The notes below the pieces were generated by a model. It was not told the origin of the DNA. It ran no database searches and saw nothing but the letters and a program-made list of their open reading frames with translations. The position numbers were made by a program, and so were the translations under genes. Shown one piece after another: positions 1 to 64,000 of a stretch of DNA of 64,000 nucleotides (the stretch's first letter is position 1; every line of letters begins with the position of its first letter). This DNA is from an uncultured archaeon. Its GTDB lineage: Archaea > Thermoproteota > Nitrososphaeria_A > Caldarchaeales > Wolframiiraptoraceae. The stretch is from assembly GCA_938083505.1 (NCBI GenBank), contig CALKCF010000004.1, positions 93,630 through 157,629 on the forward strand. The letters are read 5' to 3'.

Positions 1-94
1 CGCCTGCCTTCTTACCTAGCCTGAAGATAGCAGGAGCGAACACGGAGCCAACAATAGGTATCAACCACGAAAGCCATGCTGCGAACGGCAACAT
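1..94 (-). CDS. N-terminal fragment of a membrane protein, possibly NuoL/M-like proton-translocating subunit (runs off the window)
   Basis: ATG at 94 opens MLPFAAWLSWLIPIVGSVFAPAIFRLGKKAG with no stop before the window edge; hydrophobic; AT-rich promoter-like region upstream. Confidence 0.4.
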   Translation of the reverse strand, partial: MLPFAAWLSWLIPIVGSVFAPAIFRLGKKAG

Positions 95-205
95 GTTAAA
101 AATAGAACTTTTTGGCAATCATTTAAACGTTGAGCTAAATATGGATTCCTCGCACTAATTGTCGTTAATAGATATGGATTTATAGGGTTATTTACATCAT
201 AATGG

Positions 206-508
206 TTGGTGGTTAAGCTGGAGCTCGTGTTAAAAGTAAGCTCAGAAAATGTCGATAAAGCAAGAAACGTCTTGTTAAGCGACGAGATCGTGTCGAGGGC
301 CAATGTTCTGTTTAGAGATGCAAAGATAATAGGAGAAGAAGGCTACTACGTTCGAATAATAGGAACTGACGAACAGTGTTATAGGGCTTTGGAGCTAGCT
401 AGAGATTTTGCGAAAGAGGTTAAAAGTGAAGAGAGGGAGAGGGTGCTTTCGAAGTTCGAGGAAGAAGGCGAAGCTGCACTTGAAGGATTTGGAAGAATTT
501 TTAGATAA
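206..508 (+). CDS. Conserved-looking archaeal hypothetical protein
   Basis: 100-aa ORF with typical composition; acidic C-terminus ending AALEGFGRIFR. Confidence 0.7.
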   Translation: MVVKLELVLKVSSENVDKARNVLLSDEIVSRANVLFRDAKIIGEEGYYVRIIGTDEQCYRALELARDFAKEVKSEERERVLSKFEEEGEAALEGFGRIFR

Positions 509-598
509 TTAACCCAACTTTATCGGAAACGTTGGGTGATGTTTAAATATTTTTTAAATTTACTACATAATAACTAAGACGTATTTAACGGTGGTCGC

Positions 599-2188
599 AT
601 GGGTAGGCGGATAGTTCTAACTTGTGATAGAACATTGACAAGTGAGTATAGGCATGTACCGCTTTTGGATTTCCTCCCATGCGCGCCCTCAGAAAAAGTT
701 CCTGAGTTTCTCTTCAAATTTTTAGCACCCCAAATACCGGCTGTGGATGGTGTGCTGCCCTATGCACCTTATGGTCTTAGGAAGATTGAAGCATCTTTGC
801 GTAGGGATTATAGCGAGAAGGACGTAGTAGTTGCACACCCAGATTACGTTGAAAATTTCATCGGTGAGGAAACGAAGGTTGTTGGAATATACGAGATGGA
901 CCCACTCGGCTTAGGTCCTTTAAGCCTCGCATTTACGACTGGAAAATTTACGTCGTTCTCAAAGAAATACTTTGTAGAACTTATTAACAAACTTAACACA
1001 ATTAGGAAGTCTTATGGCTTTAAGTTCAAAATTGTCGTGGGAGGTCCTGGCGCGTGGTATCTTGATGTAAGACCTCAGATAAGGAAGGAGCTGAACATAG
1101 ACCACATAGTGATAGGTGAGGCTGACCACGTTGCGCCGATTTTATTCCACGAGTTTGAGGAGGGCGATCCGCCGGAGACCATAAAGATTACGAATCCGCC
1201 AAGGTTGGAAGACATACCATTGATAGTTAATCCGAGCATACATGGCCTCGTGGAGGTCATGAGGGGTTGCGGTAGAAATTGCCAGTTCTGCGACCCGACG
1301 CTGAGGGTTGCGAGGTATGTACCGGTAGAGAACGTACTAGAAGAGATCAAAGTTAACACGAAGCACGAAATCCATAATGCATGGACTCATAGTGAAGACA
1401 TCTTCCTGTATAAGGTTGAAGATAAGAAGAATTTCTATCCAAATAGGGACGCACTCATCGAACTCTTCTCAGCGGTGATGTCAACCCCAGGTATAAGGCA
1501 CAGCAACCCGACACACGGGACCGTAGCGCCTGCGGCCGCCGACCCGTTACTCATACATCAGCTCTCTAAGATATTGAGAAGTTCACCAGAACATTGGATA
1601 GGCATACAGTGCGGAATGGAGACAGGCTCCGGAACTCTGCTTGCTAGGTACATGCCGTTGAAGGCTAAGCCCTTTAACCCTGAAGAATGGCCAGAAGTTG
1701 TGATAAATGGAACGGCGGTCTTCAACATGAATTATTGGTTTCCGGGCTACACGTTGCTGATAGGGCTTCCGACAGAGACCGACGACGATTTATGGGACAC
1801 CGTAAGGTTGCTGGATGCAATGGAAATTATTCTGCCCGAGAAGATAGGCGAGAAGGCTCATTTCACAGCTACACCGCTCTTCTTCGTACCTATGGGTGTA
1901 TTGAGCGGTGAGGAGTTCTTCGACGCGAGTAAGCTGACAGAGGCGCAGATGTGTGTTATATACAGAGCATGGAGACACATACTCATAGAGCTGAATAGAC
2001 TCCCGACTCGGATGATAAGGCTGAACCCGTTACTGAAGCTAGCGTTCAATATAATAGCGCACTTCGGTGCCAACTTAGTAGTAAAGGTCATAGAGAAGTC
2101 TGCGAAGTCTATGGGTTATGACGTCTCGAAGGCTCTGAGAGTCAGCCCGATAGAGGTAAAGATCAGCCTGCCCCAGACCCCAGCTTAG
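599..2188 (+). CDS. B12-binding radical SAM protein (resembles the Grs/Gms/Gmm tetraether-lipid-modifying clade)
   Basis: CGRNCQFC CxxxCxxC motif; N-terminal cobalamin-binding-like region (PYGLRKIEA, DPLGLGP, VGGPGAW, IGEAD). Confidence 0.8.
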   Translation: MGRRIVLTCDRTLTSEYRHVPLLDFLPCAPSEKVPEFLFKFLAPQIPAVDGVLPYAPYGLRKIEASLRRDYSEKDVVVAHPDYVENFIGEETKVVGIYEMDPLGLGPLSLAFTTGKFTSFSKKYFVELINKLNTIRKSYGFKFKIVVGGPGAWYLDVRPQIRKELNIDHIVIGEADHVAPILFHEFEEGDPPETIKITNPPRLEDIPLIVNPSIHGLVEVMRGCGRNCQFCDPTLRVARYVPVENVLEEIKVNTKHEIHNAWTHSEDIFLYKVEDKKNFYPNRDALIELFSAVMSTPGIRHSNPTHGTVAPAAADPLLIHQLSKILRSSPEHWIGIQCGMETGSGTLLARYMPLKAKPFNPEEWPEVVINGTAVFNMNYWFPGYTLLIGLPTETDDDLWDTVRLLDAMEIILPEKIGEKAHFTATPLFFVPMGVLSGEEFFDASKLTEAQMCVIYRAWRHILIELNRLPTRMIRLNPLLKLAFNIIAHFGANLVVKVIEKSAKSMGYDVSKALRVSPIEVKISLPQTPA

Positions 2189-2243
2189 ATGCAAAAAATT
2201 CAATAAGCCCTATGTTGTATAAATATACTGGCCGGGGTAAAAG

Positions 2244-2333
2244 GCCGGGGTTGGCGAAAAGCCACCGAAGGCCGAGCAGCTAGGCGGCGGCCTGCAGAGC
2301 CGCTCCACTCGGGTGCAAATCCCGACCCCGGCT
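2244..2333 (+). tRNA. tRNA-Cys(GCA) with a putative 18-nt intron (2252-2269) at position 8/9
   Basis: Acceptor GCCGGGG/CCCCGGC plus U73; anticodon arm GCGGC-CTGCAGA-GCCGC; T arm TCGGG-TGCAAAT-CCCGA; removing 2252-2269 gives a 72-nt cloverleaf; TATAAATA at 2218-2225. Confidence 0.85.
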
Positions 2334-2459
2334 TTATATATAATGAATACGTCGTGCAAATTCTGCGACTCAGTACAACTTTGAACAAACTCTGGTTAAA
2401 TTTAATAAATGACGGTATGGTCCTATGCCTCAAACGTTTAGCTTTTTTGCATACAATTG

Positions 2460-4295
2460 TTATGGAGTCTTTCGTCCCTCATTTGAAGATGATGCTTCTT
2501 CATCTTTTCTTTTTAGGCGTTGTCCATCTTGAACGCTCCTTATGAAAGTTATGACCTCATGAAATTTGTAAGGCAGATATAACAGAGGTATTCCGGGTCC
2601 TCGAAGGACGAATCCTATTCTTGCTTGGACCGCGAATATTATCAAAGCTATCAAAAATGGGATTATAGGGAGAATTTCCAAGAATATTTTCAGAAATGGA
2701 GATTGCAAGAATGCCTCTGGAAAGATATAACGCATGAACTCTTCAACTCTGGAGATGAAATTTTCTGAAAATACTGGTCTTAAACTTGGCCCAATAATAA
2801 GGAGTAGGGAAATGATCAACCCCGTCACAAGTGTTTTCCACGTATACCTTCGTAAGTACTCTATTGAAGAGATATTTGTGTAAGGGATTTCGATGACTTT
2901 TTTAGAAACAACACCTTTCTTGATGAAAAGTCTTCGTTCTGTAGCTATCACCCCCCAACTCCCTGATGACCAGCTTTTCAAAATGCATTCCGGCTCGGCC
3001 AGAGTAACGCGAACCTCGCTTGGGATCTTGATTAAGCCCCCTTCTTTAATTAACTCTTCGGTTATAGCTTTATCAAGCTCCATAATCAGATTTGACATGG
3101 TTAGGCTAGCTGCCCTTTTTTTGCTGTTTGATGAAAGTTTATTCCAAAGGATCGGGTCATCGACTAGTTTAATAATAGCGGCCGCAGCCCCTTCTATATC
3201 ATCCGGTCCGTTTACATGAATGCCTTCTACTTCGTTTCGAATAAGCCATGCCTGGCCTCCAACTGCTGAGGTGATTACTGGAACACCAAAATACATGAAT
3301 TCAAGTTGAGTCAACCCCAGCGCTTCTAGACGGCTCAAGATGATATTAATGTAAGAAGCTTTGATAAGTAGCACTTTATCCTTTTCACTTACCTCACCAA
3401 GGTAAGTAACATTCGGTAGACTGTTGGCTATTTTAATGACTTCTTTGGCGTAAGGTGAATCACCTCTTCCAGCTATGATGAAGTGTATGTCTCTTCTTTC
3501 TTGAAGCTTTTTAGCTACCTTTAAGACCGCCATAGGGTTCTTACGCTCCTCGATTGTTCCAAGGTAGGATACTATTTTTGTCCCTTCTTCAATTTTAAGT
3601 TGTTCAAGAAAGCTTTTAACATCAACATTCGCATAACACAACAGCATTTCTTCATCAACACCACCCGGAAATAGGAAGCATTTTTTAGCTTTAGCACCCA
3701 TCTTAACCATGGTCTCCTTTTCTAAGGGCGTTACGACGAGGAGAAGGTTAGCAGTTGAAAAGATCTGTGGAAATACAAGTTTGTTCCAAGCGATTCTAAA
3801 GCATCGTTCAATCAAGGAGTATCTTTTGGGTGAGGGCTCTTGGAAATGAGACATGTGACAGAATACAAGAGGATCTTGGTATCTGCCTATGCTCTTCATT
3901 TCGCGCCGCCATCCTATAAATTTGGTAACTTCTTCCGGGCCGTTCCACAGAGTGCTGTGAGTGATGAGGACATTAAGTTGGAATTTATCAACAATTTTTT
4001 CTAATGTAGAAATAAAATCTCTAAAGAATATGCGTCGAGGGGGCCATCTTCCAATATAACTATCTACTCGTATTACAGGTATGCCAAGTTCTTTATCCTC
4101 CACGTATAAGTATCCTCCAATTTTCTTCACATTCTCTGACGAAACCACTTCCTTTCCATCATGATAAACGCTGGTGATAAGATATGCTTTGTAACCAAGT
4201 TTAATGAACTCACGTACCATTCTCTGAGCAACTAACTCTTGTCCTTTGCTCTTACTTGTCTGATACATTATAACTCCTATTCGTTTGTTTAACAT
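2460..4295 (-). CDS. GT4-family glycosyltransferase with a C-terminal PH-like/transmembrane extension
   Basis: GT-B motifs (YLGTIEERKNP; EALGLTQLEFMYFGVPVITS); two hydrophobic helices near the C-terminus. Confidence 0.85.
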   Translation of the reverse strand: MLNKRIGVIMYQTSKSKGQELVAQRMVREFIKLGYKAYLITSVYHDGKEVVSSENVKKIGGYLYVEDKELGIPVIRVDSYIGRWPPRRIFFRDFISTLEKIVDKFQLNVLITHSTLWNGPEEVTKFIGWRREMKSIGRYQDPLVFCHMSHFQEPSPKRYSLIERCFRIAWNKLVFPQIFSTANLLLVVTPLEKETMVKMGAKAKKCFLFPGGVDEEMLLCYANVDVKSFLEQLKIEEGTKIVSYLGTIEERKNPMAVLKVAKKLQERRDIHFIIAGRGDSPYAKEVIKIANSLPNVTYLGEVSEKDKVLLIKASYINIILSRLEALGLTQLEFMYFGVPVITSAVGGQAWLIRNEVEGIHVNGPDDIEGAAAAIIKLVDDPILWNKLSSNSKKRAASLTMSNLIMELDKAITEELIKEGGLIKIPSEVRVTLAEPECILKSWSSGSWGVIATERRLFIKKGVVSKKVIEIPYTNISSIEYLRRYTWKTLVTGLIISLLLIIGPSLRPVFSENFISRVEEFMRYIFPEAFLQSPFLKIFLEILPIIPFLIALIIFAVQARIGFVLRGPGIPLLYLPYKFHEVITFIRSVQDGQRLKRKDEEASSSNEGRKTP

Positions 4296-4371
4296 ACTTC
4301 AGAACACTCCAAAAATTCTTACAATTTTTATATATTTCAAAATATTTAAAGCTAGAATCTGTATGCTAGCT

Positions 4372-5187
4372 TCATCGGATGTATCGGCGTAAAATAGGGG
4401 CAATTTTTGGGCTAAAGCGAAAACAGTTTTCTAAGAGATTTTGGAGAAACATAGTCACGTCTTCAAATTTTATAAAGTAGTCACAAACAAGATCATCTGG
4501 TGTTTCTTTGTGTATCACCCCAACAGCAATATCCGCTACCTCGAAGGCTGGATTGTCAACGATCGAATCACCCATGTATAAAATACCATTACGTAAACCA
4601 AGTCTCTGCTTCAGTTCTAACAAAGCATTACCCTTGTTAATGGGACATGGAAAAATGTCAAAAAAAGGTTGGCCCTCATATCTAATCAAGGATACCGACA
4701 ATGTTTCGCAGTAAGAAATTATCTTCGAGACAAACTCTTCTGCCCTATGTCTATCTACGCTCTGTCGCCAGTCGACAGAAAAAGCCACAACAACTCCATC
4801 AGAATCTCGCTTCTCTTCAATCACCAAGTCATTGCCAGAAAAACTCTTCGCATATTCTAACGCTGCAGTTATGTATTGCATCATTTTTCTTAAGCATGGT
4901 GCCCTAGTCACTACATTGCCTATCTTGATTTCCAAACCTCCTAAACAAGCCCAAGCATGAGCAAAGGGTGTTCTCTCAACTACAAACATAAGATCCTTAG
5001 TAGTTATCACAGCTACAGGTATTTTGCGGCTTATTTCGTAAAGAATCGCCATGTTTTCCGAAGACACTTTAGATTCTGATCTAGGAACATCCAACGGACT
5101 TATTGTCCCGTCATAGTCTAAGAACAATGCACGCACTTCAATTTCAGTCTGATGGTCTTTACGATGGTTACTCTTGCCTCTTTTCAT
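4372..5187 (-). CDS. HAD-IIB phosphatase, trehalose-6-phosphate phosphatase-like
   Basis: FLDYDGTI motif I, NKGNAL, YMGDSIVDNPAF motif IV; start probably ATG 5187 rather than 5313. Confidence 0.8.
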   Translation of the reverse strand: MKRGKSNHRKDHQTEIEVRALFLDYDGTISPLDVPRSESKVSSENMAILYEISRKIPVAVITTKDLMFVVERTPFAHAWACLGGLEIKIGNVVTRAPCLRKMMQYITAALEYAKSFSGNDLVIEEKRDSDGVVVAFSVDWRQSVDRHRAEEFVSKIISYCETLSVSLIRYEGQPFFDIFPCPINKGNALLELKQRLGLRNGILYMGDSIVDNPAFEVADIAVGVIHKETPDDLVCDYFIKFEDVTMFLQNLLENCFRFSPKIAPILRRYIR

Positions 5188-5431
5188 GAGAACATTCACC
5201 TTTTTGTAACCTTCTCTGTAGAATAAAACTAAAAAGCTTTTGCGTAAGTAGCCGTGCTTTGTTGTCATAAGCATTATGGATAGTACACATTTTCCAACAC
5301 AAATTCTATGCATTTCTCTAAGTCGTTTTTAATCGTTTTCTTTGCATCCTTTTGGAAAGTTACCTCTTAAAAGTTAATTTTCGCGGCATTTTCAACTTCG
5401 ACTTATAAAAAAGCAACTCTTCTGAAGTTAT

Positions 5432-6508
5432 ATGGTTATGGACGAGCAGTTGAGGTATCCGATTGCCAGGTTCCAAGAGAAAGCAAATACAATAGTAAGA
5501 TGTATGGCTTGCATGAGGTTTTGTAAAGTAAGAGAAGGTGGCAAGGGGATATGCGGCAACTATGCTAACATGGGTGGCAGGCTTCTAAACATGGGCTACG
5601 GACTCTTAAGCTCAGTTGAGAGCAGACCTATAGAAATAAAGCCATTATTTCACTACTGGCCCGGCTCTTCCGCTCTTACCTTCTCGAACTGGGGCTGTAA
5701 CTTTTACTGTCCCTGGTGCCAAAATCACAGCATCAGTTTTAGCAGACCTCCAACAGATCCTAACATCAGATATTCTCCGGAAGAGTTAGTAGGTATGGCG
5801 AAAGCGTTTGGTGATGAAGGTCTTTGCGCTAGCTTTAATGAACCCGCTACTCAAGTCGACTTTCTTTTAGATACATTCTCCCTCGGTAGCAAGGAGGGGC
5901 TCTACTCGACAGTAGTCACAAATGGGTACTTCAGTCGCACATCATTGAAGGCCGTACTTGAATCAGGATGCGACGGTCTCTCTATAGATATTAAAGGTTG
6001 TCCCAAGGCCCATTTCAGGATTTTGAAAGGTATCGACCCCAATGCTGTCCTGAGTAATGCAAAGTATGCAATCAACCTTGGCGCACATGTGGAGATGGTC
6101 TTTCTCATGGTCCCTGGGTTTAACGATGATGAGGATTGTGTAAGATGGGTCGTGGAGAAGCATGTATCTATACTCGGAGAAGATGTCCCATTACACATCA
6201 ACAGGTACTACCCTGCTCATAAGTACACCGCACCACCTACGTCTGTTGAGAAATTGTTAACCGCAAAGAAAATAGCTCAGGATTCTGGTGTGAAGTTCGT
6301 CTATGTAGGAAACGTTGGTTTGCCAGGGCTTGAGAATACGTACTGTCCTACATGCGGAAAGCTCCTAATAGCCAGGAGCGGTTATGAAGTTGTCGCATAT
6401 AATTTAGGTAAAGATAACAGATGTTCTAAATGCAACACTGCCATACTGTTAAGAGGTAGATATGTAAAGAAAGATAAGAGATGGCGTGTTTATTCTAGAT
6501 TCAATTAA
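5432..6508 (+). CDS. amrS: AmmeMemoRadiSam-system radical SAM enzyme (AmrS-like)
   Basis: CxxCxxxC N-terminus, PIEIKPLFHYWPG, GCNFYCPWCQN, C-terminal CPTC...CSKC. Confidence 0.85.
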   Translation: MVMDEQLRYPIARFQEKANTIVRCMACMRFCKVREGGKGICGNYANMGGRLLNMGYGLLSSVESRPIEIKPLFHYWPGSSALTFSNWGCNFYCPWCQNHSISFSRPPTDPNIRYSPEELVGMAKAFGDEGLCASFNEPATQVDFLLDTFSLGSKEGLYSTVVTNGYFSRTSLKAVLESGCDGLSIDIKGCPKAHFRILKGIDPNAVLSNAKYAINLGAHVEMVFLMVPGFNDDEDCVRWVVEKHVSILGEDVPLHINRYYPAHKYTAPPTSVEKLLTAKKIAQDSGVKFVYVGNVGLPGLENTYCPTCGKLLIARSGYEVVAYNLGKDNRCSKCNTAILLRGRYVKKDKRWRVYSRFN

Positions 6509-6543
6509 ATGTACATTTTAGGAGCAACATATAAAGTCCATAT

Positions 6544-7008
6544 ATGGTGAACGTCTTGTCTTCACAAAAGTTGCTTCTCATACTCCCATCTTATCTGCTA
6601 TGGTTCGTGGTGTTCAGGATGGATTTTCTAAATTTCTGGGCTAGGATGCTCCTAGCAGTCTCATTACTCATTTTGATAGCTTTCATAGGAAGATCTGAGC
6701 TATTAAAATCATGTCCACGTTTCCAAGCGTTTACGATGCTACTCGGTGTAATATTGGGGTTCTTGCTTTACTGGTTGCTTTATTTTGGATACGTAGTTTT
6801 TGAGCCGTTTATAACAAAGGGTGCAGAAGAGATTTATGCGTTAAGATACGAAGCACCACTAACATTCATAGCTCTATCGCTTATCTTTACAAGTTTTGGA
6901 GAAGAGGGTTTACTGGAGAGGGTTCATACAGCGCGAGCTTCAAAAAAGGTTGGGAGATATGAAGGTAAAGATTTTTCCTTCCACAAAATTGGTTGGTCAT
7001 GGGTCTAA
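6544..7008 (+). pseudogene. CPBP/Abi (CAAX) intramembrane protease, frameshifted and truncated
   Basis: An extra G near 6906 breaks the GEE-VYWRGFIQ motif (EExxxR continues in another frame); C-terminal half is absent. Confidence 0.65.
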
Positions 7009-7891
7009 AAATCTGGTTTCTAGCCACTAGGCCTTGGTCATTCATGATGACAATAATCTCAGTAGGGTTGGCTGGCTCCCTTGCTTGGAGGATCGGCTCT
7101 TTTGAGCCTTTATGCTTCTTGCTTACACTTTTTGGCTTAATAGCTTTCCATGCGGCAAGTAATATGCTAAACGATTATTACAACGTGAAACATATGGTTG
7201 ACAAGCATGATGACCTACCACTAGATACAGGCCACACCCCTTAGTATCGGGTCTAATAGATGTTAGGTCGTTCCAAATTACCATCGTGTTCTTGTACGCA
7301 ATCGTGCTAAGTATCGCGACGTATCTTTCATCAATAAGAGGGGCTATTGTTTTAATATTTACCGTGGCTTGTTTGTTCTTCAGCTATTTCTACACGGCCG
7401 ACCCGATTCCGTCTTCATAATGTGGGGGCCCCCTAATGGTAGGTGGAACCTACTTCGTCCTAACTGGAAAAGTGGATGTCCTATCGATAATCGCATCCTT
7501 GCCTATAGGTGTGCTTGTTATGGCGGTTCTTTTCGCGAACAACATGCGTGACGTAGATTACGATAAGGCAGTCAATATCACTACTCTGCCGATAATCCTA
7601 GGAAGAGAGCGATCTCTAAGGTTCTTTCAATACTCGCTCCTTTCTGCTTATTTGATACTCTTTGCGCTAGTAGCGTCTGATGTGCTTCTTCCAACAGCAC
7701 TCCTCGTAATATTGAGCATACCAAATGCGGTAAGGTTGGTCAGAACTTTTAAACGTGGCATACCCGATACCGCAGACCCGCTAACGGCACAGCTTGCGTT
7801 TCACTTTGGTCTTTTAATGGTAGCAGGGATACTCATAGGAACCTTTTTAGAAATGTTTGGCATGAAAATTCCCGTTTTCTTTTCAGAATGA
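6999..7891 (+). pseudogene. UbiA/MenA-family prenyltransferase, fragmented
   Basis: RPWSF and NDYY motifs; frameshift near 7213 (PTTRYRPHPLVSG resumes in another frame); second break near 7405; ANNMRDVDYD motif in the last fragment. Confidence 0.8.
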
Positions 7892-7912
7892 TTATGACTA
7901 TTGGTTGCATAT

Positions 7913-7974
7913 TAGGGTCAGCTCGGCTCTTCCGACATCATAAGCTCAGTCTGGGACGGCTGCCTCATCCCCTA
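7913..7974 (-). ncRNA. C/D-box sRNA
   Basis: Terminal stem TAGGG/CCCTA; C-like GGATGA, D' CTGA, C' ATGATG, D CTGA; D guide CGGAAGAGCCGAG. Confidence 0.75.
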
Positions 7975-8028
7975 CAAAGATTAATGTATAAATGGCTTTA
8001 TATCCTTTCAATCTTAGTTAAGGTGGCC

Positions 8029-8514
8029 TTGAAGTGGTTATGGGCTCCATGGCGCATGGCTTATATAAGCTCTGGCGGGCCTAAAGCGTGCATTTTCTGC
8101 ACAAAAGTTGAATCTTCAAAAGATAGGGAGAACCTAGTCCTATTCAGGGGTAAGAAGTGTTTTGTGCTGATGAACCTTTATCCATACAACACCGGCCACC
8201 TTATGGTGGCACCTTATAGGCATGTAGGCAACTTAACGGAGCTTGATATGGATGAGCGGGGCGAATTAATGGAGCTGATAGTAAAATCTATAGCAATTTT
8301 GCAGAACGTCCTAAATCCTGATGGTTTTAATGTAGGCATAAACTTAGGAAGAGTCGCGGGCGCTGGTATTGAGGGGCACGTTCATTTCCACGTCGTTCCA
8401 CGGTGGTCTGGCGACACGAACTTCATGACCGTTGTTGGTGATGTGAAGGTGATGCCTGAGTTGCTGAGTGACACCTATGAAAAACTCGTGATTCATTTCT
8501 CTAAAGGTATGTAG
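8029..8514 (+). CDS. HIT-family nucleotide hydrolase (Ap4A phosphorylase-like)
   Basis: LWAPWR, CIFC, HVHFHVVPR histidine triad; TTG start after AGGTG RBS. Confidence 0.9.
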   Translation: MKWLWAPWRMAYISSGGPKACIFCTKVESSKDRENLVLFRGKKCFVLMNLYPYNTGHLMVAPYRHVGNLTELDMDERGELMELIVKSIAILQNVLNPDGFNVGINLGRVAGAGIEGHVHFHVVPRWSGDTNFMTVVGDVKVMPELLSDTYEKLVIHFSKGM

Positions 8515-8540
8515 TCATGGCTCAGGTGTTTTAGTTTTAA

Positions 8541-9191
8541 ATGAGAAAGTTTAAGACCATAATATTTGACATTAACTCGACAATATGTGACAACACTAAA
8601 AGAAAGAGGAAAGCAATCGAACTTGCAATGAATATCACGATTCCTGATGAATTTTACTCACGTATAAAGAAACGAGACTTTCCGTACATCATAAAGATGC
8701 TTGGGTTCGAACCTAACAGCGAAATCATCAAGAATGTTGAGAAACACTTTCTTGAGGGCGAGGCGCTTTACATACTGGACAGGCCAGTAAAGAACGCAGT
8801 CGAGATTCTTAACGCTTTAGCATCAACTTATAAGATAGGTTACGTGACAGGTAGGCCGAAAGAGCAGTTGGCACTAGATTTCCTGAAAAGATACAAATTT
8901 CCCTTAGGCCCAGTGATTGCAAAAAGAATAAGTAGTGGTGAAGGTATGAAAAAAGTGGAGATGTTTAAGGAGATGTTCAAAAGACTTGATACAACACCAT
9001 CGGAAACAGTATCTGTTGGTGACATGCCCGAAGATGCTCTTGCCTCAAAAGCTGTAAGTATGTTATCTGTAGGCATCGCAGAGTTTTCAACAGTCGATGT
9101 CAACATCATGAGAAATAATTTTGACTACGTGATTGAGAAAGTAAGCGACCTTCCTAAACTCCTTGCGAATCTAGAAGGATACGATCTTTGA
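8541..9191 (+). CDS. HAD-family hydrolase with degenerate motif I
   Basis: IIFDINSTI, VTGR, VGDMPED. Confidence 0.75.
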   Translation: MRKFKTIIFDINSTICDNTKRKRKAIELAMNITIPDEFYSRIKKRDFPYIIKMLGFEPNSEIIKNVEKHFLEGEALYILDRPVKNAVEILNALASTYKIGYVTGRPKEQLALDFLKRYKFPLGPVIAKRISSGEGMKKVEMFKEMFKRLDTTPSETVSVGDMPEDALASKAVSMLSVGIAEFSTVDVNIMRNNFDYVIEKVSDLPKLLANLEGYDL

Positions 9192-10142
9192 TAGTTCCAC
9201 GTCAGGTCTGGCTAAAAGCACCACTCTGCTATCAGAATCTTTAGTAATGAGCATGTAGCCTAAAAACTTCTTAAGCTCTTCAGCAAAAGCCGAGACTTCT
9301 TCCATGCTCGGCATAACTTCCTTCGGTAGCCTCTTTTGTGATTCACCTACATGCATGTACGCCTTACATTCAACAAATTCAGGCATAGCGAGCTTTATTA
9401 AATCAGAGTACTTTTCGGCGTCTTTCATTGTATAGTTCTTCACCAATGTTAGCCTTACAACCTTTCTACAGTTGAGTGAGTTGATGATCTCCAGACTTTT
9501 TATAACTCTCTGCCAACTATCCATTATAAGCGGTCTTGTAACCCGTTTGTGCACCTCCTCATCAGGCCCGTATAAGCTTATGTACAGGTTTGTAGGTAAA
9601 ACCTCAAGCTCTCTGAGCACATCGGGCATCGTACCATTCGTAACAAGGAATGTTGTCATACCTCTTAGCTTGGCCTCCTTTATCAGGTCGGAAAGGTAAG
9701 GATAGAGTGTTGGTTCACCATCTAGCGATATGGCTATGTGCTTTGGGTCAATAGCCTCGTTAAACCTTTGAATAGTAACCTTGGGATTGCCCTTGAAGCC
9801 CGAAAGAAGCTCTTGCTGTGCTGCTATGCAACCATCGAGTATGACCTTAGGCTCGTCCCAATCTCCGCCATATGGACTAATCCTGTTTATGCTATGAAAG
9901 CGCCAGCAGAATGTGCACATCATGTTGCAATACTGAAGTGTTGGTGTCATCTGAATGCATCTGTGGCTCCTTATGCCGTACCACCTCTTATAGCAGAACT
10001 TACCACCTTTCAGTGCCGTTTTTGTCCAATGGCAGACCTTAACGGCAGAATGTCTGCCTACTATTCTATACCCTGCCTTCTTAAATTTCTCCAATGCTTT
10101 AGGCTCATCCCTGGAGGGTCTATACACTGGGACGGTTGACAT
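9171..10142 (-). CDS. taw1: 4-demethylwyosine synthase (radical SAM)
   Basis: HSAVKVCHW, CYKRWYGIRSHRCIQMTP, CNMMCTFCWR, SLDGEPTLY. Confidence 0.95.
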   Translation of the reverse strand: MSTVPVYRPSRDEPKALEKFKKAGYRIVGRHSAVKVCHWTKTALKGGKFCYKRWYGIRSHRCIQMTPTLQYCNMMCTFCWRFHSINRISPYGGDWDEPKVILDGCIAAQQELLSGFKGNPKVTIQRFNEAIDPKHIAISLDGEPTLYPYLSDLIKEAKLRGMTTFLVTNGTMPDVLRELEVLPTNLYISLYGPDEEVHKRVTRPLIMDSWQRVIKSLEIINSLNCRKVVRLTLVKNYTMKDAEKYSDLIKLAMPEFVECKAYMHVGESQKRLPKEVMPSMEEVSAFAEELKKFLGYMLITKDSDSRVVLLARPDVELSKIVSF

Positions 10143-10225
10143 CCGGATTTAACTGTAAGCTCGGCAACATATATGTTTAACATAATATAACATAAATAAC
10201 AATGGAAGGTTAAGGTGTATGGAGT

Positions 10226-11336
10226 GTGAAGATAACTGACGTTAGAGTTGTGTCACTGTACTCACCTCTTAATGAACCTATGAAGTTATCCATCGGTACG
10301 CTTGAAAAGAGGCCTTTTGCTCTTATCGAAGTTCATACAGATGAAGGTATAATAGGCCTCGGAGAGACTTTTGTTAACTTTCCACCATGGTCGGTCGAGG
10401 AAAGAAGAACAACTCTCAAGAATGTAAAAACTGCTTTTAGGTGAAGATCCTACAAATATCGAGGCTATATGGAAAAAGATGTACACATCGCTAGTAAAGA
10501 TGGGACTTCAATGTGGTTGTAAGGGCGCTATGCTCCAAGTGATTAGCGGAATAGACATAGCCCTTTGGGACATACTCGGAAAAGTAAAGAACCAACCTAT
10601 ATGCAAACTCATATCCAATAATCCAAAGCAGAAATTAAGACTTTATGCAACAGGACTCAGCGCTAGCGACCCAGTTGGGCATGCAAGGAGTTTAGTATCA
10701 GAAGGATACGACACCTTAAAGCTTAGGATAGGATTTGATCCTGAGAAGGATGTCGAGCTCGTGAAAAGTGTAAGGAAGGCTGTAGGCAAAGATGTCAGGC
10801 TAATCGCGGACGCGAACATGGCTTGGGACTATAAAAAGGCATTAGAGATAGCAAGGAGGTTAGAAAAGTACGAACTCTTCTGGCTTGAGGAACCTATCAT
10901 ATGTGACGACCTAGATGGCATGTCAAGACTTGCAGCGGAACTTGAGACTTGGATCGATGCAGGAGAGAATGTATATGGTTTGGCTGAGTTTGAAAGGATG
11001 ATAAATAAGAGGGCCGCCGATGTTCTCATGCCTGACGTCAGCAAGACTGGTGGTATAACCGAAGGTATTAAGATAGCCAATTTAATAAATTCGAACGGCC
11101 TACCTTTCTCGCCACACTTTTACGGCTCTGAAGTTGGCTTTGTGACGACCTTACATTTTGTTGCGGCAACCGAAGGGTGTTTGATAGTTCAAAGAGATAT
11201 ATCAGATGTACCCCTCTTCAAGGATATGCTAAAAGAGCCAGTAAAGATAGATGATGGGTATGCGGAGGTGCCCAAAGCTCCCGGCCTAGGAATAGAGCTA
11301 AACTGGGAGAGGTTAGAAATATACCGCAAAAGTTAG
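10226..11336 (+). pseudogene. Mandelate racemase/muconate lactonizing enzyme family, frameshifted near 10428
   Basis: N-terminal ORF (GIIGLGE) and C-terminal ORF (SGIDIALWDI, DAN, WLEEP, GEN, PGLGIE) join across an A run via LLLGEDP. Confidence 0.8.
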
Positions 11337-11382
11337 TATCAAACAACAGTTCCAAACTAATAGAAGAAGGTGAATTTATTAA

Positions 11383-12168
11383 TTACTGAAAAATTTCCAT
11401 GAGTTCTTTCAGTAGTTTATCATTAGCAGCAGCAACGTAGCTTATGTCTCCTTTATAGAGTAGGTCTAAGTTTTTCAACGACCCATCCAAACTCTCCACA
11501 ACACCGCCTGCCTGCATCACTATATACGCCGCAGCTGCCATATCAACGACCCTCACACCCTCCAGAGCAAGGAAGCAATCTAACCTTCCGCAACTTACGT
11601 ATGCGGTCTCAAGGGCTGCGGAACCCATGGACCTCGTATAACGAGCCCTTGAGATCACGTGTTCAGCAAACATCGATAGCTTTTCATTATGCTTGAAAAC
11701 CTTTAGGTCTAATGAAACTATGGCTTCATTCAATGAAGTTGTGTTTGACGGTCTGACCAGCTTATCGTTTATATATGCACCTCTTTTGTCTGCTATGATA
11801 ACCTCGCCGTTAACTAAGTTGATTATGCCGGCAGCGATTATGTCCGAAAACTTCTTTCCCTTAGAGATTGCTATGGCCGCGGAGTAAAAAGGCAAGTCTT
11901 GCTTCAGGTTTACTGTTCCATCCACTGGGTCCACGATAGCTAAGTACTCAGAATTGTCCACGTCGCCGAGGAGTCCTGTTTCCTCACTAATTATTGAGAT
12001 GTTTTGTATAGCGCTCTTTAACACATCGATTATAGCTTTTTCAGAGGCGACATCCGCCACAGTAGATATATCACCGAAAGCACCAGCGTTTAGCTCACGT
12101 CCTTTGTCTTCTAGGTTATTTACTGTTACCCTTGCCGCCTCTAGTGCTTTTTTTATTATTAACTCCAA
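11383..12168 (-). CDS. Inositol monophosphatase / fructose-1,6-bisphosphatase family
   Basis: SEE, DPVDGTVN, RSMGSAAL, VDMAAA motifs. Confidence 0.9.
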   Translation of the reverse strand: MELIIKKALEAARVTVNNLEDKGRELNAGAFGDISTVADVASEKAIIDVLKSAIQNISIISEETGLLGDVDNSEYLAIVDPVDGTVNLKQDLPFYSAAIAISKGKKFSDIIAAGIINLVNGEVIIADKRGAYINDKLVRPSNTTSLNEAIVSLDLKVFKHNEKLSMFAEHVISRARYTRSMGSAALETAYVSCGRLDCFLALEGVRVVDMAAAAYIVMQAGGVVESLDGSLKNLDLLYKGDISYVAAANDKLLKELMEIFQ

Positions 12169-12182
12169 GTTAGGTCTTTTTC

Positions 12183-13190
12183 CTAAATCACTTTGACTTT
12201 ATCGAGAGGTCTGATTTTCATAACTTCTGTGTTGAACAGTGAGAGCGGGGGCTCACCTTTCAGGACCTTAACGACATTCAACGCACCCGTCTCTGCCATC
12301 GCATACCTTGCTTCATACGAAGCATTACCTATGTGGGGCGTTAAGACCACGTTTGGAAGTGTCAGTAATGGACTATCCATGGGTAGCGGTTCGACCTCGA
12401 AGACGTCAAGCCCTGCCCCAGCTATCCAGCCTTCTTTTAAAGCCTTTATCAATGCTTTCTCGTCCACAACAGGCCCTCTTGAAGTATTTATTAGGAATGC
12501 TGTCTTTTTCATCATCTTAAGCCTTTCTTCATTTATCAGATGGTATGTATCTTTGGATAGAAATACATGTATGGAAACAAAATCTGACGTTTTTAGAAGC
12601 TCCTCAAGGTTAACAAACCTTATTCCGAGCTCCTCCTCAGCCTTCTGATTCCTTATAATGTCGTAGTAGATTAGGTTCATGCCGAACGCCTTTGCTCTTA
12701 CGGCCGTCGCATAACCTATCTTACCAAGTCCAATTATGCCCAATGTTTTATCCTTAAGTTCTGTTCCCAACATCATGAAGGGTGTCCATGCAATTTTCCA
12801 CTTTCCCTCTCTTATGTATCTGTCACCTTCAACTATTCTCCTAGCAACTGCAAGCATAAGACCTATGGCCACTTCAGATACGGGCTCAGATGCTGCTGGA
12901 GAATTTGTAACATATATTCCCTTAGACGTAGCGTAAGCTACGTCTATATGATCAACACCTGCTGTAATTGTGCCTATAATTCTGAGGTCTGGTGCAGCAT
13001 CTATCACCTCTTTATCTACTTTAGCTGTTAGGTGACAGAGTATGGCTTGGACATCTTTTACACTTTTAACGAACTCATCATGCGGTATCGGCTCATCCTT
13101 TTCTCTGTAGATCACTTCGCACTCTTTTTTCAGAACTTCTATACCTGACTCCGGTATCCTGTTGGTTACGAATACTTTAGGTTTCATCAT
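12183..13190 (-). CDS. gyaR: Glyoxylate reductase (D-2-hydroxyacid dehydrogenase)
   Basis: GIIGLGKIG, INTSRGPVVD, GLDVFEVEP, TPHIG. Confidence 0.85.
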   Translation of the reverse strand: MMKPKVFVTNRIPESGIEVLKKECEVIYREKDEPIPHDEFVKSVKDVQAILCHLTAKVDKEVIDAAPDLRIIGTITAGVDHIDVAYATSKGIYVTNSPAASEPVSEVAIGLMLAVARRIVEGDRYIREGKWKIAWTPFMMLGTELKDKTLGIIGLGKIGYATAVRAKAFGMNLIYYDIIRNQKAEEELGIRFVNLEELLKTSDFVSIHVFLSKDTYHLINEERLKMMKKTAFLINTSRGPVVDEKALIKALKEGWIAGAGLDVFEVEPLPMDSPLLTLPNVVLTPHIGNASYEARYAMAETGALNVVKVLKGEPPLSLFNTEVMKIRPLDKVKVI

Positions 13191-13224
13191 AGTTTATTTC
13201 AAAATTTTTAGTTAAATATAAATT

Positions 13225-13491
13225 TCACCTTCGCTTCTGTTTTAAGATCTTTTCTACAGTTTTCGAAAGTTCTGGCCATTTTTTTCTGACTTCCGCCTCA
13301 ATTATTTTAGCTATTTCGTCGCTTATGCTGTAGCGTGGTAGTAAGCTTTTCCTGTAGTTGAATATTGCCGCCGAGAGCGGAGAGTAGAAGGTAAGCCTTG
13401 GTTGTTTTACGGCTAGCTTTATTGCCTCTGTTAAGAATTTCTTGTTTATCTTCTCCTGTTTTTTGTTTGAAGGGGTTTGTTTTATTTTCAT
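13225..13491 (-). CDS. SegB-like ribbon-helix-helix DNA-binding protein
   Basis: Basic 88-aa protein; pattern KxP..S..Y..P..S..E..P.L..EKI.K matches my recollection of Saccharolobus SegB (SSO0035). Confidence 0.65.
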   Translation of the reverse strand: MKIKQTPSNKKQEKINKKFLTEAIKLAVKQPRLTFYSPLSAAIFNYRKSLLPRYSISDEIAKIIEAEVRKKWPELSKTVEKILKQKRR

Positions 13492-13521
13492 ACTTTCATC
13501 GACTTTTGAAAATTTATGAAA

Positions 13522-13850
13522 GTTATAAGGTTTACCTTTTATGTTTTAAGGTAAACCTAACAATTCGATAACTATTGCAATTCGATCGTGAACGAATAAG
13601 GTGAAGCAGTTTAATTCAATATAAAATGAATTAATACTCTACCAAACACCTGAGAGGTTATAAAGCCCCCTCGAAAAACCCTATTTTTCGCGTTTTCGGC
13701 AGGATTTCTCATAAGAATCGGTTGGGGAATCGTGTATTTGTAAAAATAAGTCATTATTCAATGACTTAGCGTGGAAGAGGTTTTGTTCTTATTACTTGAT
13801 GAATTTTCATCAAAGGTTTACCTAAAAAGGTAGAAGGTTTACCTTATAAC
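13522..13850. repeat. 37-bp imperfect inverted arms (13522-13558 and 13814-13850), each with two AGGTWWACCT palindromic boxes 21 bp apart
   Basis: Boxes at 13528, 13549, 13814 and 13835; arms are 31/37 identical as reverse complements; AT-rich interior. Confidence 0.85.
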
Positions 13851-15119
13851 AATTTCGCGCCGTTCAGCACCTATTGATACATACTTGATAGGACAAACCA
13901 AAAGCTTTTCCAGAAATTCAATGTAGTCCCTCAATTGCTTTGGAAGAGCATCGAAATTTCCCTTCAGCGCTTCGACCTTTTCCTTTTCCGAAAGTTCCCT
14001 CCACCCCTCCAGCTCGACATACACGGGTTTACACTTTTCCAGAACATGGAGCGAGCTGGGGAAGGTTTTAACCTCTTGACCGTTAACCTCATAAGCCAAG
14101 CAAACCTTGACTGGGTCTATATTCGTAAGACAGTCTACTTTCGTCACAGCCACCGATGTAACACCGTTTAGCATTATTGAATACCTTACGGCTACTGCAT
14201 CGAACCAGCCAACCCTTCTGGGCCTACCGGTTGTTGTTCCGTACTCTTTCCCTTTCTCTCTTACTATCGAAGCTACGGGCTCTTCCATCTCTGTCGGAAA
14301 CGGACCTTTACCGACTCTTGTTGTGTATGCTTTAGTAACGCCTATGATCTCGTCAACCCTTTTTGGACCTATGCCCACGCTATTACATGCAGCTCCTGCT
14401 GTTGTGTTTGAAGATGTAACGAAAGGATAGGTTCCGTGATCTATGTCCAATAGCGTTCCTTGGGCTCCTTCTAGTATGACAAAACCTCCCTTGTCTAGCG
14501 TCTCATTTACGAGGCGTGCCACGTCCCCAACATATTTTCCTAACTTTGAGGCAACCTCGTGGAGAAACTGGGTCACATGTTCAACGTCCAGCTCTACCTT
14601 TATATTGTAGACATCTGATAAGAGGGCTTTTGTCATGGTTATGCTTTTCTCAAGTCTGGACCTTATGGACTCTATCTCTACCAAATCAGAGAACCTTATG
14701 CCAACCCTTGCAGACTTATAGGTATAGGTTGGACCTATGCCCATTCTAGTCGTTCCAACACCCTTACCGGACGACTCTTCAGCCTCATCCAGCATCTTGT
14801 GTATGTCCAACACTATATGCGCTTTGCCGTCTATTGTTAGCTTCGGTTGTATACCTTCTCTGTTCAATGATTCCAGTTCCTTGAGGAGCTTTACAGGATC
14901 TATTACCATGCCCGAGGCAAGGCAGACGTGCTTACCCCTAAGTGCTGCAACAGGTAGATGATGAAATCTGTAAATCTTCCCATTAAGGACGACTGTATGG
15001 CCCGCGTTAGCACCGCCTTGGTATCTCACCGCCAAATCTGCGTTTTCTGATATAAAGTCCACGATCTTGCCTTTACCCTCATCGCCCCATTGGAGACCGA
15101 CGATTACTACGGCTGGCAT
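13839..15119 (-). CDS. purA: Adenylosuccinate synthetase
   Basis: QWGDEGKGK, GGANAGHT, EGAQG, TTTGRPRR. Confidence 0.98.
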   Translation of the reverse strand: MPAVVIVGLQWGDEGKGKIVDFISENADLAVRYQGGANAGHTVVLNGKIYRFHHLPVAALRGKHVCLASGMVIDPVKLLKELESLNREGIQPKLTIDGKAHIVLDIHKMLDEAEESSGKGVGTTRMGIGPTYTYKSARVGIRFSDLVEIESIRSRLEKSITMTKALLSDVYNIKVELDVEHVTQFLHEVASKLGKYVGDVARLVNETLDKGGFVILEGAQGTLLDIDHGTYPFVTSSNTTAGAACNSVGIGPKRVDEIIGVTKAYTTRVGKGPFPTEMEEPVASIVREKGKEYGTTTGRPRRVGWFDAVAVRYSIMLNGVTSVAVTKVDCLTNIDPVKVCLAYEVNGQEVKTFPSSLHVLEKCKPVYVELEGWRELSEKEKVEALKGNFDALPKQLRDYIEFLEKLLVCPIKYVSIGAERREIVIR

Positions 15120-15122
15120 CGC

Positions 15123-16577
15123 TCACTCTATTACCTCAACGTCATGAGGATAGCTTTCTTTTATACCGGCTTCAGATAGGCTGATAAACTTAGCATTATT
15201 CCAGAGTTCTCTTATGTTCCTTGCACCACAGTAACTCATGCCAGCTCTTAGAGCTGCTACAAGCTGGTTAAGGAGCTCTGAGGCCCTCCCCCTATAGGGT
15301 ACGTATGCCTCCACACCCTCAGATGTGTATGCATAATCTACTATAGAGTCCAAATCTATCTGCTTGTCTTCTTTGAAGTCTCTAGCTAGCATGGCATAGA
15401 ATGATGCCATGCCCCTATAGACCTTATACTTCTTGCCACCCCTAGATATCGTTGCACCAGGACTCTCATCCGTACCAGCAAGGAGGCTGCCTATCATCAC
15501 TGTTGATGCGCCTGCGGCAATCGCTTTGACAAGGTCACCGCTGTTACGTATACCGCCATCAGCTATTATAGGCACACCCCACTCGATAGATTTCTCGGCG
15601 CAGCTGAGTATTGCAGTAAGCTGCGGTACACCGACGCCGGTTACGATTCTCGTAGTGCACACAGTCCCAGGTCCTATCCCAACCTTGACAGCGTCGGCAC
15701 CAGCGGAAGCAAGGTCCTCAAAACCTTCAGGTGTAGCTACATTACCGGCAACCACTTGAATGTCACCGAAGGTTTCTTTAAGTTTCCTAACAGCCCTTAT
15801 GACTTCGTCTGTGTGACCGTGGGCAACATCGATGACTAAGGCATCTGCACTGGCATCCAGTAATACTTTTGCCCTCTCCAGGTAGCCTTCCCTTATTCCT
15901 ATTGCGGCGGCGACCAAAAGCCTACCCTTTTGATCTCTCGCGGCATTCGGATACATGCTCTTGATCATGATGTCTTTTGCTGTTACGAGACCGACTACTT
16001 TGTCCTCTTCATCAACAAGCGGTAACTTCTCAACTTTGTACTTCTTGAATATCTCTTTTGCCTCCTCTAGCGTTATCTTTCGGGTAGATACCACGAGTCT
16101 TTCTCTGGGCGTCATAACGTCTATTATAGGTTTTTCATAATTCTCCTCAAAGAGTATGTCGCGCTTCGTAACTAGGCCTTTGAGCTTGCCATCCTCTTCA
16201 ACAACCAAAAGCCCTCCTACGCCGTAGTTTTCCATGAGTTCCTTCGCTTTTCCGACTGTGCTTTTAAAGGGCAGCGTGTATGGTTTCTCTATTATGATAT
16301 TTTCGGCCCTCTTAACGCGCTGAACCTCTTGGGCTTGACGCTCGATGGACATGAATCTATGGATAACACCTATGCCTCCATGTCTTGCCATCGTAATTGC
16401 CATCTCAGATTCCGTAACGGTGTCCATCGCTGAAGAGACTATTGGTATATTCAGCCGTATCTTCTTCGTGAAGAAAGTTTCTATCGAAACCTCTTTTCTT
16501 GAATGTAGAGGGAATCTACGGGGCACGAGAAGGACGTCGTCGAAGGTTAAACCTCTCTCTATTTCCTTTACGACCAC
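15123..16577 (-). CDS. guaB: IMP dehydrogenase with CBS pair
   Basis: [30 protein letters not shown]. Confidence 0.98.
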
Positions 16578-16622
16578 TTAATCCCTTAGCCCACTGATTA
16601 TGTGGCTAAATTTAAAGATTAA

Positions 16623-17642
16623 CTAGGTCACGAGTTTCTCTAAGTCGGAAGTTTCATATGCGAGCCTTATCTCCCTAGCTATTCTTCTACCCATGCTCAT
16701 TTCCTCACCATATATTAAGTAGGAGTATGGCGAGCCGCTTATGAAGAGGTTTGTGCCAGCAACTATCCTAGCCGAGAACTCAAAAACAACCACATCATCT
16801 GGTGTTCTACAAGCAGCCTCTATACAAAAAGGTCCTATTATGCCAGGCGGCACGAGCCTTTTCGTAGCCTCAACAAACCTCTCAGCTATATCGAAAAATT
16901 TTTCCAAAATGGATTCCCTTAGGACCAGAGGTATGTTGCCCACGACTTCGTAAGTTGGTTGCATGTCAAGATTCAGTTGGTCTGATGCCGGTATCCTTCC
17001 TAAAGAATCGACATTTGTTTCATACCTCCTGTCAACACCAAGCAACTCCACCTCTTCTTTAAGGGGTGAATAGAAAAAGTGAGGATATACCGTTACGCCT
17101 ATTACGTACTCCTGTATGTAAAACTCACAGTTCGTTTTTACGCTCATTTTCGTCAGTTTTTTTATCAAATCCTCTCTTCCGCTTGCTAAGAAGTAACCCT
17201 TGCCTCCTTCTGCGCCTGGCAGCTTGACTATAACAGGGCAATCCACTTCATCTGGTGAGCTAAAACTCCTCGGCACCTTTATACCTGCCTCTTTAAGTAA
17301 CCTTTCTTTAAGTTCTCTGTCCGATTCCCAGAGTAGGAGTTCCCTGTTCCCAAAAATGGGGACCTTGAAATCCCTAATGAACTTACTAATATTAACATCC
17401 GATATTATCGTTCCATGGGGTACGAGTATACTGCCCATGTTCATTAAGGTCTTTTGTATATGTCCTCTTATCAGATCTTCCACATTGTCTACTAAGAGTA
17501 GCTCATCCGCTAACCTGAACCTCTCGTAGAATTTACGGCGACTCCTAGGGCATAGAAGTACTGTTTTAAGCCCCTCATCTTTAGCACCTTTTAGTATTTG
17601 AAGGGCTGAGTGTGAGCCATAGGTAGTGACGGATATGTTCAT
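16623..17642 (-). CDS. purP: PurP-family FAICAR synthetase (ATP-grasp)
   Basis: GSHSALQI, DRRYETNVD, IGPFCIE, FEFSARIVAGTN. Confidence 0.9.
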   Translation of the reverse strand: MNISVTTYGSHSALQILKGAKDEGLKTVLLCPRSRRKFYERFRLADELLLVDNVEDLIRGHIQKTLMNMGSILVPHGTIISDVNISKFIRDFKVPIFGNRELLLWESDRELKERLLKEAGIKVPRSFSSPDEVDCPVIVKLPGAEGGKGYFLASGREDLIKKLTKMSVKTNCEFYIQEYVIGVTVYPHFFYSPLKEEVELLGVDRRYETNVDSLGRIPASDQLNLDMQPTYEVVGNIPLVLRESILEKFFDIAERFVEATKRLVPPGIIGPFCIEAACRTPDDVVVFEFSARIVAGTNLFISGSPYSYLIYGEEMSMGRRIAREIRLAYETSDLEKLVT

Positions 17643-18745
17643 GTAACCACCTCTTTTAACCTATTCTGTTCCATTGCCCTCTTGAGCTCCATCGCTATCC
17701 TCCTACCGACGCCTATAACAAAACCATGGTAGTATTTTGAATAAGGGCTAGTCGTGGTTAGCATAGGGCTTCCCGGAACCCTTAATGAAACGTCAAAAAC
17801 TACAAAATCTAAATCCTTATTTATTGCGCCCTGGAGGGCGAACGGTCCTATTATACCTGGCGGATATTCTTCCTTTACGGTCTCTACAAACCTTTCACCA
17901 ACTTCCAAGACTTTCTCCAACAACGACTCCCTCACGGATGCTGGCTGATGACCTACTTCTATGTTCTGGAGTAGGATGTTAATCTCCAGTTGGTCCTTAG
18001 CAGGAAGGTTGACAAAGTCGTAGAGATTTGTCTGAAGTCTTCTATCTATGCCAAGAAACTCAAGGTTACTATCGATGGGTGAATAGAAGTAATTGAAATT
18101 GAAGAATGTGCCTATAACAAGTTCTTCTATCACAGCCTTAGATAACTCCTCTTCGGATATTAGACCCGCCTCAATCCTTTCTCGAACCTTTTGCCTATAT
18201 TCCGAGGGTGAGGAAGCAATAAAAAAGGCTCTCTCCACCTTCCTCTTAGCTTCCTGTACCTTCACCATCACGGGCCTATCTATTTCGTCAGGTGAGCTGA
18301 ACCTCATGGGCGTCCTTATGCCAGCCTTTGAGAGGAGATAGTACTGATTCTTTTCTGCCCACCTTTCTTCTGCCTTCAATAGGGCCCTATTACCGAAGAT
18401 TGGTACTAAGAATACGTTCTCTATACCCTCATAGGGCACATAGGTCGTAAAAGACCTATTTGGAACGAATATAGAGTTTGATGCCCTTAGCTCATTTATT
18501 ATATCTTTTCTCAGAACTTCGCTAAATTTGTTAACTATGAGTATCCTGTCAACTATTCTCTTAAAGTGCACATAGGCCCTCATCCTGTCTTTTTGACAAA
18601 CAGCCATCGTCGAAAGCCCTTCGTCCTTTGCACCATCAAAGACTTCTAAGGCCGAGTGACTACCTATGCAGCTAACAGATAACGCTCTCGTATTATAACT
18701 CTCTATAAGCTCTGCTATCTGTGACCTCTCGATCAAACTCAGCAC
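17639..18745 (-). CDS. PurP-like paralog (ATP-grasp)
   Basis: GSHSALEV, ERAFF, DRRLQTN, IGPFALQ. Confidence 0.9.
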   Translation of the reverse strand: MLSLIERSQIAELIESYNTRALSVSCIGSHSALEVFDGAKDEGLSTMAVCQKDRMRAYVHFKRIVDRILIVNKFSEVLRKDIINELRASNSIFVPNRSFTTYVPYEGIENVFLVPIFGNRALLKAEERWAEKNQYYLLSKAGIRTPMRFSSPDEIDRPVMVKVQEAKRKVERAFFIASSPSEYRQKVRERIEAGLISEEELSKAVIEELVIGTFFNFNYFYSPIDSNLEFLGIDRRLQTNLYDFVNLPAKDQLEINILLQNIEVGHQPASVRESLLEKVLEVGERFVETVKEEYPPGIIGPFALQGAINKDLDFVVFDVSLRVPGSPMLTTTSPYSKYYHGFVIGVGRRIAMELKRAMEQNRLKEVVT

Positions 18746-18806
18746 CTACACAGGACCTCAGTATGTTGAAGATAAAAAATTTTTAAGGATTAAAAATAAA
18801 GAATTT

Positions 18807-19277
18807 TTAGACACCTTCCCGGACCACTTCAGTTCTGACCATGATGGACGATCTGTCAGCAAAGTGCTTTGTGTATCCCTTCGGGGCTAACCCTTTAACT
18901 ATATATTCAAAGGCTTTCTCAGGCTGACTTTCACGACCGCAGGTATAAACATCAACGGTTGCATAGTGGTAGGCGGGCCATGTATGTACTGCAACATGAC
19001 TTTCTGTAACCAGAGCTATTACCGATATACCGCCTTTTTTGCTAAAGAACTTCCAAGATTTAAGCTCAACTAAATGCATATTCGCTATCTTAACAGCATC
19101 CCTTACCAACTTTCTCAGATAGCCCTCATTAGCTATCAGACGAACGTCGCACTCATAGAGATTTCCATAAACGTGCTTGCCTACTATGTTATCCTCGCCT
19201 TCCTTGAATGTAGTCAACTTGTAGTTACTCAACATTTTTTGTCTATTTGCTCTACAAACTAAATTATAAATGTTCAC
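18807..19277 (-). CDS. Pyruvoyl-dependent SpeD-fold decarboxylase, probably arginine decarboxylase
   Basis: ESH self-cleavage motif, HTWP, DVYTCG; GKHVYGNLY and KKGG resemble the crenarchaeal ArgDC branch; true start probably downstream of 19277. Confidence 0.85.
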   Translation of the reverse strand: MNIYNLVCRANRQKMLSNYKLTTFKEGEDNIVGKHVYGNLYECDVRLIANEGYLRKLVRDAVKIANMHLVELKSWKFFSKKGGISVIALVTESHVAVHTWPAYHYATVDVYTCGRESQPEKAFEYIVKGLAPKGYTKHFADRSSIMVRTEVVREGV

Positions 19278-19586
19278 TCACACATAAGGTCAGAGCGCTA
19301 TTAACAACTCCTACTTACACACGTTAACTTTCAGATCGTAAACGATCGCGAGTTCTCATAAATTGCTAATTTGCTCGATATCATCATTCAAAAATGAAAC
19401 AAAATTTGCAAACTAACTGAACAACAAGGAAAACGAGCACACAATCCTGCCTGCCAACTCAGCATAGTTTGGCCATGAATGATCTGAAATCACTCACTAA
19501 CATCAGCGACTAACCAACTCATGGGAGTCTCCTCTTACGATAAAGTTTTTTAAATAGAAGTGCTCACCTAAAGTAGGTCATCCCTT

Positions 19587-20654
19587 TTGCCAACAGAGAA
19601 AGAAATCATTCAAATGCTTAGGGGCGTTATCGACCCAGAACTCGGTGTTGACATAGTCTCCTTGGGAATGATAAAAGACGTTAAAATAGAAAACAGCACA
19701 GTAAGAGTGACGCTGGAGCTGACGACGCCAGCTTGTCCGTTTCGTAACCAGCTAAAGGAGAAAGTCGAGAATGTTTTAAAGAGATTGACTGAAGTCTCCG
19801 AGGTCAAAGTGGATGTAGTTGCCCGCGTCGCCCCTTCAAGGATTATTAAGGATAATCCTATTCCATATGTAAAGAATATAATCGCAATCGCTAGTGGCAA
19901 GGGTGGTGTCGGCAAATCTACAGTTGCCGTAAACGTTGGCTTGGCCTTAAGCGAGTCTGGCGCAAGCGTAGGCATACTCGACGCAGACATATATGGGCCC
20001 ACAATACCTAAAATCCTTAATATTGAAATAAGCCCTACCAGTGCTGACAATAAAATATTGCCAGCAATAGCCTATAAAGGTATTAAGGTAATGTCTATAG
20101 GCTTCCTTCTACAAGATGAAGAGCCTGTGATATGGCGGGGACCGCTCGTGGCAAACACCATCAAACAGTTCTTGAGTGAGGTGGAGTGGGGCGAGCTCGA
20201 CTATCTCATAGTGGACCTTCCGCCGGGTACTGGAGATGCCTCGCTAACGCTAGCGCAGAGCATCCCCCTAACCGGAGTTGTCATAGTTAGCACACCCCAA
20301 GATGCCGCACTGAGGATAGCTATGAAGGCTCTGAATATGTTTAGAAGACTAAAAGTTGAAATAATAGGCATGGTTGAAAATATGAGCTACTTCATTTGTC
20401 CTAACTGCGGTTATGTTTCCGAAATATTCAGCAGGGGTAATGTCAAGGCTGTTTGTGAGAGGTTGGGAATAAAGTTTCTGGGAGAGGTGCCGCTAAGTCC
20501 AGACATAAGGATTAATGGTGACCTCGGGAAGCCGGTCGTGATTGCGGCACCGAAATCCGGATCAGCGGAAGCGTTCAGAAGGATAGCTTATTCGATAGCT
20601 AGTAGTGTTTCGGTTATAGCCTATAAGAGGAAAGAGACGAGTATGGGGGCTTGA
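19587..20654 (+). CDS. Mrp/Nbp35/ApbC Fe-S carrier ATPase with N-terminal DUF59 domain
   Basis: DPELG, LTTPACP, GKGGVGKS, WRGP, DLPPGTGD, CPNC. Confidence 0.95.
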   Translation: MPTEKEIIQMLRGVIDPELGVDIVSLGMIKDVKIENSTVRVTLELTTPACPFRNQLKEKVENVLKRLTEVSEVKVDVVARVAPSRIIKDNPIPYVKNIIAIASGKGGVGKSTVAVNVGLALSESGASVGILDADIYGPTIPKILNIEISPTSADNKILPAIAYKGIKVMSIGFLLQDEEPVIWRGPLVANTIKQFLSEVEWGELDYLIVDLPPGTGDASLTLAQSIPLTGVVIVSTPQDAALRIAMKALNMFRRLKVEIIGMVENMSYFICPNCGYVSEIFSRGNVKAVCERLGIKFLGEVPLSPDIRINGDLGKPVVIAAPKSGSAEAFRRIAYSIASSVSVIAYKRKETSMGA

Positions 20655-20663
20655 GGGTGCAGT

Positions 20664-21116
20664 TTGAGAAAAAAAGAGCTACCTCTGCCAGGAGTTTATA
20701 AAAAAGAAGAACTCGACTTATGGAAACTCCTACCAATGATGCAGGATGTGTTCTCAGACGGGAGCTCTGGAGCTATCGTTAGCTTCTTGGGCATCGTTAA
20801 GTCCATCGGTAGCAACGGTAAAAGGGTTAGGCATTTAGAGATAGAGGCATATGACAGACATGCAAACCCTGTGATTCGTACGATATGCGAAGAGACGAAA
20901 GAGAAATTCAATCTAGAATTTGTTGGTATATGGCACCTAAAAGGCAGTTTTAAGGTAGGCGAACCCCTTGTATTAGTAGTTATAGCAGGTAAGAGTAGAG
21001 AGGGGGTTTTTCCAGCTTTAGACGAGGCTGTTAATAGGTACAAGACAGAGCCCGCGCTTTTTAAAAAAGAGGTCTACGAAGATGGGACCTATGCGTGGCT
21101 TAGCACAGAACATTGA
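20664..21116 (+). CDS. moaE: Molybdopterin synthase catalytic subunit
   Basis: GAIVSFLGIV, LEIEAY, FKKE...W. Confidence 0.9.
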   Translation: MRKKELPLPGVYKKEELDLWKLLPMMQDVFSDGSSGAIVSFLGIVKSIGSNGKRVRHLEIEAYDRHANPVIRTICEETKEKFNLEFVGIWHLKGSFKVGEPLVLVVIAGKSREGVFPALDEAVNRYKTEPALFKKEVYEDGTYAWLSTEH

Positions 21117-21145
21117 TGGGCATCATTAGCAAATTATGAACAATC

Positions 21146-21637
21146 TTATTTAGATTTAGCAAACTGAGGTAGTAAGACCCTGACGAGTCTCTCCTCACCA
21201 GCCATGACATGATAGCTCGGCGACCTAACCTTCTTATCTCCCACGAATACGTGACCGTGAACTATCAGTTGCCTTGCGTGATATACTGATGCAGCCATTC
21301 CGAGCCTATAAACAACTGTTTGTAACCTTCTCTCTAAAAAGTCCCTAACAGTAAGCTTTAGTACGTCGTCTAGTGTGGCCGTAGGAGGTAAAACGCCAAG
21401 CCTTGCCAGTTTTCCTATAAGCACCCCTTCTTTCATCTTCCTCTCTTCGCCGCTAAGAACGAAGAGGGACCTAGCTATTGTCCTGTACTTCCTGAGGATT
21501 GCTACCGTCCTCCAAAGTTCTCTCTTATTCCTTAACCCATACTCACCCAAGAGCTTCAATTCTTCTGCTAAAACGTCAGCCCTCCAAGGATGTCTTGGCG
21601 TTTCATACTTCTTACGATGTCTCTTAGGGTCTCCCAT
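21146..21637 (-). CDS. rps4: 30S ribosomal protein uS4
   Basis: MGDPK...PRHPW, YGLRNKRELW, LERRLQT, ARQLIVHGH. Confidence 0.98.
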   Translation of the reverse strand: MGDPKRHRKKYETPRHPWRADVLAEELKLLGEYGLRNKRELWRTVAILRKYRTIARSLFVLSGEERKMKEGVLIGKLARLGVLPPTATLDDVLKLTVRDFLERRLQTVVYRLGMAASVYHARQLIVHGHVFVGDKKVRSPSYHVMAGEERLVRVLLPQFAKSK

Positions 21638-21723
21638 ACCTACAGGCTAGACTTTATTGTCCTATTTTTAGCTTTCGTAGGATCAAAGGAAGAGGTTTAT
21701 ACGACCCCGTTCTACTACATACC

Positions 21724-22032
21724 ATGACTTATAGCTCGTTAAGATCCCTTGCAAGTTTTCAGAACTTATTCAAAGAACTCTACATTTCTAGGGATTTAAG
21801 TAGAGGTGCCGACAAGACTCTGCTCTGGTTGGTATCAGAGTTGGGTGAGTTGAGCGATGCTTATCTGAAGCAGGATTTAAATGCCATGAAGGAAGAAGTA
21901 GCTGACGTATTCGCATGGCTTTGTAGCTTTTGCAACTTGCTTAACATAGACCTCGAAGAGGCTGTCTTAAAAAAGTATGGCAACGGGTGTCCTAGGTGCT
22001 CCTCGTCACCATGTAGGTGTCCAATAAGATAA
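21724..22032 (+). CDS. MazG-like nucleotide pyrophosphohydrolase
   Basis: WLVSELGEL, EEVADVFAWL, C-terminal CPRC...PCRC. Confidence 0.9.
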   Translation: MTYSSLRSLASFQNLFKELYISRDLSRGADKTLLWLVSELGELSDAYLKQDLNAMKEEVADVFAWLCSFCNLLNIDLEEAVLKKYGNGCPRCSSSPCRCPIR

Positions 22033-22068
22033 GGAAATTAAATCCCTTTTAACAAAATCTTGTTAGGG

Positions 22069-23311
22069 TTGCTACGCGAGTACGAGATTAGTGAGCTTGA
22101 GATAAAGAGAGAGCAGGGGAATTTCTGCCCAGTCTGCAAACAAAGGCAGGCTTTCCGAATGTAGGCCCACTATATGTCCTTTCGTTAAGAAGTTGTCTGC
22201 TTGGATACCTACAGAAAGGTTTCAAGATAGGGTAGTATTTGGAGCAAGCCCACCAACGGTGTTGGTGGGTGAGTGGGGGTATCCAAAGGTAAACATCGGT
22301 CCTGCCGTTTCCGTTATGGAAAAGGACTTTGCAGGATTGTTAGACGTTTATGAAAAGTGGTTAGATTTTCCCATAGAAGAACTCCTGCTTATGAGGCTCA
22401 GCCTACTTCACGGTAAGAAAAAGGTCAGCGTTACCGCATCAAGAATGCCGAGTAGGTTTATCGAATCTTTTCAAGAGTTGGCAACGTCCTCAACACCAGT
22501 GGATACTGAGATGGAGCTTGAGAGCAAACCCGCATTGAAGCCCCTATTTTACATAAGAGAACCCCCCATAGGCCCCTCGGCGCCGCTTCTGAAGTTGAGA
22601 ATTGTAGAAAACCCTAGTGTTCCAAGGGTTGTAGAAAAGGTAGTAGGGGATACAGATTTGAAGGCGGCAAATGCCGTTATAACAATGTATCGTTCCGGCA
22701 TTAGGCAAGAACAGATAACTCGGCTCCTTTCAATCGGCCTCCTTGGTGCAAAGAATGAGAGGAAGATTGTTCCTACAGAGTGGAGCATAACGGCAGTTGA
22801 TGATATAATCGGTAAGACACTTAGAAAAGAGGTTATGAAGAATCCCTTAGTAAACTATTACGAGATTTACGGGTTTGAGGCCCTGTATAATAGGGTTTAC
22901 ATACTCCTGCTTCCGTTAAAGTGGATGTTTGAGGTTCTCGAATACTGGCATAGTATGCCTAGTATGCTTCCTTACTCAGACCATGAATTACCCGGTTTCC
23001 CAGAGAAGTATCCTGAAAATATCGGTGGCGTATATCACGCGACAAGGCTCCCAGTACTGGAGCATCTATCAGCCAGGAGGAAGCAAGCGGCAGCTCTTGT
23101 TTTTATCGAGGTATTCCCTGGATGGTTGCCGCTTGGTGTTTGGAGGCTTAGAGAGATAAGCAGGAAGGCCCTTAGTAGGCAATATGCTAAGACAGGTAGT
23201 CTAGATGAGGCTCTGTCACTCCTATCGACAAGGCTGAAGCTTCCCATCGAAAAGTGGATAAGGGCAAGCTGGTTGCTGGATTTCTTGAAAAATCAGACCA
23301 GGTTAGAATGA
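22069..23311 (+). pseudogene. nreA: NreA DNA-repair protein with a 4-bp duplication frameshift near 22140
   Basis: CPVCK|GRLSEC...CP zinc finger split by tandem CAAA; GASPP, VPTEWSITAVDD, PLGVW; C-terminal PIP-like QTRL. Confidence 0.8.
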
Positions 23312-23411
23312 AGGAGAAAAGTCGTTTTACCCTAAGAATGTTCGGTAATAGAAGAAAAGGAAGCGGTTTATATTAGTATAGAATTCGTAAAGGCGGAAAC
23401 GGTGCATACAA

Positions 23412-23843
23412 ATGCCCAAGAAACCCAAAGATGCGCTCTCACCAAAATACAAAGCAAGGGTCGGTTATGAGAGTGAGTATGCTTTAGTCAAAAAATTGGT
23501 CGGAAAAGGATGGCCTGGATGGTATGCTGTGAGGACTCCTGGAAGCGGAAGCGGAAAGATGGCAAAGCCGGACATCATAGCAGTCGAGAATGGAGAGCTG
23601 TACGCAATAGAGGTTAAGTCAAGCAGGAAACCTTACGTTATGTTAAACAAAGAGCAGGTTAAGAGACTCCTCGAGTTTTGCAGAATGTTTCGTTTAAGGT
23701 GCCCTCACTGTGGAAGAGAATTTGCAGCAAAACCCGTCTTGGCAGTCAGGTTTATGGGTTATGGATGGGAATTCGTTGAAATTCCAAATAATGCAGAGCA
23801 CCCTATTATAATAAAACGAAGACCTAAAGAGCTAGGTTCCTGA
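23412..23843 (+). CDS. Hjc/Hje-family Holliday junction resolvase
   Basis: G..E..L, RTPGSG, PDIIA, IEVKS PD-(D/E)XK motifs; CPHC insertion. Confidence 0.85.
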   Translation: MPKKPKDALSPKYKARVGYESEYALVKKLVGKGWPGWYAVRTPGSGSGKMAKPDIIAVENGELYAIEVKSSRKPYVMLNKEQVKRLLEFCRMFRLRCPHCGREFAAKPVLAVRFMGYGWEFVEIPNNAEHPIIIKRRPKELGS

Positions 23844-24257
23844 TACGTTTTTTCTTGTTTGTAGTTGCTTATAATGTCCCCTTTTTGGTACCTGGTTAAG
23901 CTTTATCACCTTTTCCTCCTCGGCTGGTCTTCTAAAGACCCTTCTCTCAACTTCGCCAAGCTCTATGAGCAAAGGGCTGAGAAAATGGCTGAGCGATGGC
24001 GAATTTTTGACCCATTTCCGCTCAGAGGGTTTTGATAGATACCCTATCTGGACGAGAGCCTGGAGTAGATTCGATACACTCCTTCTCTTCTTCCTGTCTT
24101 TAGTAATCTCTGTTGGTAGAAGTTCTGCTACCTGTGTTAAAGTAAACGGTTGAACGTCTATGTTTGCTATGGCAGCCAAAATCATCTCAACATCCTCCGG
24201 CGTTAGTAACCTTGTTTTCCAACTAAGCATTGTGACTATTGGATGGAACTCACCCAT
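23832..24257 (-). CDS. Hypothetical winged-helix-like protein
   Basis: FTLTQVAELL...VSNLLQALVQIGYL..W pattern. Confidence 0.6.
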   Translation of the reverse strand: MGEFHPIVTMLSWKTRLLTPEDVEMILAAIANIDVQPFTLTQVAELLPTEITKDRKKRRSVSNLLQALVQIGYLSKPSERKWVKNSPSLSHFLSPLLIELGEVERRVFRRPAEEEKVIKLNQVPKRGHYKQLQTRKNVSGT

Positions 24258-24266
24258 CGTGTCGCT

Positions 24267-25736
24267 CTACCTCTTATAGAGCTTAAGTATGATGTCCGGG
24301 TCTATGATGTTTGCTCTATTACATGAGGGGCATATCATCTTTATAGTTTCTCCTTTACTTTTTAGTTCCATTAGTTCCTCAGTAGTGGGTAGCCAGACTG
24401 AAGTTCCAGCCCTACAGTATCTGCATATTATCTTCGCCTTTTTATCGCTCGGCACCTTAGGAACCTTTTCTCCTGTAACCGTTTTTACCAAGAAAGTTGT
24501 CTGTTCAACACCCTTCGGCATTCCGGCAGACACTTCAGTCTGCATGGATTTGAGGATATTCTTTAGGGACTGTAACTCTTCCTCTAACTTTGCCCTTTTC
24601 TCTACCAAGCTTTCAAATTGTTTTTCTAATCTCTCGAAAACCCACTTCGGAACAAATTCGCCGGAAAGAGCCGGTATGACCAATTCCACCAGTCTTTTTC
24701 TTGCTTTCTCGAGCAGATGTCCTTCCAGTGGCTTCAACATCGAGAGCTCACCACGTTTTATCTTCAGTATGTTATTCAATTGTTGGATGATTGCTTCTAT
24801 GTCCTCCGGTTGGGTATTTTTAGGATCGGAAAGTAGTGTAAGCAAGGATCTTGTGGCATTTAGCTCATCTTCCAGCTCCTTGATGTTTGTTTGCTTCTTT
24901 GATATCTCCTCATCCAGCCTTTTTAACTCCTCTCTTTTCTTTTCTATTGCTGAAAGCAATTCCTTTATGGTGCCCTTTACTTCAAGCAATGAGGAGTACT
25001 CAGCGTAAAGGGCCTCGTGTAGTCTTTTCAGTTCATCAACTTCCTGTCTTAGGTTATCACGCTGAACTCTTAACTCTTCTAAAGCAGACCTTATCATAGC
25101 TACATCCGATTCGACGTTAAGGAGCTCAGCACACTCGCCAAGGAGAGAGTTCCGTTTCGCGTCAGCCTCATTTACCAGCTTCTCAACTTCTTTCAACTTC
25201 CGCTCTAGCTCTGCTATCCGTTTACTTAAGTCGTCAGCCCTGATCGCTTGCTCGATCACTTCATTTGGGTCGCCCTGCATGTTCTTTATTGAATTCAATA
25301 CGACAACAAGTCTCTCAATATCGTCTAGACCCAACTTGAATTGTTCTAAAACCGAGATTAGGGAATTAACCTTGTTCACCATCTCCAAGGTGAGCTTTTT
25401 TTGTTGCATATAAATCTCAAGGTCTTCCTCAAGTCTTGCCCTCTTCTTTTTCAGATCGTCTATTGCATACTCTATAGTTACGAGCTCCCTTGCCTTCTTC
25501 TCGTACTCTTTTAACAGGGCGCCTATACTCTTCCCAGTCTCCTTTTCCAGCTTTCTTAGCCTAGTCATAGCGGCAACGTAGTACCTAATCTTTGATGGCT
25601 CCTTTGCGACGTTTTCGACGACGTCAAGGAAGTCTTCTAGCTTCTGCAGTGAAACACCAGCCTTATCTAATTGGTGCAATAATTCTTCTGCTTTATGGAT
25701 AGGCTCGCTTTCCCTAAAGACTCTTTCCTCTCTCAA
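24267..25736 (-). CDS. Long coiled-coil protein with C-terminal zinc ribbon
   Basis: About 350 aa of E/K/L-rich heptads; CRYC...CPSC; no Walker motifs. Confidence 0.75.
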   Translation of the reverse strand: MREERVFRESEPIHKAEELLHQLDKAGVSLQKLEDFLDVVENVAKEPSKIRYYVAAMTRLRKLEKETGKSIGALLKEYEKKARELVTIEYAIDDLKKKRARLEEDLEIYMQQKKLTLEMVNKVNSLISVLEQFKLGLDDIERLVVVLNSIKNMQGDPNEVIEQAIRADDLSKRIAELERKLKEVEKLVNEADAKRNSLLGECAELLNVESDVAMIRSALEELRVQRDNLRQEVDELKRLHEALYAEYSSLLEVKGTIKELLSAIEKKREELKRLDEEISKKQTNIKELEDELNATRSLLTLLSDPKNTQPEDIEAIIQQLNNILKIKRGELSMLKPLEGHLLEKARKRLVELVIPALSGEFVPKWVFERLEKQFESLVEKRAKLEEELQSLKNILKSMQTEVSAGMPKGVEQTTFLVKTVTGEKVPKVPSDKKAKIICRYCRAGTSVWLPTTEELMELKSKGETIKMICPSCNRANIIDPDIILKLYKR

Positions 25737-25823
25737 GGACTTTTCTCTCGAATTTATTTAACCATAAAATATAAAAAAATTATTGTTACTCAAGAACAGG
25801 CTGAATGACCGCCTTAATACTCT

Positions 25824-25892
25824 AGTATCAGTTCCTGCACAGATTCTTCATCGTTACGCGGTAACTCCGAAATACCCGCTTTCATCATCTGT
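25824..25892 (-). ncRNA. C/D-box sRNA with an internal hairpin
   Basis: C ATGATGA, D' CGGA, GTTAC-CGC-GTAAC hairpin, C' ATGAAGA, D CTGA; 12-13-nt guides. Confidence 0.75.
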
Positions 25893-25964
25893 AACAGAGG
25901 TGTATAGCAGTCACTAATTAGCGTTTCAGTCTTAGATATCGGCACTACCCTTTGCCTTTGTTTT

Positions 25965-26390
25965 CTACTTTTGTTTACCTCTTCTTCCTGTCTGAAACCT
26001 TCGTCCTCGTGGTCTGCTAAAACCCTCTTCACGAGGCATAGCCTTTGCTGAAAGGTTATTTTCTACGTTTATATTTGGAATTTTTTCATCGACAACCTCT
26101 ATCGAACCGTATCTTCCAAGGTTTAATTGCATAAAACCCTTGAACGGCTTTACGAAAGCGTTAGTGATCATAACCACGTCTCCTTCGTTTACTTTGTCTA
26201 TATTTTCGTCCCAAAGAACCAGCGTTATAGCACCGGTCTCGTCAGCGATCAGTGCCTCGTTAAGTTTATGCTCCCTTTGGTCAAACTTTGAAGCTACGAA
26301 CTTCTCCTCGCCTTTTTTTACAACCTTCGCAAGAAGGTTTACCGAACGCGACCACGGGTTCAGGTTACCGATTTTTACTAACCCGCTCAA
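25965..26390 (-). CDS. ssb: Single-OB-fold single-stranded DNA-binding protein
   Basis: IADETGAITLVLWD, LNLGRYG; basic flexible tail. Confidence 0.9.
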   Translation of the reverse strand: MSGLVKIGNLNPWSRSVNLLAKVVKKGEEKFVASKFDQREHKLNEALIADETGAITLVLWDENIDKVNEGDVVMITNAFVKPFKGFMQLNLGRYGSIEVVDEKIPNINVENNLSAKAMPREEGFSRPRGRRFQTGRRGKQK

Positions 26391-26468
26391 CCTCTTTTAC
26401 CACGCTTTTTTGGCAATAGGTTTGATGGGCCGTATTTAAGTGTTTGTGATCCTGCAAGAGTGTCTGAT

Positions 26469-28061
26469 TCAATCGGAGTGCAGGTATGGTTCGAGCAACC
26501 TAAGAACTTCGTCTTTACCTATGTCGAACAAATAGGGGCCTAGTCTTGGACCCCTGGGTATGCCTAAGAATATTTCGTAAAGCTTTCTGAAGAATTGCCG
26601 GGGTTCTATTCTGTTGGAACGGGCGAGCTCGAATATACTGTGCTGGAGTTCATCTGGAGTGTTAACCTCGCGTATCTTCGATACCAGTTGTCTGAGCGCC
26701 AACTTCTCATTCTTGCTCAACTCCACCAGACCTCTCTTTAACCTACCGAATTTATGTGCATAATTTATCGCTAGCCTGGCCCTCCTCAGCACCTCCTCGT
26801 CAACTTTGTAACCGTACTTTATGAGTCTAGAGATTACGAATTCCTCGACCCTTCCTTGGGGGGCAAAGCTGGCTAACTCCACGAGCAGGTTATAGGGAAC
26901 ATGCGTCTTGGGTTTGCTTGGCGGTCTAAGGTGATGAATGTACTCGTACAGTCCCTTTAGACGCATTTCAGCCGTTTTTGTAGTAGCTCTTTGCTTACCG
27001 AAGTAAATGTCTTCTATGTAGTCAACTTCGTCCATTAACTTAGGTATGCTCTTATATGATAATCTCCTAGTTCCAGTATATCTTTTATACAAAAGAAGGA
27101 GCAAACTCTCTGGCGTCCCATATTTCAGCCACTCCTGCGGTGTAAAGACGTTACCTGCGGATTTAGATATCTTCCTCCCATGTTCGTCCAAAAACATCTC
27201 GTATCTGATATGATAAGGCGGCACGAAGTTTAAAATACGTTCAGCTACCAAGTCGTTCACCTTAACGGAATCTGCTATGTCTTTCCCGTAAGCCTCAAAC
27301 CTTATGTCAAGCCTAGCCCACCTAGCAGCAAACTCTACTTTCCAGGCCAGCTTCCCATCAGCCTTCCTTATGTCCGCCTCTCCTTCATATCCGCACCCTT
27401 CTATCTTCTTACCCTTTATTTCAACACCTTCACATCTGTATTTTACGATGAACCTTTTTTGATCGTACTCATAGGCATTTGCCGTGTATATCCTTCCACA
27501 TTCTTTGCATATAGGAAAGTACGGAAGAACCTTTAGGAATTTGTCCTGACCTACTGTTTCGTATATTATGTAACCTATAGTGGACGAGTTCCTTAGAATT
27601 TTATCTATCACATTGGCCAGCATTCCCCCTTCGTAAACTTTTTTTGCCGAAAAGAATTTGTACTCTATGTTAATCGCGTCGAGAGCGTCCCTCAGCATAC
27701 CGCTCATATGCTCGCTATAGGAATTATGACAACCGAATGGGTCTGGTATATGAGACACGGGTTTTAGCAAGTATTCTTGGAGCCAAGGGGGCATATCAGA
27801 AGGTACTCTCCTCAAACCGTCCATGTCGTCCGCAAAAGTCACAGTTTCAGAATTGTAACCAAGGTTTTTGAGGGCCAGCGTTACACCATAAGCCCTTACA
27901 GCATCTGATAGGCTTCCAATATGCGGTATTCCTGAGGCGCCAAGACCGCTTTCAGTTCTTATCATGCTTAGGTCTCTACCTAAATAGACTTCGCGCTCAA
28001 TTATCTTGTTGGCTACTGCATCTAGCCATGTTCCTTTTCCGATTATCTCGTTCTTTTTCAT
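26469..28061 (-). CDS. lysS: Class I lysyl-tRNA synthetase
   Basis: SGIPHIG, KLAWKVEF, KISKSAGN, GPRLG. Confidence 0.97.
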   Translation of the reverse strand: MKKNEIIGKGTWLDAVANKIIEREVYLGRDLSMIRTESGLGASGIPHIGSLSDAVRAYGVTLALKNLGYNSETVTFADDMDGLRRVPSDMPPWLQEYLLKPVSHIPDPFGCHNSYSEHMSGMLRDALDAINIEYKFFSAKKVYEGGMLANVIDKILRNSSTIGYIIYETVGQDKFLKVLPYFPICKECGRIYTANAYEYDQKRFIVKYRCEGVEIKGKKIEGCGYEGEADIRKADGKLAWKVEFAARWARLDIRFEAYGKDIADSVKVNDLVAERILNFVPPYHIRYEMFLDEHGRKISKSAGNVFTPQEWLKYGTPESLLLLLYKRYTGTRRLSYKSIPKLMDEVDYIEDIYFGKQRATTKTAEMRLKGLYEYIHHLRPPSKPKTHVPYNLLVELASFAPQGRVEEFVISRLIKYGYKVDEEVLRRARLAINYAHKFGRLKRGLVELSKNEKLALRQLVSKIREVNTPDELQHSIFELARSNRIEPRQFFRKLYEIFLGIPRGPRLGPYLFDIGKDEVLRLLEPYLHSD

Positions 28062-28129
28062 CAAGCAAAGCTTCATAATGGAACGAGCCTTAAAAGTTTT
28101 AGCTTTAGGGTAAATAAGCACATCAACTA

Positions 28130-28987
28130 CTAGAAAAGTTGAGCAACCACACTCATGGAAGCTTCGTCAAAGCGGACAGAAAAACCTGCCTCTCTAAGCC
28201 TTCTCATCACACCTACCCAGAGCTTTATTCCCCTTTTTATTCCAGGCTGACCTACATAATGAATCAAAATCCCGTCTGGTTTTAAGACTTTGGCAAGTTT
28301 CTTATAAAACTCTAAACTGTAAAGGTGACCTGCAAGGGAAAACCGTGGCGGGTCATGTATTATAACGTTAAATTCCCTCTCAAAAGTGTCAACGACTTCG
28401 TACACATCACCAAGGATCACCTCAACATTTTCACTAGCTAAATTCCTTGACCAAGGATTTATCCTAGCAAGCTCTAACACGTTCTTATCTACCTCCACCG
28501 TGATTACGGAGGCTGCACCTCTTGAGATAGCACTTATGGCCGTGTAGCCTAGACCCATACAAGTATCCAGAACGCGCTTACCGCGAAAGCTTTTCACATT
28601 CCTAAGCTTAAGCCTTGTATCTTCATCCGGTGTGACATCTTTTATCCTATGCATATGTATGCCGTCGATCTCAAGCGTTGGTGGTTTTCCCCACTTCACT
28701 ATTACGAGCTTATAAAAGTGCTCGCCGACTATTACTGCCGGCTTCACGTCTCTTGCTCTTAAAATGTACACGTCTCGTGGCCTTTTCGCAGACTCCTCGA
28801 TGACCTTCCAATCTACAAACCTCCCACTAACTTCTACACCTGTCTCCGTCAACCTGCATGACTTTTTTGATATTGCAAGGTCAAAAGAAACCGCAACCTC
28901 GGAAAGACTGCGCCTTTTAGCATCGAGTAGCTCCTTTGCTACTGGCTCGGCAAGTAATGGCTCATCGAGGGGGTCGAACTTCATCAT
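28130..28987 (-). CDS. Archaeal class I SAM-dependent methyltransferase
   Basis: PTLEIDGIHMH, VLDTCMGLGYTA, HDPPRF; start revised to 28987 to avoid overlap with dtdA. Confidence 0.85.
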   Translation of the reverse strand: MMKFDPLDEPLLAEPVAKELLDAKRRSLSEVAVSFDLAISKKSCRLTETGVEVSGRFVDWKVIEESAKRPRDVYILRARDVKPAVIVGEHFYKLVIVKWGKPPTLEIDGIHMHRIKDVTPDEDTRLKLRNVKSFRGKRVLDTCMGLGYTAISAISRGAASVITVEVDKNVLELARINPWSRNLASENVEVILGDVYEVVDTFEREFNVIIHDPPRFSLAGHLYSLEFYKKLAKVLKPDGILIHYVGQPGIKRGIKLWVGVMRRLREAGFSVRFDEASMSVVAQLF

Positions 28988-29024
28988 AGATATGGTTAAA
29001 GCTAGGCTATTTAAGCAGAATTTT

Positions 29025-29840
29025 GTGATAAAAGCGAAGGCAGCAATATTGACGTCCACAAAGGACACAGCATCTATGCTTGTTAGGAAAATCCTGTTAG
29101 AAAATTTTGGATTTAAAGAATCTGATTGGTTTTTTAACAGTAATCCTGTCTTTATTAAAAATGACATAATTCTTGTGACACTTGACATGCCACTAATCCA
29201 TGCGGAAGGTGTAGACAAAACGTTAGATGTATCCCTTATCGTAGCTGCCTCAAAGCATGTATCGAAGAGTGGTATAAATGCGCTACTCACACACCCTGTC
29301 GGAAATTGGGGCTCAGATATACGTCAAGGCGGTATGGCATTTAAGCTCTCTAGAACGTCTTGCGCAGCTCTCACAGCATCTTTACTAACGCTCTATGAAG
29401 ATTCGGGCTCTTTACGGAGCTGGTCCGTCGGTCTTGAAGTAACGCACCATGGTCCATTTAGCACAAAGCCCTTAATATTCGTGGAATTTGGGGGCCCGGA
29501 GAACGAACTAAATAACGTTAGTGCAGCAGAGGCTGTGGCAGCCGCGGCGATTGCTGCCATCGAAAGACCAAGGCTTTTGGAACCTGCTGTAGGGTTTGGA
29601 GGTGGGCATTATGCCCCACTATTTACAAAACTTGTGCTTTCAGGTGAGTATTCATTTGGCCACATGCTACCGAAATACGCATTTCCAGTAACTAGGGAGA
29701 TAATATTACAGGCCTTTGAAATGACGGTTGAAAAACCTGATGTGGCTGTCATAGACTGTAATGGTATTCCTGCTACAGACCGACAAGCGCTTCAATCTAT
29801 TTTGGAGAAGCTTGAAAAAAAGGTAGCGAAGAAAAAGTGA
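29025..29840 (+). CDS. dtdA: D-aminoacyl-tRNA deacylase (archaeal DTD2)
   Basis: SKH, THPVGNWG, EVTHHGP, GFGGGHYAP, GHMLPKY; start approximate. Confidence 0.9.
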   Translation: MIKAKAAILTSTKDTASMLVRKILLENFGFKESDWFFNSNPVFIKNDIILVTLDMPLIHAEGVDKTLDVSLIVAASKHVSKSGINALLTHPVGNWGSDIRQGGMAFKLSRTSCAALTASLLTLYEDSGSLRSWSVGLEVTHHGPFSTKPLIFVEFGGPENELNNVSAAEAVAAAAIAAIERPRLLEPAVGFGGGHYAPLFTKLVLSGEYSFGHMLPKYAFPVTREIILQAFEMTVEKPDVAVIDCNGIPATDRQALQSILEKLEKKVAKKK

Positions 29841-29895
29841 TTTCGTAAAAGGTACAGCAAACTTTTATTATCGCATATTCATAAGGGCTGAGTAA

Positions 29896-30459
29896 GTGTT
29901 CGTCGACATGAACGAGGTTAAGAAAATAGTGAAGGAATCCACTGTTGCCGAGATCGTATCAGTCAGTGGTGGAGTAATTGCTGGGATTACGCTCTCAGCC
30001 ATGACAGGTATAATAAAGGAGATACCTGGGGTAATGGTTGCTATACCAGCGTTCTTAAACATGAGAGGTGCTGTCTTCACCTCCTTTGGTGCGAGAATAT
30101 CTACATGGTTACACCTTGGTGAGCTCAAGCCAGTCTACAGAATAAAGGGTTTGGCCCTGGAGGAAGTTGCTGCATCCTTCGTGCTGGGCGTCTCGCAGTC
30201 TATATTGATAGGCTTTCTCGCTTATATTGTCTCCTTCTTCATGGGTGCCATACCGTCCCTGCCTATACTCCTAGGGCTTTTTACCATAGCAGGCGCCCTG
30301 TCGAACATCATACTGATTACGATAACGTACTACTCAGACATCTTCTTATATAAAAGGGGGATAGATCCAGAGAATGTTATAGGTCCGTACATAACAACCG
30401 TCGGCGATACCATAGGCCTTCTTTGTATAATCTTAGCCTATGCGGTGATTATCCCATGA
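29896..30459 (+). CDS. MgtE/SLC41-type membrane domain protein
   Basis: PAFLNMRG and GIDPENVIGPYITTVGD motifs. Confidence 0.85.
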   Translation: MFVDMNEVKKIVKESTVAEIVSVSGGVIAGITLSAMTGIIKEIPGVMVAIPAFLNMRGAVFTSFGARISTWLHLGELKPVYRIKGLALEEVAASFVLGVSQSILIGFLAYIVSFFMGAIPSLPILLGLFTIAGALSNIILITITYYSDIFLYKRGIDPENVIGPYITTVGDTIGLLCIILAYAVIIP

Positions 30460-31016
30460 GAATAGTCTTCTGGAAGGTTCTGAAGGAGGGAAGGATATCC
30501 TTGACTTTAGCTGCAATCGTCGAGATATTTGCTGGAACTATTTTAGAGATTCATCTTGAGTCCCTTATAGCTCTACCGATACTGCTTGCGATCATACCAC
30601 CACTAAATGACATGGTAGGTGACCTTGGAACGATAATTGTTGCAAGGTTAAACACGTCGTTTTATCTCGGTACCGTTGATCCAAGGATCCTTAAGAATAA
30701 AGGAATGAGAGTAAACTACACGGCTCTATCTCTTGTCAGCGTCATAGTGTGTTTATACATAAGTATTGTAATGTTGTCTATCTATGCTTTCCCATATGTA
30801 AACCTATCCATAATCGCTACAGTCTTTCAGGTAGTGTTAATAGCTGGAATAATCGCCGTCTCCATTACGCTCTTTCTAGGCATGCTTCTATCGACTATCA
30901 GCTTTAGAAGAGGCCATGACCCAAACGTCATGGTGATGCCCATCATCACAGTCATAGGGGATTTTTTAGGCATCATGAGTATCGTACTCGTTGCCAAAAT
31001 GCTTTCTCTAGCTTAG
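30456..31016 (+). CDS. MgtE/SLC41-type membrane domain protein (second half-transporter)
   Basis: PPLNDMVGD, GHDPNVMVMPIITVIGD; ATGA overlap with upstream gene. Confidence 0.85.
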   Translation: MRIVFWKVLKEGRISLTLAAIVEIFAGTILEIHLESLIALPILLAIIPPLNDMVGDLGTIIVARLNTSFYLGTVDPRILKNKGMRVNYTALSLVSVIVCLYISIVMLSIYAFPYVNLSIIATVFQVVLIAGIIAVSITLFLGMLLSTISFRRGHDPNVMVMPIITVIGDFLGIMSIVLVAKMLSLA

Positions 31017-31308
31017 CTAACCTCAGCAATTCGAATTTCTTAATGAAAAATTCAGGCCCCTCCAGAAGAGTCTGTCTACAAAATATGTTAATCCTAAGAA
31101 ATTTCTGAGAAACATTGCTTCCTATGATGGTAAGTTAATGAAGTGCGAAAATAAGTTTTTAGTCATGTTGGTTATTCAGATCCAAGAAATCAGTTTCTCC
31201 CCGAATGTTCTTTATATAATTACATGTTTTCACACCCTTTATAAATGGACGACATTAAATTATATATCGAGCTTTCAATGATAAAGATAGTGAGGTTAGG
31301 AGGTACAG

Positions 31309-32535
31309 TTGTCTAAAGCCTCCAAACAACGAAAGTTAAAGCCTACAAATTTGAAAGATATATTAATTCAGATGAAGGATACCTCAGAATTGATGCTGGA
31401 CCTTGCCTTCTCTACGATACTCTTTGAGGAGGACTATTTTGCAGAAGAGGTCCTTGAGTTGGAAAAGGAAATGACAGAGTTATGCTTCAAAGCAAGAGAA
31501 GTCGTTATGATGGCATCGAAGGGCATAAAAGAGGTTGAGAGTCTATCAGCAATCCTTCAAATAATTCAAGCTGCTGAAAAGTTCAGCAACGCTGCTGTTG
31601 AGATTGCGACGATAGAACTTAGGGATATTGGTCTTCCAAAAACGTTCTTCAGGACAATGCACCTAATTGAGGAAACGATAACGTCCTTAATCGTGCCTGA
31701 AAATTCAGCTGCCATTGGAAAACGACTGGATTATATAGAGAAGGAAACAGGTATGCAGATAATCACGATGAAAAGGGATAATCAGTGGCTGATAAAGCCC
31801 GATGGTAAAATAACCTTGAAGGTGGGCGATAGGCTGATAGCAAAAGGACCATTCGAGGCCCTTTCCAATTTTGAGATTTTCATATTGGGTAAGCACGTAA
31901 TGATGCCAAGCATATCGGAGTTAATGGAACCTGAATCCCAAAGGAAGATACGTGAAATGTTGGTTGAGATGATGAACCTTTCACAACTTTCTGTTGACCT
32001 TGCATATTCTTCAACGATATTTTATAGTAAAGAGATAGCCGAAGAAGTGTTAAAAGTGGAGGAAAAGATGGACTATATGCAGGAAGCTGTAGAGCATGAG
32101 ATTCTGCTTTTTGCGAAAGTTACCGATAATGTAAAGCTTCTAAAAGGGTTGCTGAGGCTTGCTTGGGCATTAGAGACCATAGCCGATGCTAGCGTTGAGA
32201 TGGCGAACGTCGTACTGAGCAATATAGCTCTGCATCCGGTATTTGTGTTGGCAATGGGAGAAAGCGATGAAGTGATAAGTAAGATAGAAGTTAAGCCGAA
32301 TAGCAAGCTGGACAGGCTGACGATTACAGAGTGTGGGCTTCAGTCTAATATGGGAATTCAGATAGTGACCATAAGGAAGGCACTCACGGGTAATTGGGAG
32401 TACTATCCAAAGGGAGATAGTAAGATAGAAGCAGGCGACGTTCTTATAATAAAGGGTAGCAGGGAGGCGATTGAATCCTTTATTAACTTAACCACAACAG
32501 AAGAGAGTGTTCCGAATGAATCCAGACAAGTTTAA
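31309..32535 (+). CDS. Tandem PhoU + TrkA-C (RCK_C) domain protein
   Basis: Two repeats of MKDTSELMLDLAFS / MMNLSQLSVDLAYS, each followed by an RCK_C-like domain. Confidence 0.85.
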   Translation: MSKASKQRKLKPTNLKDILIQMKDTSELMLDLAFSTILFEEDYFAEEVLELEKEMTELCFKAREVVMMASKGIKEVESLSAILQIIQAAEKFSNAAVEIATIELRDIGLPKTFFRTMHLIEETITSLIVPENSAAIGKRLDYIEKETGMQIITMKRDNQWLIKPDGKITLKVGDRLIAKGPFEALSNFEIFILGKHVMMPSISELMEPESQRKIREMLVEMMNLSQLSVDLAYSSTIFYSKEIAEEVLKVEEKMDYMQEAVEHEILLFAKVTDNVKLLKGLLRLAWALETIADASVEMANVVLSNIALHPVFVLAMGESDEVISKIEVKPNSKLDRLTITECGLQSNMGIQIVTIRKALTGNWEYYPKGDSKIEAGDVLIIKGSREAIESFINLTTTEESVPNESRQV

Positions 32536-33037
32536 TCTGATTGTGACAACTTTAAGGGGTATGGAATCGATCTCGGCGTCTGAGTTAGTAGACATACTAA
32601 AACGCATGGGTGACCCATCCCCTAAAGTCGAGCAGACCAGGGTCTCAGGGGTTCTAACGGCCAAAACTTCTCTAAATCCCGTCAATTTGGTCGAGAGGTT
32701 GAAGGATATCACCGAAAAGGAGCCATGGTTTGTTAGAAATATACAAAGGGTCATACCTGTCAATGAGGTTGTCGAAACGAACGCTGAAAGGATAGCTGAC
32801 GTTGCATCTAAACTTGCCCAAATCATACCTGAGGACCATACCTTCAGAATCACCGTAGAAAAGAGGCACACGCAACTTTCGAGTAAAGAGGTAATAGAAG
32901 CAGTGGCCGCCAAAATTAACAGAAAGGTCAACTTAGAGAACCCTGATTGGGTCGTTCTAATCGAAATTCTGGGCGGCTTAACGGGCGTATCTGTAATTAA
33001 GCCGGACCAAATATTCAGTGCCTCAAAGCACAGCTAG
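32516..33037 (+). CDS. THUMP-domain RNA-binding protein
   Basis: TFRITVEKR, KVNLENPDWVVLIEILG. Confidence 0.9.
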   Translation: MNPDKFNLIVTTLRGMESISASELVDILKRMGDPSPKVEQTRVSGVLTAKTSLNPVNLVERLKDITEKEPWFVRNIQRVIPVNEVVETNAERIADVASKLAQIIPEDHTFRITVEKRHTQLSSKEVIEAVAAKINRKVNLENPDWVVLIEILGGLTGVSVIKPDQIFSASKHS

Positions 33038-33038
33038 T

Positions 33039-33965
33039 TTAGCCAATATAGCTTCTTGCTATCCTTAACGCTTTCCTCACAACATCGGTAGCCGACTTAC
33101 CGAAGACGTACGTCATGGGTTCTAAGCCAACACCTCCTTTATCAAATACAATATCCAGCTCGCCATATTTTTTGAAAGCTGCAGTAACTGCATCTATCAC
33201 AGCCTCTTCGTCGCTCACGTCTCCCTTTTCCGTATAGGCTACATTCATTCCTAATTTCTTGGCCGCAAGTTCGACACCTTCATCACATTTTATATTCATA
33301 ACAGCTCTAACCTCATTCTTAACTGTTCTAACTCGTAGAAGTACCCTTGCCATATGTTTTGAGGCGCCAAACTCAGGCCTACTCATGGGCTTTGGTCGGT
33401 CTTTTAGGGCAATGATCCTTCCTGGTATGGCAGCAACGTCCGTTTCGGATCTGGCATCCTTCAACGACACGGCTATGTTGACCGCTACCTCAGGTATCAA
33501 CTTCACAAAGTAGCTTGAGCCTTCCAGCATATAGAGTGCGTGCTCTAAATCTCTTAACACCTCAATGTGTTCGACAGATGGATATGTTGGAGCTTTGAGA
33601 CATACATGACATTCGCTCAATGAGGGATACATATTCCTATGATATTTACAGAGTAAGCCCTTTGAAAGTATTTCTTTCCAAAAGGCATAAAATATCTCGT
33701 TTGCCTTTACCGCACCTTCCAATATATCGTTGGAGATGAGCTTTACAAGATTATCCACCTCATCTAAAGGTATGCCTATAGACTGAAGCCTCTTCTTGTA
33801 ATAGTTGGCATCTTTTGATAGGTACAGACTAACGGCCGCTTGTGTTATTCCGAGAAGGGCAGCTATCCTTGACTGGCTCATCCCACCTTTCCTGAGCTCA
33901 AGCGCAACCAGACCTCTCATTGCTGGTAAAAACTCACGAATCATTATCTCGCATGGAGGGAACAT
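33039..33965 (-). CDS. HTH + ThiN-domain protein (ThiR-like thiamine regulator)
   Basis: PPCE...SQSRIAALLGITQAAVSLYL HTH; IPEVAVN, PEFGASKHMA, GLEP. Confidence 0.85.
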   Translation of the reverse strand: MFPPCEIMIREFLPAMRGLVALELRKGGMSQSRIAALLGITQAAVSLYLSKDANYYKKRLQSIGIPLDEVDNLVKLISNDILEGAVKANEIFYAFWKEILSKGLLCKYHRNMYPSLSECHVCLKAPTYPSVEHIEVLRDLEHALYMLEGSSYFVKLIPEVAVNIAVSLKDARSETDVAAIPGRIIALKDRPKPMSRPEFGASKHMARVLLRVRTVKNEVRAVMNIKCDEGVELAAKKLGMNVAYTEKGDVSDEEAVIDAVTAAFKKYGELDIVFDKGGVGLEPMTYVFGKSATDVVRKALRIARSYIG

Positions 33966-34072
33966 TTCGTCCTGATATTGTTATGGTTGCAGTAGTTTAT
34001 AACCTTCTGTTTAGAAACAGTAAATGTATTTGTCTGACTATTCTTCTGTCTTTTTATGAAGGCTGAGATGCT

Positions 34073-35116
34073 TTGGTCCACACAATGTGGCTTCCAAATA
34101 TAATAATTATCGGAAGAGGTTTGAAGGATAAGGTCGCCGAGGTCGCGCTTACAGCATCAAACGGTCAGCCGGTACTCATCGTTACGGGAAAGACCGCCTA
34201 CAGTATATATGGGCGCACGGTTTCCGAAGCGATAGGAGAAAGAATCGATATTGAAGTTCACCAAGTTGGGGCAGATTTTTCCCAGGAGTTAAAAATTATC
34301 CACACGATTCTCTCTAAAAAAAGGTTTGGCGCAGTCGTAGGAATAGGTGGTGGTAAGGTAATAGACATATCCAAAGCGTCAGCACATAAGGCGGGTGTGA
34401 GATTTGTGAGCGTTCCGACGGTTGCATCTCACGATGGCATAGCAAGCCCTATGGCCTCTGTGATGGACAGCAGTCAACTATATTCTATAATGGTGAGTAT
34501 GCCGTTTGCTATAGTAGCAGATATAGACACCATAGAAAAGGCTCCGCATAGGTACGTAGCAAGCGGCTGTGGGGACCTTGTAGCTAAATATACAGCAGTC
34601 AGGGACTGGAAGTTAAGCCATAAGATTACCGGTGAGTACTTCGGCGATTACGCTGCAAGCCTCGCATACATGAGCGCAGAGATAATTTTCAAGAATGCAA
34701 AAAAGATAGGTAGAAGAGAACAGGACAGCATCAGGACGGTTGTCGAGGCCCTGATAAGCGCAGGTGTAGCGATGGGAATAGCTGGAAGTAGTAGGCCATG
34801 TAGCGGCTCTGAGCATTTGATAAGTCACGCATTAAGTCGTTTGATGGAAGAGCCACCGTTACACGGTGAAAGGTGCGGAGTTTCTACGATATTTGCGGCG
34901 TTTGCGCAGAAAGCCGCATGGAAAAAGGTCAAATCTGCTCTATCTTCAGTCGGTGCTCCTTCAAATTTGTCGGAATTAGGAGTTGATGAGCAGACGTTTG
35001 TGAAGGCAGTTGTCATGGCGCCGGACATAAGGCCAGATAGATATACAATTCTCCATAAATTAAGGCTGACTGAGTCAGATGTAAGGCAAATGCTTAGGGA
35101 CGCTGAACTTAACTAA
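34073..35116 (+). CDS. egsA: sn-glycerol-1-phosphate dehydrogenase
   Basis: GGGKVIDISK, PTVASHDGIAS, SRPCSGSEHLISH, LHGE. Confidence 0.95.
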   Translation: MVHTMWLPNIIIIGRGLKDKVAEVALTASNGQPVLIVTGKTAYSIYGRTVSEAIGERIDIEVHQVGADFSQELKIIHTILSKKRFGAVVGIGGGKVIDISKASAHKAGVRFVSVPTVASHDGIASPMASVMDSSQLYSIMVSMPFAIVADIDTIEKAPHRYVASGCGDLVAKYTAVRDWKLSHKITGEYFGDYAASLAYMSAEIIFKNAKKIGRREQDSIRTVVEALISAGVAMGIAGSSRPCSGSEHLISHALSRLMEEPPLHGERCGVSTIFAAFAQKAAWKKVKSALSSVGAPSNLSELGVDEQTFVKAVVMAPDIRPDRYTILHKLRLTESDVRQMLRDAELN

Positions 35117-35718
35117 AGTTTCAGCTTTGCGTAAACTTCCTTCAGGTTCTGCTCAACCTTTTCCTTTATCTGTTCATAGTAGTTGTTTCCTTTGGAATCT
35201 ATGATAACGAATAGTGGTCCGAATTCTTCTACCTCCATGACCCATAGGGCTTCAGGAACGCCTAAATCTAGCCAATGAACGCCTGCAACCCTTCGGATGC
35301 CTTTTGCACCTAACGCACCAGCGCCTCCAGTGAATATTGTGTAAACCGCGCCGAACTTCTTACAAGCCTCTGTCGTGCGCTTTCCCATACCACCCTTTCC
35401 GATGATTACCCTCACTCCCGACTTTTCTATGAAATCGTACTCATATGCTTCTATCCTGGTACTTGTTGTAGGTCCTGCGGAGACGATCTCCCATTCGCCG
35501 TCTTTTTTCTTGACTATCGGACCCATATGATATATCGCACCACCTCTGAAATCCACCGGTGGCCCCTCTCCCTTTGCTATGAGCTCCAACGACCTTTTGT
35601 GGCCCGCATCCCTCAATGTGTAAACGGTTCCAGTAATGTATATTATATCGCCGACCGAAAGCTTCCTGACTTCCTCCTCACTGATCGGTGTTTTTAACCT
35701 ATATTCTGTCACATTCAT
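35113..35718 (-). CDS. Fe-S fumarate/tartrate hydratase beta subunit
   Basis: RDAGH, GPTTSTR, IGKGGM, LGVPEA. Confidence 0.93.
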   Translation of the reverse strand: MNVTEYRLKTPISEEEVRKLSVGDIIYITGTVYTLRDAGHKRSLELIAKGEGPPVDFRGGAIYHMGPIVKKKDGEWEIVSAGPTTSTRIEAYEYDFIEKSGVRVIIGKGGMGKRTTEACKKFGAVYTIFTGGAGALGAKGIRRVAGVHWLDLGVPEALWVMEVEEFGPLFVIIDSKGNNYYEQIKEKVEQNLKEVYAKLKL

Positions 35719-36635
35719 CCCTCCTTTTCAAGAAAACTATGACTCGGATAAGTAACCTTTCCGTCTGCCGTAATTTTCATAGTAGCCCTTCTAGCAGCCC
35801 AGCAGAAAACCATGACGGAGATGGCATAAGTGGCAGGATGTCTCTCGGCCACCTCAACATGCACGTCCAATGCCGTAGGTCCGCCACCCATACCATGAAC
35901 CCCCCATCCTAAAGAGTTCACAGCTTCTAAGAGTTTCCTTTCGATCTCTGCGATTTTAGGATCAGGGTGCCTTTCACCTACAGGCCTAAGTAAACCTTTC
36001 TTAGCCATTTTTGCGGCTATCTCACCTGTAGCCCCTATACCAAGGGCTATTATGTTTGGTGGGCAAGTTCTGGGACCTGCTTCGAATGCTGTGTCCACTA
36101 CGGCCTTTAATGCACCTTCCAAACCTTCGGCGGGCGTAAGAACTTTCATCATGCTAACGGCCTCACTACCACCACCTTTAAGCATTACTGTTATCTCAGC
36201 CTCGTCAATGTCTGGAACGATCTCCCAGTCTATCCAAGGCAGGTAGTTGCCTACGTTGTTCCCAGTATTCTTACCAGTTATGACGTCAACGACGTTCGGC
36301 CTAAGGGGTATGAGTTCTGTGGCCTTGGCTGTGGCCTCACGTAATATTCTTGGGAGAGAGCCTATATATGGGAACCTCTCGCCGACTTTGACGTAGAAGA
36401 TGATTACACCCGTATCTTGACACAAAGGTCTTTTCTCCTTCTCAGCTATTTCAAGGTTGTCAAGGATTGCTCGGAGCATCTTCTTCGACAACTCACCCTT
36501 TTCTCTATTATATGCCTCCTCTAACGCATTTTTAACATCTCTCGGAAGGTATACAGCGGCAGCCGTCAAGAGCTTGATCGCAGCTTGCTTTATCTTCTCC
36601 TCAAATTCCTGATGAGATGTACTAACTTCGACCAA
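35715..36635 (-). CDS. Fe-S fumarate/tartrate hydratase alpha subunit
   Basis: PLCQDTG, KGGGSE, CPP, CWAARR. Confidence 0.93.
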   Translation of the reverse strand: MVEVSTSHQEFEEKIKQAAIKLLTAAAVYLPRDVKNALEEAYNREKGELSKKMLRAILDNLEIAEKEKRPLCQDTGVIIFYVKVGERFPYIGSLPRILREATAKATELIPLRPNVVDVITGKNTGNNVGNYLPWIDWEIVPDIDEAEITVMLKGGGSEAVSMMKVLTPAEGLEGALKAVVDTAFEAGPRTCPPNIIALGIGATGEIAAKMAKKGLLRPVGERHPDPKIAEIERKLLEAVNSLGWGVHGMGGGPTALDVHVEVAERHPATYAISVMVFCWAARRATMKITADGKVTYPSHSFLEKEG

Positions 36636-36808
36636 CTCTTATCAAAGTTGTGTTGAAAGCTTCTTATGTATATACTTTAGTTTTATTCTGAATAAAAACG
36701 TATTACAAAAAATGCACCGCTTTGTAAATGACGCTGTGCTATGAAGCAATGTAATATAGGCTCAAAGGGTCGTACACTATTTGCGTACTTCGATGAGTTA
36801 TTCGAGAT

Positions 36809-38017
36809 TTAAAGAAAGGTAGGTTCTGGCTCAAAGGTCGGCAATTTTGCTATTGTTTTGAGTTGCGATATGACCTTTTCTCTTATTTCTCTGGCTGTGG
36901 GTAATTCTGCCACAATTTTGCCTCGCTTTATCAAGGGCTTGAGCAGAGGTTTGACTGGTCTGTTGCATTTAGGACATATATCAAGCTCTTTCATCCACGG
37001 AACTATGATATCATGAAACATATCGCACCTATAGACTTGTTTCTTACCAGGAAGTTTGCCTTTTTTTGACCTGAGCTGACCATTCACTTCGACTATGTCG
37101 AGAGCGATGTCAACAGACGGGGGAAACGCTATCGACGTTCCTATACCAAAACCATCTACGAGGTTCGCTAATTCCTTAATCTCATTTTCGTCAATTCCAC
37201 CACTAACAAATATCTTAACGTTTTCATACCCTAAAAGCTTAAGTGTCCACTTGGTCTCCATTACTATCTTCCTCATATTCCCTCTTCGAGAGCTCGGTGT
37301 ATCAAGTCTAACACCAAATAACTTATCACCCAGATTCTCTGCTGCGAGCACTGCCTCTATCCTCTCATCGAACCATGTATCACAAAGTGCAATCCTAGGG
37401 ACCTCAGGAGGCATGACCTCGTCAAAAGCCTTCCAAGCCTTTACCTGGTCGCCGAATATTATTATCATAGCGTGTGGCATTGTTCCCATGGGCTTTTCGT
37501 TTATCATCTCAGCGCCCAGCACGCCCGAGACGGCGTCACAACCGCCTGTAAATGCTGATCTATCTACCATGGGCGATATTGCTGGATGGACACACCTTAT
37601 ACCGAAAAATAGTAACTTTTTATCGCCCGCCGCTAATCTGCACCTAGCTGCCTTGGTTACGATGCTTGTAGTGTGACGTAGGATCCCAAGGATCGCCGAC
37701 TCCATCTGTCCGAAAGATTCATAATTTCCCTCCAATCTCATAACAGGCTCCATCATCCTGAATATCGTCCCCTCTTCCATTGCATACACATCAACTTGCT
37801 TCTCTTCAAGAATATGAGCTACTTCCTCTATACCGCCCAAAGCTGCCCATTCATAACCTGCAGGTAATGAGTACGCGTGTGCTTCCATGGCTACTGAAAC
37901 GTTATCTAGCTTAAACTTCTTTATGACGTTGGTAGCCCTTTCAAAATAAACATCGGTAACTTTTCCTTCCTTTATGTCAGACTCGGGGGCTACGTAGAGC
38001 TTATGCAACACAATCAC
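36809..38017 (-). CDS. pncB: Nicotinate phosphoribosyltransferase
   Basis: TDVYF, GTMPHA, VRLDTPSSRRG, SGG. Confidence 0.92.
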   Translation of the reverse strand: MIVLHKLYVAPESDIKEGKVTDVYFERATNVIKKFKLDNVSVAMEAHAYSLPAGYEWAALGGIEEVAHILEEKQVDVYAMEEGTIFRMMEPVMRLEGNYESFGQMESAILGILRHTTSIVTKAARCRLAAGDKKLLFFGIRCVHPAISPMVDRSAFTGGCDAVSGVLGAEMINEKPMGTMPHAMIIIFGDQVKAWKAFDEVMPPEVPRIALCDTWFDERIEAVLAAENLGDKLFGVRLDTPSSRRGNMRKIVMETKWTLKLLGYENVKIFVSGGIDENEIKELANLVDGFGIGTSIAFPPSVDIALDIVEVNGQLRSKKGKLPGKKQVYRCDMFHDIIVPWMKELDICPKCNRPVKPLLKPLIKRGKIVAELPTAREIREKVISQLKTIAKLPTFEPEPTFL

Positions 38018-38019
38018 CG

Positions 38020-38628
38020 TTATGGTACGATTTCTAGTATATCAGAATGTGTCAACACGCCCTTATACAAAAACGATATCTGACGAAGGGCCGCCAACTG
38101 ATCGAACTCAGTGAGCGCAGATATACAATTAACTGGTAAGTAAACTCTGTAGAGGTTTAAGGCAGCAGAACCCGCAGTGTGTAGGACACAGATGTTAGCT
38201 ACTGTTCCTGTAATTATGACGTTCTTTATTCCCCTTATTCTAAGTATATGGTCCAGCGATGTTCCGAAGAATGCATCGTATCTTAATTTCTTTATAATCA
38301 CCTCACCCTCCATAGGTTTCAATTCTTCGGTTATCTCGGAACCCCATGTACCGGCGACCGCATGTTTCCCCCATATTGGAAATTCCGGATCGTCTTCTAA
38401 GTGCCAGTCTTGCGTGAATACAACCATGGCGCCGCTTTTCCTAGCCTTCTCTAGCAGGCGTTTTATGTTCGGAATAGTACGTTTTGCCGCCTCACCTACA
38501 TAGAGCTTTCCTTTTTCGTTCACAAAATCATTCTGCATATCAACAATTATCAAAGCAGAAGATTTTGCATCCAGACTGACTTTTTGCGGCTCAGGTATGC
38601 TCGGCACTTCAACCATTTTCATTAACAC
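38020..38628 (-). CDS. Nicotinamidase/isochorismatase family hydrolase
   Basis: IVDMQNDF, TQDWH, GTVANICV; adjacent to pncB. Confidence 0.9.
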   Translation of the reverse strand: MLMKMVEVPSIPEPQKVSLDAKSSALIIVDMQNDFVNEKGKLYVGEAAKRTIPNIKRLLEKARKSGAMVVFTQDWHLEDDPEFPIWGKHAVAGTWGSEITEELKPMEGEVIIKKLRYDAFFGTSLDHILRIRGIKNVIITGTVANICVLHTAGSAALNLYRVYLPVNCISALTEFDQLAALRQISFLYKGVLTHSDILEIVP

Positions 38629-38785
38629 TCACCACGTTAATGTATTTATAGATAGGGAGCGGTATCTCTTTAACTATTGTTTATAGGCAAAAAATTCATA
38701 CACTATATCATAATGTGCATGTTTTGCTGAATCCTTACAGAATAAATAAGGATAAAATTCGCCAATTTTAATAACTTTCAGGGAC

Positions 38786-38932
38786 ATGAAGAGAAAAGTG
38801 ATATACTATTGCCTTGAATGCAGGCGCTTTATAATGGAGGTTGAGCCAAGGGAAGAGTTGCCCGATAAATTACGCAACATATTCGATTCCCCAAAGCTTC
38901 ACGAAGGTCATAGACTTAGCAGGGTTCCGTAA
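38786..38932 (+). CDS. Small putative zinc-binding protein (48 aa; below the ORF-track cutoff)
   Basis: MKRKVIYYCLECRR...LHEGHRL: CxxC plus HxxH; TTTTAATA upstream. Confidence 0.6.
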   Translation: MKRKVIYYCLECRRFIMEVEPREELPDKLRNIFDSPKLHEGHRLSRVP

Positions 38933-38979
38933 AAGATGTGTTTATTTAGTCCTAAGCATAATAAATAGACGAGTACCTC

Positions 38980-39432
38980 ATGGAGATAAAGCAGATTGAT
39001 ATTTCAGAGAAGGTTCCTGAAAAGAGAATATCGATAGCCGCAGGCCGCATAAAGCTCAGGCCCGAAACCATGGAGCGCATAAAAAAGGGCGAGGTGGAGA
39101 AAGGTGATCCGCTTCAGGTGGCTAGGCTAGCCGGGATACAGGCAGCTAAACTCACACCCCTGCTCATGCCGTTATGTCATCAGCTCAAGCTAGAACACGT
39201 CGAGCTGGAATTTAGGCTTACCGACTCAACGGTGGAGGCGACTGCAAAGGTTACAGCCACTGAAAAAACTGGCGTGGAAATGGAGGCGCTTACCGCCCTG
39301 ACCGTCGCTTTGCTTAACATTTGGGATTTAGTTAAAACATACGAGAAAGATAAAAACGGTCAATATCCTGTTACAGAAATAACGGATGTCAGAGTTATCA
39401 GCAAGGTGAAGCAGCGTCTTGATGTCCCATGA
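38980..39432 (+). CDS. moaC: Cyclic pyranopterin monophosphate synthase
   Basis: KGD, LMPLCH, TGVEMEALT. Confidence 0.95.
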   Translation: MEIKQIDISEKVPEKRISIAAGRIKLRPETMERIKKGEVEKGDPLQVARLAGIQAAKLTPLLMPLCHQLKLEHVELEFRLTDSTVEATAKVTATEKTGVEMEALTALTVALLNIWDLVKTYEKDKNGQYPVTEITDVRVISKVKQRLDVP

Positions 39433-39943
39433 GCTTCATAGGGAAAAGGCACCAAAAAAGGTCAACGTAGCGATAGTAACTGTAAGTACTTCCAGATACG
39501 AGCAAAAGATGAGAGGTGAGAATTATACTGATGAATCTGGCGACGTCCTGACAAATGGTATGCTTGCTAAGGGCTATGAAGTAGTGTGCCGCGAGTTGAT
39601 TGCTGATGGTATTGGACAAGTAAGGTCAGCACTGCTCGCTTTGCTGAACAGAAGCGATGTAGATGTAGTAATATTTTGCGGTGGGACAGGAATAACAAAG
39701 TCTGACCTTACGATAGAGGCTGTGGAACCATACTTAGAAAAGAGGCTGGACGGATTTGCCGAACTTTTCCGCATGATAAGTTATCAGAAGGTAGGCCCTG
39801 CAGCGATGCTCTCTAGGGTTATGGCTGGTATAGCAAGGGAGAAGTTAATTGTCTGCGTACCAGGCTCACCTGACGCCGCGAAAACTGCCGTCGAGCTCCT
39901 TGCTAATGAGTTACCCCACATAGTTCACATGGCCAAAAGTTAA
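39419..39943 (+). CDS. moaB: Molybdopterin adenylyltransferase (MoaB/Mog)
   Basis: DESG, GGTG, AMLSR, PGS. Confidence 0.92.
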   Translation: MMSHELHREKAPKKVNVAIVTVSTSRYEQKMRGENYTDESGDVLTNGMLAKGYEVVCRELIADGIGQVRSALLALLNRSDVDVVIFCGGTGITKSDLTIEAVEPYLEKRLDGFAELFRMISYQKVGPAAMLSRVMAGIAREKLIVCVPGSPDAAKTAVELLANELPHIVHMAKS

Positions 39944-39949
39944 CTGGAC

Positions 39950-40732
39950 ATGAAGCTTATATTTCTCGGTACGGGTTCAATAATACCGACAACTGATAGA
40001 TTTTCTTCGGCAATACTTCTCGAAATAAGAAACGACAGGTTGTTATTGGACTGTGGTCCCGGAACCTTAGAAAAGCTTAGGAGAGTAAACATAGACCCAA
40101 ACACGATATCAAGAGTATTCTTAACACATTATCATATAGATCACGTACTCGACCTTCCAGCCATAGTGAAGCTTAGAGCATTTGACCGTTCTGGCGGCCC
40201 ATCCCCAAAACCTTTACATCTTAAGATTTACGGCCCATCAGGTCTAAAAACGTTAATAAACTATCTTTTTGAGGAAATACCACAATTCAGGTACCTCTCA
40301 GAAAACCTCTCATGCTTCAGGTATCTTGAATTGAAAGAAGTGACAAACGGTCTTGTTGAGGAAACTCCTACATGGTGCATAACATGCACATCGGTCAGAC
40401 ATTACAACGGCGTAGCGTACAAGATCGAAGCCGAGAGTAAGCGTGTAGTTTACTCGGGGGATACAATTCCGGATGAAAACCTAATAGAGCTTGCAAAAAA
40501 CACGGATGTTCTAATCCATGAGTGTTCATTTCCAGACGAGCAACTCCTGGGGCTCCATACTTCAGAAAAAGGATTAGCTGAAGTGGCCGCTAAAACGCGG
40601 CCAAGACTTTTAATAACCGTCCATCTCTATCCAGCGTGGGAAGGAAGAGAAGAAGAGCTAAAGGTATTGCTGGCTAAAGCATTCGGCGGAAGTGTCGTCA
40701 TACCTAAGGATCTTGAGAGTTACGAAATTTAA
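39950..40732 (+). CDS. MBL-fold hydrolase, RNase Z-like
   Basis: LGTG, LDCGPG, THYHIDH, YSGDT, HECSF. Confidence 0.85.
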   Translation: MKLIFLGTGSIIPTTDRFSSAILLEIRNDRLLLDCGPGTLEKLRRVNIDPNTISRVFLTHYHIDHVLDLPAIVKLRAFDRSGGPSPKPLHLKIYGPSGLKTLINYLFEEIPQFRYLSENLSCFRYLELKEVTNGLVEETPTWCITCTSVRHYNGVAYKIEAESKRVVYSGDTIPDENLIELAKNTDVLIHECSFPDEQLLGLHTSEKGLAEVAAKTRPRLLITVHLYPAWEGREEELKVLLAKAFGGSVVIPKDLESYEI

Positions 40733-41461
40733 TCACGCATACATCGGTTTCATTTCAGCTGCTTGCGCAATCCCCCTTAACGAGTGTAACCTGTCTTGCA
40801 TCATTTTCGCCTCTTTATAGAGAGGTTCTAGGTCTATTTTTATCCTAGGCACAAGCTTCGTTAAAGTCTCTAGCAACATCGCAGCGGCGATAAAAAGTTG
40901 CGTATCAACCGTCACTTCTGCTAACAACACTACAACATCGAAATTATTCCACCTTCCTTCACAAAGCAGGACTCCAGGCACGCCAGGAACGACACCTATA
41001 CTCAGCTGTTCTATGCCGGCGTTCGATAACATTTCTCTTGCCCTTCCCGTGCTACCTATACCATAAATTTTCGCATCTCCAGATTCTTTTGGAACACTTA
41101 GTGTTGATACTATCATTTCGCAGCCGTTCTTTAAAGACCAATCTATAATCGCGTGTGCTACTGCTCTCGAAAGCCACAGTGGTAGGTTGAATTCTGACAC
41201 AAATGCTACCAGCTTTAATCCTTCTTCAACGTACACCCTCGCAGGGTATCTTGGTTTGCCTCCATAAACAAAGGCGACAGGAGGGAAATAGGTAGACTCT
41301 ATGAATGCTACTTGGTCCATGTTCAAATGCGCTACGAGGTAGCTGGCCACAAGCGGTGTTACTAGACTTGAAGAGGGAAAACCATCTATTACGATGCCTC
41401 CCCTTACGTCGGGTCTTTTATATTCTTTAATTTTTATAGTATCAGAGACTTCGTGCGCCAT
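40733..41461 (-). CDS. PAC2-family proteasome assembly chaperone (PbaB-like)
   Basis: IDGFP, YPARVY, IDLEPL; C-terminal HbYX motif MYA. Confidence 0.85.
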   Translation of the reverse strand: MAHEVSDTIKIKEYKRPDVRGGIVIDGFPSSSLVTPLVASYLVAHLNMDQVAFIESTYFPPVAFVYGGKPRYPARVYVEEGLKLVAFVSEFNLPLWLSRAVAHAIIDWSLKNGCEMIVSTLSVPKESGDAKIYGIGSTGRAREMLSNAGIEQLSIGVVPGVPGVLLCEGRWNNFDVVVLLAEVTVDTQLFIAAAMLLETLTKLVPRIKIDLEPLYKEAKMMQDRLHSLRGIAQAAEMKPMYA

Positions 41462-41580
41462 AAAAAGACTTTATGTGGCATACCGTTTATAAGGTTTAAC
41501 TTTGTGGAGGCTTGCTAACGATTAGGCAACAAACATTTAAAAAAGAAATGTTTAGAAAAACCCAGCCGGAGAGGGGCCGC

Positions 41581-42102
41581 TTGGCTATACTGAGCGACTT
41601 GGACTTGTTAAATTACATAAGGAGCGGAAGGTTGCTAATAGAACCCTTAGAAGAGAATACCGTTAGAGAGAATGGTGTGGACCTCAGGATTGGTGGGACG
41701 ATAGCTAGGATGAAAAACATTGGAAGACCCCTTGACACTAGGAGCGACGACGTTGAGGAGTTTTACACGATTGAGCAAGGCAGCAGTTTTATCATAAACC
41801 CTAGGGAACACGTACTCCTACACACGAAGGAGTACATCAGGCTTCCGGTTGACTTAATGGGCTTCGTCAACCTCAGGAGTAGTTATGCGAGAGTAGGTTT
41901 AACAATACCCCCAACGATAATAGATGCAAACTTTGAAGGACAGTTGACGATAGAACTGGTCGGCGGAGATTTTCCAGTCAAGCTTTACGAGAACGACAGG
42001 TTCATACATGTGGTCTTCGCTAAGCTCACATCGCCCGTAGAGAGGCCCTATAGGGGGAAATATCAAGGGCAGAGGGGTATAAGGTTACCTTCTTTCAAAT
42101 AA
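41581..42102 (+). CDS. dcd: dCTP deaminase
   Basis: ILSD, GVDLRIG, RSSYARVG, IDANFEGQLTIE, YRGKYQGQ. Confidence 0.95.
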   Translation: MAILSDLDLLNYIRSGRLLIEPLEENTVRENGVDLRIGGTIARMKNIGRPLDTRSDDVEEFYTIEQGSSFIINPREHVLLHTKEYIRLPVDLMGFVNLRSSYARVGLTIPPTIIDANFEGQLTIELVGGDFPVKLYENDRFIHVVFAKLTSPVERPYRGKYQGQRGIRLPSFK

Positions 42103-42158
42103 TGATGTGTTAACTTGAACCCTTAAATATTTCCTGTAAAGTTGTTGAATCAACGACA

Positions 42159-42587
42159 ATGAGCGAAACCAAGCAAGAGGTTGAACAGAGGCAAAGTCAG
42201 AAGAAACCCCTATGGGGGATTGTCCACATCTACTCTAGCTACAACAACATAATAGTCCACGTAACCGACCTAAGCGGTGCCGAAACTATTGCCAGAGCCT
42301 CTGGTGGAATGTTCGTTGATGCAGGAAGGCTCGAACCAACACCTTACGCTGCTACAAGAGCCGCTAACTACGTTATGGAGATCGCTAAGCAGAAGGGCGT
42401 ATCCGCAGTCCACATCAGAGTGAGGGCGCCGGGCGGTGTGAAAGCAAGGACGCCTGGTCCAGGCGCACAGGCAGCGATCAGGGCCATAGCTAGATCTGGC
42501 GTCCAAATCGGTAGGATAGAGGACGTCACACCCCTACCCCATGATAGTATAAGGAAGAAGGGTGGAAGAAGGGGAAGAAGAGTCTAG
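42159..42587 (+). CDS. rps11: 30S ribosomal protein uS11
   Basis: [41 protein letters not shown]. Confidence 0.98.
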
Positions 42588-42608
42588 AAACATGCAAGTG
42601 GTCCAGCT

Positions 42609-43160
42609 TTGAAGGTGGAACGTAAGAGCCTTGGTAAGATGCTAGGTTATGTTGTGGATATCGTACCACGTACGATGTGGGGCAAGCTTTTATACACCAT
42701 CAAGTTTTTTATGATGAATCTTCCTAATGTTGTTGTTCAGAATGTTGAAGAATTGTCGGATTGGTTATGGTACGGCTCTGCTGTAAATGTAGAGATCTCA
42801 AGGGTTCAGCAAGGTGAGAGTGTCAAGTTTGTTGTAGATGATCTATCACCAAATGAATATGAACAAACGATACAACCGGTGCCGGTAAGCGTATTAAGCT
42901 ATAGTGCTAAAACTGGAGAGTTAGTGCTTAAAAAAGACGATGAACGTACGTTGGTACTTATAGTTTTTGAGGAACACATAAGGGATGAGCTTTTGGCAAC
43001 ATCCGGGTCGGACTTCTATGCGCTGTTTCTCAAGAAACCAGGTGAGTTAAAGATAATCGGGCTGATACGTTCAGCGAAGTATAAAATTTTGAGTAGAGCC
43101 AAGGAGCTGGTCAGCTCAATTATTCTCCCATCTTTAGAACATAATCTTTATAGGATGTGA
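42609..43160 (+). CDS. Hypothetical protein (beta-rich, possibly OB-like)
   Basis: 183-aa ORF co-oriented with rps11; no recognised motif. Confidence 0.55.
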   Translation: MKVERKSLGKMLGYVVDIVPRTMWGKLLYTIKFFMMNLPNVVVQNVEELSDWLWYGSAVNVEISRVQQGESVKFVVDDLSPNEYEQTIQPVPVSVLSYSAKTGELVLKKDDERTLVLIVFEEHIRDELLATSGSDFYALFLKKPGELKIIGLIRSAKYKILSRAKELVSSIILPSLEHNLYRM

Positions 43161-44091
43161 CACCAAGTCTCTCAGCAGTCCTTTCAAAATCCAGTTCCGT
43201 TTCTATTCCCAGACTGTGCATAGCCTCATTCGCATCATCTATCGACTCGGAGTTTGCCACGACTTTTGCTAATCTACTCGCCTCATAAAGTATCTTAGCA
43301 TCAAAGAAAAAAGTTATACTCGAAAAGATGGAAACATATGCTTTCCTCGTCCCCTCCCTTATTGGTAGATCACCTTTTACACCCTTGGCTGCCATGATGG
43401 CCAGCTTGCTCGCCTCCGTATTCAAACCTTCCGACAAGAACTCCATAATCTTTACATCTTCTTGTGTCATGCCCAATGCGCCGAGTAAACCGCCCATTGA
43501 AGCTATTTCAGATAATCTCGATTCTAGTTCTTGTGGTTTGAGTTCACCGTCACAGCCTAATCCAACTATGCCTATTATGCTCCTTACGCCTGAGTTAGCA
43601 AGGGCTGCGAGCGTCAAAGAATCGCATAAAGGGGATTTAAGCCCCTCTTCCTTTCCAGTAGCTAAAACATCGCCTCCAACATCTATTCCAATAACGAAGC
43701 TTATGCCGAGCCTCTCAGCCATCTTACGAATACCGCTTGCAAGACCCTTAGCACCTTTTGTCAGGTCCAACAGTAGAACCTTCTCACCCAGCTTTGCAGA
43801 GATTCTGCATGCCTGTGGAACGATTCCGCCTTTTATTTTCGTTTGGCTTCCAGCTAAGCACACCGTTTCGTTTAAAAACTCTTTTACGTTGTCTAACTCG
43901 CTTAAGGATCTTGGACCAGGCTTTGGATCTACGATAAATCTTTCCCATACAACGGAGCCTATCAATACATCGAATTTGTTTCTTTTCAACGCATTTCTCG
44001 TCGGTATTGTTCCTAATACATCACCGCCGCCGCCTATGCCCACAACTACAGCCCTTTTAGTACCCTTTAGGTCAAAAGAATCCCAGTCCAT
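43120..44091 (-). CDS. DUF1152-family protein
   Basis: GIGGGGDV, WER...DPKPGP, DVGGD, GCDGEL. Confidence 0.8.
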   Translation of the reverse strand: MDWDSFDLKGTKRAVVVGIGGGGDVLGTIPTRNALKRNKFDVLIGSVVWERFIVDPKPGPRSLSELDNVKEFLNETVCLAGSQTKIKGGIVPQACRISAKLGEKVLLLDLTKGAKGLASGIRKMAERLGISFVIGIDVGGDVLATGKEEGLKSPLCDSLTLAALANSGVRSIIGIVGLGCDGELKPQELESRLSEIASMGGLLGALGMTQEDVKIMEFLSEGLNTEASKLAIMAAKGVKGDLPIREGTRKAYVSIFSSITFFFDAKILYEASRLAKVVANSESIDDANEAMHSLGIETELDFERTAERLGVTSYKDYVLKMGE

Positions 44092-44101
44092 GAACAGCAC
44101 C

Positions 44102-45241
44102 TTAGAGGAGTGCCTTTGCAAGTTTCATCGCAAAGATTGGATGGGAAAGCAACTTTACCGCAACCCTTTTGACGTTAAGACCATTTGCCAAGTCGAGTAT
44201 ATCTGTAGCGTCAAGTAACTTCTGAAGAAGGTTCAGGTCATCATCCGTCATCTTTTCCAAGGCGCGCATAACCTTTAAGCTCTTATTTATTCTCGTTATC
44301 CAGGGCTCATACTTTTCGTTAAACTCCGAAAGTTTCTTCTTTGATATGTCGCCTTCCTGACATGCTTTCGCAGCAACCTCGCCTGCTGCAAGACCTGCGG
44401 CTATCGAGGAATGTATGCCTGCACCCGTTAAGGGTATGACCATTCCAGCGGCATCTCCTATGAGCATAGCACCATCCAATATGTACTCCTTTATCATTCC
44501 GCCGATGGGTACAGGAGCGCCCCTATAGTCGATTATCTTGGCGTTTCCTAGCTCATTCTCAAACATCTTGACAAACTTGTCAAGATAGAGTTTAGTTGGA
44601 GCACCCCTTACACCTATGCCAACCTCTGCAATCTTATCACTCTTAGGAAATATCCACGCATATCCGCCTGGGGCTATTTCGTTACCAAGGAAGAACCTTA
44701 CAACATCTGTACATTCCAGCTTGCAATTCACCATCACATACTGAATAGTCGGTATGGGCTCCGAACGTTCATTTATTCCAAGACACTTCGCCACGGTTGA
44801 GTTATAACCATCAGCACCTATGATTACCTTTGCTGAATATTCATCCCGATTCGTCCTGACCCTCATAACTTTTTCGTCTTTCCAGACAGACACGAGCTCC
44901 TCCCTTACATGTATATCGGCACCAGCCTCAGCAGCCTGGGCAGCTATTTCTTGTAAGAAGAGCGACTTGTTTATCAAAAAACCTACATCTTTTATCTCCA
45001 CAAACTTCATGTTTGGTGCATAAACCCTTGCATACGCTTTGTTAAGGACTATGCTGGGTTTCGGCTCCACACCGGCCGTTTTGAATGTTGTTTGACTTAC
45101 AGCCTCACCGCATGGTTTGTTTGCCATGATCGTCGGAAATTTTTCCAGCAACAAAGTTTTAGCACCGTTTAGAGCTGCCGCTTTCGCCGCAGAGACACCA
45201 GCCGGCCCGGCACCGACGACTATAACGTCATAGCTATTCAT
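44102..45241 (-). CDS. Geranylgeranyl reductase (DGGGPL reductase-like)
   Basis: GAGPAG, KPCGE, GYAWIFPK, GDAAG...TGAGI. Confidence 0.92.
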   Translation of the reverse strand: MNSYDVIVVGAGPAGVSAAKAAALNGAKTLLLEKFPTIMANKPCGEAVSQTTFKTAGVEPKPSIVLNKAYARVYAPNMKFVEIKDVGFLINKSLFLQEIAAQAAEAGADIHVREELVSVWKDEKVMRVRTNRDEYSAKVIIGADGYNSTVAKCLGINERSEPIPTIQYVMVNCKLECTDVVRFFLGNEIAPGGYAWIFPKSDKIAEVGIGVRGAPTKLYLDKFVKMFENELGNAKIIDYRGAPVPIGGMIKEYILDGAMLIGDAAGMVIPLTGAGIHSSIAAGLAAGEVAAKACQEGDISKKKLSEFNEKYEPWITRINKSLKVMRALEKMTDDDLNLLQKLLDATDILDLANGLNVKRVAVKLLSHPIFAMKLAKALL

Positions 45242-45342
45242 GATCTGGCACCTTATCTGACTTTCGATAACATGTATTTATCTTTGCCACACCCTTACAT
45301 ACCGAGCTTCGTGGTATGGGTTACATTAAAAATGGTACCTCT

Positions 45343-46465
45343 TCATGTTTTTTCCATGAAGACTATGCTCTCCCTTGCCTCACCGATCTTTATAACCCTT
45401 CTTGTTGTTGCAACCCTTCTATTTACTATGCATATCTTATTAACCTTGAAGCCTATATCCTCAGCCAACTTAGCAATCAAGGTATCAGATTCGACTACTC
45501 TATCAGGAAAGACTCCGCCTGCGACTACGAGAGCTACCTTACCTTTTGGTTTCAGCACCCTAAACATCTCAGAGAGGGCCCTCTGCATATCTGAGAAATA
45601 CGCTTTTGCAATTATGGGAAGATTTAGTTCAGGAAATGGGTCCTTAACGTTTTTTGGGTTCAGGCCTAAGTAGGAGCGAACAGCATCAACCTTGACACCT
45701 GGCAGAAAGAGCTCGTATTCTATCTTATAGACCGTTGTATATTCTATTTTGTTCAGGTATGGCGGCGACGTTATTATTGCATCAAACACCTCGTCAGGTA
45801 GTTGGAGCACCCTCGCATCGCCTAGCATTATCCTAATGTCACAATCCTCAAGATTTATTGACCTAACGTCTCTGATCATTTTCTTTATGATCCTCCTGAA
45901 GAACTTCCTGAATGGCGGCGTCGGTTTCTTCACTATCTTTATCACACCACCGTCCTTGTAAGCGTAAGAGACCTCCATGGCAGCCCTCATGAGGGCGAGC
46001 ATGAAAAAGCCCTTAACACTTTCATCCATCTCAGCTATCTTATCTCTGAAGAATATGACATCCTCAAGGACAGGTCTACTGAATGCTTTCTTTACGAGGG
46101 GGTCAAGCCCCTCCAACGAGGGCTTAGAGAAAGGGGTCAAGAACAAATACGTGGCCGCTTTTTCTAGTAAATCCGCGTCGTATCTAGTGGTCTTTGTTTG
46201 TGAGACGAATACTGCTAAGGGTGATGAATCTATGCCGCAAGAGTTTACACCGACCTCCATGCAGGCGAGTGTCGTCGTCCCGGAACCGAGGAACGGATCA
46301 AGTACCCAATTACCTCTGCCCAAGTTGAACTCCTTAAGCATCAACCAGACAAAATCTCTTGAGAAGCCCTCTTTAAAGAAAAAACCAGTTGTGGACAGGT
46401 ATGTTCTTGTTTGGGACGAAGGTCACGAGACTTCCGAGGTCGTATCTCTCCTCGATAAGGAACAT
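45343..46465 (-). pseudogene. Amino-DNA methyltransferase (N4C/N6A) interrupted by a +1 frameshift near 46375-46384
   Basis: VLDPFLGSGTT and ITSPPY motifs; N-terminal PVHNWFF / KEGFS split across frames at TGG TTT TTT CTT TAA. Confidence 0.75.
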
Positions 46466-46468
46466 ACG

Positions 46469-47011
46469 CTAATTCCCTCTTAGCCTAGAGGCCTCCTCTA
46501 TTATTGTCTTGCAGAAGCTTGGAAGATCGTCAGGAACTCTGGACGTTATTATGTTCCCGTCTACGACTACCGGAGCGTCTATGAATATCGCACCTGCGTT
46601 TATTACATCATCTTTAATTCCGCTGACACATGTCACTTTCTTCTTACTTAAAAGTTTGGCGGATATCAGAAGTTGTGACCCATGACATATGGCGCCTATT
46701 ATCGCTCCCTTCTGCCCGTACCTCTTGACAAACTCCATGACCCTGCTATCCCTTCTCAGCCTGTCGGAAGCCCAGCCGCCAGGAATTATAAGTATATCAA
46801 AGTCTTTGGTAAGGGCCTCGTCTATCGTTAGGTCCGGGACAATTGATAAGCCACGTTTACCTTTATACGTTCCCTTTACTGGCGCCACGACTTTCACATC
46901 GGCACCTTCTTCTTTAAACCTGAGCAACGTATAGTGGAGTTCCAGGTCTTCGTAGTCAGGACCGGTAAGTATCGCCACACTTTTGCCCGAAAGGCTCAAG
47001 TTTAACACCAT
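46469..47011 (-). CDS. PfpI/DJ-1 family protein
   Basis: YEDLE, IPGG, AICHG, TSRVPDDL. Confidence 0.92.
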   Translation of the reverse strand: MVLNLSLSGKSVAILTGPDYEDLELHYTLLRFKEEGADVKVVAPVKGTYKGKRGLSIVPDLTIDEALTKDFDILIIPGGWASDRLRRDSRVMEFVKRYGQKGAIIGAICHGSQLLISAKLLSKKKVTCVSGIKDDVINAGAIFIDAPVVVDGNIITSRVPDDLPSFCKTIIEEASRLRGN

Positions 47012-47103
47012 CTATTACTGTTAATGTTTTATATAAAAAATTAGCACGTGTTATTAAGCCCTTATATAGAACAAGCGACAGAATCAACTTTGAGGGAGGG
47101 CTT

Positions 47104-47421
47104 TTGCAAGAAGAAATGCCTACTGTAAAGCAAGTTATCGAGGCACTTAAGAACTGCTACGATCCAGAGATTCCAATAAATATCGTGGACCTAGGGCTTA
47201 TATATGACGTTCAAGTGAGGGATGATGCTAGCGTATATGTTAAGATGACCCTTACGGCTCCAGGCTGTCCGATAGCATATTTTCTCGTAGAGCAAGTGAA
47301 GGAAGCTATAATGAATAGTGTAAAAGGTGTTCAAAGGGTTGACGTGGAGTTGGTATTCGACCCACCATGGAATCCGGGAATGATGAGCGAAGAGGCCAAG
47401 AAGATGCTCGGCATTAAATGA
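47104..47421 (+). CDS. DUF59/SufT Fe-S assembly protein
   Basis: DPEIPINIVDLGLIY, TLTAPGCP, FDPPW. Confidence 0.92.
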   Translation: MQEEMPTVKQVIEALKNCYDPEIPINIVDLGLIYDVQVRDDASVYVKMTLTAPGCPIAYFLVEQVKEAIMNSVKGVQRVDVELVFDPPWNPGMMSEEAKKMLGIK

Positions 47422-47512
47422 ATTAATCTTTACACTAGACCGCAACTCAATAAATACGTCGAGGAAAGCTTAAACAAAGGCTTTATCGAATGCATAAAGG
47501 GTTAACTGGTAC

Positions 47513-49846
47513 ATGAGGCTGGAACCGAGGATACAGGAAAAGGTATGGTACCCATCGATTGAGAAAAAGGTGCTAGAGATTTGGGAGTCAGAAAAACTTT
47601 ACAAATTTAACGTAAGAAGTAAGAAGAAAAAATTCATCATAGATACACCGCCACCGTACCCATCAGGAAGACCTTGGCATATAGGGGCGGTAGCCCAGTA
47701 TTCCCAGATCGATATGATAGCAAGGACTGCAAGGATGCTAGGTTATGAGGTGCTGTTCCCTATAGGCATCGATAGGAACGGTATACCCGTTGAACTTTAT
47801 GTCGAAAAGGTGTATAAGGTATCTATGAGGTTTGTGCCAAGGAAAGAGTTCATTGAACTTTGTAGTAAAGCCCTCGATGAACTAGAGGCAGAGATGTTAT
47901 CAATAATGCGAAGGATGGGCTTGAGTTCTGACTTTAAAAATTACTACAGGACAGACTCTCCGGAGTATAGGGCTTTAACCCAAAAGACCTTCATCAAACT
48001 CTGGAACGAAGGTCTGATCTATGAAGCAACAAGACCAAACAACTACTGCTGGGAATGCGGAACGACTATCGCTGATGCCGAGGTAGAATACGAAGAGCTT
48101 CCAACAAGACTCGTCTACATGAAGTTCAAGGTCAAGGAGACGAACGAAGATCTGATCATTGCGTCAACTAGGCCAGAACTTCTGTGTTCCTGTAGAGCCG
48201 TCATTGTGAACCCGAACGACGAAAGATACACTCACATTCATGGATTACATGCAATAGTTCCGATCTACTTAACAGAAGTGCCCATAATACCGCATCCGAC
48301 AGCCAGACCCGAATTCGGTACTGGCGCTATGATGATTTGCAGTTACGGTGACTACACGGACGTTCAACTATTCAGGGAACTTGGCTTGGAAGAAGTCGTG
48401 GCAATAGGTGAAGACGGAAGGATGACTGAAAAGGCGGGCAGGTATGCAGGTCTTAGAGTTGAAGATGCTAGGGAGAAGATCATCGAAGATATGAAACGTG
48501 AAGGATTTCTTGTAAAGGTTGAGAACATAGTCCACAGAACCCCAATCTGCGAGAGGAGCAAGACACCAATAGAAATCATCCCGATGAAGGAATATTATCT
48601 CAAACAACTCTATGCTGTGAAGGACCTGGATATGTTAGCAAGGAAGATGAAGTTCCACCCAGAGATGCACAGGCAGCTCTTACTGGACTGGATAAACTCT
48701 CTCAAGATAGATTATCCTATATCCAGGCGAAGGTACTACGCTACCGAGATACCGATCTGGTACTGTAAAACCTGTGGTACTCCCCTAGTGCCGCCGCCTA
48801 ATAAATACTACAGGCCATGGTGCGAGCCACCTCCCTTTGAACGGTGTGAGAAATGCGGAAGCACGGAATTCATCGGTGAGGAGAGGACATTTGACACATG
48901 GATGGATTCAAGTATAACGCCGCTCTTCATAATCTCAAAGTATTGTGGTGACGCAAAATCCCACAAAACTCTCTATCCTATTAGTATCAGGCCACAAGGT
49001 AAGGACATAGTCAGGACTTGGCTTTACTATACTCTTCTTAGATGTTACCAGCTCACCGGAAAGGAACCTTTCAAGCAAGTCTGGATATCGGGCTTAGGTC
49101 TCGATGAGAAAGGGGAGAAGATGAGCAAGAGCAAGGGCAATGTCATAGACCCTCTTCCTATAATTGAGAACTACGGTGCCGATACGTTCAGGCTCTGGAA
49201 CGCGCAAGAAGCCAGCTTAGGTTATGACTTTAGAATATCTGAGGCGAAGATTGCTAGCGCCATGAAGTTCTTGACGAAGCTCTGGAATCTATCAAGGTTC
49301 GTATCCTCATTCCCAATACCGAGAAGGGCGAAACTTATGCCAACAGATAGATGGATACTTGCGGAACTTTCAACCTTAATACGTGAATCCTTAAAACACT
49401 ATAAGGACTTCAACTTCTTCTATCCTGCCAGGCTTGTCAGAGACTTTGTCTGGAATACATTCGCCGACCACTATGTGGAGATGGTAAAGGCAAGGGCTTA
49501 TGGTGTAGGGTTCACGAAGAGCGAGCAAAGGGCCGCTTGGTTTACATTACATACAGTACTTAAGAACGTCCTACTGCTATTGGCGCCCATAACACCTTTC
49601 ATAACAGATGTACTATGGAGGCGGCTCTATGGCAAACGTAGTATACACTTAGAGAGCTTTCCGAAGGCCATATGGCCCATTGCATACAAGAAGTTTACAA
49701 AGCCGCTTATCGAGTTTAATTCCAGCGTTTGGGCAAAAAAGAAAAATCTAGGCCTTTCTTTGAAGGACCCGATAGAATGTGATATACCAAGGAATCTCAA
49801 GATATTCGAGAAGGATCTTATAGCTATGCATAACGTAAAAAAATGA
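47513..49846 (+). CDS. valS: Valyl-tRNA synthetase
   Basis: DTPPPY..G..HIG, GTGAMMICSYGD, DTWMDSS, RPQGKDIVRTW, KMSKS. Confidence 0.95.
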   Translation: MRLEPRIQEKVWYPSIEKKVLEIWESEKLYKFNVRSKKKKFIIDTPPPYPSGRPWHIGAVAQYSQIDMIARTARMLGYEVLFPIGIDRNGIPVELYVEKVYKVSMRFVPRKEFIELCSKALDELEAEMLSIMRRMGLSSDFKNYYRTDSPEYRALTQKTFIKLWNEGLIYEATRPNNYCWECGTTIADAEVEYEELPTRLVYMKFKVKETNEDLIIASTRPELLCSCRAVIVNPNDERYTHIHGLHAIVPIYLTEVPIIPHPTARPEFGTGAMMICSYGDYTDVQLFRELGLEEVVAIGEDGRMTEKAGRYAGLRVEDAREKIIEDMKREGFLVKVENIVHRTPICERSKTPIEIIPMKEYYLKQLYAVKDLDMLARKMKFHPEMHRQLLLDWINSLKIDYPISRRRYYATEIPIWYCKTCGTPLVPPPNKYYRPWCEPPPFERCEKCGSTEFIGEERTFDTWMDSSITPLFIISKYCGDAKSHKTLYPISIRPQGKDIVRTWLYYTLLRCYQLTGKEPFKQVWISGLGLDEKGEKMSKSKGNVIDPLPIIENYGADTFRLWNAQEASLGYDFRISEAKIASAMKFLTKLWNLSRFVSSFPIPRRAKLMPTDRWILAELSTLIRESLKHYKDFNFFYPARLVRDFVWNTFADHYVEMVKARAYGVGFTKSEQRAAWFTLHTVLKNVLLLLAPITPFITDVLWRRLYGKRSIHLESFPKAIWPIAYKKFTKPLIEFNSSVWAKKKNLGLSLKDPIECDIPRNLKIFEKDLIAMHNVKK

Positions 49847-49853
49847 ACATAAT

Positions 49854-50783
49854 TTAATGTACTACTTTGCTCCAGTATTCATCGACTTGTTTCTGTATCT
49901 CGGCAATTGCACCCTCATTCTTCACCGGTTTAAACAAGTGAGCAAACCTTCTTTGAACTTTCAGGTAATCCTCGACCGGTCTTCTTTTTGGCGGAATGTA
50001 TGTGTGTGTCACTTCACCGTAAACTGCCTCCTTTAACGGCCATATTCCAGTCTCGACTGCAAGCCTAGCTAATTTTACAGATTCTGAAACTTCTGCACCC
50101 CAGCCCGTAGGACATGGGGAAAGCGCCAAGAAGAGCTTCGGTCCCTTGAAGTTAAGCGACTTCTCAACCTTCCTAAACATGTCAACCACATGCGATGGTG
50201 ATATCGTTGCAACATACGGCGGCCTGTGACTTCGCCATATCTCAAATAGGTCCTTCTTGGGAAGAAAGTTCCCCATGGGGTATAGGTGCGTGGGTCTTGT
50301 GGTTGTAGTTCCGCTACCTATTGGTGATGAGGAGGAGGCTTGAAAACCGGTGTTACCATACGCCTCGTTGTCTACACATAGGTAGAAGAAGTCTAGGTTC
50401 CTATGTATGGCTCCTGAGGTTGATTGCAGACCTATGTCAGAGGCGGCACCGTCTCCTGTTACAACTACAACCTTAAGGTTCTCAGTCGGGTCTATTTTGC
50501 CCTTTTTGATGAGTATGTCTAGTGCGTCTCTTATACCCTGTGCACCAGCTGGTGCTGAACCCATGGCTGTGTAAAACCACGAAGATTTAAGTGGTGTGTA
50601 CGGGAATGTTGCCATTAAAGTTACACAACCAGCCGCATTTACCCAAACAACGTTATCACCCAACGCCTTATGGAAAAGCCTGATTACAAGTAGAGCCCCG
50701 CAACCAGCACAAAGAGACGTTCCTGAGACGAGGAATTCTTCCCTGGGCACATCCTTTAATGTTTTGTACTTCGTGATGCTCAC
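49854..50783 (-). CDS. Pyruvate/2-oxoacid:ferredoxin oxidoreductase beta subunit
   Basis: CAGCG, GDG...DNEAYGNTG TPP motif, PCPTGW. Confidence 0.93.
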   Translation of the reverse strand: MSITKYKTLKDVPREEFLVSGTSLCAGCGALLVIRLFHKALGDNVVWVNAAGCVTLMATFPYTPLKSSWFYTAMGSAPAGAQGIRDALDILIKKGKIDPTENLKVVVVTGDGAASDIGLQSTSGAIHRNLDFFYLCVDNEAYGNTGFQASSSSPIGSGTTTTRPTHLYPMGNFLPKKDLFEIWRSHRPPYVATISPSHVVDMFRKVEKSLNFKGPKLFLALSPCPTGWGAEVSESVKLARLAVETGIWPLKEAVYGEVTHTYIPPKRRPVEDYLKVQRRFAHLFKPVKNEGAIAEIQKQVDEYWSKVVH

Positions 50784-50787
50784 CCTA

Positions 50788-52011
50788 CTAACCTCCAGAG
50801 GCGATTTTCAACAGAGATTCAACAAGTATCGCTTCATCCTCGCGGAATAACAACAAGGGCCCATCTGGTCTTGCCCCGAGCGATGCCAACCTTTCAGCAA
50901 CACTTACGGCATGCCTGAACTCTTCTAGGCTTATGGATTTGCCACCTAGGCCTACAATGACCGGCAGAATGACCTTAGGCCTGTCCTCCAAATGGTAGAG
51001 CGCCTCAGCAATTTCTGGGCAGATTATTCCACCTTTACCTACGGATATGTTCTGGTCAATGACCAATACGCACCTCTTACCCCTTAGGCTTTTGATGACG
51101 TCATCCGTCGGGAAAGGTCTGAACAACCTAATTTTGAACAATCCTACTTTATACCCCTCACCCCTCAGAACACTTACAGCATACTTGCCGGCAGATGCAA
51201 AGGAGTTGGACATGACGACTACCGTATCAGCATCATCCATCATGTACTCCTCAACGGGTGCATAATCTCTAGAAAACGTTTTTTCAAATTCTTTTGCCGC
51301 TTCCCTGAACACGCTAAGGGCATTGCGTGATGCCATATGCATTTGGTATTTAAAGAACGAGTACAAGGGTGGAATAAGTACCGGTATACCTTTTGCGACA
51401 GGTTTCGAAGCCCTTATTGGGTTGACGGGTTTGTACTCTGGAAGGAATTCGTCTACTGCGTCCTGTTCAGGTAAATCGACGCGCTCCCTTGTGAACGAAA
51501 GGTGAAAGCCATCTATATTTACAATGGCTGGTAACAAAACTCTGTGGTCTTCGGCCACTCTGTACGCAAGAAGTACGAGGTCTAGTGCTTCTTGCACGTT
51601 CTCCGCATAGAAGTGGAGAAATCCAGAATCCCTCGCCGCGAGTACGTCGTTGTGGTCAGGCTCGAGCGTTATCGGAGCTGCCAAAGCCCTTGCGACGTTG
51701 ACAAGCACTAATGGAGCCCTCCAACCAGCTATGCTGTAAAGCATCTCAAAACCGTACAAAAGACCTTGGCTCGATGTTGCCGTGAAAACCCTAGCACCAG
51801 TCGCTGCAGCCGTGCCCGCCGCCGTCAGCAAAGAATGCTCGGATTCCACCTGCATGAATGTAGCATCCATCTCTCCCTTTCTTACCCACTCGCTCAGGAT
51901 TTCGATTATCTCGGTTTGGGGCGTGATCGGATAAGCTGGGATATAATCGACCCTTGCTAACCTTGCGGCCCACGCGACGGCCTGTGAACCTGTAAGCATC
52001 TTCAGGACCAT
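50788..52011 (-). CDS. Pyruvate/2-oxoacid:ferredoxin oxidoreductase alpha subunit
   Basis: AYPITPQT, ESEH, TATSSQGL, RLFRPFP; start revised to 52011. Confidence 0.93.
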   Translation of the reverse strand: MVLKMLTGSQAVAWAARLARVDYIPAYPITPQTEIIEILSEWVRKGEMDATFMQVESEHSLLTAAGTAAATGARVFTATSSQGLLYGFEMLYSIAGWRAPLVLVNVARALAAPITLEPDHNDVLAARDSGFLHFYAENVQEALDLVLLAYRVAEDHRVLLPAIVNIDGFHLSFTRERVDLPEQDAVDEFLPEYKPVNPIRASKPVAKGIPVLIPPLYSFFKYQMHMASRNALSVFREAAKEFEKTFSRDYAPVEEYMMDDADTVVVMSNSFASAGKYAVSVLRGEGYKVGLFKIRLFRPFPTDDVIKSLRGKRCVLVIDQNISVGKGGIICPEIAEALYHLEDRPKVILPVIVGLGGKSISLEEFRHAVSVAERLASLGARPDGPLLLFREDEAILVESLLKIASGG

Positions 52012-52883
52012 ACGCTCTCCCTCTCCGCTTTTATCGCCTTCATCGGACACTCTACGGCGCACACTAGGCAACCTTTGCAGCTGTCGTAGTTTATGAGCGG
52101 GTAACCTTGCTCGTCCAAAGATATACACGATTCAGGACAGTAGATATAGCAGATGCCGCACGCTGTACAAAGATTCCTATCTATGAGTGGTTTTAATACC
52201 CTCCAACTACCCGTTTTCCTTAGTGCTGTGTTGCCCATCGAGAGCAGGTCTGGGATACCCCTTTCGCCCATGTACCGGACTTCCACTACATTATGCAATG
52301 GCCTATACTCTAAACCGCATAGACTTATCGACTCTACGCTCGAGTAACATTCCTTGGCCAATTGGATATTCTTTTCTATCAGCTCAGGCTCTAGCCCCAG
52401 CTCTTCGAGCTCCTCACTCACGGAGTCGACCAAAGATTGGAGACCTATCAACCCTGAGAGCTTACAAGCTACTGCACCCATGGTAGCACTTAGGATGTCC
52501 TTTCCAACGTGCTTTAACGCGAGATCAGTTACGTCCCTATAGATCACGCGTATCTTCTTCGAGTCTACAATCGGCACATCTTTTGACGAATTGACAAAAA
52601 GAACAGACCCTTCAACCATACCATCGAGCGGTTTGACGGTCGGGTCGAATAATAATGAGGGTGATGTGACAAGTACATAGTTTGGGTTAAAGATGTGCCC
52701 GCGCTCCATTATCGGAGCGTCGGATAATCTTACGAACGTTGTTATAGGTGCTCCACGCCTCTCAGCACCGTATATAGCAAAGTCTTGGGCGAACAGTCCC
52801 TCGAAAAACGCGGCCTTGCTGAGTATACGGCCCGCCGTCTTGATACCCTGTCCGCCCCTTCCATGAAACCTAAACCTTATGAT
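52002..52883 (-). CDS. Oxidoreductase gamma-delta fusion subunit
   Basis: Frame extends upstream of 52709 through RFHGRGGQG and YGAERRGAP; C-terminal TGSWR and two CxxCxxCxxxCP; no ATG/GTG/TTG at the expected start. Confidence 0.85.
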   Translation of the reverse strand: MIRFRFHGRGGQGIKTAGRILSKAAFFEGLFAQDFAIYGAERRGAPITTFVRLSDAPIMERGHIFNPNYVLVTSPSLLFDPTVKPLDGMVEGSVLFVNSSKDVPIVDSKKIRVIYRDVTDLALKHVGKDILSATMGAVACKLSGLIGLQSLVDSVSEELEELGLEPELIEKNIQLAKECYSSVESISLCGLEYRPLHNVVEVRYMGERGIPDLLSMGNTALRKTGSWRVLKPLIDRNLCTACGICYIYCPESCISLDEQGYPLINYDSCKGCLVCAVECPMKAIKAERESVWS

Positions 52884-53000
52884 AAAGAGGATTCACCTCA
52901 CTATAATTATGGCGTACGGATAATATAAACATTGAAAGTCGCGACCCTTCATTTCTTGAGTCCGAATAAACTTTTTAGCGTCCTATTGCTATTTAACGAT

Positions 53001-53060
53001 GGGGCATTGATGAGTACCGCCTTCTGAGTTGTGATGATGCGGGAGTACCACTGAAGCCCC
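53001..53060 (+). ncRNA. C/D-box sRNA
   Basis: GGGGC/GCCCC terminal stem; TGATGA, CTGA, GTGATGA, CTGA. Confidence 0.9.
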
Positions 53061-53146
53061 AAACACTGCGTTCTATTTTTAATCCGACAAGAGACGCTGT
53101 GCTTTTCGGAAAAACGTTAAATCCGTCGAGGGGCATGTAAAGTGTA

Positions 53147-53202
53147 GCGATGATGAGTCTGACCAGGCTGAAAGGATGATATGGATCTTGAGCTCTGAGC
53201 CC
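53147..53202 (+). ncRNA. C/D-box sRNA
   Basis: ATGATGA 53150, CTGA 53168, ATGATA 53176, CTGA 53195. Confidence 0.85.
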
Positions 53203-53304
53203 TATTAAATTTCGGAACGGGTAGTATTTTCAGTGATTGAGGAAAAAGATCTTCCAATATTGTATGGTTAGTTATCCCGTATTCTAAGACCTTTTCCTTG
53301 AATC

Positions 53305-54090
53305 CTATATTAATGATTCGGACTTGTGACTTCCTAACCAGATTTCGTAAAAGCTTGATATGGCCCGGGAGAACTCTGACTCGTAGTTGTCGCGATTACT
53401 GGCTGACATATAATCATAGACAAGTAGACATTGAAGGACGATGAGGGATAACTTCCTGAATCGTGGGTCAGTCCTATGTATCATCCGTTCGTAGATTCCA
53501 TTCCTAATTGATTGGAAGGCCAAGTTATTTAAGTCTCCAGCACTCAGTTCGGTTAGACATTTCCTAAGCACTTCTCTATCCTCATTTTCTAGGAAGTACT
53601 CGAGGACCTTTCTCAGACTATCTTTCATAACCTCGAACTCGGACTTAGTAGTTTTTCTCAGCCTCTTGATTACTTCTTTCTCCCTCTTCTCTACACCCAT
53701 CGCATGATGATGGAAATAGATGGCGAATACTATAGAATAGTAGTCTGGTATATACTTCCTCCTCTCTTTTACAAATCGGTCTGCTAAGTAGGCTGATACA
53801 AACTCGTGACCTATAAACGACAGGTACTTCTCCCCACTCTCCATATCTTCCTTCATATTTCTCTCGGTCTGATAAAATGCCTTGCCGGAGTCGTGAAATA
53901 TTATCGCCAACTTAACGAGCTCCTTAAAGTTTGGAACACAAAGAATACCGACTACGAAATTGTTTAGACGACTGTTGTCTAGATCCTCGATCAAGGCAAC
54001 ACTCTCCTTGATATGTTCTCTTAAGAACTCTTTTACCTCTTGACCATTCCTCATCTTTCTGTAATAGCTCAATACATCGTTTGATATCAT
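53305..54090 (-). CDS. cas3'': Cas3'' HD nuclease
   Basis: LREH, FHDSGK, GHEFVS, HHHAM. Confidence 0.9.
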   Translation of the reverse strand: MISNDVLSYYRKMRNGQEVKEFLREHIKESVALIEDLDNSRLNNFVVGILCVPNFKELVKLAIIFHDSGKAFYQTERNMKEDMESGEKYLSFIGHEFVSAYLADRFVKERRKYIPDYYSIVFAIYFHHHAMGVEKREKEVIKRLRKTTKSEFEVMKDSLRKVLEYFLENEDREVLRKCLTELSAGDLNNLAFQSIRNGIYERMIHRTDPRFRKLSLIVLQCLLVYDYMSASNRDNYESEFSRAISSFYEIWLGSHKSESLI

Positions 54091-55793
54091 TCGCCCACCA
54101 CTCTGATTCTCAGCCCAGCTTCATCGTTATATTCACCGTCGATAATGAAAGACCTGATTCCTTCTCTGTAGATAAACCTGACTAACTCTTTCGCGTTCTT
54201 TATAATTATTTTACTTACGTCTATCGGCTCCCTAACAACACCACTTTTTCCCTCCTTGATTACCTCCTTCACCTTTCTAGACTTCCACAATTCTGAGAAT
54301 GCATGAAAACTTATGGGGATGGGTTCTGAGAGGTTTTCAACTTGGACGGGTATTATAGGAGATTCTCTAACGAAGCTACCTCCGTACTCAAAGAATTTCT
54401 CTACGGTCCTGGATATGTCGTCCAAGTTTGTGAAGACACTTAACATATCATCTATCTCCTTTCTCTCAACGTCGAGCTCAATAAGCTCGTACACACTGTT
54501 TATCAACTCCATATAGCCGCAGGAGCCAGCGTCGGTTGTGCCATCAGGAATACTCGGTATATGGAGGTTCAACGTATTGTGTAGAGACTTTAGATATTCA
54601 AAAGTCGCCTCACATAGCTTTACATCATAGACCTTGTATCTCTCTCCGGAGAAGTCGTCGCTTTTCCAAATATATGCTACCCCTTCTCTTTCATCTTCAT
54701 ATCTAAGGAACCTGCCGAAGCGCTGGACAAGCGTGTGGGCTGGTGCAAGATCAGTTACCAAGAGATTTGATGAGATGTCTATGCCGGCCTCAACGGACTG
54801 TGTCCCAATGATGACATATTCTCTCTCCTCTTTCAGCATACTTAACACCTTGTGCTTTTTCCTCTTATCTGACTCCGTAAAACGGGAATGTATTAGCAAC
54901 ACATTCTTGAAATCATTTTTCACATATTCGTAAAAGATTATTGCTTCATGAACCGTGTTGAAAACGACGAGTACTTTAGTGTAGCCGACGTCCCACTCCT
55001 CCCTAACCCAGTTCCTGACTTCCTCCCACCATTCATCCTTCTTTGATAAATGTTTTAGCTTTATTTTATACTTCTTATTGAGTCTGTCTTGGAGAAACTT
55101 TTCGTCGACTTGTGGGTCAAACTCAAACCACTTGATCCTGTCTTCGTATCGATACAATTTGTCCCTCAGCACTTCCTTAAATTTTTGCGGGATTGTGGCG
55201 GACATTAAGACCACCTTTTGAGCGTTGTCAATCGCGTGACTTAATAATGTTAATAGGTACGTCAGCGATCTGGTCTCATCGCTTAGAAGGTGAACCTCAT
55301 CTAGTACGAGGTCTGATAGTACGACAGTAGAGCGTGAGAAGAGATAGTGCCCATACGTACCTTCGATTGTTCCAATAGACTCGCGCCACCCTTTTATCAC
55401 CCTGTTTAAATCCTCTGGGGCCAGCCCGAACATGGTTAGCGATAACGTGTCTATCGTGGTGAGGGTTATGGGCTTTATCAAATATGGTGATGAGTGCTCA
55501 TGCATGTACCTTTTGCCGACGACATAATCGGGAACTATCTTCTTTATCTTGTCAAACTGATCTTCAAGCAAAGTCCTCATGGGGAGGGAGATGATTAGCT
55601 TACCACATTCCTCGTAAGTCTTCAGCGTGAGCGTTCCAGTAATGCTCGACTTTCCGTACCCAGTCGGAGCTTCTATTATGAAAACATCCTTATCATTCCA
55701 TGAACTATCCAACCCCTCTATGACTAATGAAAGATATGGTCTTTCTCTTGTATAGCCGTGAAGCTTACACAACTTCTCATAGATATCTCTCAA
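54087..55793 (-). CDS. cas3: Cas3' helicase
   Basis: APTGYGKS, DEVH, SAT, HSRF, QRFGR. Confidence 0.95.
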   Translation of the reverse strand: MRDIYEKLCKLHGYTRERPYLSLVIEGLDSSWNDKDVFIIEAPTGYGKSSITGTLTLKTYEECGKLIISLPMRTLLEDQFDKIKKIVPDYVVGKRYMHEHSSPYLIKPITLTTIDTLSLTMFGLAPEDLNRVIKGWRESIGTIEGTYGHYLFSRSTVVLSDLVLDEVHLLSDETRSLTYLLTLLSHAIDNAQKVVLMSATIPQKFKEVLRDKLYRYEDRIKWFEFDPQVDEKFLQDRLNKKYKIKLKHLSKKDEWWEEVRNWVREEWDVGYTKVLVVFNTVHEAIIFYEYVKNDFKNVLLIHSRFTESDKRKKHKVLSMLKEEREYVIIGTQSVEAGIDISSNLLVTDLAPAHTLVQRFGRFLRYEDEREGVAYIWKSDDFSGERYKVYDVKLCEATFEYLKSLHNTLNLHIPSIPDGTTDAGSCGYMELINSVYELIELDVERKEIDDMLSVFTNLDDISRTVEKFFEYGGSFVRESPIIPVQVENLSEPIPISFHAFSELWKSRKVKEVIKEGKSGVVREPIDVSKIIIKNAKELVRFIYREGIRSFIIDGEYNDEAGLRIRVVGE

Positions 55794-56979
55794 GGGTGCT
55801 GACCTCTCTCAGTAATGCCTCGTACCTCAGAGCAGCCCACCTTAACTTTTCGTCGCCCCCAACCTTAACATATGCGTTATGAAGCTCCCGCAGCGCCTGA
55901 TATATCCCGTATCGGTCATCCAGTATTACAAACCTGTACAGGCCAATTATAACAGACATTAAATTACTATGCTCAACATTGTCACTATTTCTCAACCTCT
56001 CAAGCACGATACCATCTGGTGCAATAATTTTTTCTAAAAGCCTGTACACTTCTTTGGCTTCTCGAAAGAAGATAGTGAAAGGTATAGTCTCATAGACCTT
56101 GTACGTCTGTCCCTCTTGGTTAACCTTTAACAGCAGTAAAGAGATACTTTTTACGTCACGTTCTCCTAATACTTCTTGCAACTTGGTGTTAAGGCATATT
56201 TCGGCCGCTAGAAGTTCCTCCTTAAATTGTCTCTTTATAACTTGTTCCAGTATATCGCGCGCCTTATCCTTTATCCGCATCATTGTTTCGGGATTATTAT
56301 TAGAGAATAGTATTTCACCAATTTCTAATGGTGAAAGGAACAAGAAATAGTATGTGTTAGCATTTCTATAAACGAAAGATGAATACAGCCCTAGCATAGC
56401 AAGTAATAGGACCTCTGGGGATACATAAGTGGTGATTTGGCGGGTAGTGTACTCGTGCTCTGTGGAAGTTAAACCCGTGTAACGCTCAGATTTTAGGAAC
56501 TGAAAAGATAGTCCTTTATCACCCTTTACCTCCCCGATGATTATATGCTTTTTACCTATAGTGGTCCCTACGAAAATAGTATCTGTAGAGATCTTAAGTT
56601 TTTTGAAACTATGTTTAAGAATGTAAAGAAGCTCTTGATAGTTCGTTATTCGTAGCTTTCTTTTTCTTCGACGCTCATTAATGTAAAGCGATGCTAACCT
56701 TTCCTCTAATTCCTCTTTACTTATTCCAAGCCAATCTATGAATCTCTTTAAAGAGCTGTCGTCGTTTTTGCCGACGGTAGTTACGTTAATTTTATTTAGG
56801 GTTTCATCACTAAGTTCTCTGTAAACTTTAGCAATTCCATCACGTGGTATTGTTACTTTGTTGCCTTCTACTTTAACCGGCGTCTTTGACATCAGATATA
56901 CCAAACCCTCATAGATGAGGAGAGATGTTAGGGCATCATTAAGTGGTAAACTTATCACTATACTTATACCACCTAGCAA
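55777..56979 (-). CDS. cas8a: Type I-A large subunit Cas8a (Csa4/Cas8a2-like)
   Basis: Position between cas5 and cas3'; size; KSERYTG motif. Confidence 0.7.
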   Translation of the reverse strand: MLGGISIVISLPLNDALTSLLIYEGLVYLMSKTPVKVEGNKVTIPRDGIAKVYRELSDETLNKINVTTVGKNDDSSLKRFIDWLGISKEELEERLASLYINERRRKRKLRITNYQELLYILKHSFKKLKISTDTIFVGTTIGKKHIIIGEVKGDKGLSFQFLKSERYTGLTSTEHEYTTRQITTYVSPEVLLLAMLGLYSSFVYRNANTYYFLFLSPLEIGEILFSNNNPETMMRIKDKARDILEQVIKRQFKEELLAAEICLNTKLQEVLGERDVKSISLLLLKVNQEGQTYKVYETIPFTIFFREAKEVYRLLEKIIAPDGIVLERLRNSDNVEHSNLMSVIIGLYRFVILDDRYGIYQALRELHNAYVKVGGDEKLRWAALRYEALLREVSTLERYL

Positions 56980-57794
56980 ATTCCTATAAGCACCTCATCA
57001 CCATACTTATATCCGCACACATTCCCAGAGACCTTTAACCTATAGGTTGGCGGTTTTCCTAGGGTCTCGAGGATCGGGAGGTAAAACCGTATCGTTTTCT
57101 GACCAAATAAGTATTGAGTAACTGGATCGTAAAAGGATAGGCTTAGAGGGTCTATTAATATTTCTTGTAACCACTTCTGACTTATAGGGGGGTCTATCAC
57201 AGTTATTCCATTCATCAATGGGAATGAATACTGCGTCTCTATTTCTTCGGTGGTTAATTTTTGCGGCTCAAATTTTTTCACTTCTATAACCGAGACGATA
57301 CTCTCTTTTGAACCAAGTCTATGAATGCTCCACATAGCGTGTTCATCGATGATAAGTTCTTTGTTCCCGATTTTTCCTGCTGAAATGTCCTTAAAAACTA
57401 AGTAAATCCTGAGTTTTGGCGGCTTTTCATCAAGCGATGCAAGGATCGTTTTTCCAGTGGCTGGTGCGTCAAAAGAGCTGGATAAGTCGGAAGATATCGG
57501 ATAAAGCGTACCTCCAGTGAGCTTAATTGCTATTAACCTGTTTAGATCGGAAAATTTTATCGATAAACAGTTTATTGGCCTCAGCCCGATTGCCAGTAGA
57601 TTGTTGCTTAATTTTGGGATAATATCCCTAGCTATCTTTTCACCTAACACGTTTTCTTTGGCAAGATATTCCGCTATTGCTCCGAGGATAGTAGTTGGAG
57701 GTGGATAAGTGAATGAGGGTGATGTCTTAGAGTATCCCACGACCTTTGACTGGAAGCCCCAGACAAATTCTACGTCTATAAGGAATCCAATCAT
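56973..57794 (-). CDS. cas5: Type I-A Cas5
   Basis: WGFQ, PPPTTILGA, RLGSKES. Confidence 0.92.
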   Translation of the reverse strand: MIGFLIDVEFVWGFQSKVVGYSKTSPSFTYPPPTTILGAIAEYLAKENVLGEKIARDIIPKLSNNLLAIGLRPINCLSIKFSDLNRLIAIKLTGGTLYPISSDLSSSFDAPATGKTILASLDEKPPKLRIYLVFKDISAGKIGNKELIIDEHAMWSIHRLGSKESIVSVIEVKKFEPQKLTTEEIETQYSFPLMNGITVIDPPISQKWLQEILIDPLSLSFYDPVTQYLFGQKTIRFYLPILETLGKPPTYRLKVSGNVCGYKYGDEVLIGIC

Positions 57795-57812
57795 AGCATT
57801 ATGTCCTGCACA

Positions 57813-58778
57813 CTAGCCGGCTACCCTTCTCTTTATATTTTCTATCGCATCTGCTACAAACGCTTCGAAGCTTCCCCCTTCAAATATGTAGATATCTGTA
57901 TTGTAGCTTATTTTTTCCAACTTCTTCCTAGTCCTCTCGATGTAATCTCTCGTGAAGGGGCTTGGGACTACCCAAGGTTTATCCGAGGCTGCTATCACTA
58001 TACTCTCCCAGTCGACTATTGGAAGGAACCTCGTCTTCTTTGCCCCGAACCCATTCTCGACCAGTAGGGTCTTCACAGAATCTAGTAAGACTTCTATCCT
58101 CCTTCTCCTCTCATCACCGCTTACCACCTGTTTCCCAGCGGTATCTATATTGAATGTAAGCTTTCCAATATATCTTGTATCCATGTCGATGCTAAATGTG
58201 TAAAGCGATGATGTTATCTCGACATAGTACAGCATTTGACCTTTCTCCCTAACAAATTTTGTGCCTAATGCATATCTGCTATGAAGCTGAGGTTCTATTA
58301 CTACGTTTCTTAAAGATTCTTGCGTGGGCACCATGTATCCTGTGAAAAAGTTTGAAGTTCTCTTAATGTTTTCCTTCTCCGCATAAAGGAACCCACCGAT
58401 ATCTTCCACGACACAATTGCCAACTATAATCTCCTCGATGTCTGCACCATCCCTTACCTTACTTAGCGAGGTACCAAATGATTCTTTGAATATAGAGCTG
58501 TTGCTGCTTTTAAGAAAGATTCCTTTCTCACAGAGTTTGCAAAGAGGTAGAGGCGGATCAGCCTCTTTGCTTTTCTCGGATATTATTTTTTGGAAACCAT
58601 GAGCAACACTTTCGCCGGATATAGCAGGGACAAAGTAAACAACGTAAGTACCGTCATCTTCTCTTATCACCATTGGTACACGTCTATGCTTAACGTAGTT
58701 CCCCACAGATTCTGTCATATTGAGAGCCTCAGCGTTTAACAGTACTCTACCTCTAATACTAACGAACACGTCTTTCAT
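57813..58778 (-). CDS. cas7: Type I-A Cas7 (Csa2)
   Basis: LNMTESVGNYVKHR, VPAISGE, EDIGGFL, FGAKKTRFLP. Confidence 0.95.
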   Translation of the reverse strand: MKDVFVSIRGRVLLNAEALNMTESVGNYVKHRRVPMVIREDDGTYVVYFVPAISGESVAHGFQKIISEKSKEADPPLPLCKLCEKGIFLKSSNSSIFKESFGTSLSKVRDGADIEEIIVGNCVVEDIGGFLYAEKENIKRTSNFFTGYMVPTQESLRNVVIEPQLHSRYALGTKFVREKGQMLYYVEITSSLYTFSIDMDTRYIGKLTFNIDTAGKQVVSGDERRRRIEVLLDSVKTLLVENGFGAKKTRFLPIVDWESIVIAASDKPWVVPSPFTRDYIERTRKKLEKISYNTDIYIFEGGSFEAFVADAIENIKRRVAG

Positions 58779-58794
58779 GCCCTCATTTTCCCTC

Positions 58795-59157
58795 TCATGG
58801 TTCTATCTTAGACGCCTCCTTTCTTTCTATGAACCTAGAAGTTTTGGCGAGAGCCTTTGCACAGATTAATGATAATACTTCGCGCAATTCCTGGGTGCTC
58901 TTAAGCTTCCTTATGCTCTCTATCTCGAACTCGAGAAAATTCTCGTTTACTTCATGCATCAGCTTTTTTGCCTCACTGTGCATATCTTCTGGTGGCGATC
59001 TCTTCACTGTGTTAAAGTCTCTTAAGGCCTCCCTGAGATAGTATAGGGCCAAGGGCTTAGTATGAGAGTTTCCAAGTCTATCGATATAATGATAATCTCC
59101 ATCGTGAGCTAAAACTGCAAGCACGCTTGGAATCTGAACATAAATTTCCTCACTCAT
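58795..59157 (-). CDS. csa5: Type I-A small subunit Csa5 (Cas11)
   Basis: YIDRLGN...YYLREALR; directly upstream of cas7; start revised to ATG 59157. Confidence 0.8.
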   Translation of the reverse strand: MSEEIYVQIPSVLAVLAHDGDYHYIDRLGNSHTKPLALYYLREALRDFNTVKRSPPEDMHSEAKKLMHEVNENFLEFEIESIRKLKSTQELREVLSLICAKALAKTSRFIERKEASKIEP

Positions 59158-59315
59158 GTACTTATTTCCACACCCTACATGTTTAAAAGCTTTCCTCATA
59201 AAGATTCTATGCAAAATTGCAACTCTAAAAACGAGGTAAGATAAATTGCTTTTTAAATAGTCCGAACTACTATTATAAAAATTAAAAAAGGATTTCAATA
59301 GTTGAATAGATTTAG

Positions 59316-60143
59316 ATGGGTGACAAGAGCGTCATAAGACTTACCGTCACTTTTGTAGTAGTGGGGAACGCTATAATCCCACCGTTCTCTGCCAAGGTGA
59401 GTAGGCTTATACTGCATAAGATATCGGGGGTTTATCGCAAGCTGGCAGGCATGAGAGTAACACTCAAGCCAGTCTCCGTATCCCCCCTGTTCTACGATGA
59501 GCACCCCCTCATCAAAGTGAAGGGTGAGGACCACATACTGATGCTCAGAGATAGTAACGCCTATTTTTTCAACTGTTGCTTAATAACAGACGAGGACTTT
59601 AGTCTAGACGAATTAATATCCTTCGAGCAATCCGTGATTAGAGATGTTTTTGGAGCTTCTATAATTATAGATAATATAAAAGTTGAAGTGAAGAAGTTTG
59701 ACTCTTTCGGCTTTGAGAAGCCGAGTGCTATCAAAATAAACTTTCTATCACCCGTCCTTCTACAGCTGCCAGGGTTCAAGGGATGTAAAGCGAGCAGGTA
59801 CGCTCTATTCCCAGTTCCTTCACTGCTTATCAGCTCCCTCATCGAGCACTGGAACAAGAACTCAGACCCAGCCGCATACATCAAGAACCCATACTGGCTC
59901 GCCTACTACTCTAACTATGCACTCTTGGAGGCGGATTTCCACCTAAAGCCCGTTACCGTCGTGTACGATAATAGACGGCTTATCAGGGGTTTAATGGGAT
60001 GGGTGCTATATGATATGAGAAAAAGTAAGAACACACCCTCACTAAGGCGGATACTGGCCCTCCTCGATTACGCCCAGTATGTAGGTATTGGGAAATCGAG
60101 GGGCACGGGGTTTGGGCACGTATCAGTTAAATGTATAAATTAG
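59316..60143 (+). CDS. cas6: CRISPR endoribonuclease Cas6
   Basis: C-terminal GIGKSRGTGFG glycine-rich loop. Confidence 0.93.
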   Translation: MGDKSVIRLTVTFVVVGNAIIPPFSAKVSRLILHKISGVYRKLAGMRVTLKPVSVSPLFYDEHPLIKVKGEDHILMLRDSNAYFFNCCLITDEDFSLDELISFEQSVIRDVFGASIIIDNIKVEVKKFDSFGFEKPSAIKINFLSPVLLQLPGFKGCKASRYALFPVPSLLISSLIEHWNKNSDPAAYIKNPYWLAYYSNYALLEADFHLKPVTVVYDNRRLIRGLMGWVLYDMRKSKNTPSLRRILALLDYAQYVGIGKSRGTGFGHVSVKCIN

Positions 60144-60186
60144 CTCGGGAACAGATATTTAAATAAACGCCCGTGTGAAGTGGTAT

Positions 60187-60912
60187 ATGGCTAAAAAGGC
60201 CGTCTTCGTCAATATGGGGTTCGACCCCACAGCAACGCTGGAGATAATATCAACCACTTCCCTCTCCTCTAACGACTTACTGATCCTTGTATATCCTAAG
60301 ACAACAGACGATGTATCGAGACTCAGAAACGAGCAAGCCAGGACTCAGATTAAGAACTATATAAATGCATTAAAAACAACTGGACGAAGAATAGAGCTTA
60401 AAGAAATTGAGCTTGAGCTTAGCGATACTTCAAGCGATATCGATGAGCTATTAGGAATATTGATAGACCTCAAAAGGAGAGGTTTCTATGTATATTTCGA
60501 GCTAACGGGTGGGGTAAGGGCAATAACCGTTACCATGTGCCTCCTCTCAACATGGTTCCCCTACCTAGTGGATGAGCTAACTTATGTCATCGAGGTGACG
60601 AGGGTAAGGAAGAGCATACCGGTAATCTCACCAGCACAGCTCTCCTCGAAGACTGTATTGAACATTCTCTCCTTCCTCATAGACAGGAAGCAGGTTAGGA
60701 GAAAAGATATCTGTAAAGCACTGAATGTGAGCGAGAGTTGTGTCAGCAGGATTATCTCTTTTTTAAAGAAATTGGGAATTGTGGAGGAGAGATTAAGAAT
60801 AGTATCCCTTAGCAATAAGTTCTCATACTACACTTCTATCTTTAAGAACCTTAAAAACATCTTGCAAAGCGATGAAAGAATCTTATTCAATTTGCAAGAT
60901 AAAAAAGATTAA
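60187..60912 (+). CDS. csa3: Csa3 CARF + wHTH transcriptional regulator
   Basis: MGFD, LTGGVR CARF motif, C-terminal HTH. Confidence 0.85.
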   Translation: MAKKAVFVNMGFDPTATLEIISTTSLSSNDLLILVYPKTTDDVSRLRNEQARTQIKNYINALKTTGRRIELKEIELELSDTSSDIDELLGILIDLKRRGFYVYFELTGGVRAITVTMCLLSTWFPYLVDELTYVIEVTRVRKSIPVISPAQLSSKTVLNILSFLIDRKQVRRKDICKALNVSESCVSRIISFLKKLGIVEERLRIVSLSNKFSYYTSIFKNLKNILQSDERILFNLQDKKD

Positions 60913-60936
60913 GTATTTGGTCCCGTTTTTCTTCGG

Positions 60937-61839
60937 ATGCCCTTCTACACCTACGACGACGTACTACGCATATCGAAGCTGATCCAGGAGATACCATGTG
61001 AGGTAAGTGAGGAACTTAGGGGGTGGAATTGGCATACCCCGCCACTCCTGTCGGCCCATACTGTCCAAATAAACGTTTCGGATCTAAGCTTCTCCTGTCA
61101 GACAGGTAGGTTAGCGTTTCTGCGGTATAAAATGAACGTAAAGGAGCGGGATGATGAAAGGCTACATTTCGGTGCCTTCATCCACAAGGTAATATCGATG
61201 ATAACATCTAACGTCAAATCGCTACTCTATAATTCTACTCCGCAGAGCGGTGGTGAGTTATACGAGAAGATGATCAAGAGAATGGAAGACATATTGGCCG
61301 TACAGGATCTACCCGCGATTTACATCAAAACTTTCAAAGTTCTCTGGAATAGGGCGGCTCTAACTTATTCCTCCTCACTTGACAAGACTCTCGAACTCTC
61401 GAAATATTTGAGTATAGACGGGCTAGTCAGTAGAGTTGTCCCATGGATCTGCGAGTTCCCATTGGATGGTAGATTGCTTGGATTAAATAGAGCTGTCAGG
61501 ATAGATGCACTGGTCCCTCCCACACTGATCATAGAATTTAAGACGAGAAAACCGAACAGGAGCGCAGAGGTTGCACTAGCCGCGTATGCGCTTATCTTCG
61601 AGTGCTTGTATAAAATACCTGTTAATCATGCTGTTATTCTATATATAGAATTCGGGGCAGATGCTAGCTCCTTCAAAACCTATGAGAAAGTGCTAAGGAT
61701 AGATGACTCCTTAAGGCTCGAGTTCGTAGAGAAGAGGGACCTGTATGCAAGTAAGGCATCTCTAGATGTTGATCCCGGCCTATCTGCGGACTGTGACCCT
61801 TACTGCCCTTACTTGAGCGTGTGTAGAAATGGGGGCTAA
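60937..61839 (+). CDS. csa1: Csa1 (Cas4-like) protein
   Basis: VSEELRGWNW, IEFK, C-terminal C..CP...C. Confidence 0.9.
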   Translation: MPFYTYDDVLRISKLIQEIPCEVSEELRGWNWHTPPLLSAHTVQINVSDLSFSCQTGRLAFLRYKMNVKERDDERLHFGAFIHKVISMITSNVKSLLYNSTPQSGGELYEKMIKRMEDILAVQDLPAIYIKTFKVLWNRAALTYSSSLDKTLELSKYLSIDGLVSRVVPWICEFPLDGRLLGLNRAVRIDALVPPTLIIEFKTRKPNRSAEVALAAYALIFECLYKIPVNHAVILYIEFGADASSFKTYEKVLRIDDSLRLEFVEKRDLYASKASLDVDPGLSADCDPYCPYLSVCRNGG

Positions 61840-62818
61840 GACGGCGCTTATTGACCAATATGGCGCTTTTCTGGGAGTAAAGCAGGGAAGATTCGTGTTA
61901 AAGACCGGGAAGGAGGTAAAGTGGGATCTGTCCCCGGCAGAGTTGGAGAGTATCGTGATAACCAGTGAGGGAGTTTCGATCTCCTCGGCAGCTATAATGC
62001 TGGCCATGTCCTTCGGTGTTGACTTAGTGTTCATGCGTAACTCTAAGCCGGTGGGAAGGATAATCCCGTATAAGTATGGCACGCTGATGAGGAATTGGGC
62101 TCTTCAACTTAAGCTTCATGAAAGCGGGGGTTCGCTCTACATCGCCGAGAAGATTCTGGAAGGCAAGCTCTATAATCAGAGAATGGTTCTGCTCGAATAC
62201 GCTAGGAGATTTAAGGGAAGTGGAAGAGATGCTCGAGCCCTTGAGGAAGGTGCGAATAAGATAATGGATAGGATCGTCGAACTGGGGCATGCACATAGTG
62301 TGGAAGATTTAATTGTGGTGGAGGGTCATGCTGCTAAGGCATATTGGACTGCCATTTCACATATACTCCCAGAGGAGATTGGTTTTAACCACCGATACAC
62401 TAGGAGCAATCCACCACCAGGTGAGCCAGACCCATTTAATATCGCGCTAAACATAGGATACGGTCTTTTGAGGAAGGAGGTCTGGAGGGCTGTCTTTTTG
62501 GCCGGGCTCAATCCCTACCTTGGCTTCCTACATAAACCTAGAGGTGGAAGACCTGCGCTGGTTCTTGACCTGATGGAGGAGTTCAGGCCGATATCGGTGG
62601 ATAGACCGCTAGTTGGGCTGGCCAAAACCAATAAGAACGTCATCCTAGAACTTGCTAAGAAAGATAGCAAGGCACCCAGGATCATATGGTCGCATATACT
62701 CAAATACATGAAGGAAAGCACCCCTCCCCACACAGAGCTAATAAACTCACAGGCGAGAAAGCTACTCCTCCATCTTCAAGGCGTGCACAAGTACGAGCCG
62801 TACAAGTCTAGGTGGTGA
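61829..62818 (+). CDS. cas1: Cas1 integrase
   Basis: EGHAAKAYW, DPFNIALNIGY, GFLH, DLMEEFRP. Confidence 0.97.
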   Translation: MGAKTALIDQYGAFLGVKQGRFVLKTGKEVKWDLSPAELESIVITSEGVSISSAAIMLAMSFGVDLVFMRNSKPVGRIIPYKYGTLMRNWALQLKLHESGGSLYIAEKILEGKLYNQRMVLLEYARRFKGSGRDARALEEGANKIMDRIVELGHAHSVEDLIVVEGHAAKAYWTAISHILPEEIGFNHRYTRSNPPPGEPDPFNIALNIGYGLLRKEVWRAVFLAGLNPYLGFLHKPRGGRPALVLDLMEEFRPISVDRPLVGLAKTNKNVILELAKKDSKAPRIIWSHILKYMKESTPPHTELINSQARKLLLHLQGVHKYEPYKSRW

Positions 62819-63096
62819 ATTTGCTTACTCTCGTGATTTATGACATAACGGATGACGAGTTGAGAAATAAAGTTGCTGACTTTCTCAAGCTTAAAGGGTT
62901 GAAGAGGATTCAGAAGAGCGCTTTTCTTGGAGATCTCACCTATAGCGAGAGAGTTAACCTTGAAGCCGGGATCCGTCATTTGATTAAAGACGCTAAGGCA
63001 AATGTGCAAATCTACCCCTTAACCCCTGCCAGCTACAGCCAGAGAATAGTGATAGGTGTAGAGCTGAGCTACGAAGATGAGGAATACTTGGTGTAG
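62812..63096 (+). CDS. cas2: Cas2
   Basis: VIYDITDD, RIQKSAFLG. Confidence 0.97.
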   Translation: MVNLLTLVIYDITDDELRNKVADFLKLKGLKRIQKSAFLGDLTYSERVNLEAGIRHLIKDAKANVQIYPLTPASYSQRIVIGVELSYEDEEYLV

Positions 63097-63099
63097 CCC

Positions 63100-63702
63100 T
63101 TGAGCTATGAAGAGGGAGATATAACTGTTGTAGAGCTCAAGAGGTATGCGTACTGCCCCCGTATACTGTTTATAACGCACGTACTCCACTTAGACGAGGT
63201 CGTAAGCGAGGCGATGGAGGCCGGACTTGAGCAACATGACGATGCCATAATCACACCCATAGTTGCGAAACTGAAGGCGCTGAGGGTTCTAAGATCCATC
63301 GAGCTCCGGAGTGAGCTGCTTAAAATGGGTGGCAAACCAGACTACTTGATAATAACTAGGAACAAAGAATACATTCCAGTAGAGGTTAAATGGGCCTCCT
63401 CGGATAAGGGGCGCGTAAGGTGGGATCACAAACTACAGCTCGCCGCCTATGCCCTCTTGGTTGAGGAGAACTTCAAGACAACAGTCAAGAGAGGATACAT
63501 CTACTATCTAAAAGATAGACGAGTCGCAGGGCTTGTGATCGATGAGGGGCTGAAAAACCTCACCAGAAGGATCGTAGAAAACATACACAAGATTATCTTA
63601 GAAGAGAGGGACCCAGGAATTGTATCTCCACCGACCAGGTGCGTAAACTGCGGATATAAGGCCTACTGTAGACCAGGGTTAAAGCTCAGGAGACCTATAT
63701 AA
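63100..63702 (+). CDS. cas4: Cas4
   Basis: YCPR, PD...PVEVK, QLAAY, CVNCGYKAYC. Confidence 0.95.
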   Translation: MSYEEGDITVVELKRYAYCPRILFITHVLHLDEVVSEAMEAGLEQHDDAIITPIVAKLKALRVLRSIELRSELLKMGGKPDYLIITRNKEYIPVEVKWASSDKGRVRWDHKLQLAAYALLVEENFKTTVKRGYIYYLKDRRVAGLVIDEGLKNLTRRIVENIHKIILEERDPGIVSPPTRCVNCGYKAYCRPGLKLRRPI

Positions 63703-63836
63703 AGGAAGCCACTCCAGAGGTGGTCCTGGAATGTAGAAAAGCCCAAAAAGCCGAAAAAGATGCGAATTACGAAAATCGGACAGGAAAATCTGCGTTAAAC
63801 TTAAATATTACTGCATAACCAAGATAAATAGTTTCA
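63703..63836 (+). promoter_or_regulatory. CRISPR leader
   Basis: Non-coding A-rich segment between cas4 and the first repeat, with a TATA-like CTTAAATA near 63800. Confidence 0.7.
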
Positions 63837-64000
63837 CTTGAATCCGGAAAGGAATTGAAAGTGAATAATATTACACCTTTGGGCGAGATATCGGCCCGAG
63901 CTTGAATCCGGAAAGGAATTGAAAGGGTCGCCGATGAAAAATCGATATTTGTGTTCAAAGTCGGTCTCCTCTTGAATCCGGAAAGGAATTGAAAGGCAGT
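63837..64000 (+). CRISPR. CRISPR array (truncated by window end)
   Basis: Identical 25-bp repeats CTTGAATCCGGAAAGGAATTGAAAG at 63837, 63901 and 63971; spacers of 39 and 45 nt. Confidence 0.98.

Follow-up and report, generated by a model that had tools for sequence, protein, structure and literature searches.

A tRNA-Cys gene of Candidatus Terraquivivens (Aigarchaeota/Caldarchaeales) is interrupted by a short insert near its 5' end and is preceded by a second copy of its own 5' acceptor strand. The best explanation, to which we give a probability of roughly 0.7, is a functional single-copy tRNA-Cys gene with a BHB intron at position 8/9 and a spare strand in the leader that aids splicing. The evidence came from the comparison of related genomes, from RNA folding and from a second gene of the same design.

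Results

An insert between U8 and G9 of a tRNA-Cys gene

The window, which is the whole stretch of 64,000 nucleotides analysed here, corresponds to contig C4:93630-157629 of a 1.15-Mb genome (G000) that is 98.5 % complete and lies in 10 contigs. Relatives of the neighbouring genes place the host in Candidatus Terraquivivens. This genus has three named species, T. tengchongensis, T. tikiterensis and T. ruidianensis, and Chinese and New Zealand hot springs are their source. Judged from its sequence, window 2244-2333 on the forward strand is a tRNA-Cys(GCA, U73) gene in which an 18-nt insert (2252-2269) separates U8 from G9, and the parts of the gene are as follows.

2244..2251, forward strand: 5' exon, tRNA positions 1-8, the same as positions 1-8 of the uninterrupted orthologue in G020
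2244-2250, forward strand: 5' acceptor strand, read from the sequence
2251, forward strand: U8, read from the sequence
2252..2269, forward strand: 18-nt predicted BHB intron at 8/9; G020 and about 43 further tRNA-Cys genes in the order lack it with the same exact boundaries
2270, forward strand: G9, read from the sequence
2270..2333, forward strand: 3' exon, tRNA positions 9-73; BLAST homology to other genera begins exactly at 2270
2294-2296, forward strand: anticodon GCA, read from the sequence
2314-2320, forward strand: T loop TGCAAAT, read from the sequence
2326-2332, forward strand: 3' acceptor strand, read from the sequence
2333, forward strand: discriminator U73, read from the sequence
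2334..2344, forward strand: T/A-rich trailer, CCA unencoded; a putative terminator

When 2252-2269 were removed in silico, ARAGORN called the joined exons as tRNA-Cys(gca) of 72 nt, and the spliced product had what identifies a tRNA-Cys, namely the GCA anticodon, the U73 discriminator and a cloverleaf with a 7-bp acceptor stem. The locus as it stands was missed by ARAGORN, by Rfam at the gathering score and by a search of the whole genome with RF00005 at E<=1, as the preliminary description had expected of standard finders. Weak Rfam matches round the locus (SNORD57, U5, Tymo tRNA-like and others) were all far under the gathering score and were rejected as chance. The locus is flanked by genes for a radical-SAM protein and a glycosyltransferase, and there is no integrase gene beside it.

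The D arm of this tRNA contains a G13.A22 mismatch, and the AG in the D loop and the TGC in the T loop that had been pointed out earlier are both there. When 50 tRNA-Cys genes from the order are compared, the bases at position 18 (D loop) and position 55 (T loop) show perfect covariation (A18/G55, G18/U55). In this genome tRNA-Cys is the sole tRNA with a TGC T loop (window 2275-2281, 2314-2320), and the near-universal contact between G18 and pseudouridine-55 is replaced in it.

The insert boundaries coincide with the predicted BHB cuts

The locus was compared by BLAST with 35 genomes of the family, and full-length matches were obtained in four congeners. In the other genera homology started at query base 71, which is window base 2270, and tRNA-Cys was uninterrupted in four other genera of the family. 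The congener G020 also has an uninterrupted tRNA-Cys, which equals exon 1 plus exon 2 of the window save for one variable-loop base. The 18-nt insert is carried by five species (the window's genome, G015, G016, G018 and G019). A single boundary pair (2251|2252, 2269|2270) recreates the orthologous sequence, and both boundaries coincide with the cuts predicted for the BHB, after the second base of each 3-nt bulge. The tRNA-Cys with a BHB-type intron at 8/9 that had been proposed from the window alone thereby gained independent backing, as its predicted cuts are the boundaries set by uninterrupted orthologues. The elements of the fold are listed below.

2243-2245 with 2271-2273, forward strand: helix h, paired in 100 % of 7 sequences
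2243, forward strand: leader base G-1, first pair of the outer helix h (with 2273), invariant, pair present in 7/7
2246-2249 with 2264-2267, forward strand: central helix H, four positions made of three Watson-Crick pairs and one G.A
2253-2255 with 2261-2263, forward strand: hairpin h', loop 2256-2260, paired in 100 % of 7 sequences
2250-2252, forward strand: bulge 1, tRNA bases 7-8 and the first intron base
2268-2270, forward strand: bulge 2, the last two intron bases and G9

Two 3-nt bulges thus lie on opposite strands round a four-position helix (one G.A), flanked by h and h', and this is the layout given in the preliminary description (a helix, a central helix of three Watson-Crick pairs plus G.A, two 3-nt bulges). 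The 5' exon is taken up by the fold, with 2244-2245 in h, 2246-2249 in H and 2250-2251 at the start of bulge 1. That the 5' acceptor strand would have to leave the acceptor stem to form the BHB, as was also claimed, is supported by this pairing.

Within the genus, intron variation was confined to the hairpin loop, and the exons and intron helices were invariant in five species. In genus g8, which belongs to another family, two species have a tRNA-Cys with the same 8/9 site, a 23-nt intron and the same leader copy. The H helix of g8 consists of four Watson-Crick pairs, and its longer h' shows a compensatory change from C-G to U-A between the two species. The g8 and Terraquivivens introns align at 15/18 positions with one 5-nt indel and may share one origin. 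As a separate observation, the Terraquivivens tRNA-Cys exons are 89-92 % identical to those of family f2 and 83-86 % identical to those of other genera of their own family; this closeness and the alignable introns of g8 and Terraquivivens give a hint of transfer or ancestral polymorphism of the whole tRNA-Cys gene. Relatives of the intron elsewhere in the window's genome were limited to matches with 3-5 mismatches, at chance level, with no sign of intron transposition. On the comparative evidence, a real, spliced BHB intron at 8/9 of tRNA-Cys is very probable.

A copy of the acceptor strand is conserved in the leader

A second copy of the 9-mer is present at window 2230-2238, offset by 13 nt, as had been reported from the window itself. 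The upstream elements are the following.

2199..2206, forward strand: conserved A/T-rich box, probable TATA element of the tRNA-Cys promoter, near-invariant in five Terraquivivens species; the next 24 nt diverge
2230..2237, forward strand: leader copy of the 5' acceptor strand, G/A at 2230 and an invariant 7-mer at 2231-2237; proposed partner of 2326-2333
2238..2242, forward strand: linker between the two copies, 3-5 nt and of variable sequence in the species comparison

In the alignment of five species from promoter box to intron, all seven columns of the 7-mer were invariant (also in seven species when g8 is included), and in the spacer upstream of the copy 22/24 columns varied and 2/24 were invariant. 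The expectation for a chance 7-mer copy within 30 nt is about 6e-4. Five genomes of Chinese and New Zealand origin, each assembled independently, all have the copy, so the duplication is not an assembly artefact. Among the 50 distinct tRNA-Cys genes read in a survey of 76 genomes of the order, the copy was found in 7/7 intron-bearing genes versus 2/43 intronless ones. One of these two has it about 70 nt away, and in the other it directly abuts the gene. The latter gene (L091 in G062, family f3) is an intronless tRNA-Cys directly preceded by a second 7-nt acceptor-strand copy, which could be a relic, a pre-adaptation or chance, the strand being nearly palindromic.

The preliminary description had also read the upstream copy as a duplicated 5' exon that could give the same tRNA through a 31-nt intron. 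This part did not hold, as position 8 would become A or G in 3/5 species and a pseudoknotted fold would be needed. The base 3' of the leader copy is T, A, G, A or T across the five species, that is, T in the window's genome and G016 and A/G in three, and it is also non-U in both g8 species (A, G or C across the non-T cases); the T after the proximal copy is invariant. Because the following base is A/G in three of five species, the upstream copy is unlikely to be a second exon, and it is better read as a conserved leader element.

Among the roughly 42 tRNA genes of the window's genome, upstream copies of the acceptor strand were found at tRNA-Cys and tRNA-His only, and the same two genes are the only ones with an intron at the acceptor/D junction. 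The leader copy thus repeats the 5' acceptor strand base for base, is better conserved than its surroundings and is tied to an intron near the 5' end. The helix between leader and 3' strand is invariant among tRNA-Cys genes and shows no covariation there; between genes, the Cys and His copies each fit their own acceptor, which differs at position 5.

The leader copy lowers the modelled cost of the splice-competent fold

In the MFE structure of 2228-2336, the upstream copy paired with 2326-2332 and the real 5' strand lay in a local hairpin with the intron. The probability of helix h at 37 C was about 1.0 with the copy and 0 when the copy was deleted or replaced. The cost of the exact BHB conformer above the MFE was calculated for both genes and for the canonical intron of tRNA-Gly(CCC).

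tRNA-Cys with leader copy: +7.6 kcal/mol at 37 C, +4.5 kcal/mol at 70 C
tRNA-Cys without leader copy: +17.1 kcal/mol at 37 C, +12.4 kcal/mol at 70 C
tRNA-His with leader copy: +7.0 kcal/mol at 37 C, +5.6 kcal/mol at 70 C
tRNA-His without leader copy: +12.9 kcal/mol at 37 C, +10.8 kcal/mol at 70 C
tRNA-Gly(CCC), canonical control: +5.7 kcal/mol at 37 C, +3.7 kcal/mol at 70 C

The exact BHB was not the MFE for Cys, His or the canonical control, the nearest-neighbour model favouring a shifted local register, and because this held for the control as well, only relative costs were used. In these models the leader copy brings the cost of the splice-competent fold of the Cys and His precursors down to the level of a canonical substrate.

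Ordinary tRNA genes in this genome have an A/T-rich box that ends about 25 nt before the mature +1, and the box of tRNA-Cys ends at a distance of 24 nt from the upstream copy. For tRNA-His the distance from the box end to the upstream copy is 23 nt, except in T. tikiterensis, in which 16 nt are inserted, so the transcript need not always begin at the copy. These distances suggested that the tRNA-Cys transcript would start at or before the upstream copy. A TATA-like string at 2219-2226 was rejected as the promoter, being unconserved and too near the tRNA.

tRNA-His is a second gene of the same design

A leader copy together with an intron was also seen, from sequence and relatives, in the gene for tRNA-His(GTG).

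C2:162613-162720 of the window's genome (locus L043/L044), reverse strand: tRNA-His(GTG), leader-copy and intron design

Its layout is a promoter box, an exact copy of G-1 and the acceptor strand, a 2-nt linker, the real strand and a 21-nt intron at 9/10. The intron is unrelated to that of tRNA-Cys and lies one position further in, and its central helix H includes a G.A. The copy matches the His acceptor, which differs from that of Cys at position 5. As for the register, the mature G9 is constant and the last intron base is G in the window's genome and A in three others. Each species has its own hairpin loop, whereas stem and H partner are conserved. In other genera tRNA-His is uninterrupted and has no copy; when the order was probed with the 3' exon of tRNA-His, hardly any genome outside the family was matched. 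ARAGORN mis-parses the gene, and the Rfam match to it spans positions 9-63 only.

In G020 the His design is present and the Cys design absent, so the two arose at different times; by this distribution the tRNA-His design is the older. In T. tengchongensis (G018, L049) the tRNA-His intron is precisely absent, and the copy is kept with a substitution, the sole mutated copy seen. The helper may here be decaying now that the intron is gone. If the Cys genes of Terraquivivens and g8 share their origin, two clearly independent instances of the design are seen here (Cys and His), and judged from these sequences at most two or three origins were sampled.

The interrupted gene is the sole tRNA-Cys found, in a genome with processing enzymes

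No other tRNA-Cys turned up in the 98.5 %-complete assembly, whether with ARAGORN (introns allowed or disallowed), in the RF00005 search at E<=1, in the BLAST comparison or in a scan that looked for T arms and a complementary acceptor. That scan returned about 42 tRNA genes and no other GCA/U73 candidate, and the exon probe matched the genome once. Two candidates were rejected. The 'tRNA-Cys' called on C5 by ARAGORN in intron mode is tRNA-Gly(CCC), with A73, a Gly-type acceptor and a clean canonical BHB that gives CCC. The TGCA string at C8:33368-33478 belongs to a tRNA-Val(CAC) gene, which has A73 and two introns.

The genome encodes CysRS (388 bits), RtcB (578 bits) and an RNase P RNA (155 bits). 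EndA is represented by two paralogues, of the crenarchaeal alpha/beta type. The alpha subunit aligned with chain B of A. pernix EndA at E 2e-50, gapless through the Crenarchaea-specific loop, in which the residues K44/R46 are K/K (both basic); the catalytic Tyr/His/Lys context aligned as well, with the histidine context intact. The broad substrate range of EndA is conferred by the Crenarchaea-specific loop and its Lys44 (PMC3241643), and non-canonical introns are cut by the alpha/beta and epsilon types of EndA only (PMC5829648). By sequence, the host thus appears to have the enzymes needed for non-canonical BHB introns, an alpha/beta EndA with the specificity loop and RtcB.

Other tRNA genes of the genome

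The tRNA-Gly(CCC) gene (C5:11942-12032, reverse strand) contains a canonical intron of 14 nt; in the spliced form, the anticodon loop has G32, C33 and G38, without the usual U33. The tRNA-Asp gene (C2:145690-145791, reverse strand) is interrupted at 68/69, within its 3' acceptor strand, by a BHB intron of 29 nt. About 15 nt after its CCA, the trailer contains a segment that could pair with the whole 5' strand (one G.U), and this segment sits past a six-T run that may terminate transcription. Non-canonical or multiple introns were seen at C8:33368-33478, C6:7403-7491, C2:3724-3813, C2:65961-66089 and C7:67070-67190; in Val(CAC) they lie at about 26/27 and at 37/38, in Arg(GCG) and Arg(TCG) at about 28/29, and Trp(CCA) and Gln(CTG) have several inserts. 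Most of these multi-intron or non-canonical genes were mislabelled by the intron mode of ARAGORN. Genes for tRNA-Tyr, Val(GAC), Leu(GAG) and a third CAU tRNA were not found in the genome by ARAGORN, Rfam or the T-arm scan; introns may conceal them, or they may fall into gaps of the assembly. Since the same tRNA-Lys(TTT) sequence stands at the start of contig C1 (C1:10-107) and at the end of contig C3 (C3:221443-221540), the two contigs probably overlap and could be joined.

Discussion

The genome comparison shows the gene identity, the exact intron boundaries, the BHB geometry, the presence of the enzymes, and the conservation of the copy and its association with the intron. We infer that splicing takes place, where transcription starts, that the copy has a pairing role and in which order the processing steps follow. 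The BHB fold takes the real 5' strand out of the acceptor stem, which would be the reason for a spare copy in the transcript. In the proposed mechanism, G-1 and tRNA bases 1-2 of the precursor would pair with D-stem bases 10-12 (helix h), bases 3-6 would pair with the last part of the intron (H), and the spare strand 2231-2237 at the start of the transcript would pair with the 3' acceptor strand. The alpha/beta EndA would cut after the second base of each bulge, and RtcB would join U8 to G9. Until ligation, the spare strand would tether the 8-nt 5' exon, which is otherwise held by three pairs. After splicing, the real strand would displace the spare strand and RNase P would remove the leader; how the competition of the two strands for the 3' strand would be settled at this stage is conjecture. 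Sequence conservation and modelled folding together make it reasonably probable that the leader copy acts in this way, as a surrogate strand or as a tether.

Other readings of the locus were weighed against this one. The intron could be real and spliced by EndA unaided, and the upstream copy a functionless footprint of the origin of the insert, for example of slippage between similar 5-mers. The same 5-mer does occur in tRNA-Cys at positions -1 to 4 and 9 to 13, the copy outlasts the intron in the tRNA-His of T. tengchongensis and abuts the intronless tRNA-Cys of G062, and the leader helix is without covariation. However, the 7-mer stayed unchanged in five species while 22/24 spacer columns and the linker changed, and tRNA-His shows the arrangement again, with another intron and a copy that fits its own acceptor; moreover, the BHB conformer is 6-10 kcal/mol costlier without the copy, and the sole mutated copy belongs to a gene whose intron is gone. 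We therefore regard a mere footprint as unlikely.

It is improbable that the upstream copy is the true 5' exon, with a 31-nt intron (2239-2269) that includes the proximal copy and with little or no trimming by RNase P. The promoter box is at the usual distance from the upstream copy, and the T after the copy in this genome and in G016 would lead to an identical product; but 3/5 species and both g8 species would then make a tRNA without U8, the proximal copy and its T are invariant, the 3' acceptor strand would be left unpaired or a pseudoknot would be required, and an RNase P RNA is present. A broken pseudogene, or what is left of an integration site, that yields no working tRNA seems a hardly credible reading of the locus. 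Standard finders do reject it, and in a genome of 10 contigs a second gene could sit in a gap. Against this, no other tRNA-Cys was found at 98.5 % completeness though CysRS is present, and the exons are perfectly kept in the five insert-bearing species. An att remnant would be a direct repeat flanking an inserted element, usually with an integrase; here an 8-9 nt repeat recurs at 13-nt spacing, nothing but the 3-5-nt linker lies between the copies, and the neighbouring genes include no integrase. The functional gene with a leader spare strand remains the reading that we prefer.

Non-canonical BHB introns are known from Thermoproteales, other Crenarchaeota and Nanoarchaeota, including an acceptor-stem intron at 3/4 in Thermoproteales (PMC4090602), and the aigarchaeon Caldiarchaeum subterraneum has tRNA introns in the D, V and T arms (PMC3293823). 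Multiple tRNA introns and their gain and loss among close relatives are well described (PMC4090602, PMC3293823, PMC3218864). The tRNA-Cys intron resembles these introns in being short, in having two 3-nt bulges round a four-position helix, in lying outside 37/38, in its host with an alpha/beta EndA and the Crenarchaea-specific loop, and in its presence/absence polymorphism among close relatives. It differs in its position at 8/9 from the positions given in the reviews consulted for this comparison (20/21, 22/23, 25/26, 29/30, 30/31, 45/46, 53/54, 56/57, 59/60 and 3/4). A 2026 preprint on Asgard tRNA introns groups a few acceptor-stem and junction insertions as 'other' and leaves leaders unmentioned, and no publication on a leader copy of the acceptor strand with such introns was found in our full-text literature search.

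As in the split tRNA genes of Nanoarchaeum equitans, Caldivirga maquilingensis and other archaea (PMC3218864, PMC3293823), a flank that is discarded would pair, hold the pieces together and present the BHB to EndA. In split genes, two transcripts are joined in trans through complementary leaders, whereas the tRNA-Cys would come from one transcript, and its extra segment mimics a tRNA strand and would pair with the gene's own 3' acceptor strand. With the circularly permuted tRNA genes of Cyanidioschyzon merolae and Thermofilum pendens (PMC3978253, PMC3218864) it shares a BHB formed from termini and flanks and an odd distance from promoter to tRNA; unlike in permuted genes, the exon order is normal and no circular intermediate is needed. 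The two exons of tRNA-Cys lie side by side in one orientation, with 18 nt between them, which places the gene in neither the split nor the permuted class.

We lean slightly towards a general reading in which archaeal introns in the first ten tRNA positions would be possible only through a spare acceptor strand encoded in the leader, as a splicing helper that acts in cis. If this is true, splicing would be imposed before 5' maturation, the model predicting an obligatory order with splicing before RNase P, and the gain and decay of the helper would track the gain and loss of the intron. The clades sampled here would then offer dated natural experiments on intron turnover, with gain in one clade and a clean loss with incipient helper decay in T. 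tengchongensis. Genes of such a design would be invisible to standard finders, and genomes that carry them would seem to be without tRNA-Cys or tRNA-His. The discarded leader would be the site of a simple, testable helper element, and an essential single-copy tRNA could accommodate an intron even where forming the splice signal and folding the tRNA are mutually exclusive.

Follow-up and report, generated by a model that had tools for sequence, protein, structure and literature searches.

To our knowledge, no chromosome-partition machine other than SegAB has been described in archaea. The segA gene is located immediately upstream of segB, and the two genes usually overlap. In published surveys segA and segB are strictly syntenic (PMC12284271), and the only Thermoproteota reported to have SegB are Sulfolobaceae (bioRxiv 10.1101/2025.04.15.649018). 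Here we analyzed a segB-like gene and its flanking DNA in a 64-kb window (the whole stretch of DNA under analysis). Its 88-amino acid (aa) product shares with SegB of Saccharolobus solfataricus (SSO0035; 7DUV, 7DV2) a homologous ribbon-helix-helix (RHH) core with an additional C-terminal helix that ends in YP-x-L, a basic residue at the Lys52 position, and a cluster of palindromic sites just upstream of the gene that encodes it, to which binding is predicted here; bridging by a dimer of dimers, as in SegB, is likewise predicted. The identity to S. solfataricus SegB is about 20%. SegB works with SegA, whereas segA is found nowhere in the present genome. In S. solfataricus SegB's disordered N-terminal tail (residues 1-21) binds SegA and stimulates its ATPase, but the Caldarchaeales clade to which the 88-aa protein belongs is without it. 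The SegB word is TCTAGA-S-TCTAGA, in contrast to AGGTWWACCT here, and tens of SegB sites are scattered over the chromosome, mostly in genes, whereas no such set is visible among the perfect boxes of this genome. The closest sequence relatives outside the order are uncharacterized metagenomic proteins (A2) with N-terminal peptides of the LG[KR]GLDALI or FDHLLK type, most of them encoded directly downstream of a SegA-like gene; the Caldarchaeales clade has neither.

Small RHH dimers that act on short-repeat arrays, which serve as centromere and as their own operator, are also found in type Ib plasmid partition systems, for example ParG (TP228) and omega (pSM19035). ParG and omega engage a ParA ATPase (ParF and delta, respectively) via a flexible N-terminal tail, whereas neither the ATPase nor a tail motif is present here. 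No sequence similarity of the 88-aa protein to ParG or omega was detected, and omega appears in the VIA fold list with a Z of 3.5.

The segB-like gene (13225..13491, minus strand), supported by its ORF, profile matches and an AF2 model, encodes a basic RHH protein (pI 10.35; K+R = 23 vs D+E = 8). A sequence-only reading of this DNA had placed a basic 88-aa ORF beside AT-rich, box-bounded DNA and aligned it to SegB without gaps, and both statements hold: the boxes start at 13528, and the family profile A1 matches the PDB SegB entries 7duv/7dv2 without a gap over 74 residues (E 4.4e-7). By hhalign the clade scores 93% against a Sulfolobaceae SegB and 99.6% against the segA-linked A2 relatives (E 2e-24, 36% identity over 78 columns), which in turn match SegB at 2.5e-16, the second step of the homology chain. 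An AF2 model built from 84 rows reached a pLDDT of 85; an earlier model from 19 sequences had a pLDDT of 67 and gave weak matches. SegB is the best structural match of the newer model, which supports the kinship proposed earlier. Foldseek placed 7duv on top with a probability of 0.99 (TM 0.53/0.64), the next match being at 0.05, and in a VIA fold search of 48,161 chains SegB ranked first (Z 5.4, rmsd 1.5 A over 55 residues), above other RHH repressors and antitoxins. The modest Z is expected, since a monomer was modelled while the fold forms only as a dimer, and the ribbon itself was modelled as coil. The beta-strand motif PR-x-x-FYSP is invariant. Arg32, aligned with Lys52 of SegB, is invariant in 19 orthologues; the residue at this position is Lys in crenarchaea and Arg in euryarchaea and is essential for binding (PMC8682754). 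The remaining base contacts of SegB are changed (Trp56 to Tyr and Lys75 to Ser). No family in Pfam or NCBIfam covers the 88-aa protein, nor does any cover bona fide SegB. From profile and predicted structure, we conclude that the kinship of the 88-aa protein to SegB is genuine.

The earlier reading had remarked that the SegB-type extreme N-terminus is missing, and this is true of the entire clade: an FDxLL-type or LG[KR]GLDALI-type N-terminal peptide is found in 0 out of 26 clade rows, which have only a short Lys/Arg-rich tail. In the tree these 26 rows form one branch with an SH-like support of 85. No SegA-like gene was found within 4 kb at any of 57 Caldarchaeales loci, while in the positive control it lies directly upstream in 69 out of 80 metagenomic loci of the peptide-bearing relatives. 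In the genome itself (98.5% complete), searches with PF13614, PF01656 and a Sulfolobaceae SegA protein detected no SegA (SegA itself scores 1e-27 with PF13614); the sole matches were Mrp/ApbC and a ParA-like gene that is degenerate and patchily distributed. The absence of SegA from the window, the genome and the 57 related loci leads us to reject the alternative that SegA is encoded elsewhere. The statement that the window has neither parA nor segA was correct for segA but not for the wider ParA superfamily, of which one member, the gene of an Mrp/ApbC-type P-loop ATPase and Fe-S carrier (19587..20654, plus strand; PF10609 3e-99 and PF01883), is present; it is the only such gene near the locus, and its product is the best match to SegA in the genome at an E of only 0.004. 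The degenerate ParA-like gene on contig C3, with a Walker A motif that reads RGGSGTS, was rejected as a partner since it occurs in only 10 out of 41 relatives.

When the window was searched for AGGTWWACCT, we observed exactly four copies (at 13528, 13549, 13814 and 13835) vs 0.33 expected by chance; none of 100 shuffled windows had at least four. As previously described, they form two pairs with 21-bp spacing in inverted arms of 37 nt (13522-13558 and 13814-13850; 31/37 or 84% complementary, 255 nt between). Box 1 (AGGTTTACCT, 13528..13537) is promoter-proximal, at the BRE position, and does abut TTATAA (13523..13528, minus strand), the probable TATA box predicted for the segB-like gene, which lies 30-36 nt before the ATG in a block (AAGGTAAACCTTATAACTTTCA) that is invariant in 7 genomes of the genus. 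Box 2 (AGGTAAACCT, 13549..13558), 21 bp from box 1, has weaker versions elsewhere in the genus (GGTTTACCA, GATTTACCA). The distal pair, box 3 (13814..13823) and box 4 (13835..13844), both AGGTTTACCT, is invariant in the genus. Box 4 contains the stop codon (TAA, 13839-13841) of the upstream neighbor purA, as had been noticed, and the last purA codons lie within the distal arm; purA (13839..15119, minus strand; PF00709 9e-159) encodes adenylosuccinate synthetase. The alignment shows a half-site-like AGGTAG (13828..13833; AGGTAA in other species) centered between boxes 3 and 4, with roughly one helical turn to either box; it may be an extra half-site. The 255-nt spacer has a G+C content of 34.1% vs 43.8% for the window, within the lowest 1.1% of 255-nt windows. 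It contains a palindrome, TTAATTCA-N8-TGAATTAA (13611..13634), which is unique in the genome and whose arms are nearly unchanged across the genus, and a third TGAATTA-type copy nearer to box 2. The Sulfolobus SegB word TCTAGASTCTAGA occurs at chance level in the window, with none near the gene. A MITE or other mobile element was rejected, the 369-bp stretch being single copy in the genome and in the same place in all relatives. Also rejected was a small ORF at 13611-13754 (47 aa), which has no start codon in relatives and whose variation shows no 3-nt periodicity. A near-box within the gene (AGGTAAGCCT, 13389-13398) codes for the beta-strand and is probably due to chance, its synonymous sites varying among relatives.

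Caldarchaeales (Aigarchaeota) is an order of hot-spring archaea, and nearly every genome of it that was searched has this SegA-less SegB-type gene in single copy (39 out of 41 relatives), which extends the SegB family to the Aigarchaeota lineage. The boxes beside the orthologues are conserved as well. In the 520 nt upstream of 54 orthologues GGTWWACC is present at 2.07/kb vs 0.08/kb in the rest of those loci, a 25-fold enrichment. Across 7 species of the genus the box pairs are kept, with box 2 weaker in some, while the spacer diverges with indels; the distance from pair to pair is 278-289 bp. Perfect proximal and distal boxes are found 274-388 bp apart in other families (genomes G025, G027 and G038). 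A layout with a promoter-proximal and a far box is seen in three families of the order, and in a fourth in relaxed form. In one family (f3) the island is downstream of the gene, and a far pair with 21-bp spacing is still kept. The box words differ between genera (GGTAAACC, GGTAAAAC, GGTAAAAG), while the beta-strand hardly changes. In seven related genomes the putative loop has a phase of 0.24-0.52 of a turn, so that phasing is conserved only loosely. A search of the genome for further box pairs had been proposed; nine further perfect boxes are present in its 1.15 Mb, all of them single, and their number is near chance (about 6 expected, scaled from the window shuffles). Among these perfect boxes no regulon or chromosome-wide site set is visible. 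Box counts in 40 relatives range from 2 to 28, erratically and with no clear excess, the reversed-pattern control being a poor one.

Between the two box pairs we found a conserved non-coding element (13705..13788, minus strand), composed of a covarying dyad followed by ..CGA-N5-CCAACCGATTyG, with its core at 13717-13726. The motif is present in 40 out of 54 loci, and a covariance model (R1) gives one strong copy per genome in 37 out of 41 relatives. In relatives with an R1 match the element adjoins the segB-like gene wherever that gene is found (apparent unlinking in genome G019 was due to a contig break), and it sits between the proximal and far boxes whether upstream, inverted or downstream of the gene. 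Covariation in the dyad is 0.248 vs 0.132 in shuffles, and 0 out of 500 shuffles reached as high a value. Possibly it is a chromosomal landmark of a new type.

The homology to SegB, the absence of SegA and of the activating peptide, and the gene, boxes and two-sided layout kept throughout the order are all observed. Judged from the sequence, this SegB-family RHH protein without a SegA/ParA partner is probably a self-regulating DNA-binding and looping module. We infer that the protein binds the four boxes: dimers would insert their paired beta-strands (PR-x-x-FYSP, Arg32) into the major groove of AGGTWWACCT. With the proximal boxes located on or just upstream of the gene's own BRE/TATA, their occupancy would set the level of the protein, most likely as autorepression in which TFB/TBP are blocked. 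The distal pair, 286 bp away and with its boxes likewise two helical turns apart, may be held to the proximal pair through contacts between dimers, and the bridging would enclose the AT-rich island and the conserved element in a small loop. A precedent in vitro comes from AFM experiments, in which SegB alone compacts DNA and loops distant sites (PMC12284271). How the boxes affect the promoter and whether a loop forms are predictions here, as would be any function away from this single locus. Since the gene is single copy in nearly every genome of the order, self-regulation is unlikely to be the sole role, and this account misses part of the function; autoregulation does not account for the single-copy element between the boxes. 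Also counting against the proposed mechanism are the variation of the box words between genera under a nearly constant beta-strand, the loosely kept loop phase, and box numbers near chance in the rest of the genome.

Another explanation is that the RHH protein is an ordinary local transcription factor, controlling the dehydrogenase and IMPase-family genes downstream and purA or mrp upstream, and that its kinship to SegB reflects only shared ancestry of the DNA-binding domain. The boxes do occupy promoter positions, most RHH proteins are repressors, and the fold list includes repressors and antitoxins of this type. The downstream order is also kept across families (loci L034-L090), with gaps of 30-70 nt: segB-like, then in some loci a D-2-hydroxyacid dehydrogenase gene (ghrA; 12183..13190, minus strand; PF02826/PF00389), here 34 nt downstream, and then an inositol-monophosphatase-family gene (suhB-like; 11383..12168, minus strand; PF00459), a conserved neighbor. 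However, the dehydrogenase gene appears to have its own promoter in the 34-nt gap (a TATA-like TTTATAT about 25 nt before its ATG), the upstream neighbor varies (purA, mrp or small ORFs) while the far boxes remain, and an island of 300-450 bp with a single-copy element far exceeds the needs of a simple operator, so we regard this explanation as improbable. It is harder still to credit that the Mrp/ApbC-type P-loop protein serves as partner ATPase in place of SegA. Mrp/ApbC belongs to the same MinD/ParA/Mrp superfamily as SegA, has a deviant Walker A motif, and is encoded divergently next to the segB-like gene in 12 out of 57 loci (6.1 kb away in this genus). Yet its FeS_assembly_P domain and CxxC motif are typical of Fe-S carriers and its gene is unlinked to the segB-like gene in three out of four families; when purine genes separated the two, it was the segB-like gene that retained the far boxes. 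We consider such a partnership extremely unlikely.

Other explanations start from the DNA between the boxes. The boxes and the element could mark one site as a ParA-less centromere-like or chromosome-landmark module, which the protein condenses and hands over to another partner (a membrane tether, the division machinery or another motor), autoregulation being a by-product as in plasmid par operons. This would fit a near-universal, single-copy gene whose other family members are centromere-binding partners of SegA, and an element that occurs once per genome, always with the gene and between the proximal and far boxes in any arrangement; compaction and bridging independent of SegA are also known for SegB (PMC12284271). 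Against it, SegA and ParA are absent, the clade has lost the N-terminal peptide that activates the ATPase, no more clusters of perfect boxes occur on the chromosome, and no partner gene is consistently adjacent. We hold this centromere-like reading to be unlikely, and the same caution applies to the broader notion of an order-wide ParA-less SegB-type protein whose boxes and element would together form a motor-independent landmark (centromere-like, origin-linked or resolution-type). If true, bridging and tethering at this landmark, unaided or with the help of another partner, would serve to organize or segregate the chromosome. There is a much smaller chance that the AT-rich island is a second replication origin, marked or organized by the SegB-like protein. 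The G+C of the DNA enclosed by the inverted arms is in the lowest 1%, the island holds the single-copy element and several dyads, and the genome has two Orc1/Cdc6 genes, with ORB repeats beside only one. But a canonical origin lies elsewhere, on contig C3 upstream of orc1/cdc6 (L093 228-255 and 406-433), where 28-nt inverted ORB-type repeats (TCCA..GAAA..GGGGT) surround 150 nt of AT-rich DNA. The island is without ORB-like repeats, and orc1/cdc6 is not near the segB-like gene in this genome (G000) or in five relatives with few contigs; the GC skew of contig C4 was uninformative on an origin. Very unlikely, too, is that the element is a small RNA gene controlled by the boxes together with the protein gene. 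It is single copy, its dyad covaries, it swaps orientation and side as an independent gene would, and in this genus a hairpin and T-run follow about 40 nt after its core. However, the element has no Rfam match (with E values of up to 10 allowed, only noise in this region of the window; no family in 18 related loci) and no tRNA match; RNase P RNA and SRP RNA are located elsewhere. RNAalifold on the genus alignment detected no stable shared fold in the spacer beyond the short dyad, no consistent TATA box lies at a fixed distance, and conservation is highest in an unpaired, invariant stretch (CCAACCGATT), as expected of a protein site.

A SegB relative kept in single copy across the order, with no SegA, provides a natural separation-of-function case for the role of the DNA-binding and bridging half where the ATPase half is missing. 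The locus is compact (one 88-aa protein, four 10-bp boxes and one 84-nt element); because it is small and well defined, binding, looping and autoregulation are directly testable in vitro. The relatives Wolframiiraptor and Calditenuis are reported as cultivated (PMC9246946, PMC12979851). Small stand-alone RHH proteins that regulate transcription site-specifically without an ATPase are already represented in archaea by aCcr1 (Sulfolobales) and CdrS (Haloarchaea). By analogy, the present protein most probably works like regulators of this type, although aCcr1 and CdrS are shorter (about 50-60 aa), have no third helix of the SegB type and recognize other motifs. This genome also has a cdrS-like gene, distinct from the segB-like one, just upstream of ftsZ.

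The segB-like gene (ORF 13225-13491, minus strand; 88 aa, pI 10.35) lies in a 1.15-Mb, 98.5%-complete genome of 10 contigs, and the closest named relatives of the host are Candidatus Terraquivivens species (Caldarchaeales, formerly Aigarchaeota). Its start is separated by 347 bp of non-coding DNA from the stop of the upstream neighbour purA (13839-15119, minus strand; PF00709). All four AGGTWWACCT boxes of the 64-kb window fall here, at 13528, 13549, 13814 and 13835, while 0.33 are expected by chance and none of 100 shuffles reached at least four. The boxes of each pair are spaced by 21 bp, and the two pairs form 37-nt inverted arms (31/37 complementary) enclosing 255 bp with a G+C content of 34%, among the lowest 1.1% of windows of that size. 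Box 1 abuts a TTATAA element located 30-36 nt ahead of the ATG, and the stop codon of purA is part of box 4. The sequence-only reading had described the ORF, boxes, spacing, arms, TATA abutment and stop-codon overlap, all accurately. The box-bearing stretch is single copy in the genome, which rules out a MITE.

Pfam and NCBIfam contain no family matching the segB-like protein, and true SegB is equally without a match in both. When a profile built from 19 orthologues (A1) was compared with 177,635 PDB sequences, SegB (7duv/7dv2) was the sole match (E 4.4e-7) over 74 residues without a gap, in agreement with the gapless alignment to the SegB core proposed earlier. Using hhalign, A1 matched a Sulfolobaceae SegB encoded in its segAB operon (L091) at 93%. 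Searching 1.8 billion representatives yielded 275 relatives; 20 of these, aligned as A2, matched A1 at 99.6% (E 2e-24) and SegB at 2.5e-16, so that by sequence comparison the chain of homology from the segB-like protein through these relatives to SegB is firm. The proposed kinship was borne out by predicted structure: for an AlphaFold model from an 84-row alignment (pLDDT 85), Foldseek returned SegB as the only credible match (probability 0.99; next 0.05). An independent structural aligner ranked SegB first among 48,161 chains (Z 5.4, rmsd 1.5 A over 55 residues), followed by Omega, ParD, PrpA, PutA and other RHH proteins. Arg32, invariant in the Caldarchaeales clade, aligns to SegB Lys52. According to PMC8682754, this lysine reaches into the major groove and is indispensable for binding, and its place is taken by Arg in euryarchaeal SegB. 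Other base contacts differ from those of SegB (Trp56 to Tyr, Lys75 to Ser), which fits recognition of another DNA word than SegB's; the Sulfolobus SegB word TCTAGA-S-TCTAGA occurs in the window merely at chance frequency.

The segB-like gene is present in 39 of 41 relatives, almost always as a single copy, and the profile search detected it in 41/42 genomes of the order with all four families represented. Elsewhere in the phylum only three Sulfolobaceae-type genomes gave weak matches, and about 250 further genomes gave none. Our literature search found no publication placing SegB in the Caldarchaeales lineage; within Thermoproteota it is said, in passages of a preprint (bioRxiv 10.1101/2025.04.15.649018), to be limited to Sulfolobaceae. 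In a tree of 168 family members Caldarchaeales form one branch (26 rows, SH-like support 85) whose N-terminus is just a short Lys/Arg-rich tail; the absence of a SegB-type N-terminus noted before thus holds for the clade. Most members outside the branch bear an N-terminal peptide, either LG[KR]G[LIV]xA[LI][FLI] (49-57 of 150) or, in others, an FDHLLK type as in Sulfolobaceae. The former resembles the ParA-activating N-terminus of bacterial ParB, a likeness for which no statement was found in the passages of SegB literature searched by term. Most metagenomic SegB-family proteins (P0015-P0157; loci L095-L174) start with a ParB-like LG[KR]GLDALI peptide. Natural proteins carrying a pair of SegB-like RHH cores in tandem on a single chain also occur (P0010, P0015, P0016, P0019, P0020, P0022, P0026 and P0030); all of these are possibly single-chain dimers, and some have no N-terminal peptide.

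Among peptide-bearing relatives, a SegA-like gene lies directly upstream on the same strand in 69 of 80 metagenomic loci, the remaining 11 having at most 630 nt of upstream sequence. This is in line with PMC12284271, which describes segAB synteny as strict. No SegA-like gene was found within 4 kb at any of 57 Caldarchaeales loci, as claimed for the window. The alternative offered earlier, a SegA encoded elsewhere, is rejected, as the host genome has no SegA: PF13614, with which SegA itself scores 1e-27, matched only the Mrp/ApbC Fe-S carrier gene (19587-20654, plus strand) and a degenerate ParA-like gene, and a SegA protein query hit the Mrp gene alone (E 0.004). The degenerate gene (contig C3, 388-1236, minus strand; L027 388-1236) encodes a 283-aa ParA/MinD-like protein with Walker A RGGSGTS versus KGGxGK[ST]. 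It is probably accessory or decaying; because only 10 of 41 relatives carry it, we excluded it as partner of a universal protein.

We found the boxes beside orthologues, as the sequence-only reading implied. Both box pairs and the proximal block AAGGTAAACCTTATAACTTTCA are invariant in seven species of the genus, while the intervening spacer has diverged with many indels. The distance between distal and proximal pairs is 286, 289, 278, 286, 287, 288 and 288 bp in the seven genomes. These values are compatible with a length or phase constraint, although such closely related genomes make this weak evidence. At 54 loci from across the order, the density of GGTWWACC is 2.07 per kb within 520 nt upstream of the gene vs 0.08 per kb elsewhere in the loci (25-fold), and AAGGTAAA is present in 46/54 upstream but 3/54 control regions. 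In other families perfect 10-mers flank the upstream region, 388 bp (G038), 373 bp (G027) and 274 bp (G025) apart, in genomes with merely 6-10 such words each. The far box keeps the island's far edge regardless of the upstream neighbour, which is purA in the window, divergent mrp in Geocrenenecus and others, and small ORFs in Caldarchaeum and Calditenuis. Where mrp lies upstream, one box precedes and one follows a TATA-like element. Given their conservation with the gene despite changing neighbours and spacer divergence, we assign the boxes to the segB-like gene; the nearest ones sit on its probable core promoter, which suggests autoregulation.

In the host genus a purA-guaB-purP-purP-speH block (13839-19277) separates the segB-like gene from Mrp/ApbC (13839-20654 overall). 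With this block in between, the far boxes have remained at the segB-like gene, the purA stop now being within box 4. Two to three further genus-conserved palindromes per island, of TAATTC/GAATTA type (13611-13634 and 13563-13590 in the window) and of TAATCC/GGATTA type in sister genera, were also observed; these palindromes may be sites of a second dimeric factor.

Between the box pairs lies a conserved 84-nt non-coding element (13705-13788, minus strand; L019 1758-1841), unique within the host genome. It consists of a short dyad that covaries, AATYC-N6-10-GRATT, and then ..TCCAAnTGTnCGA-N5-CCAACCGATTyG, and its conservation is far above that usual for non-coding DNA at such divergence, the neighbouring protein sharing only 40-55% identity. 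In its alignment (A4) the arms of the dyad are able to pair in 73% of cells vs 66% in shuffles (0/500 as high), with a covariation score of 0.248 vs 0.132 and far lower values in slid controls. With a covariance model (R1), 37 of 41 relatives each gave a single strong copy, adjoining the segB-like gene wherever that was found, between its boxes. The copy is upstream in the same orientation in families f1 and f4, upstream and inverted in f2, and directly downstream in f3, where the island is 3' of the gene and closes with a far box pair again 21 bp apart. In G035, which yielded no segB-like gene, the copy is at a contig end; the one apparent exception to this linkage, G019, is explained by a contig break.

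The finding is real and the sequence-only reading is upheld on all testable points. We consider it rather probable that this is a SegA-independent SegB-family member predicted to bind its own box cluster, whose occupancy would control its promoter, and to bridge both box pairs across the conserved island. SegA-independent bridging is mechanistically plausible, since SegB compacts and loops DNA without SegA according to passages of PMC12284271. A bolder reading as a motor-less chromosomal landmark is less probable. A chromosome-wide set of SegB-like sites is not visible: the further box pairs sought in the host genome did not appear, the nine other perfect boxes being single and near chance number. 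In Geocrenenecus and several further genera (L057, L064, L069, L070, L075, L076, L081, L083, L085 and L090) the segB-like gene has Mrp/ApbC as its divergent neighbour, but this linkage is confined to part of one family and a role as partner ATPase is very improbable. An AT-rich island between inverted arms suggests a replication origin; however, a canonical origin signature lies on another contig upstream of orc1/cdc6, with 28-nt ORB-type inverted repeats ..TCCATAAGAAATGTAGGGGTGT (L093 228-255 and 406-433, contig C3; 89% complementary, 150 nt of AT-rich DNA between), whereas ORB repeats are missing from the island and none of six genomes has an orc1/cdc6 gene near the segB-like locus. A second orc1/cdc6 gene (L094) has no ORB-type repeats beside it. 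A small RNA encoded in the island is improbable; the conserved element matched neither Rfam nor tRNA, RNase P RNA or SRP RNA, and has no shared TATA box ahead and no coding periodicity.

One of the single boxes, a perfect AGGTTTACCT at 35360 of contig C6, lies inside a cdrS-like RHH gene (50 aa; 35251-35403, minus strand; L181 1455-1604) that ends 4 nt before ftsZ. Within the genus, 6 of 7 genomes retain this box; other genera, whose codons differ, do not have it. The host has genes for ESCRT-III (Snf7) homologues as well as for an FtsZ-type tubulin (C7, 147551-148042; C3, 177895-178308; C6, 34722-35204), and the correlation that has been published between SegB and ESCRT-only division is therefore not simply transferable to its lineage.
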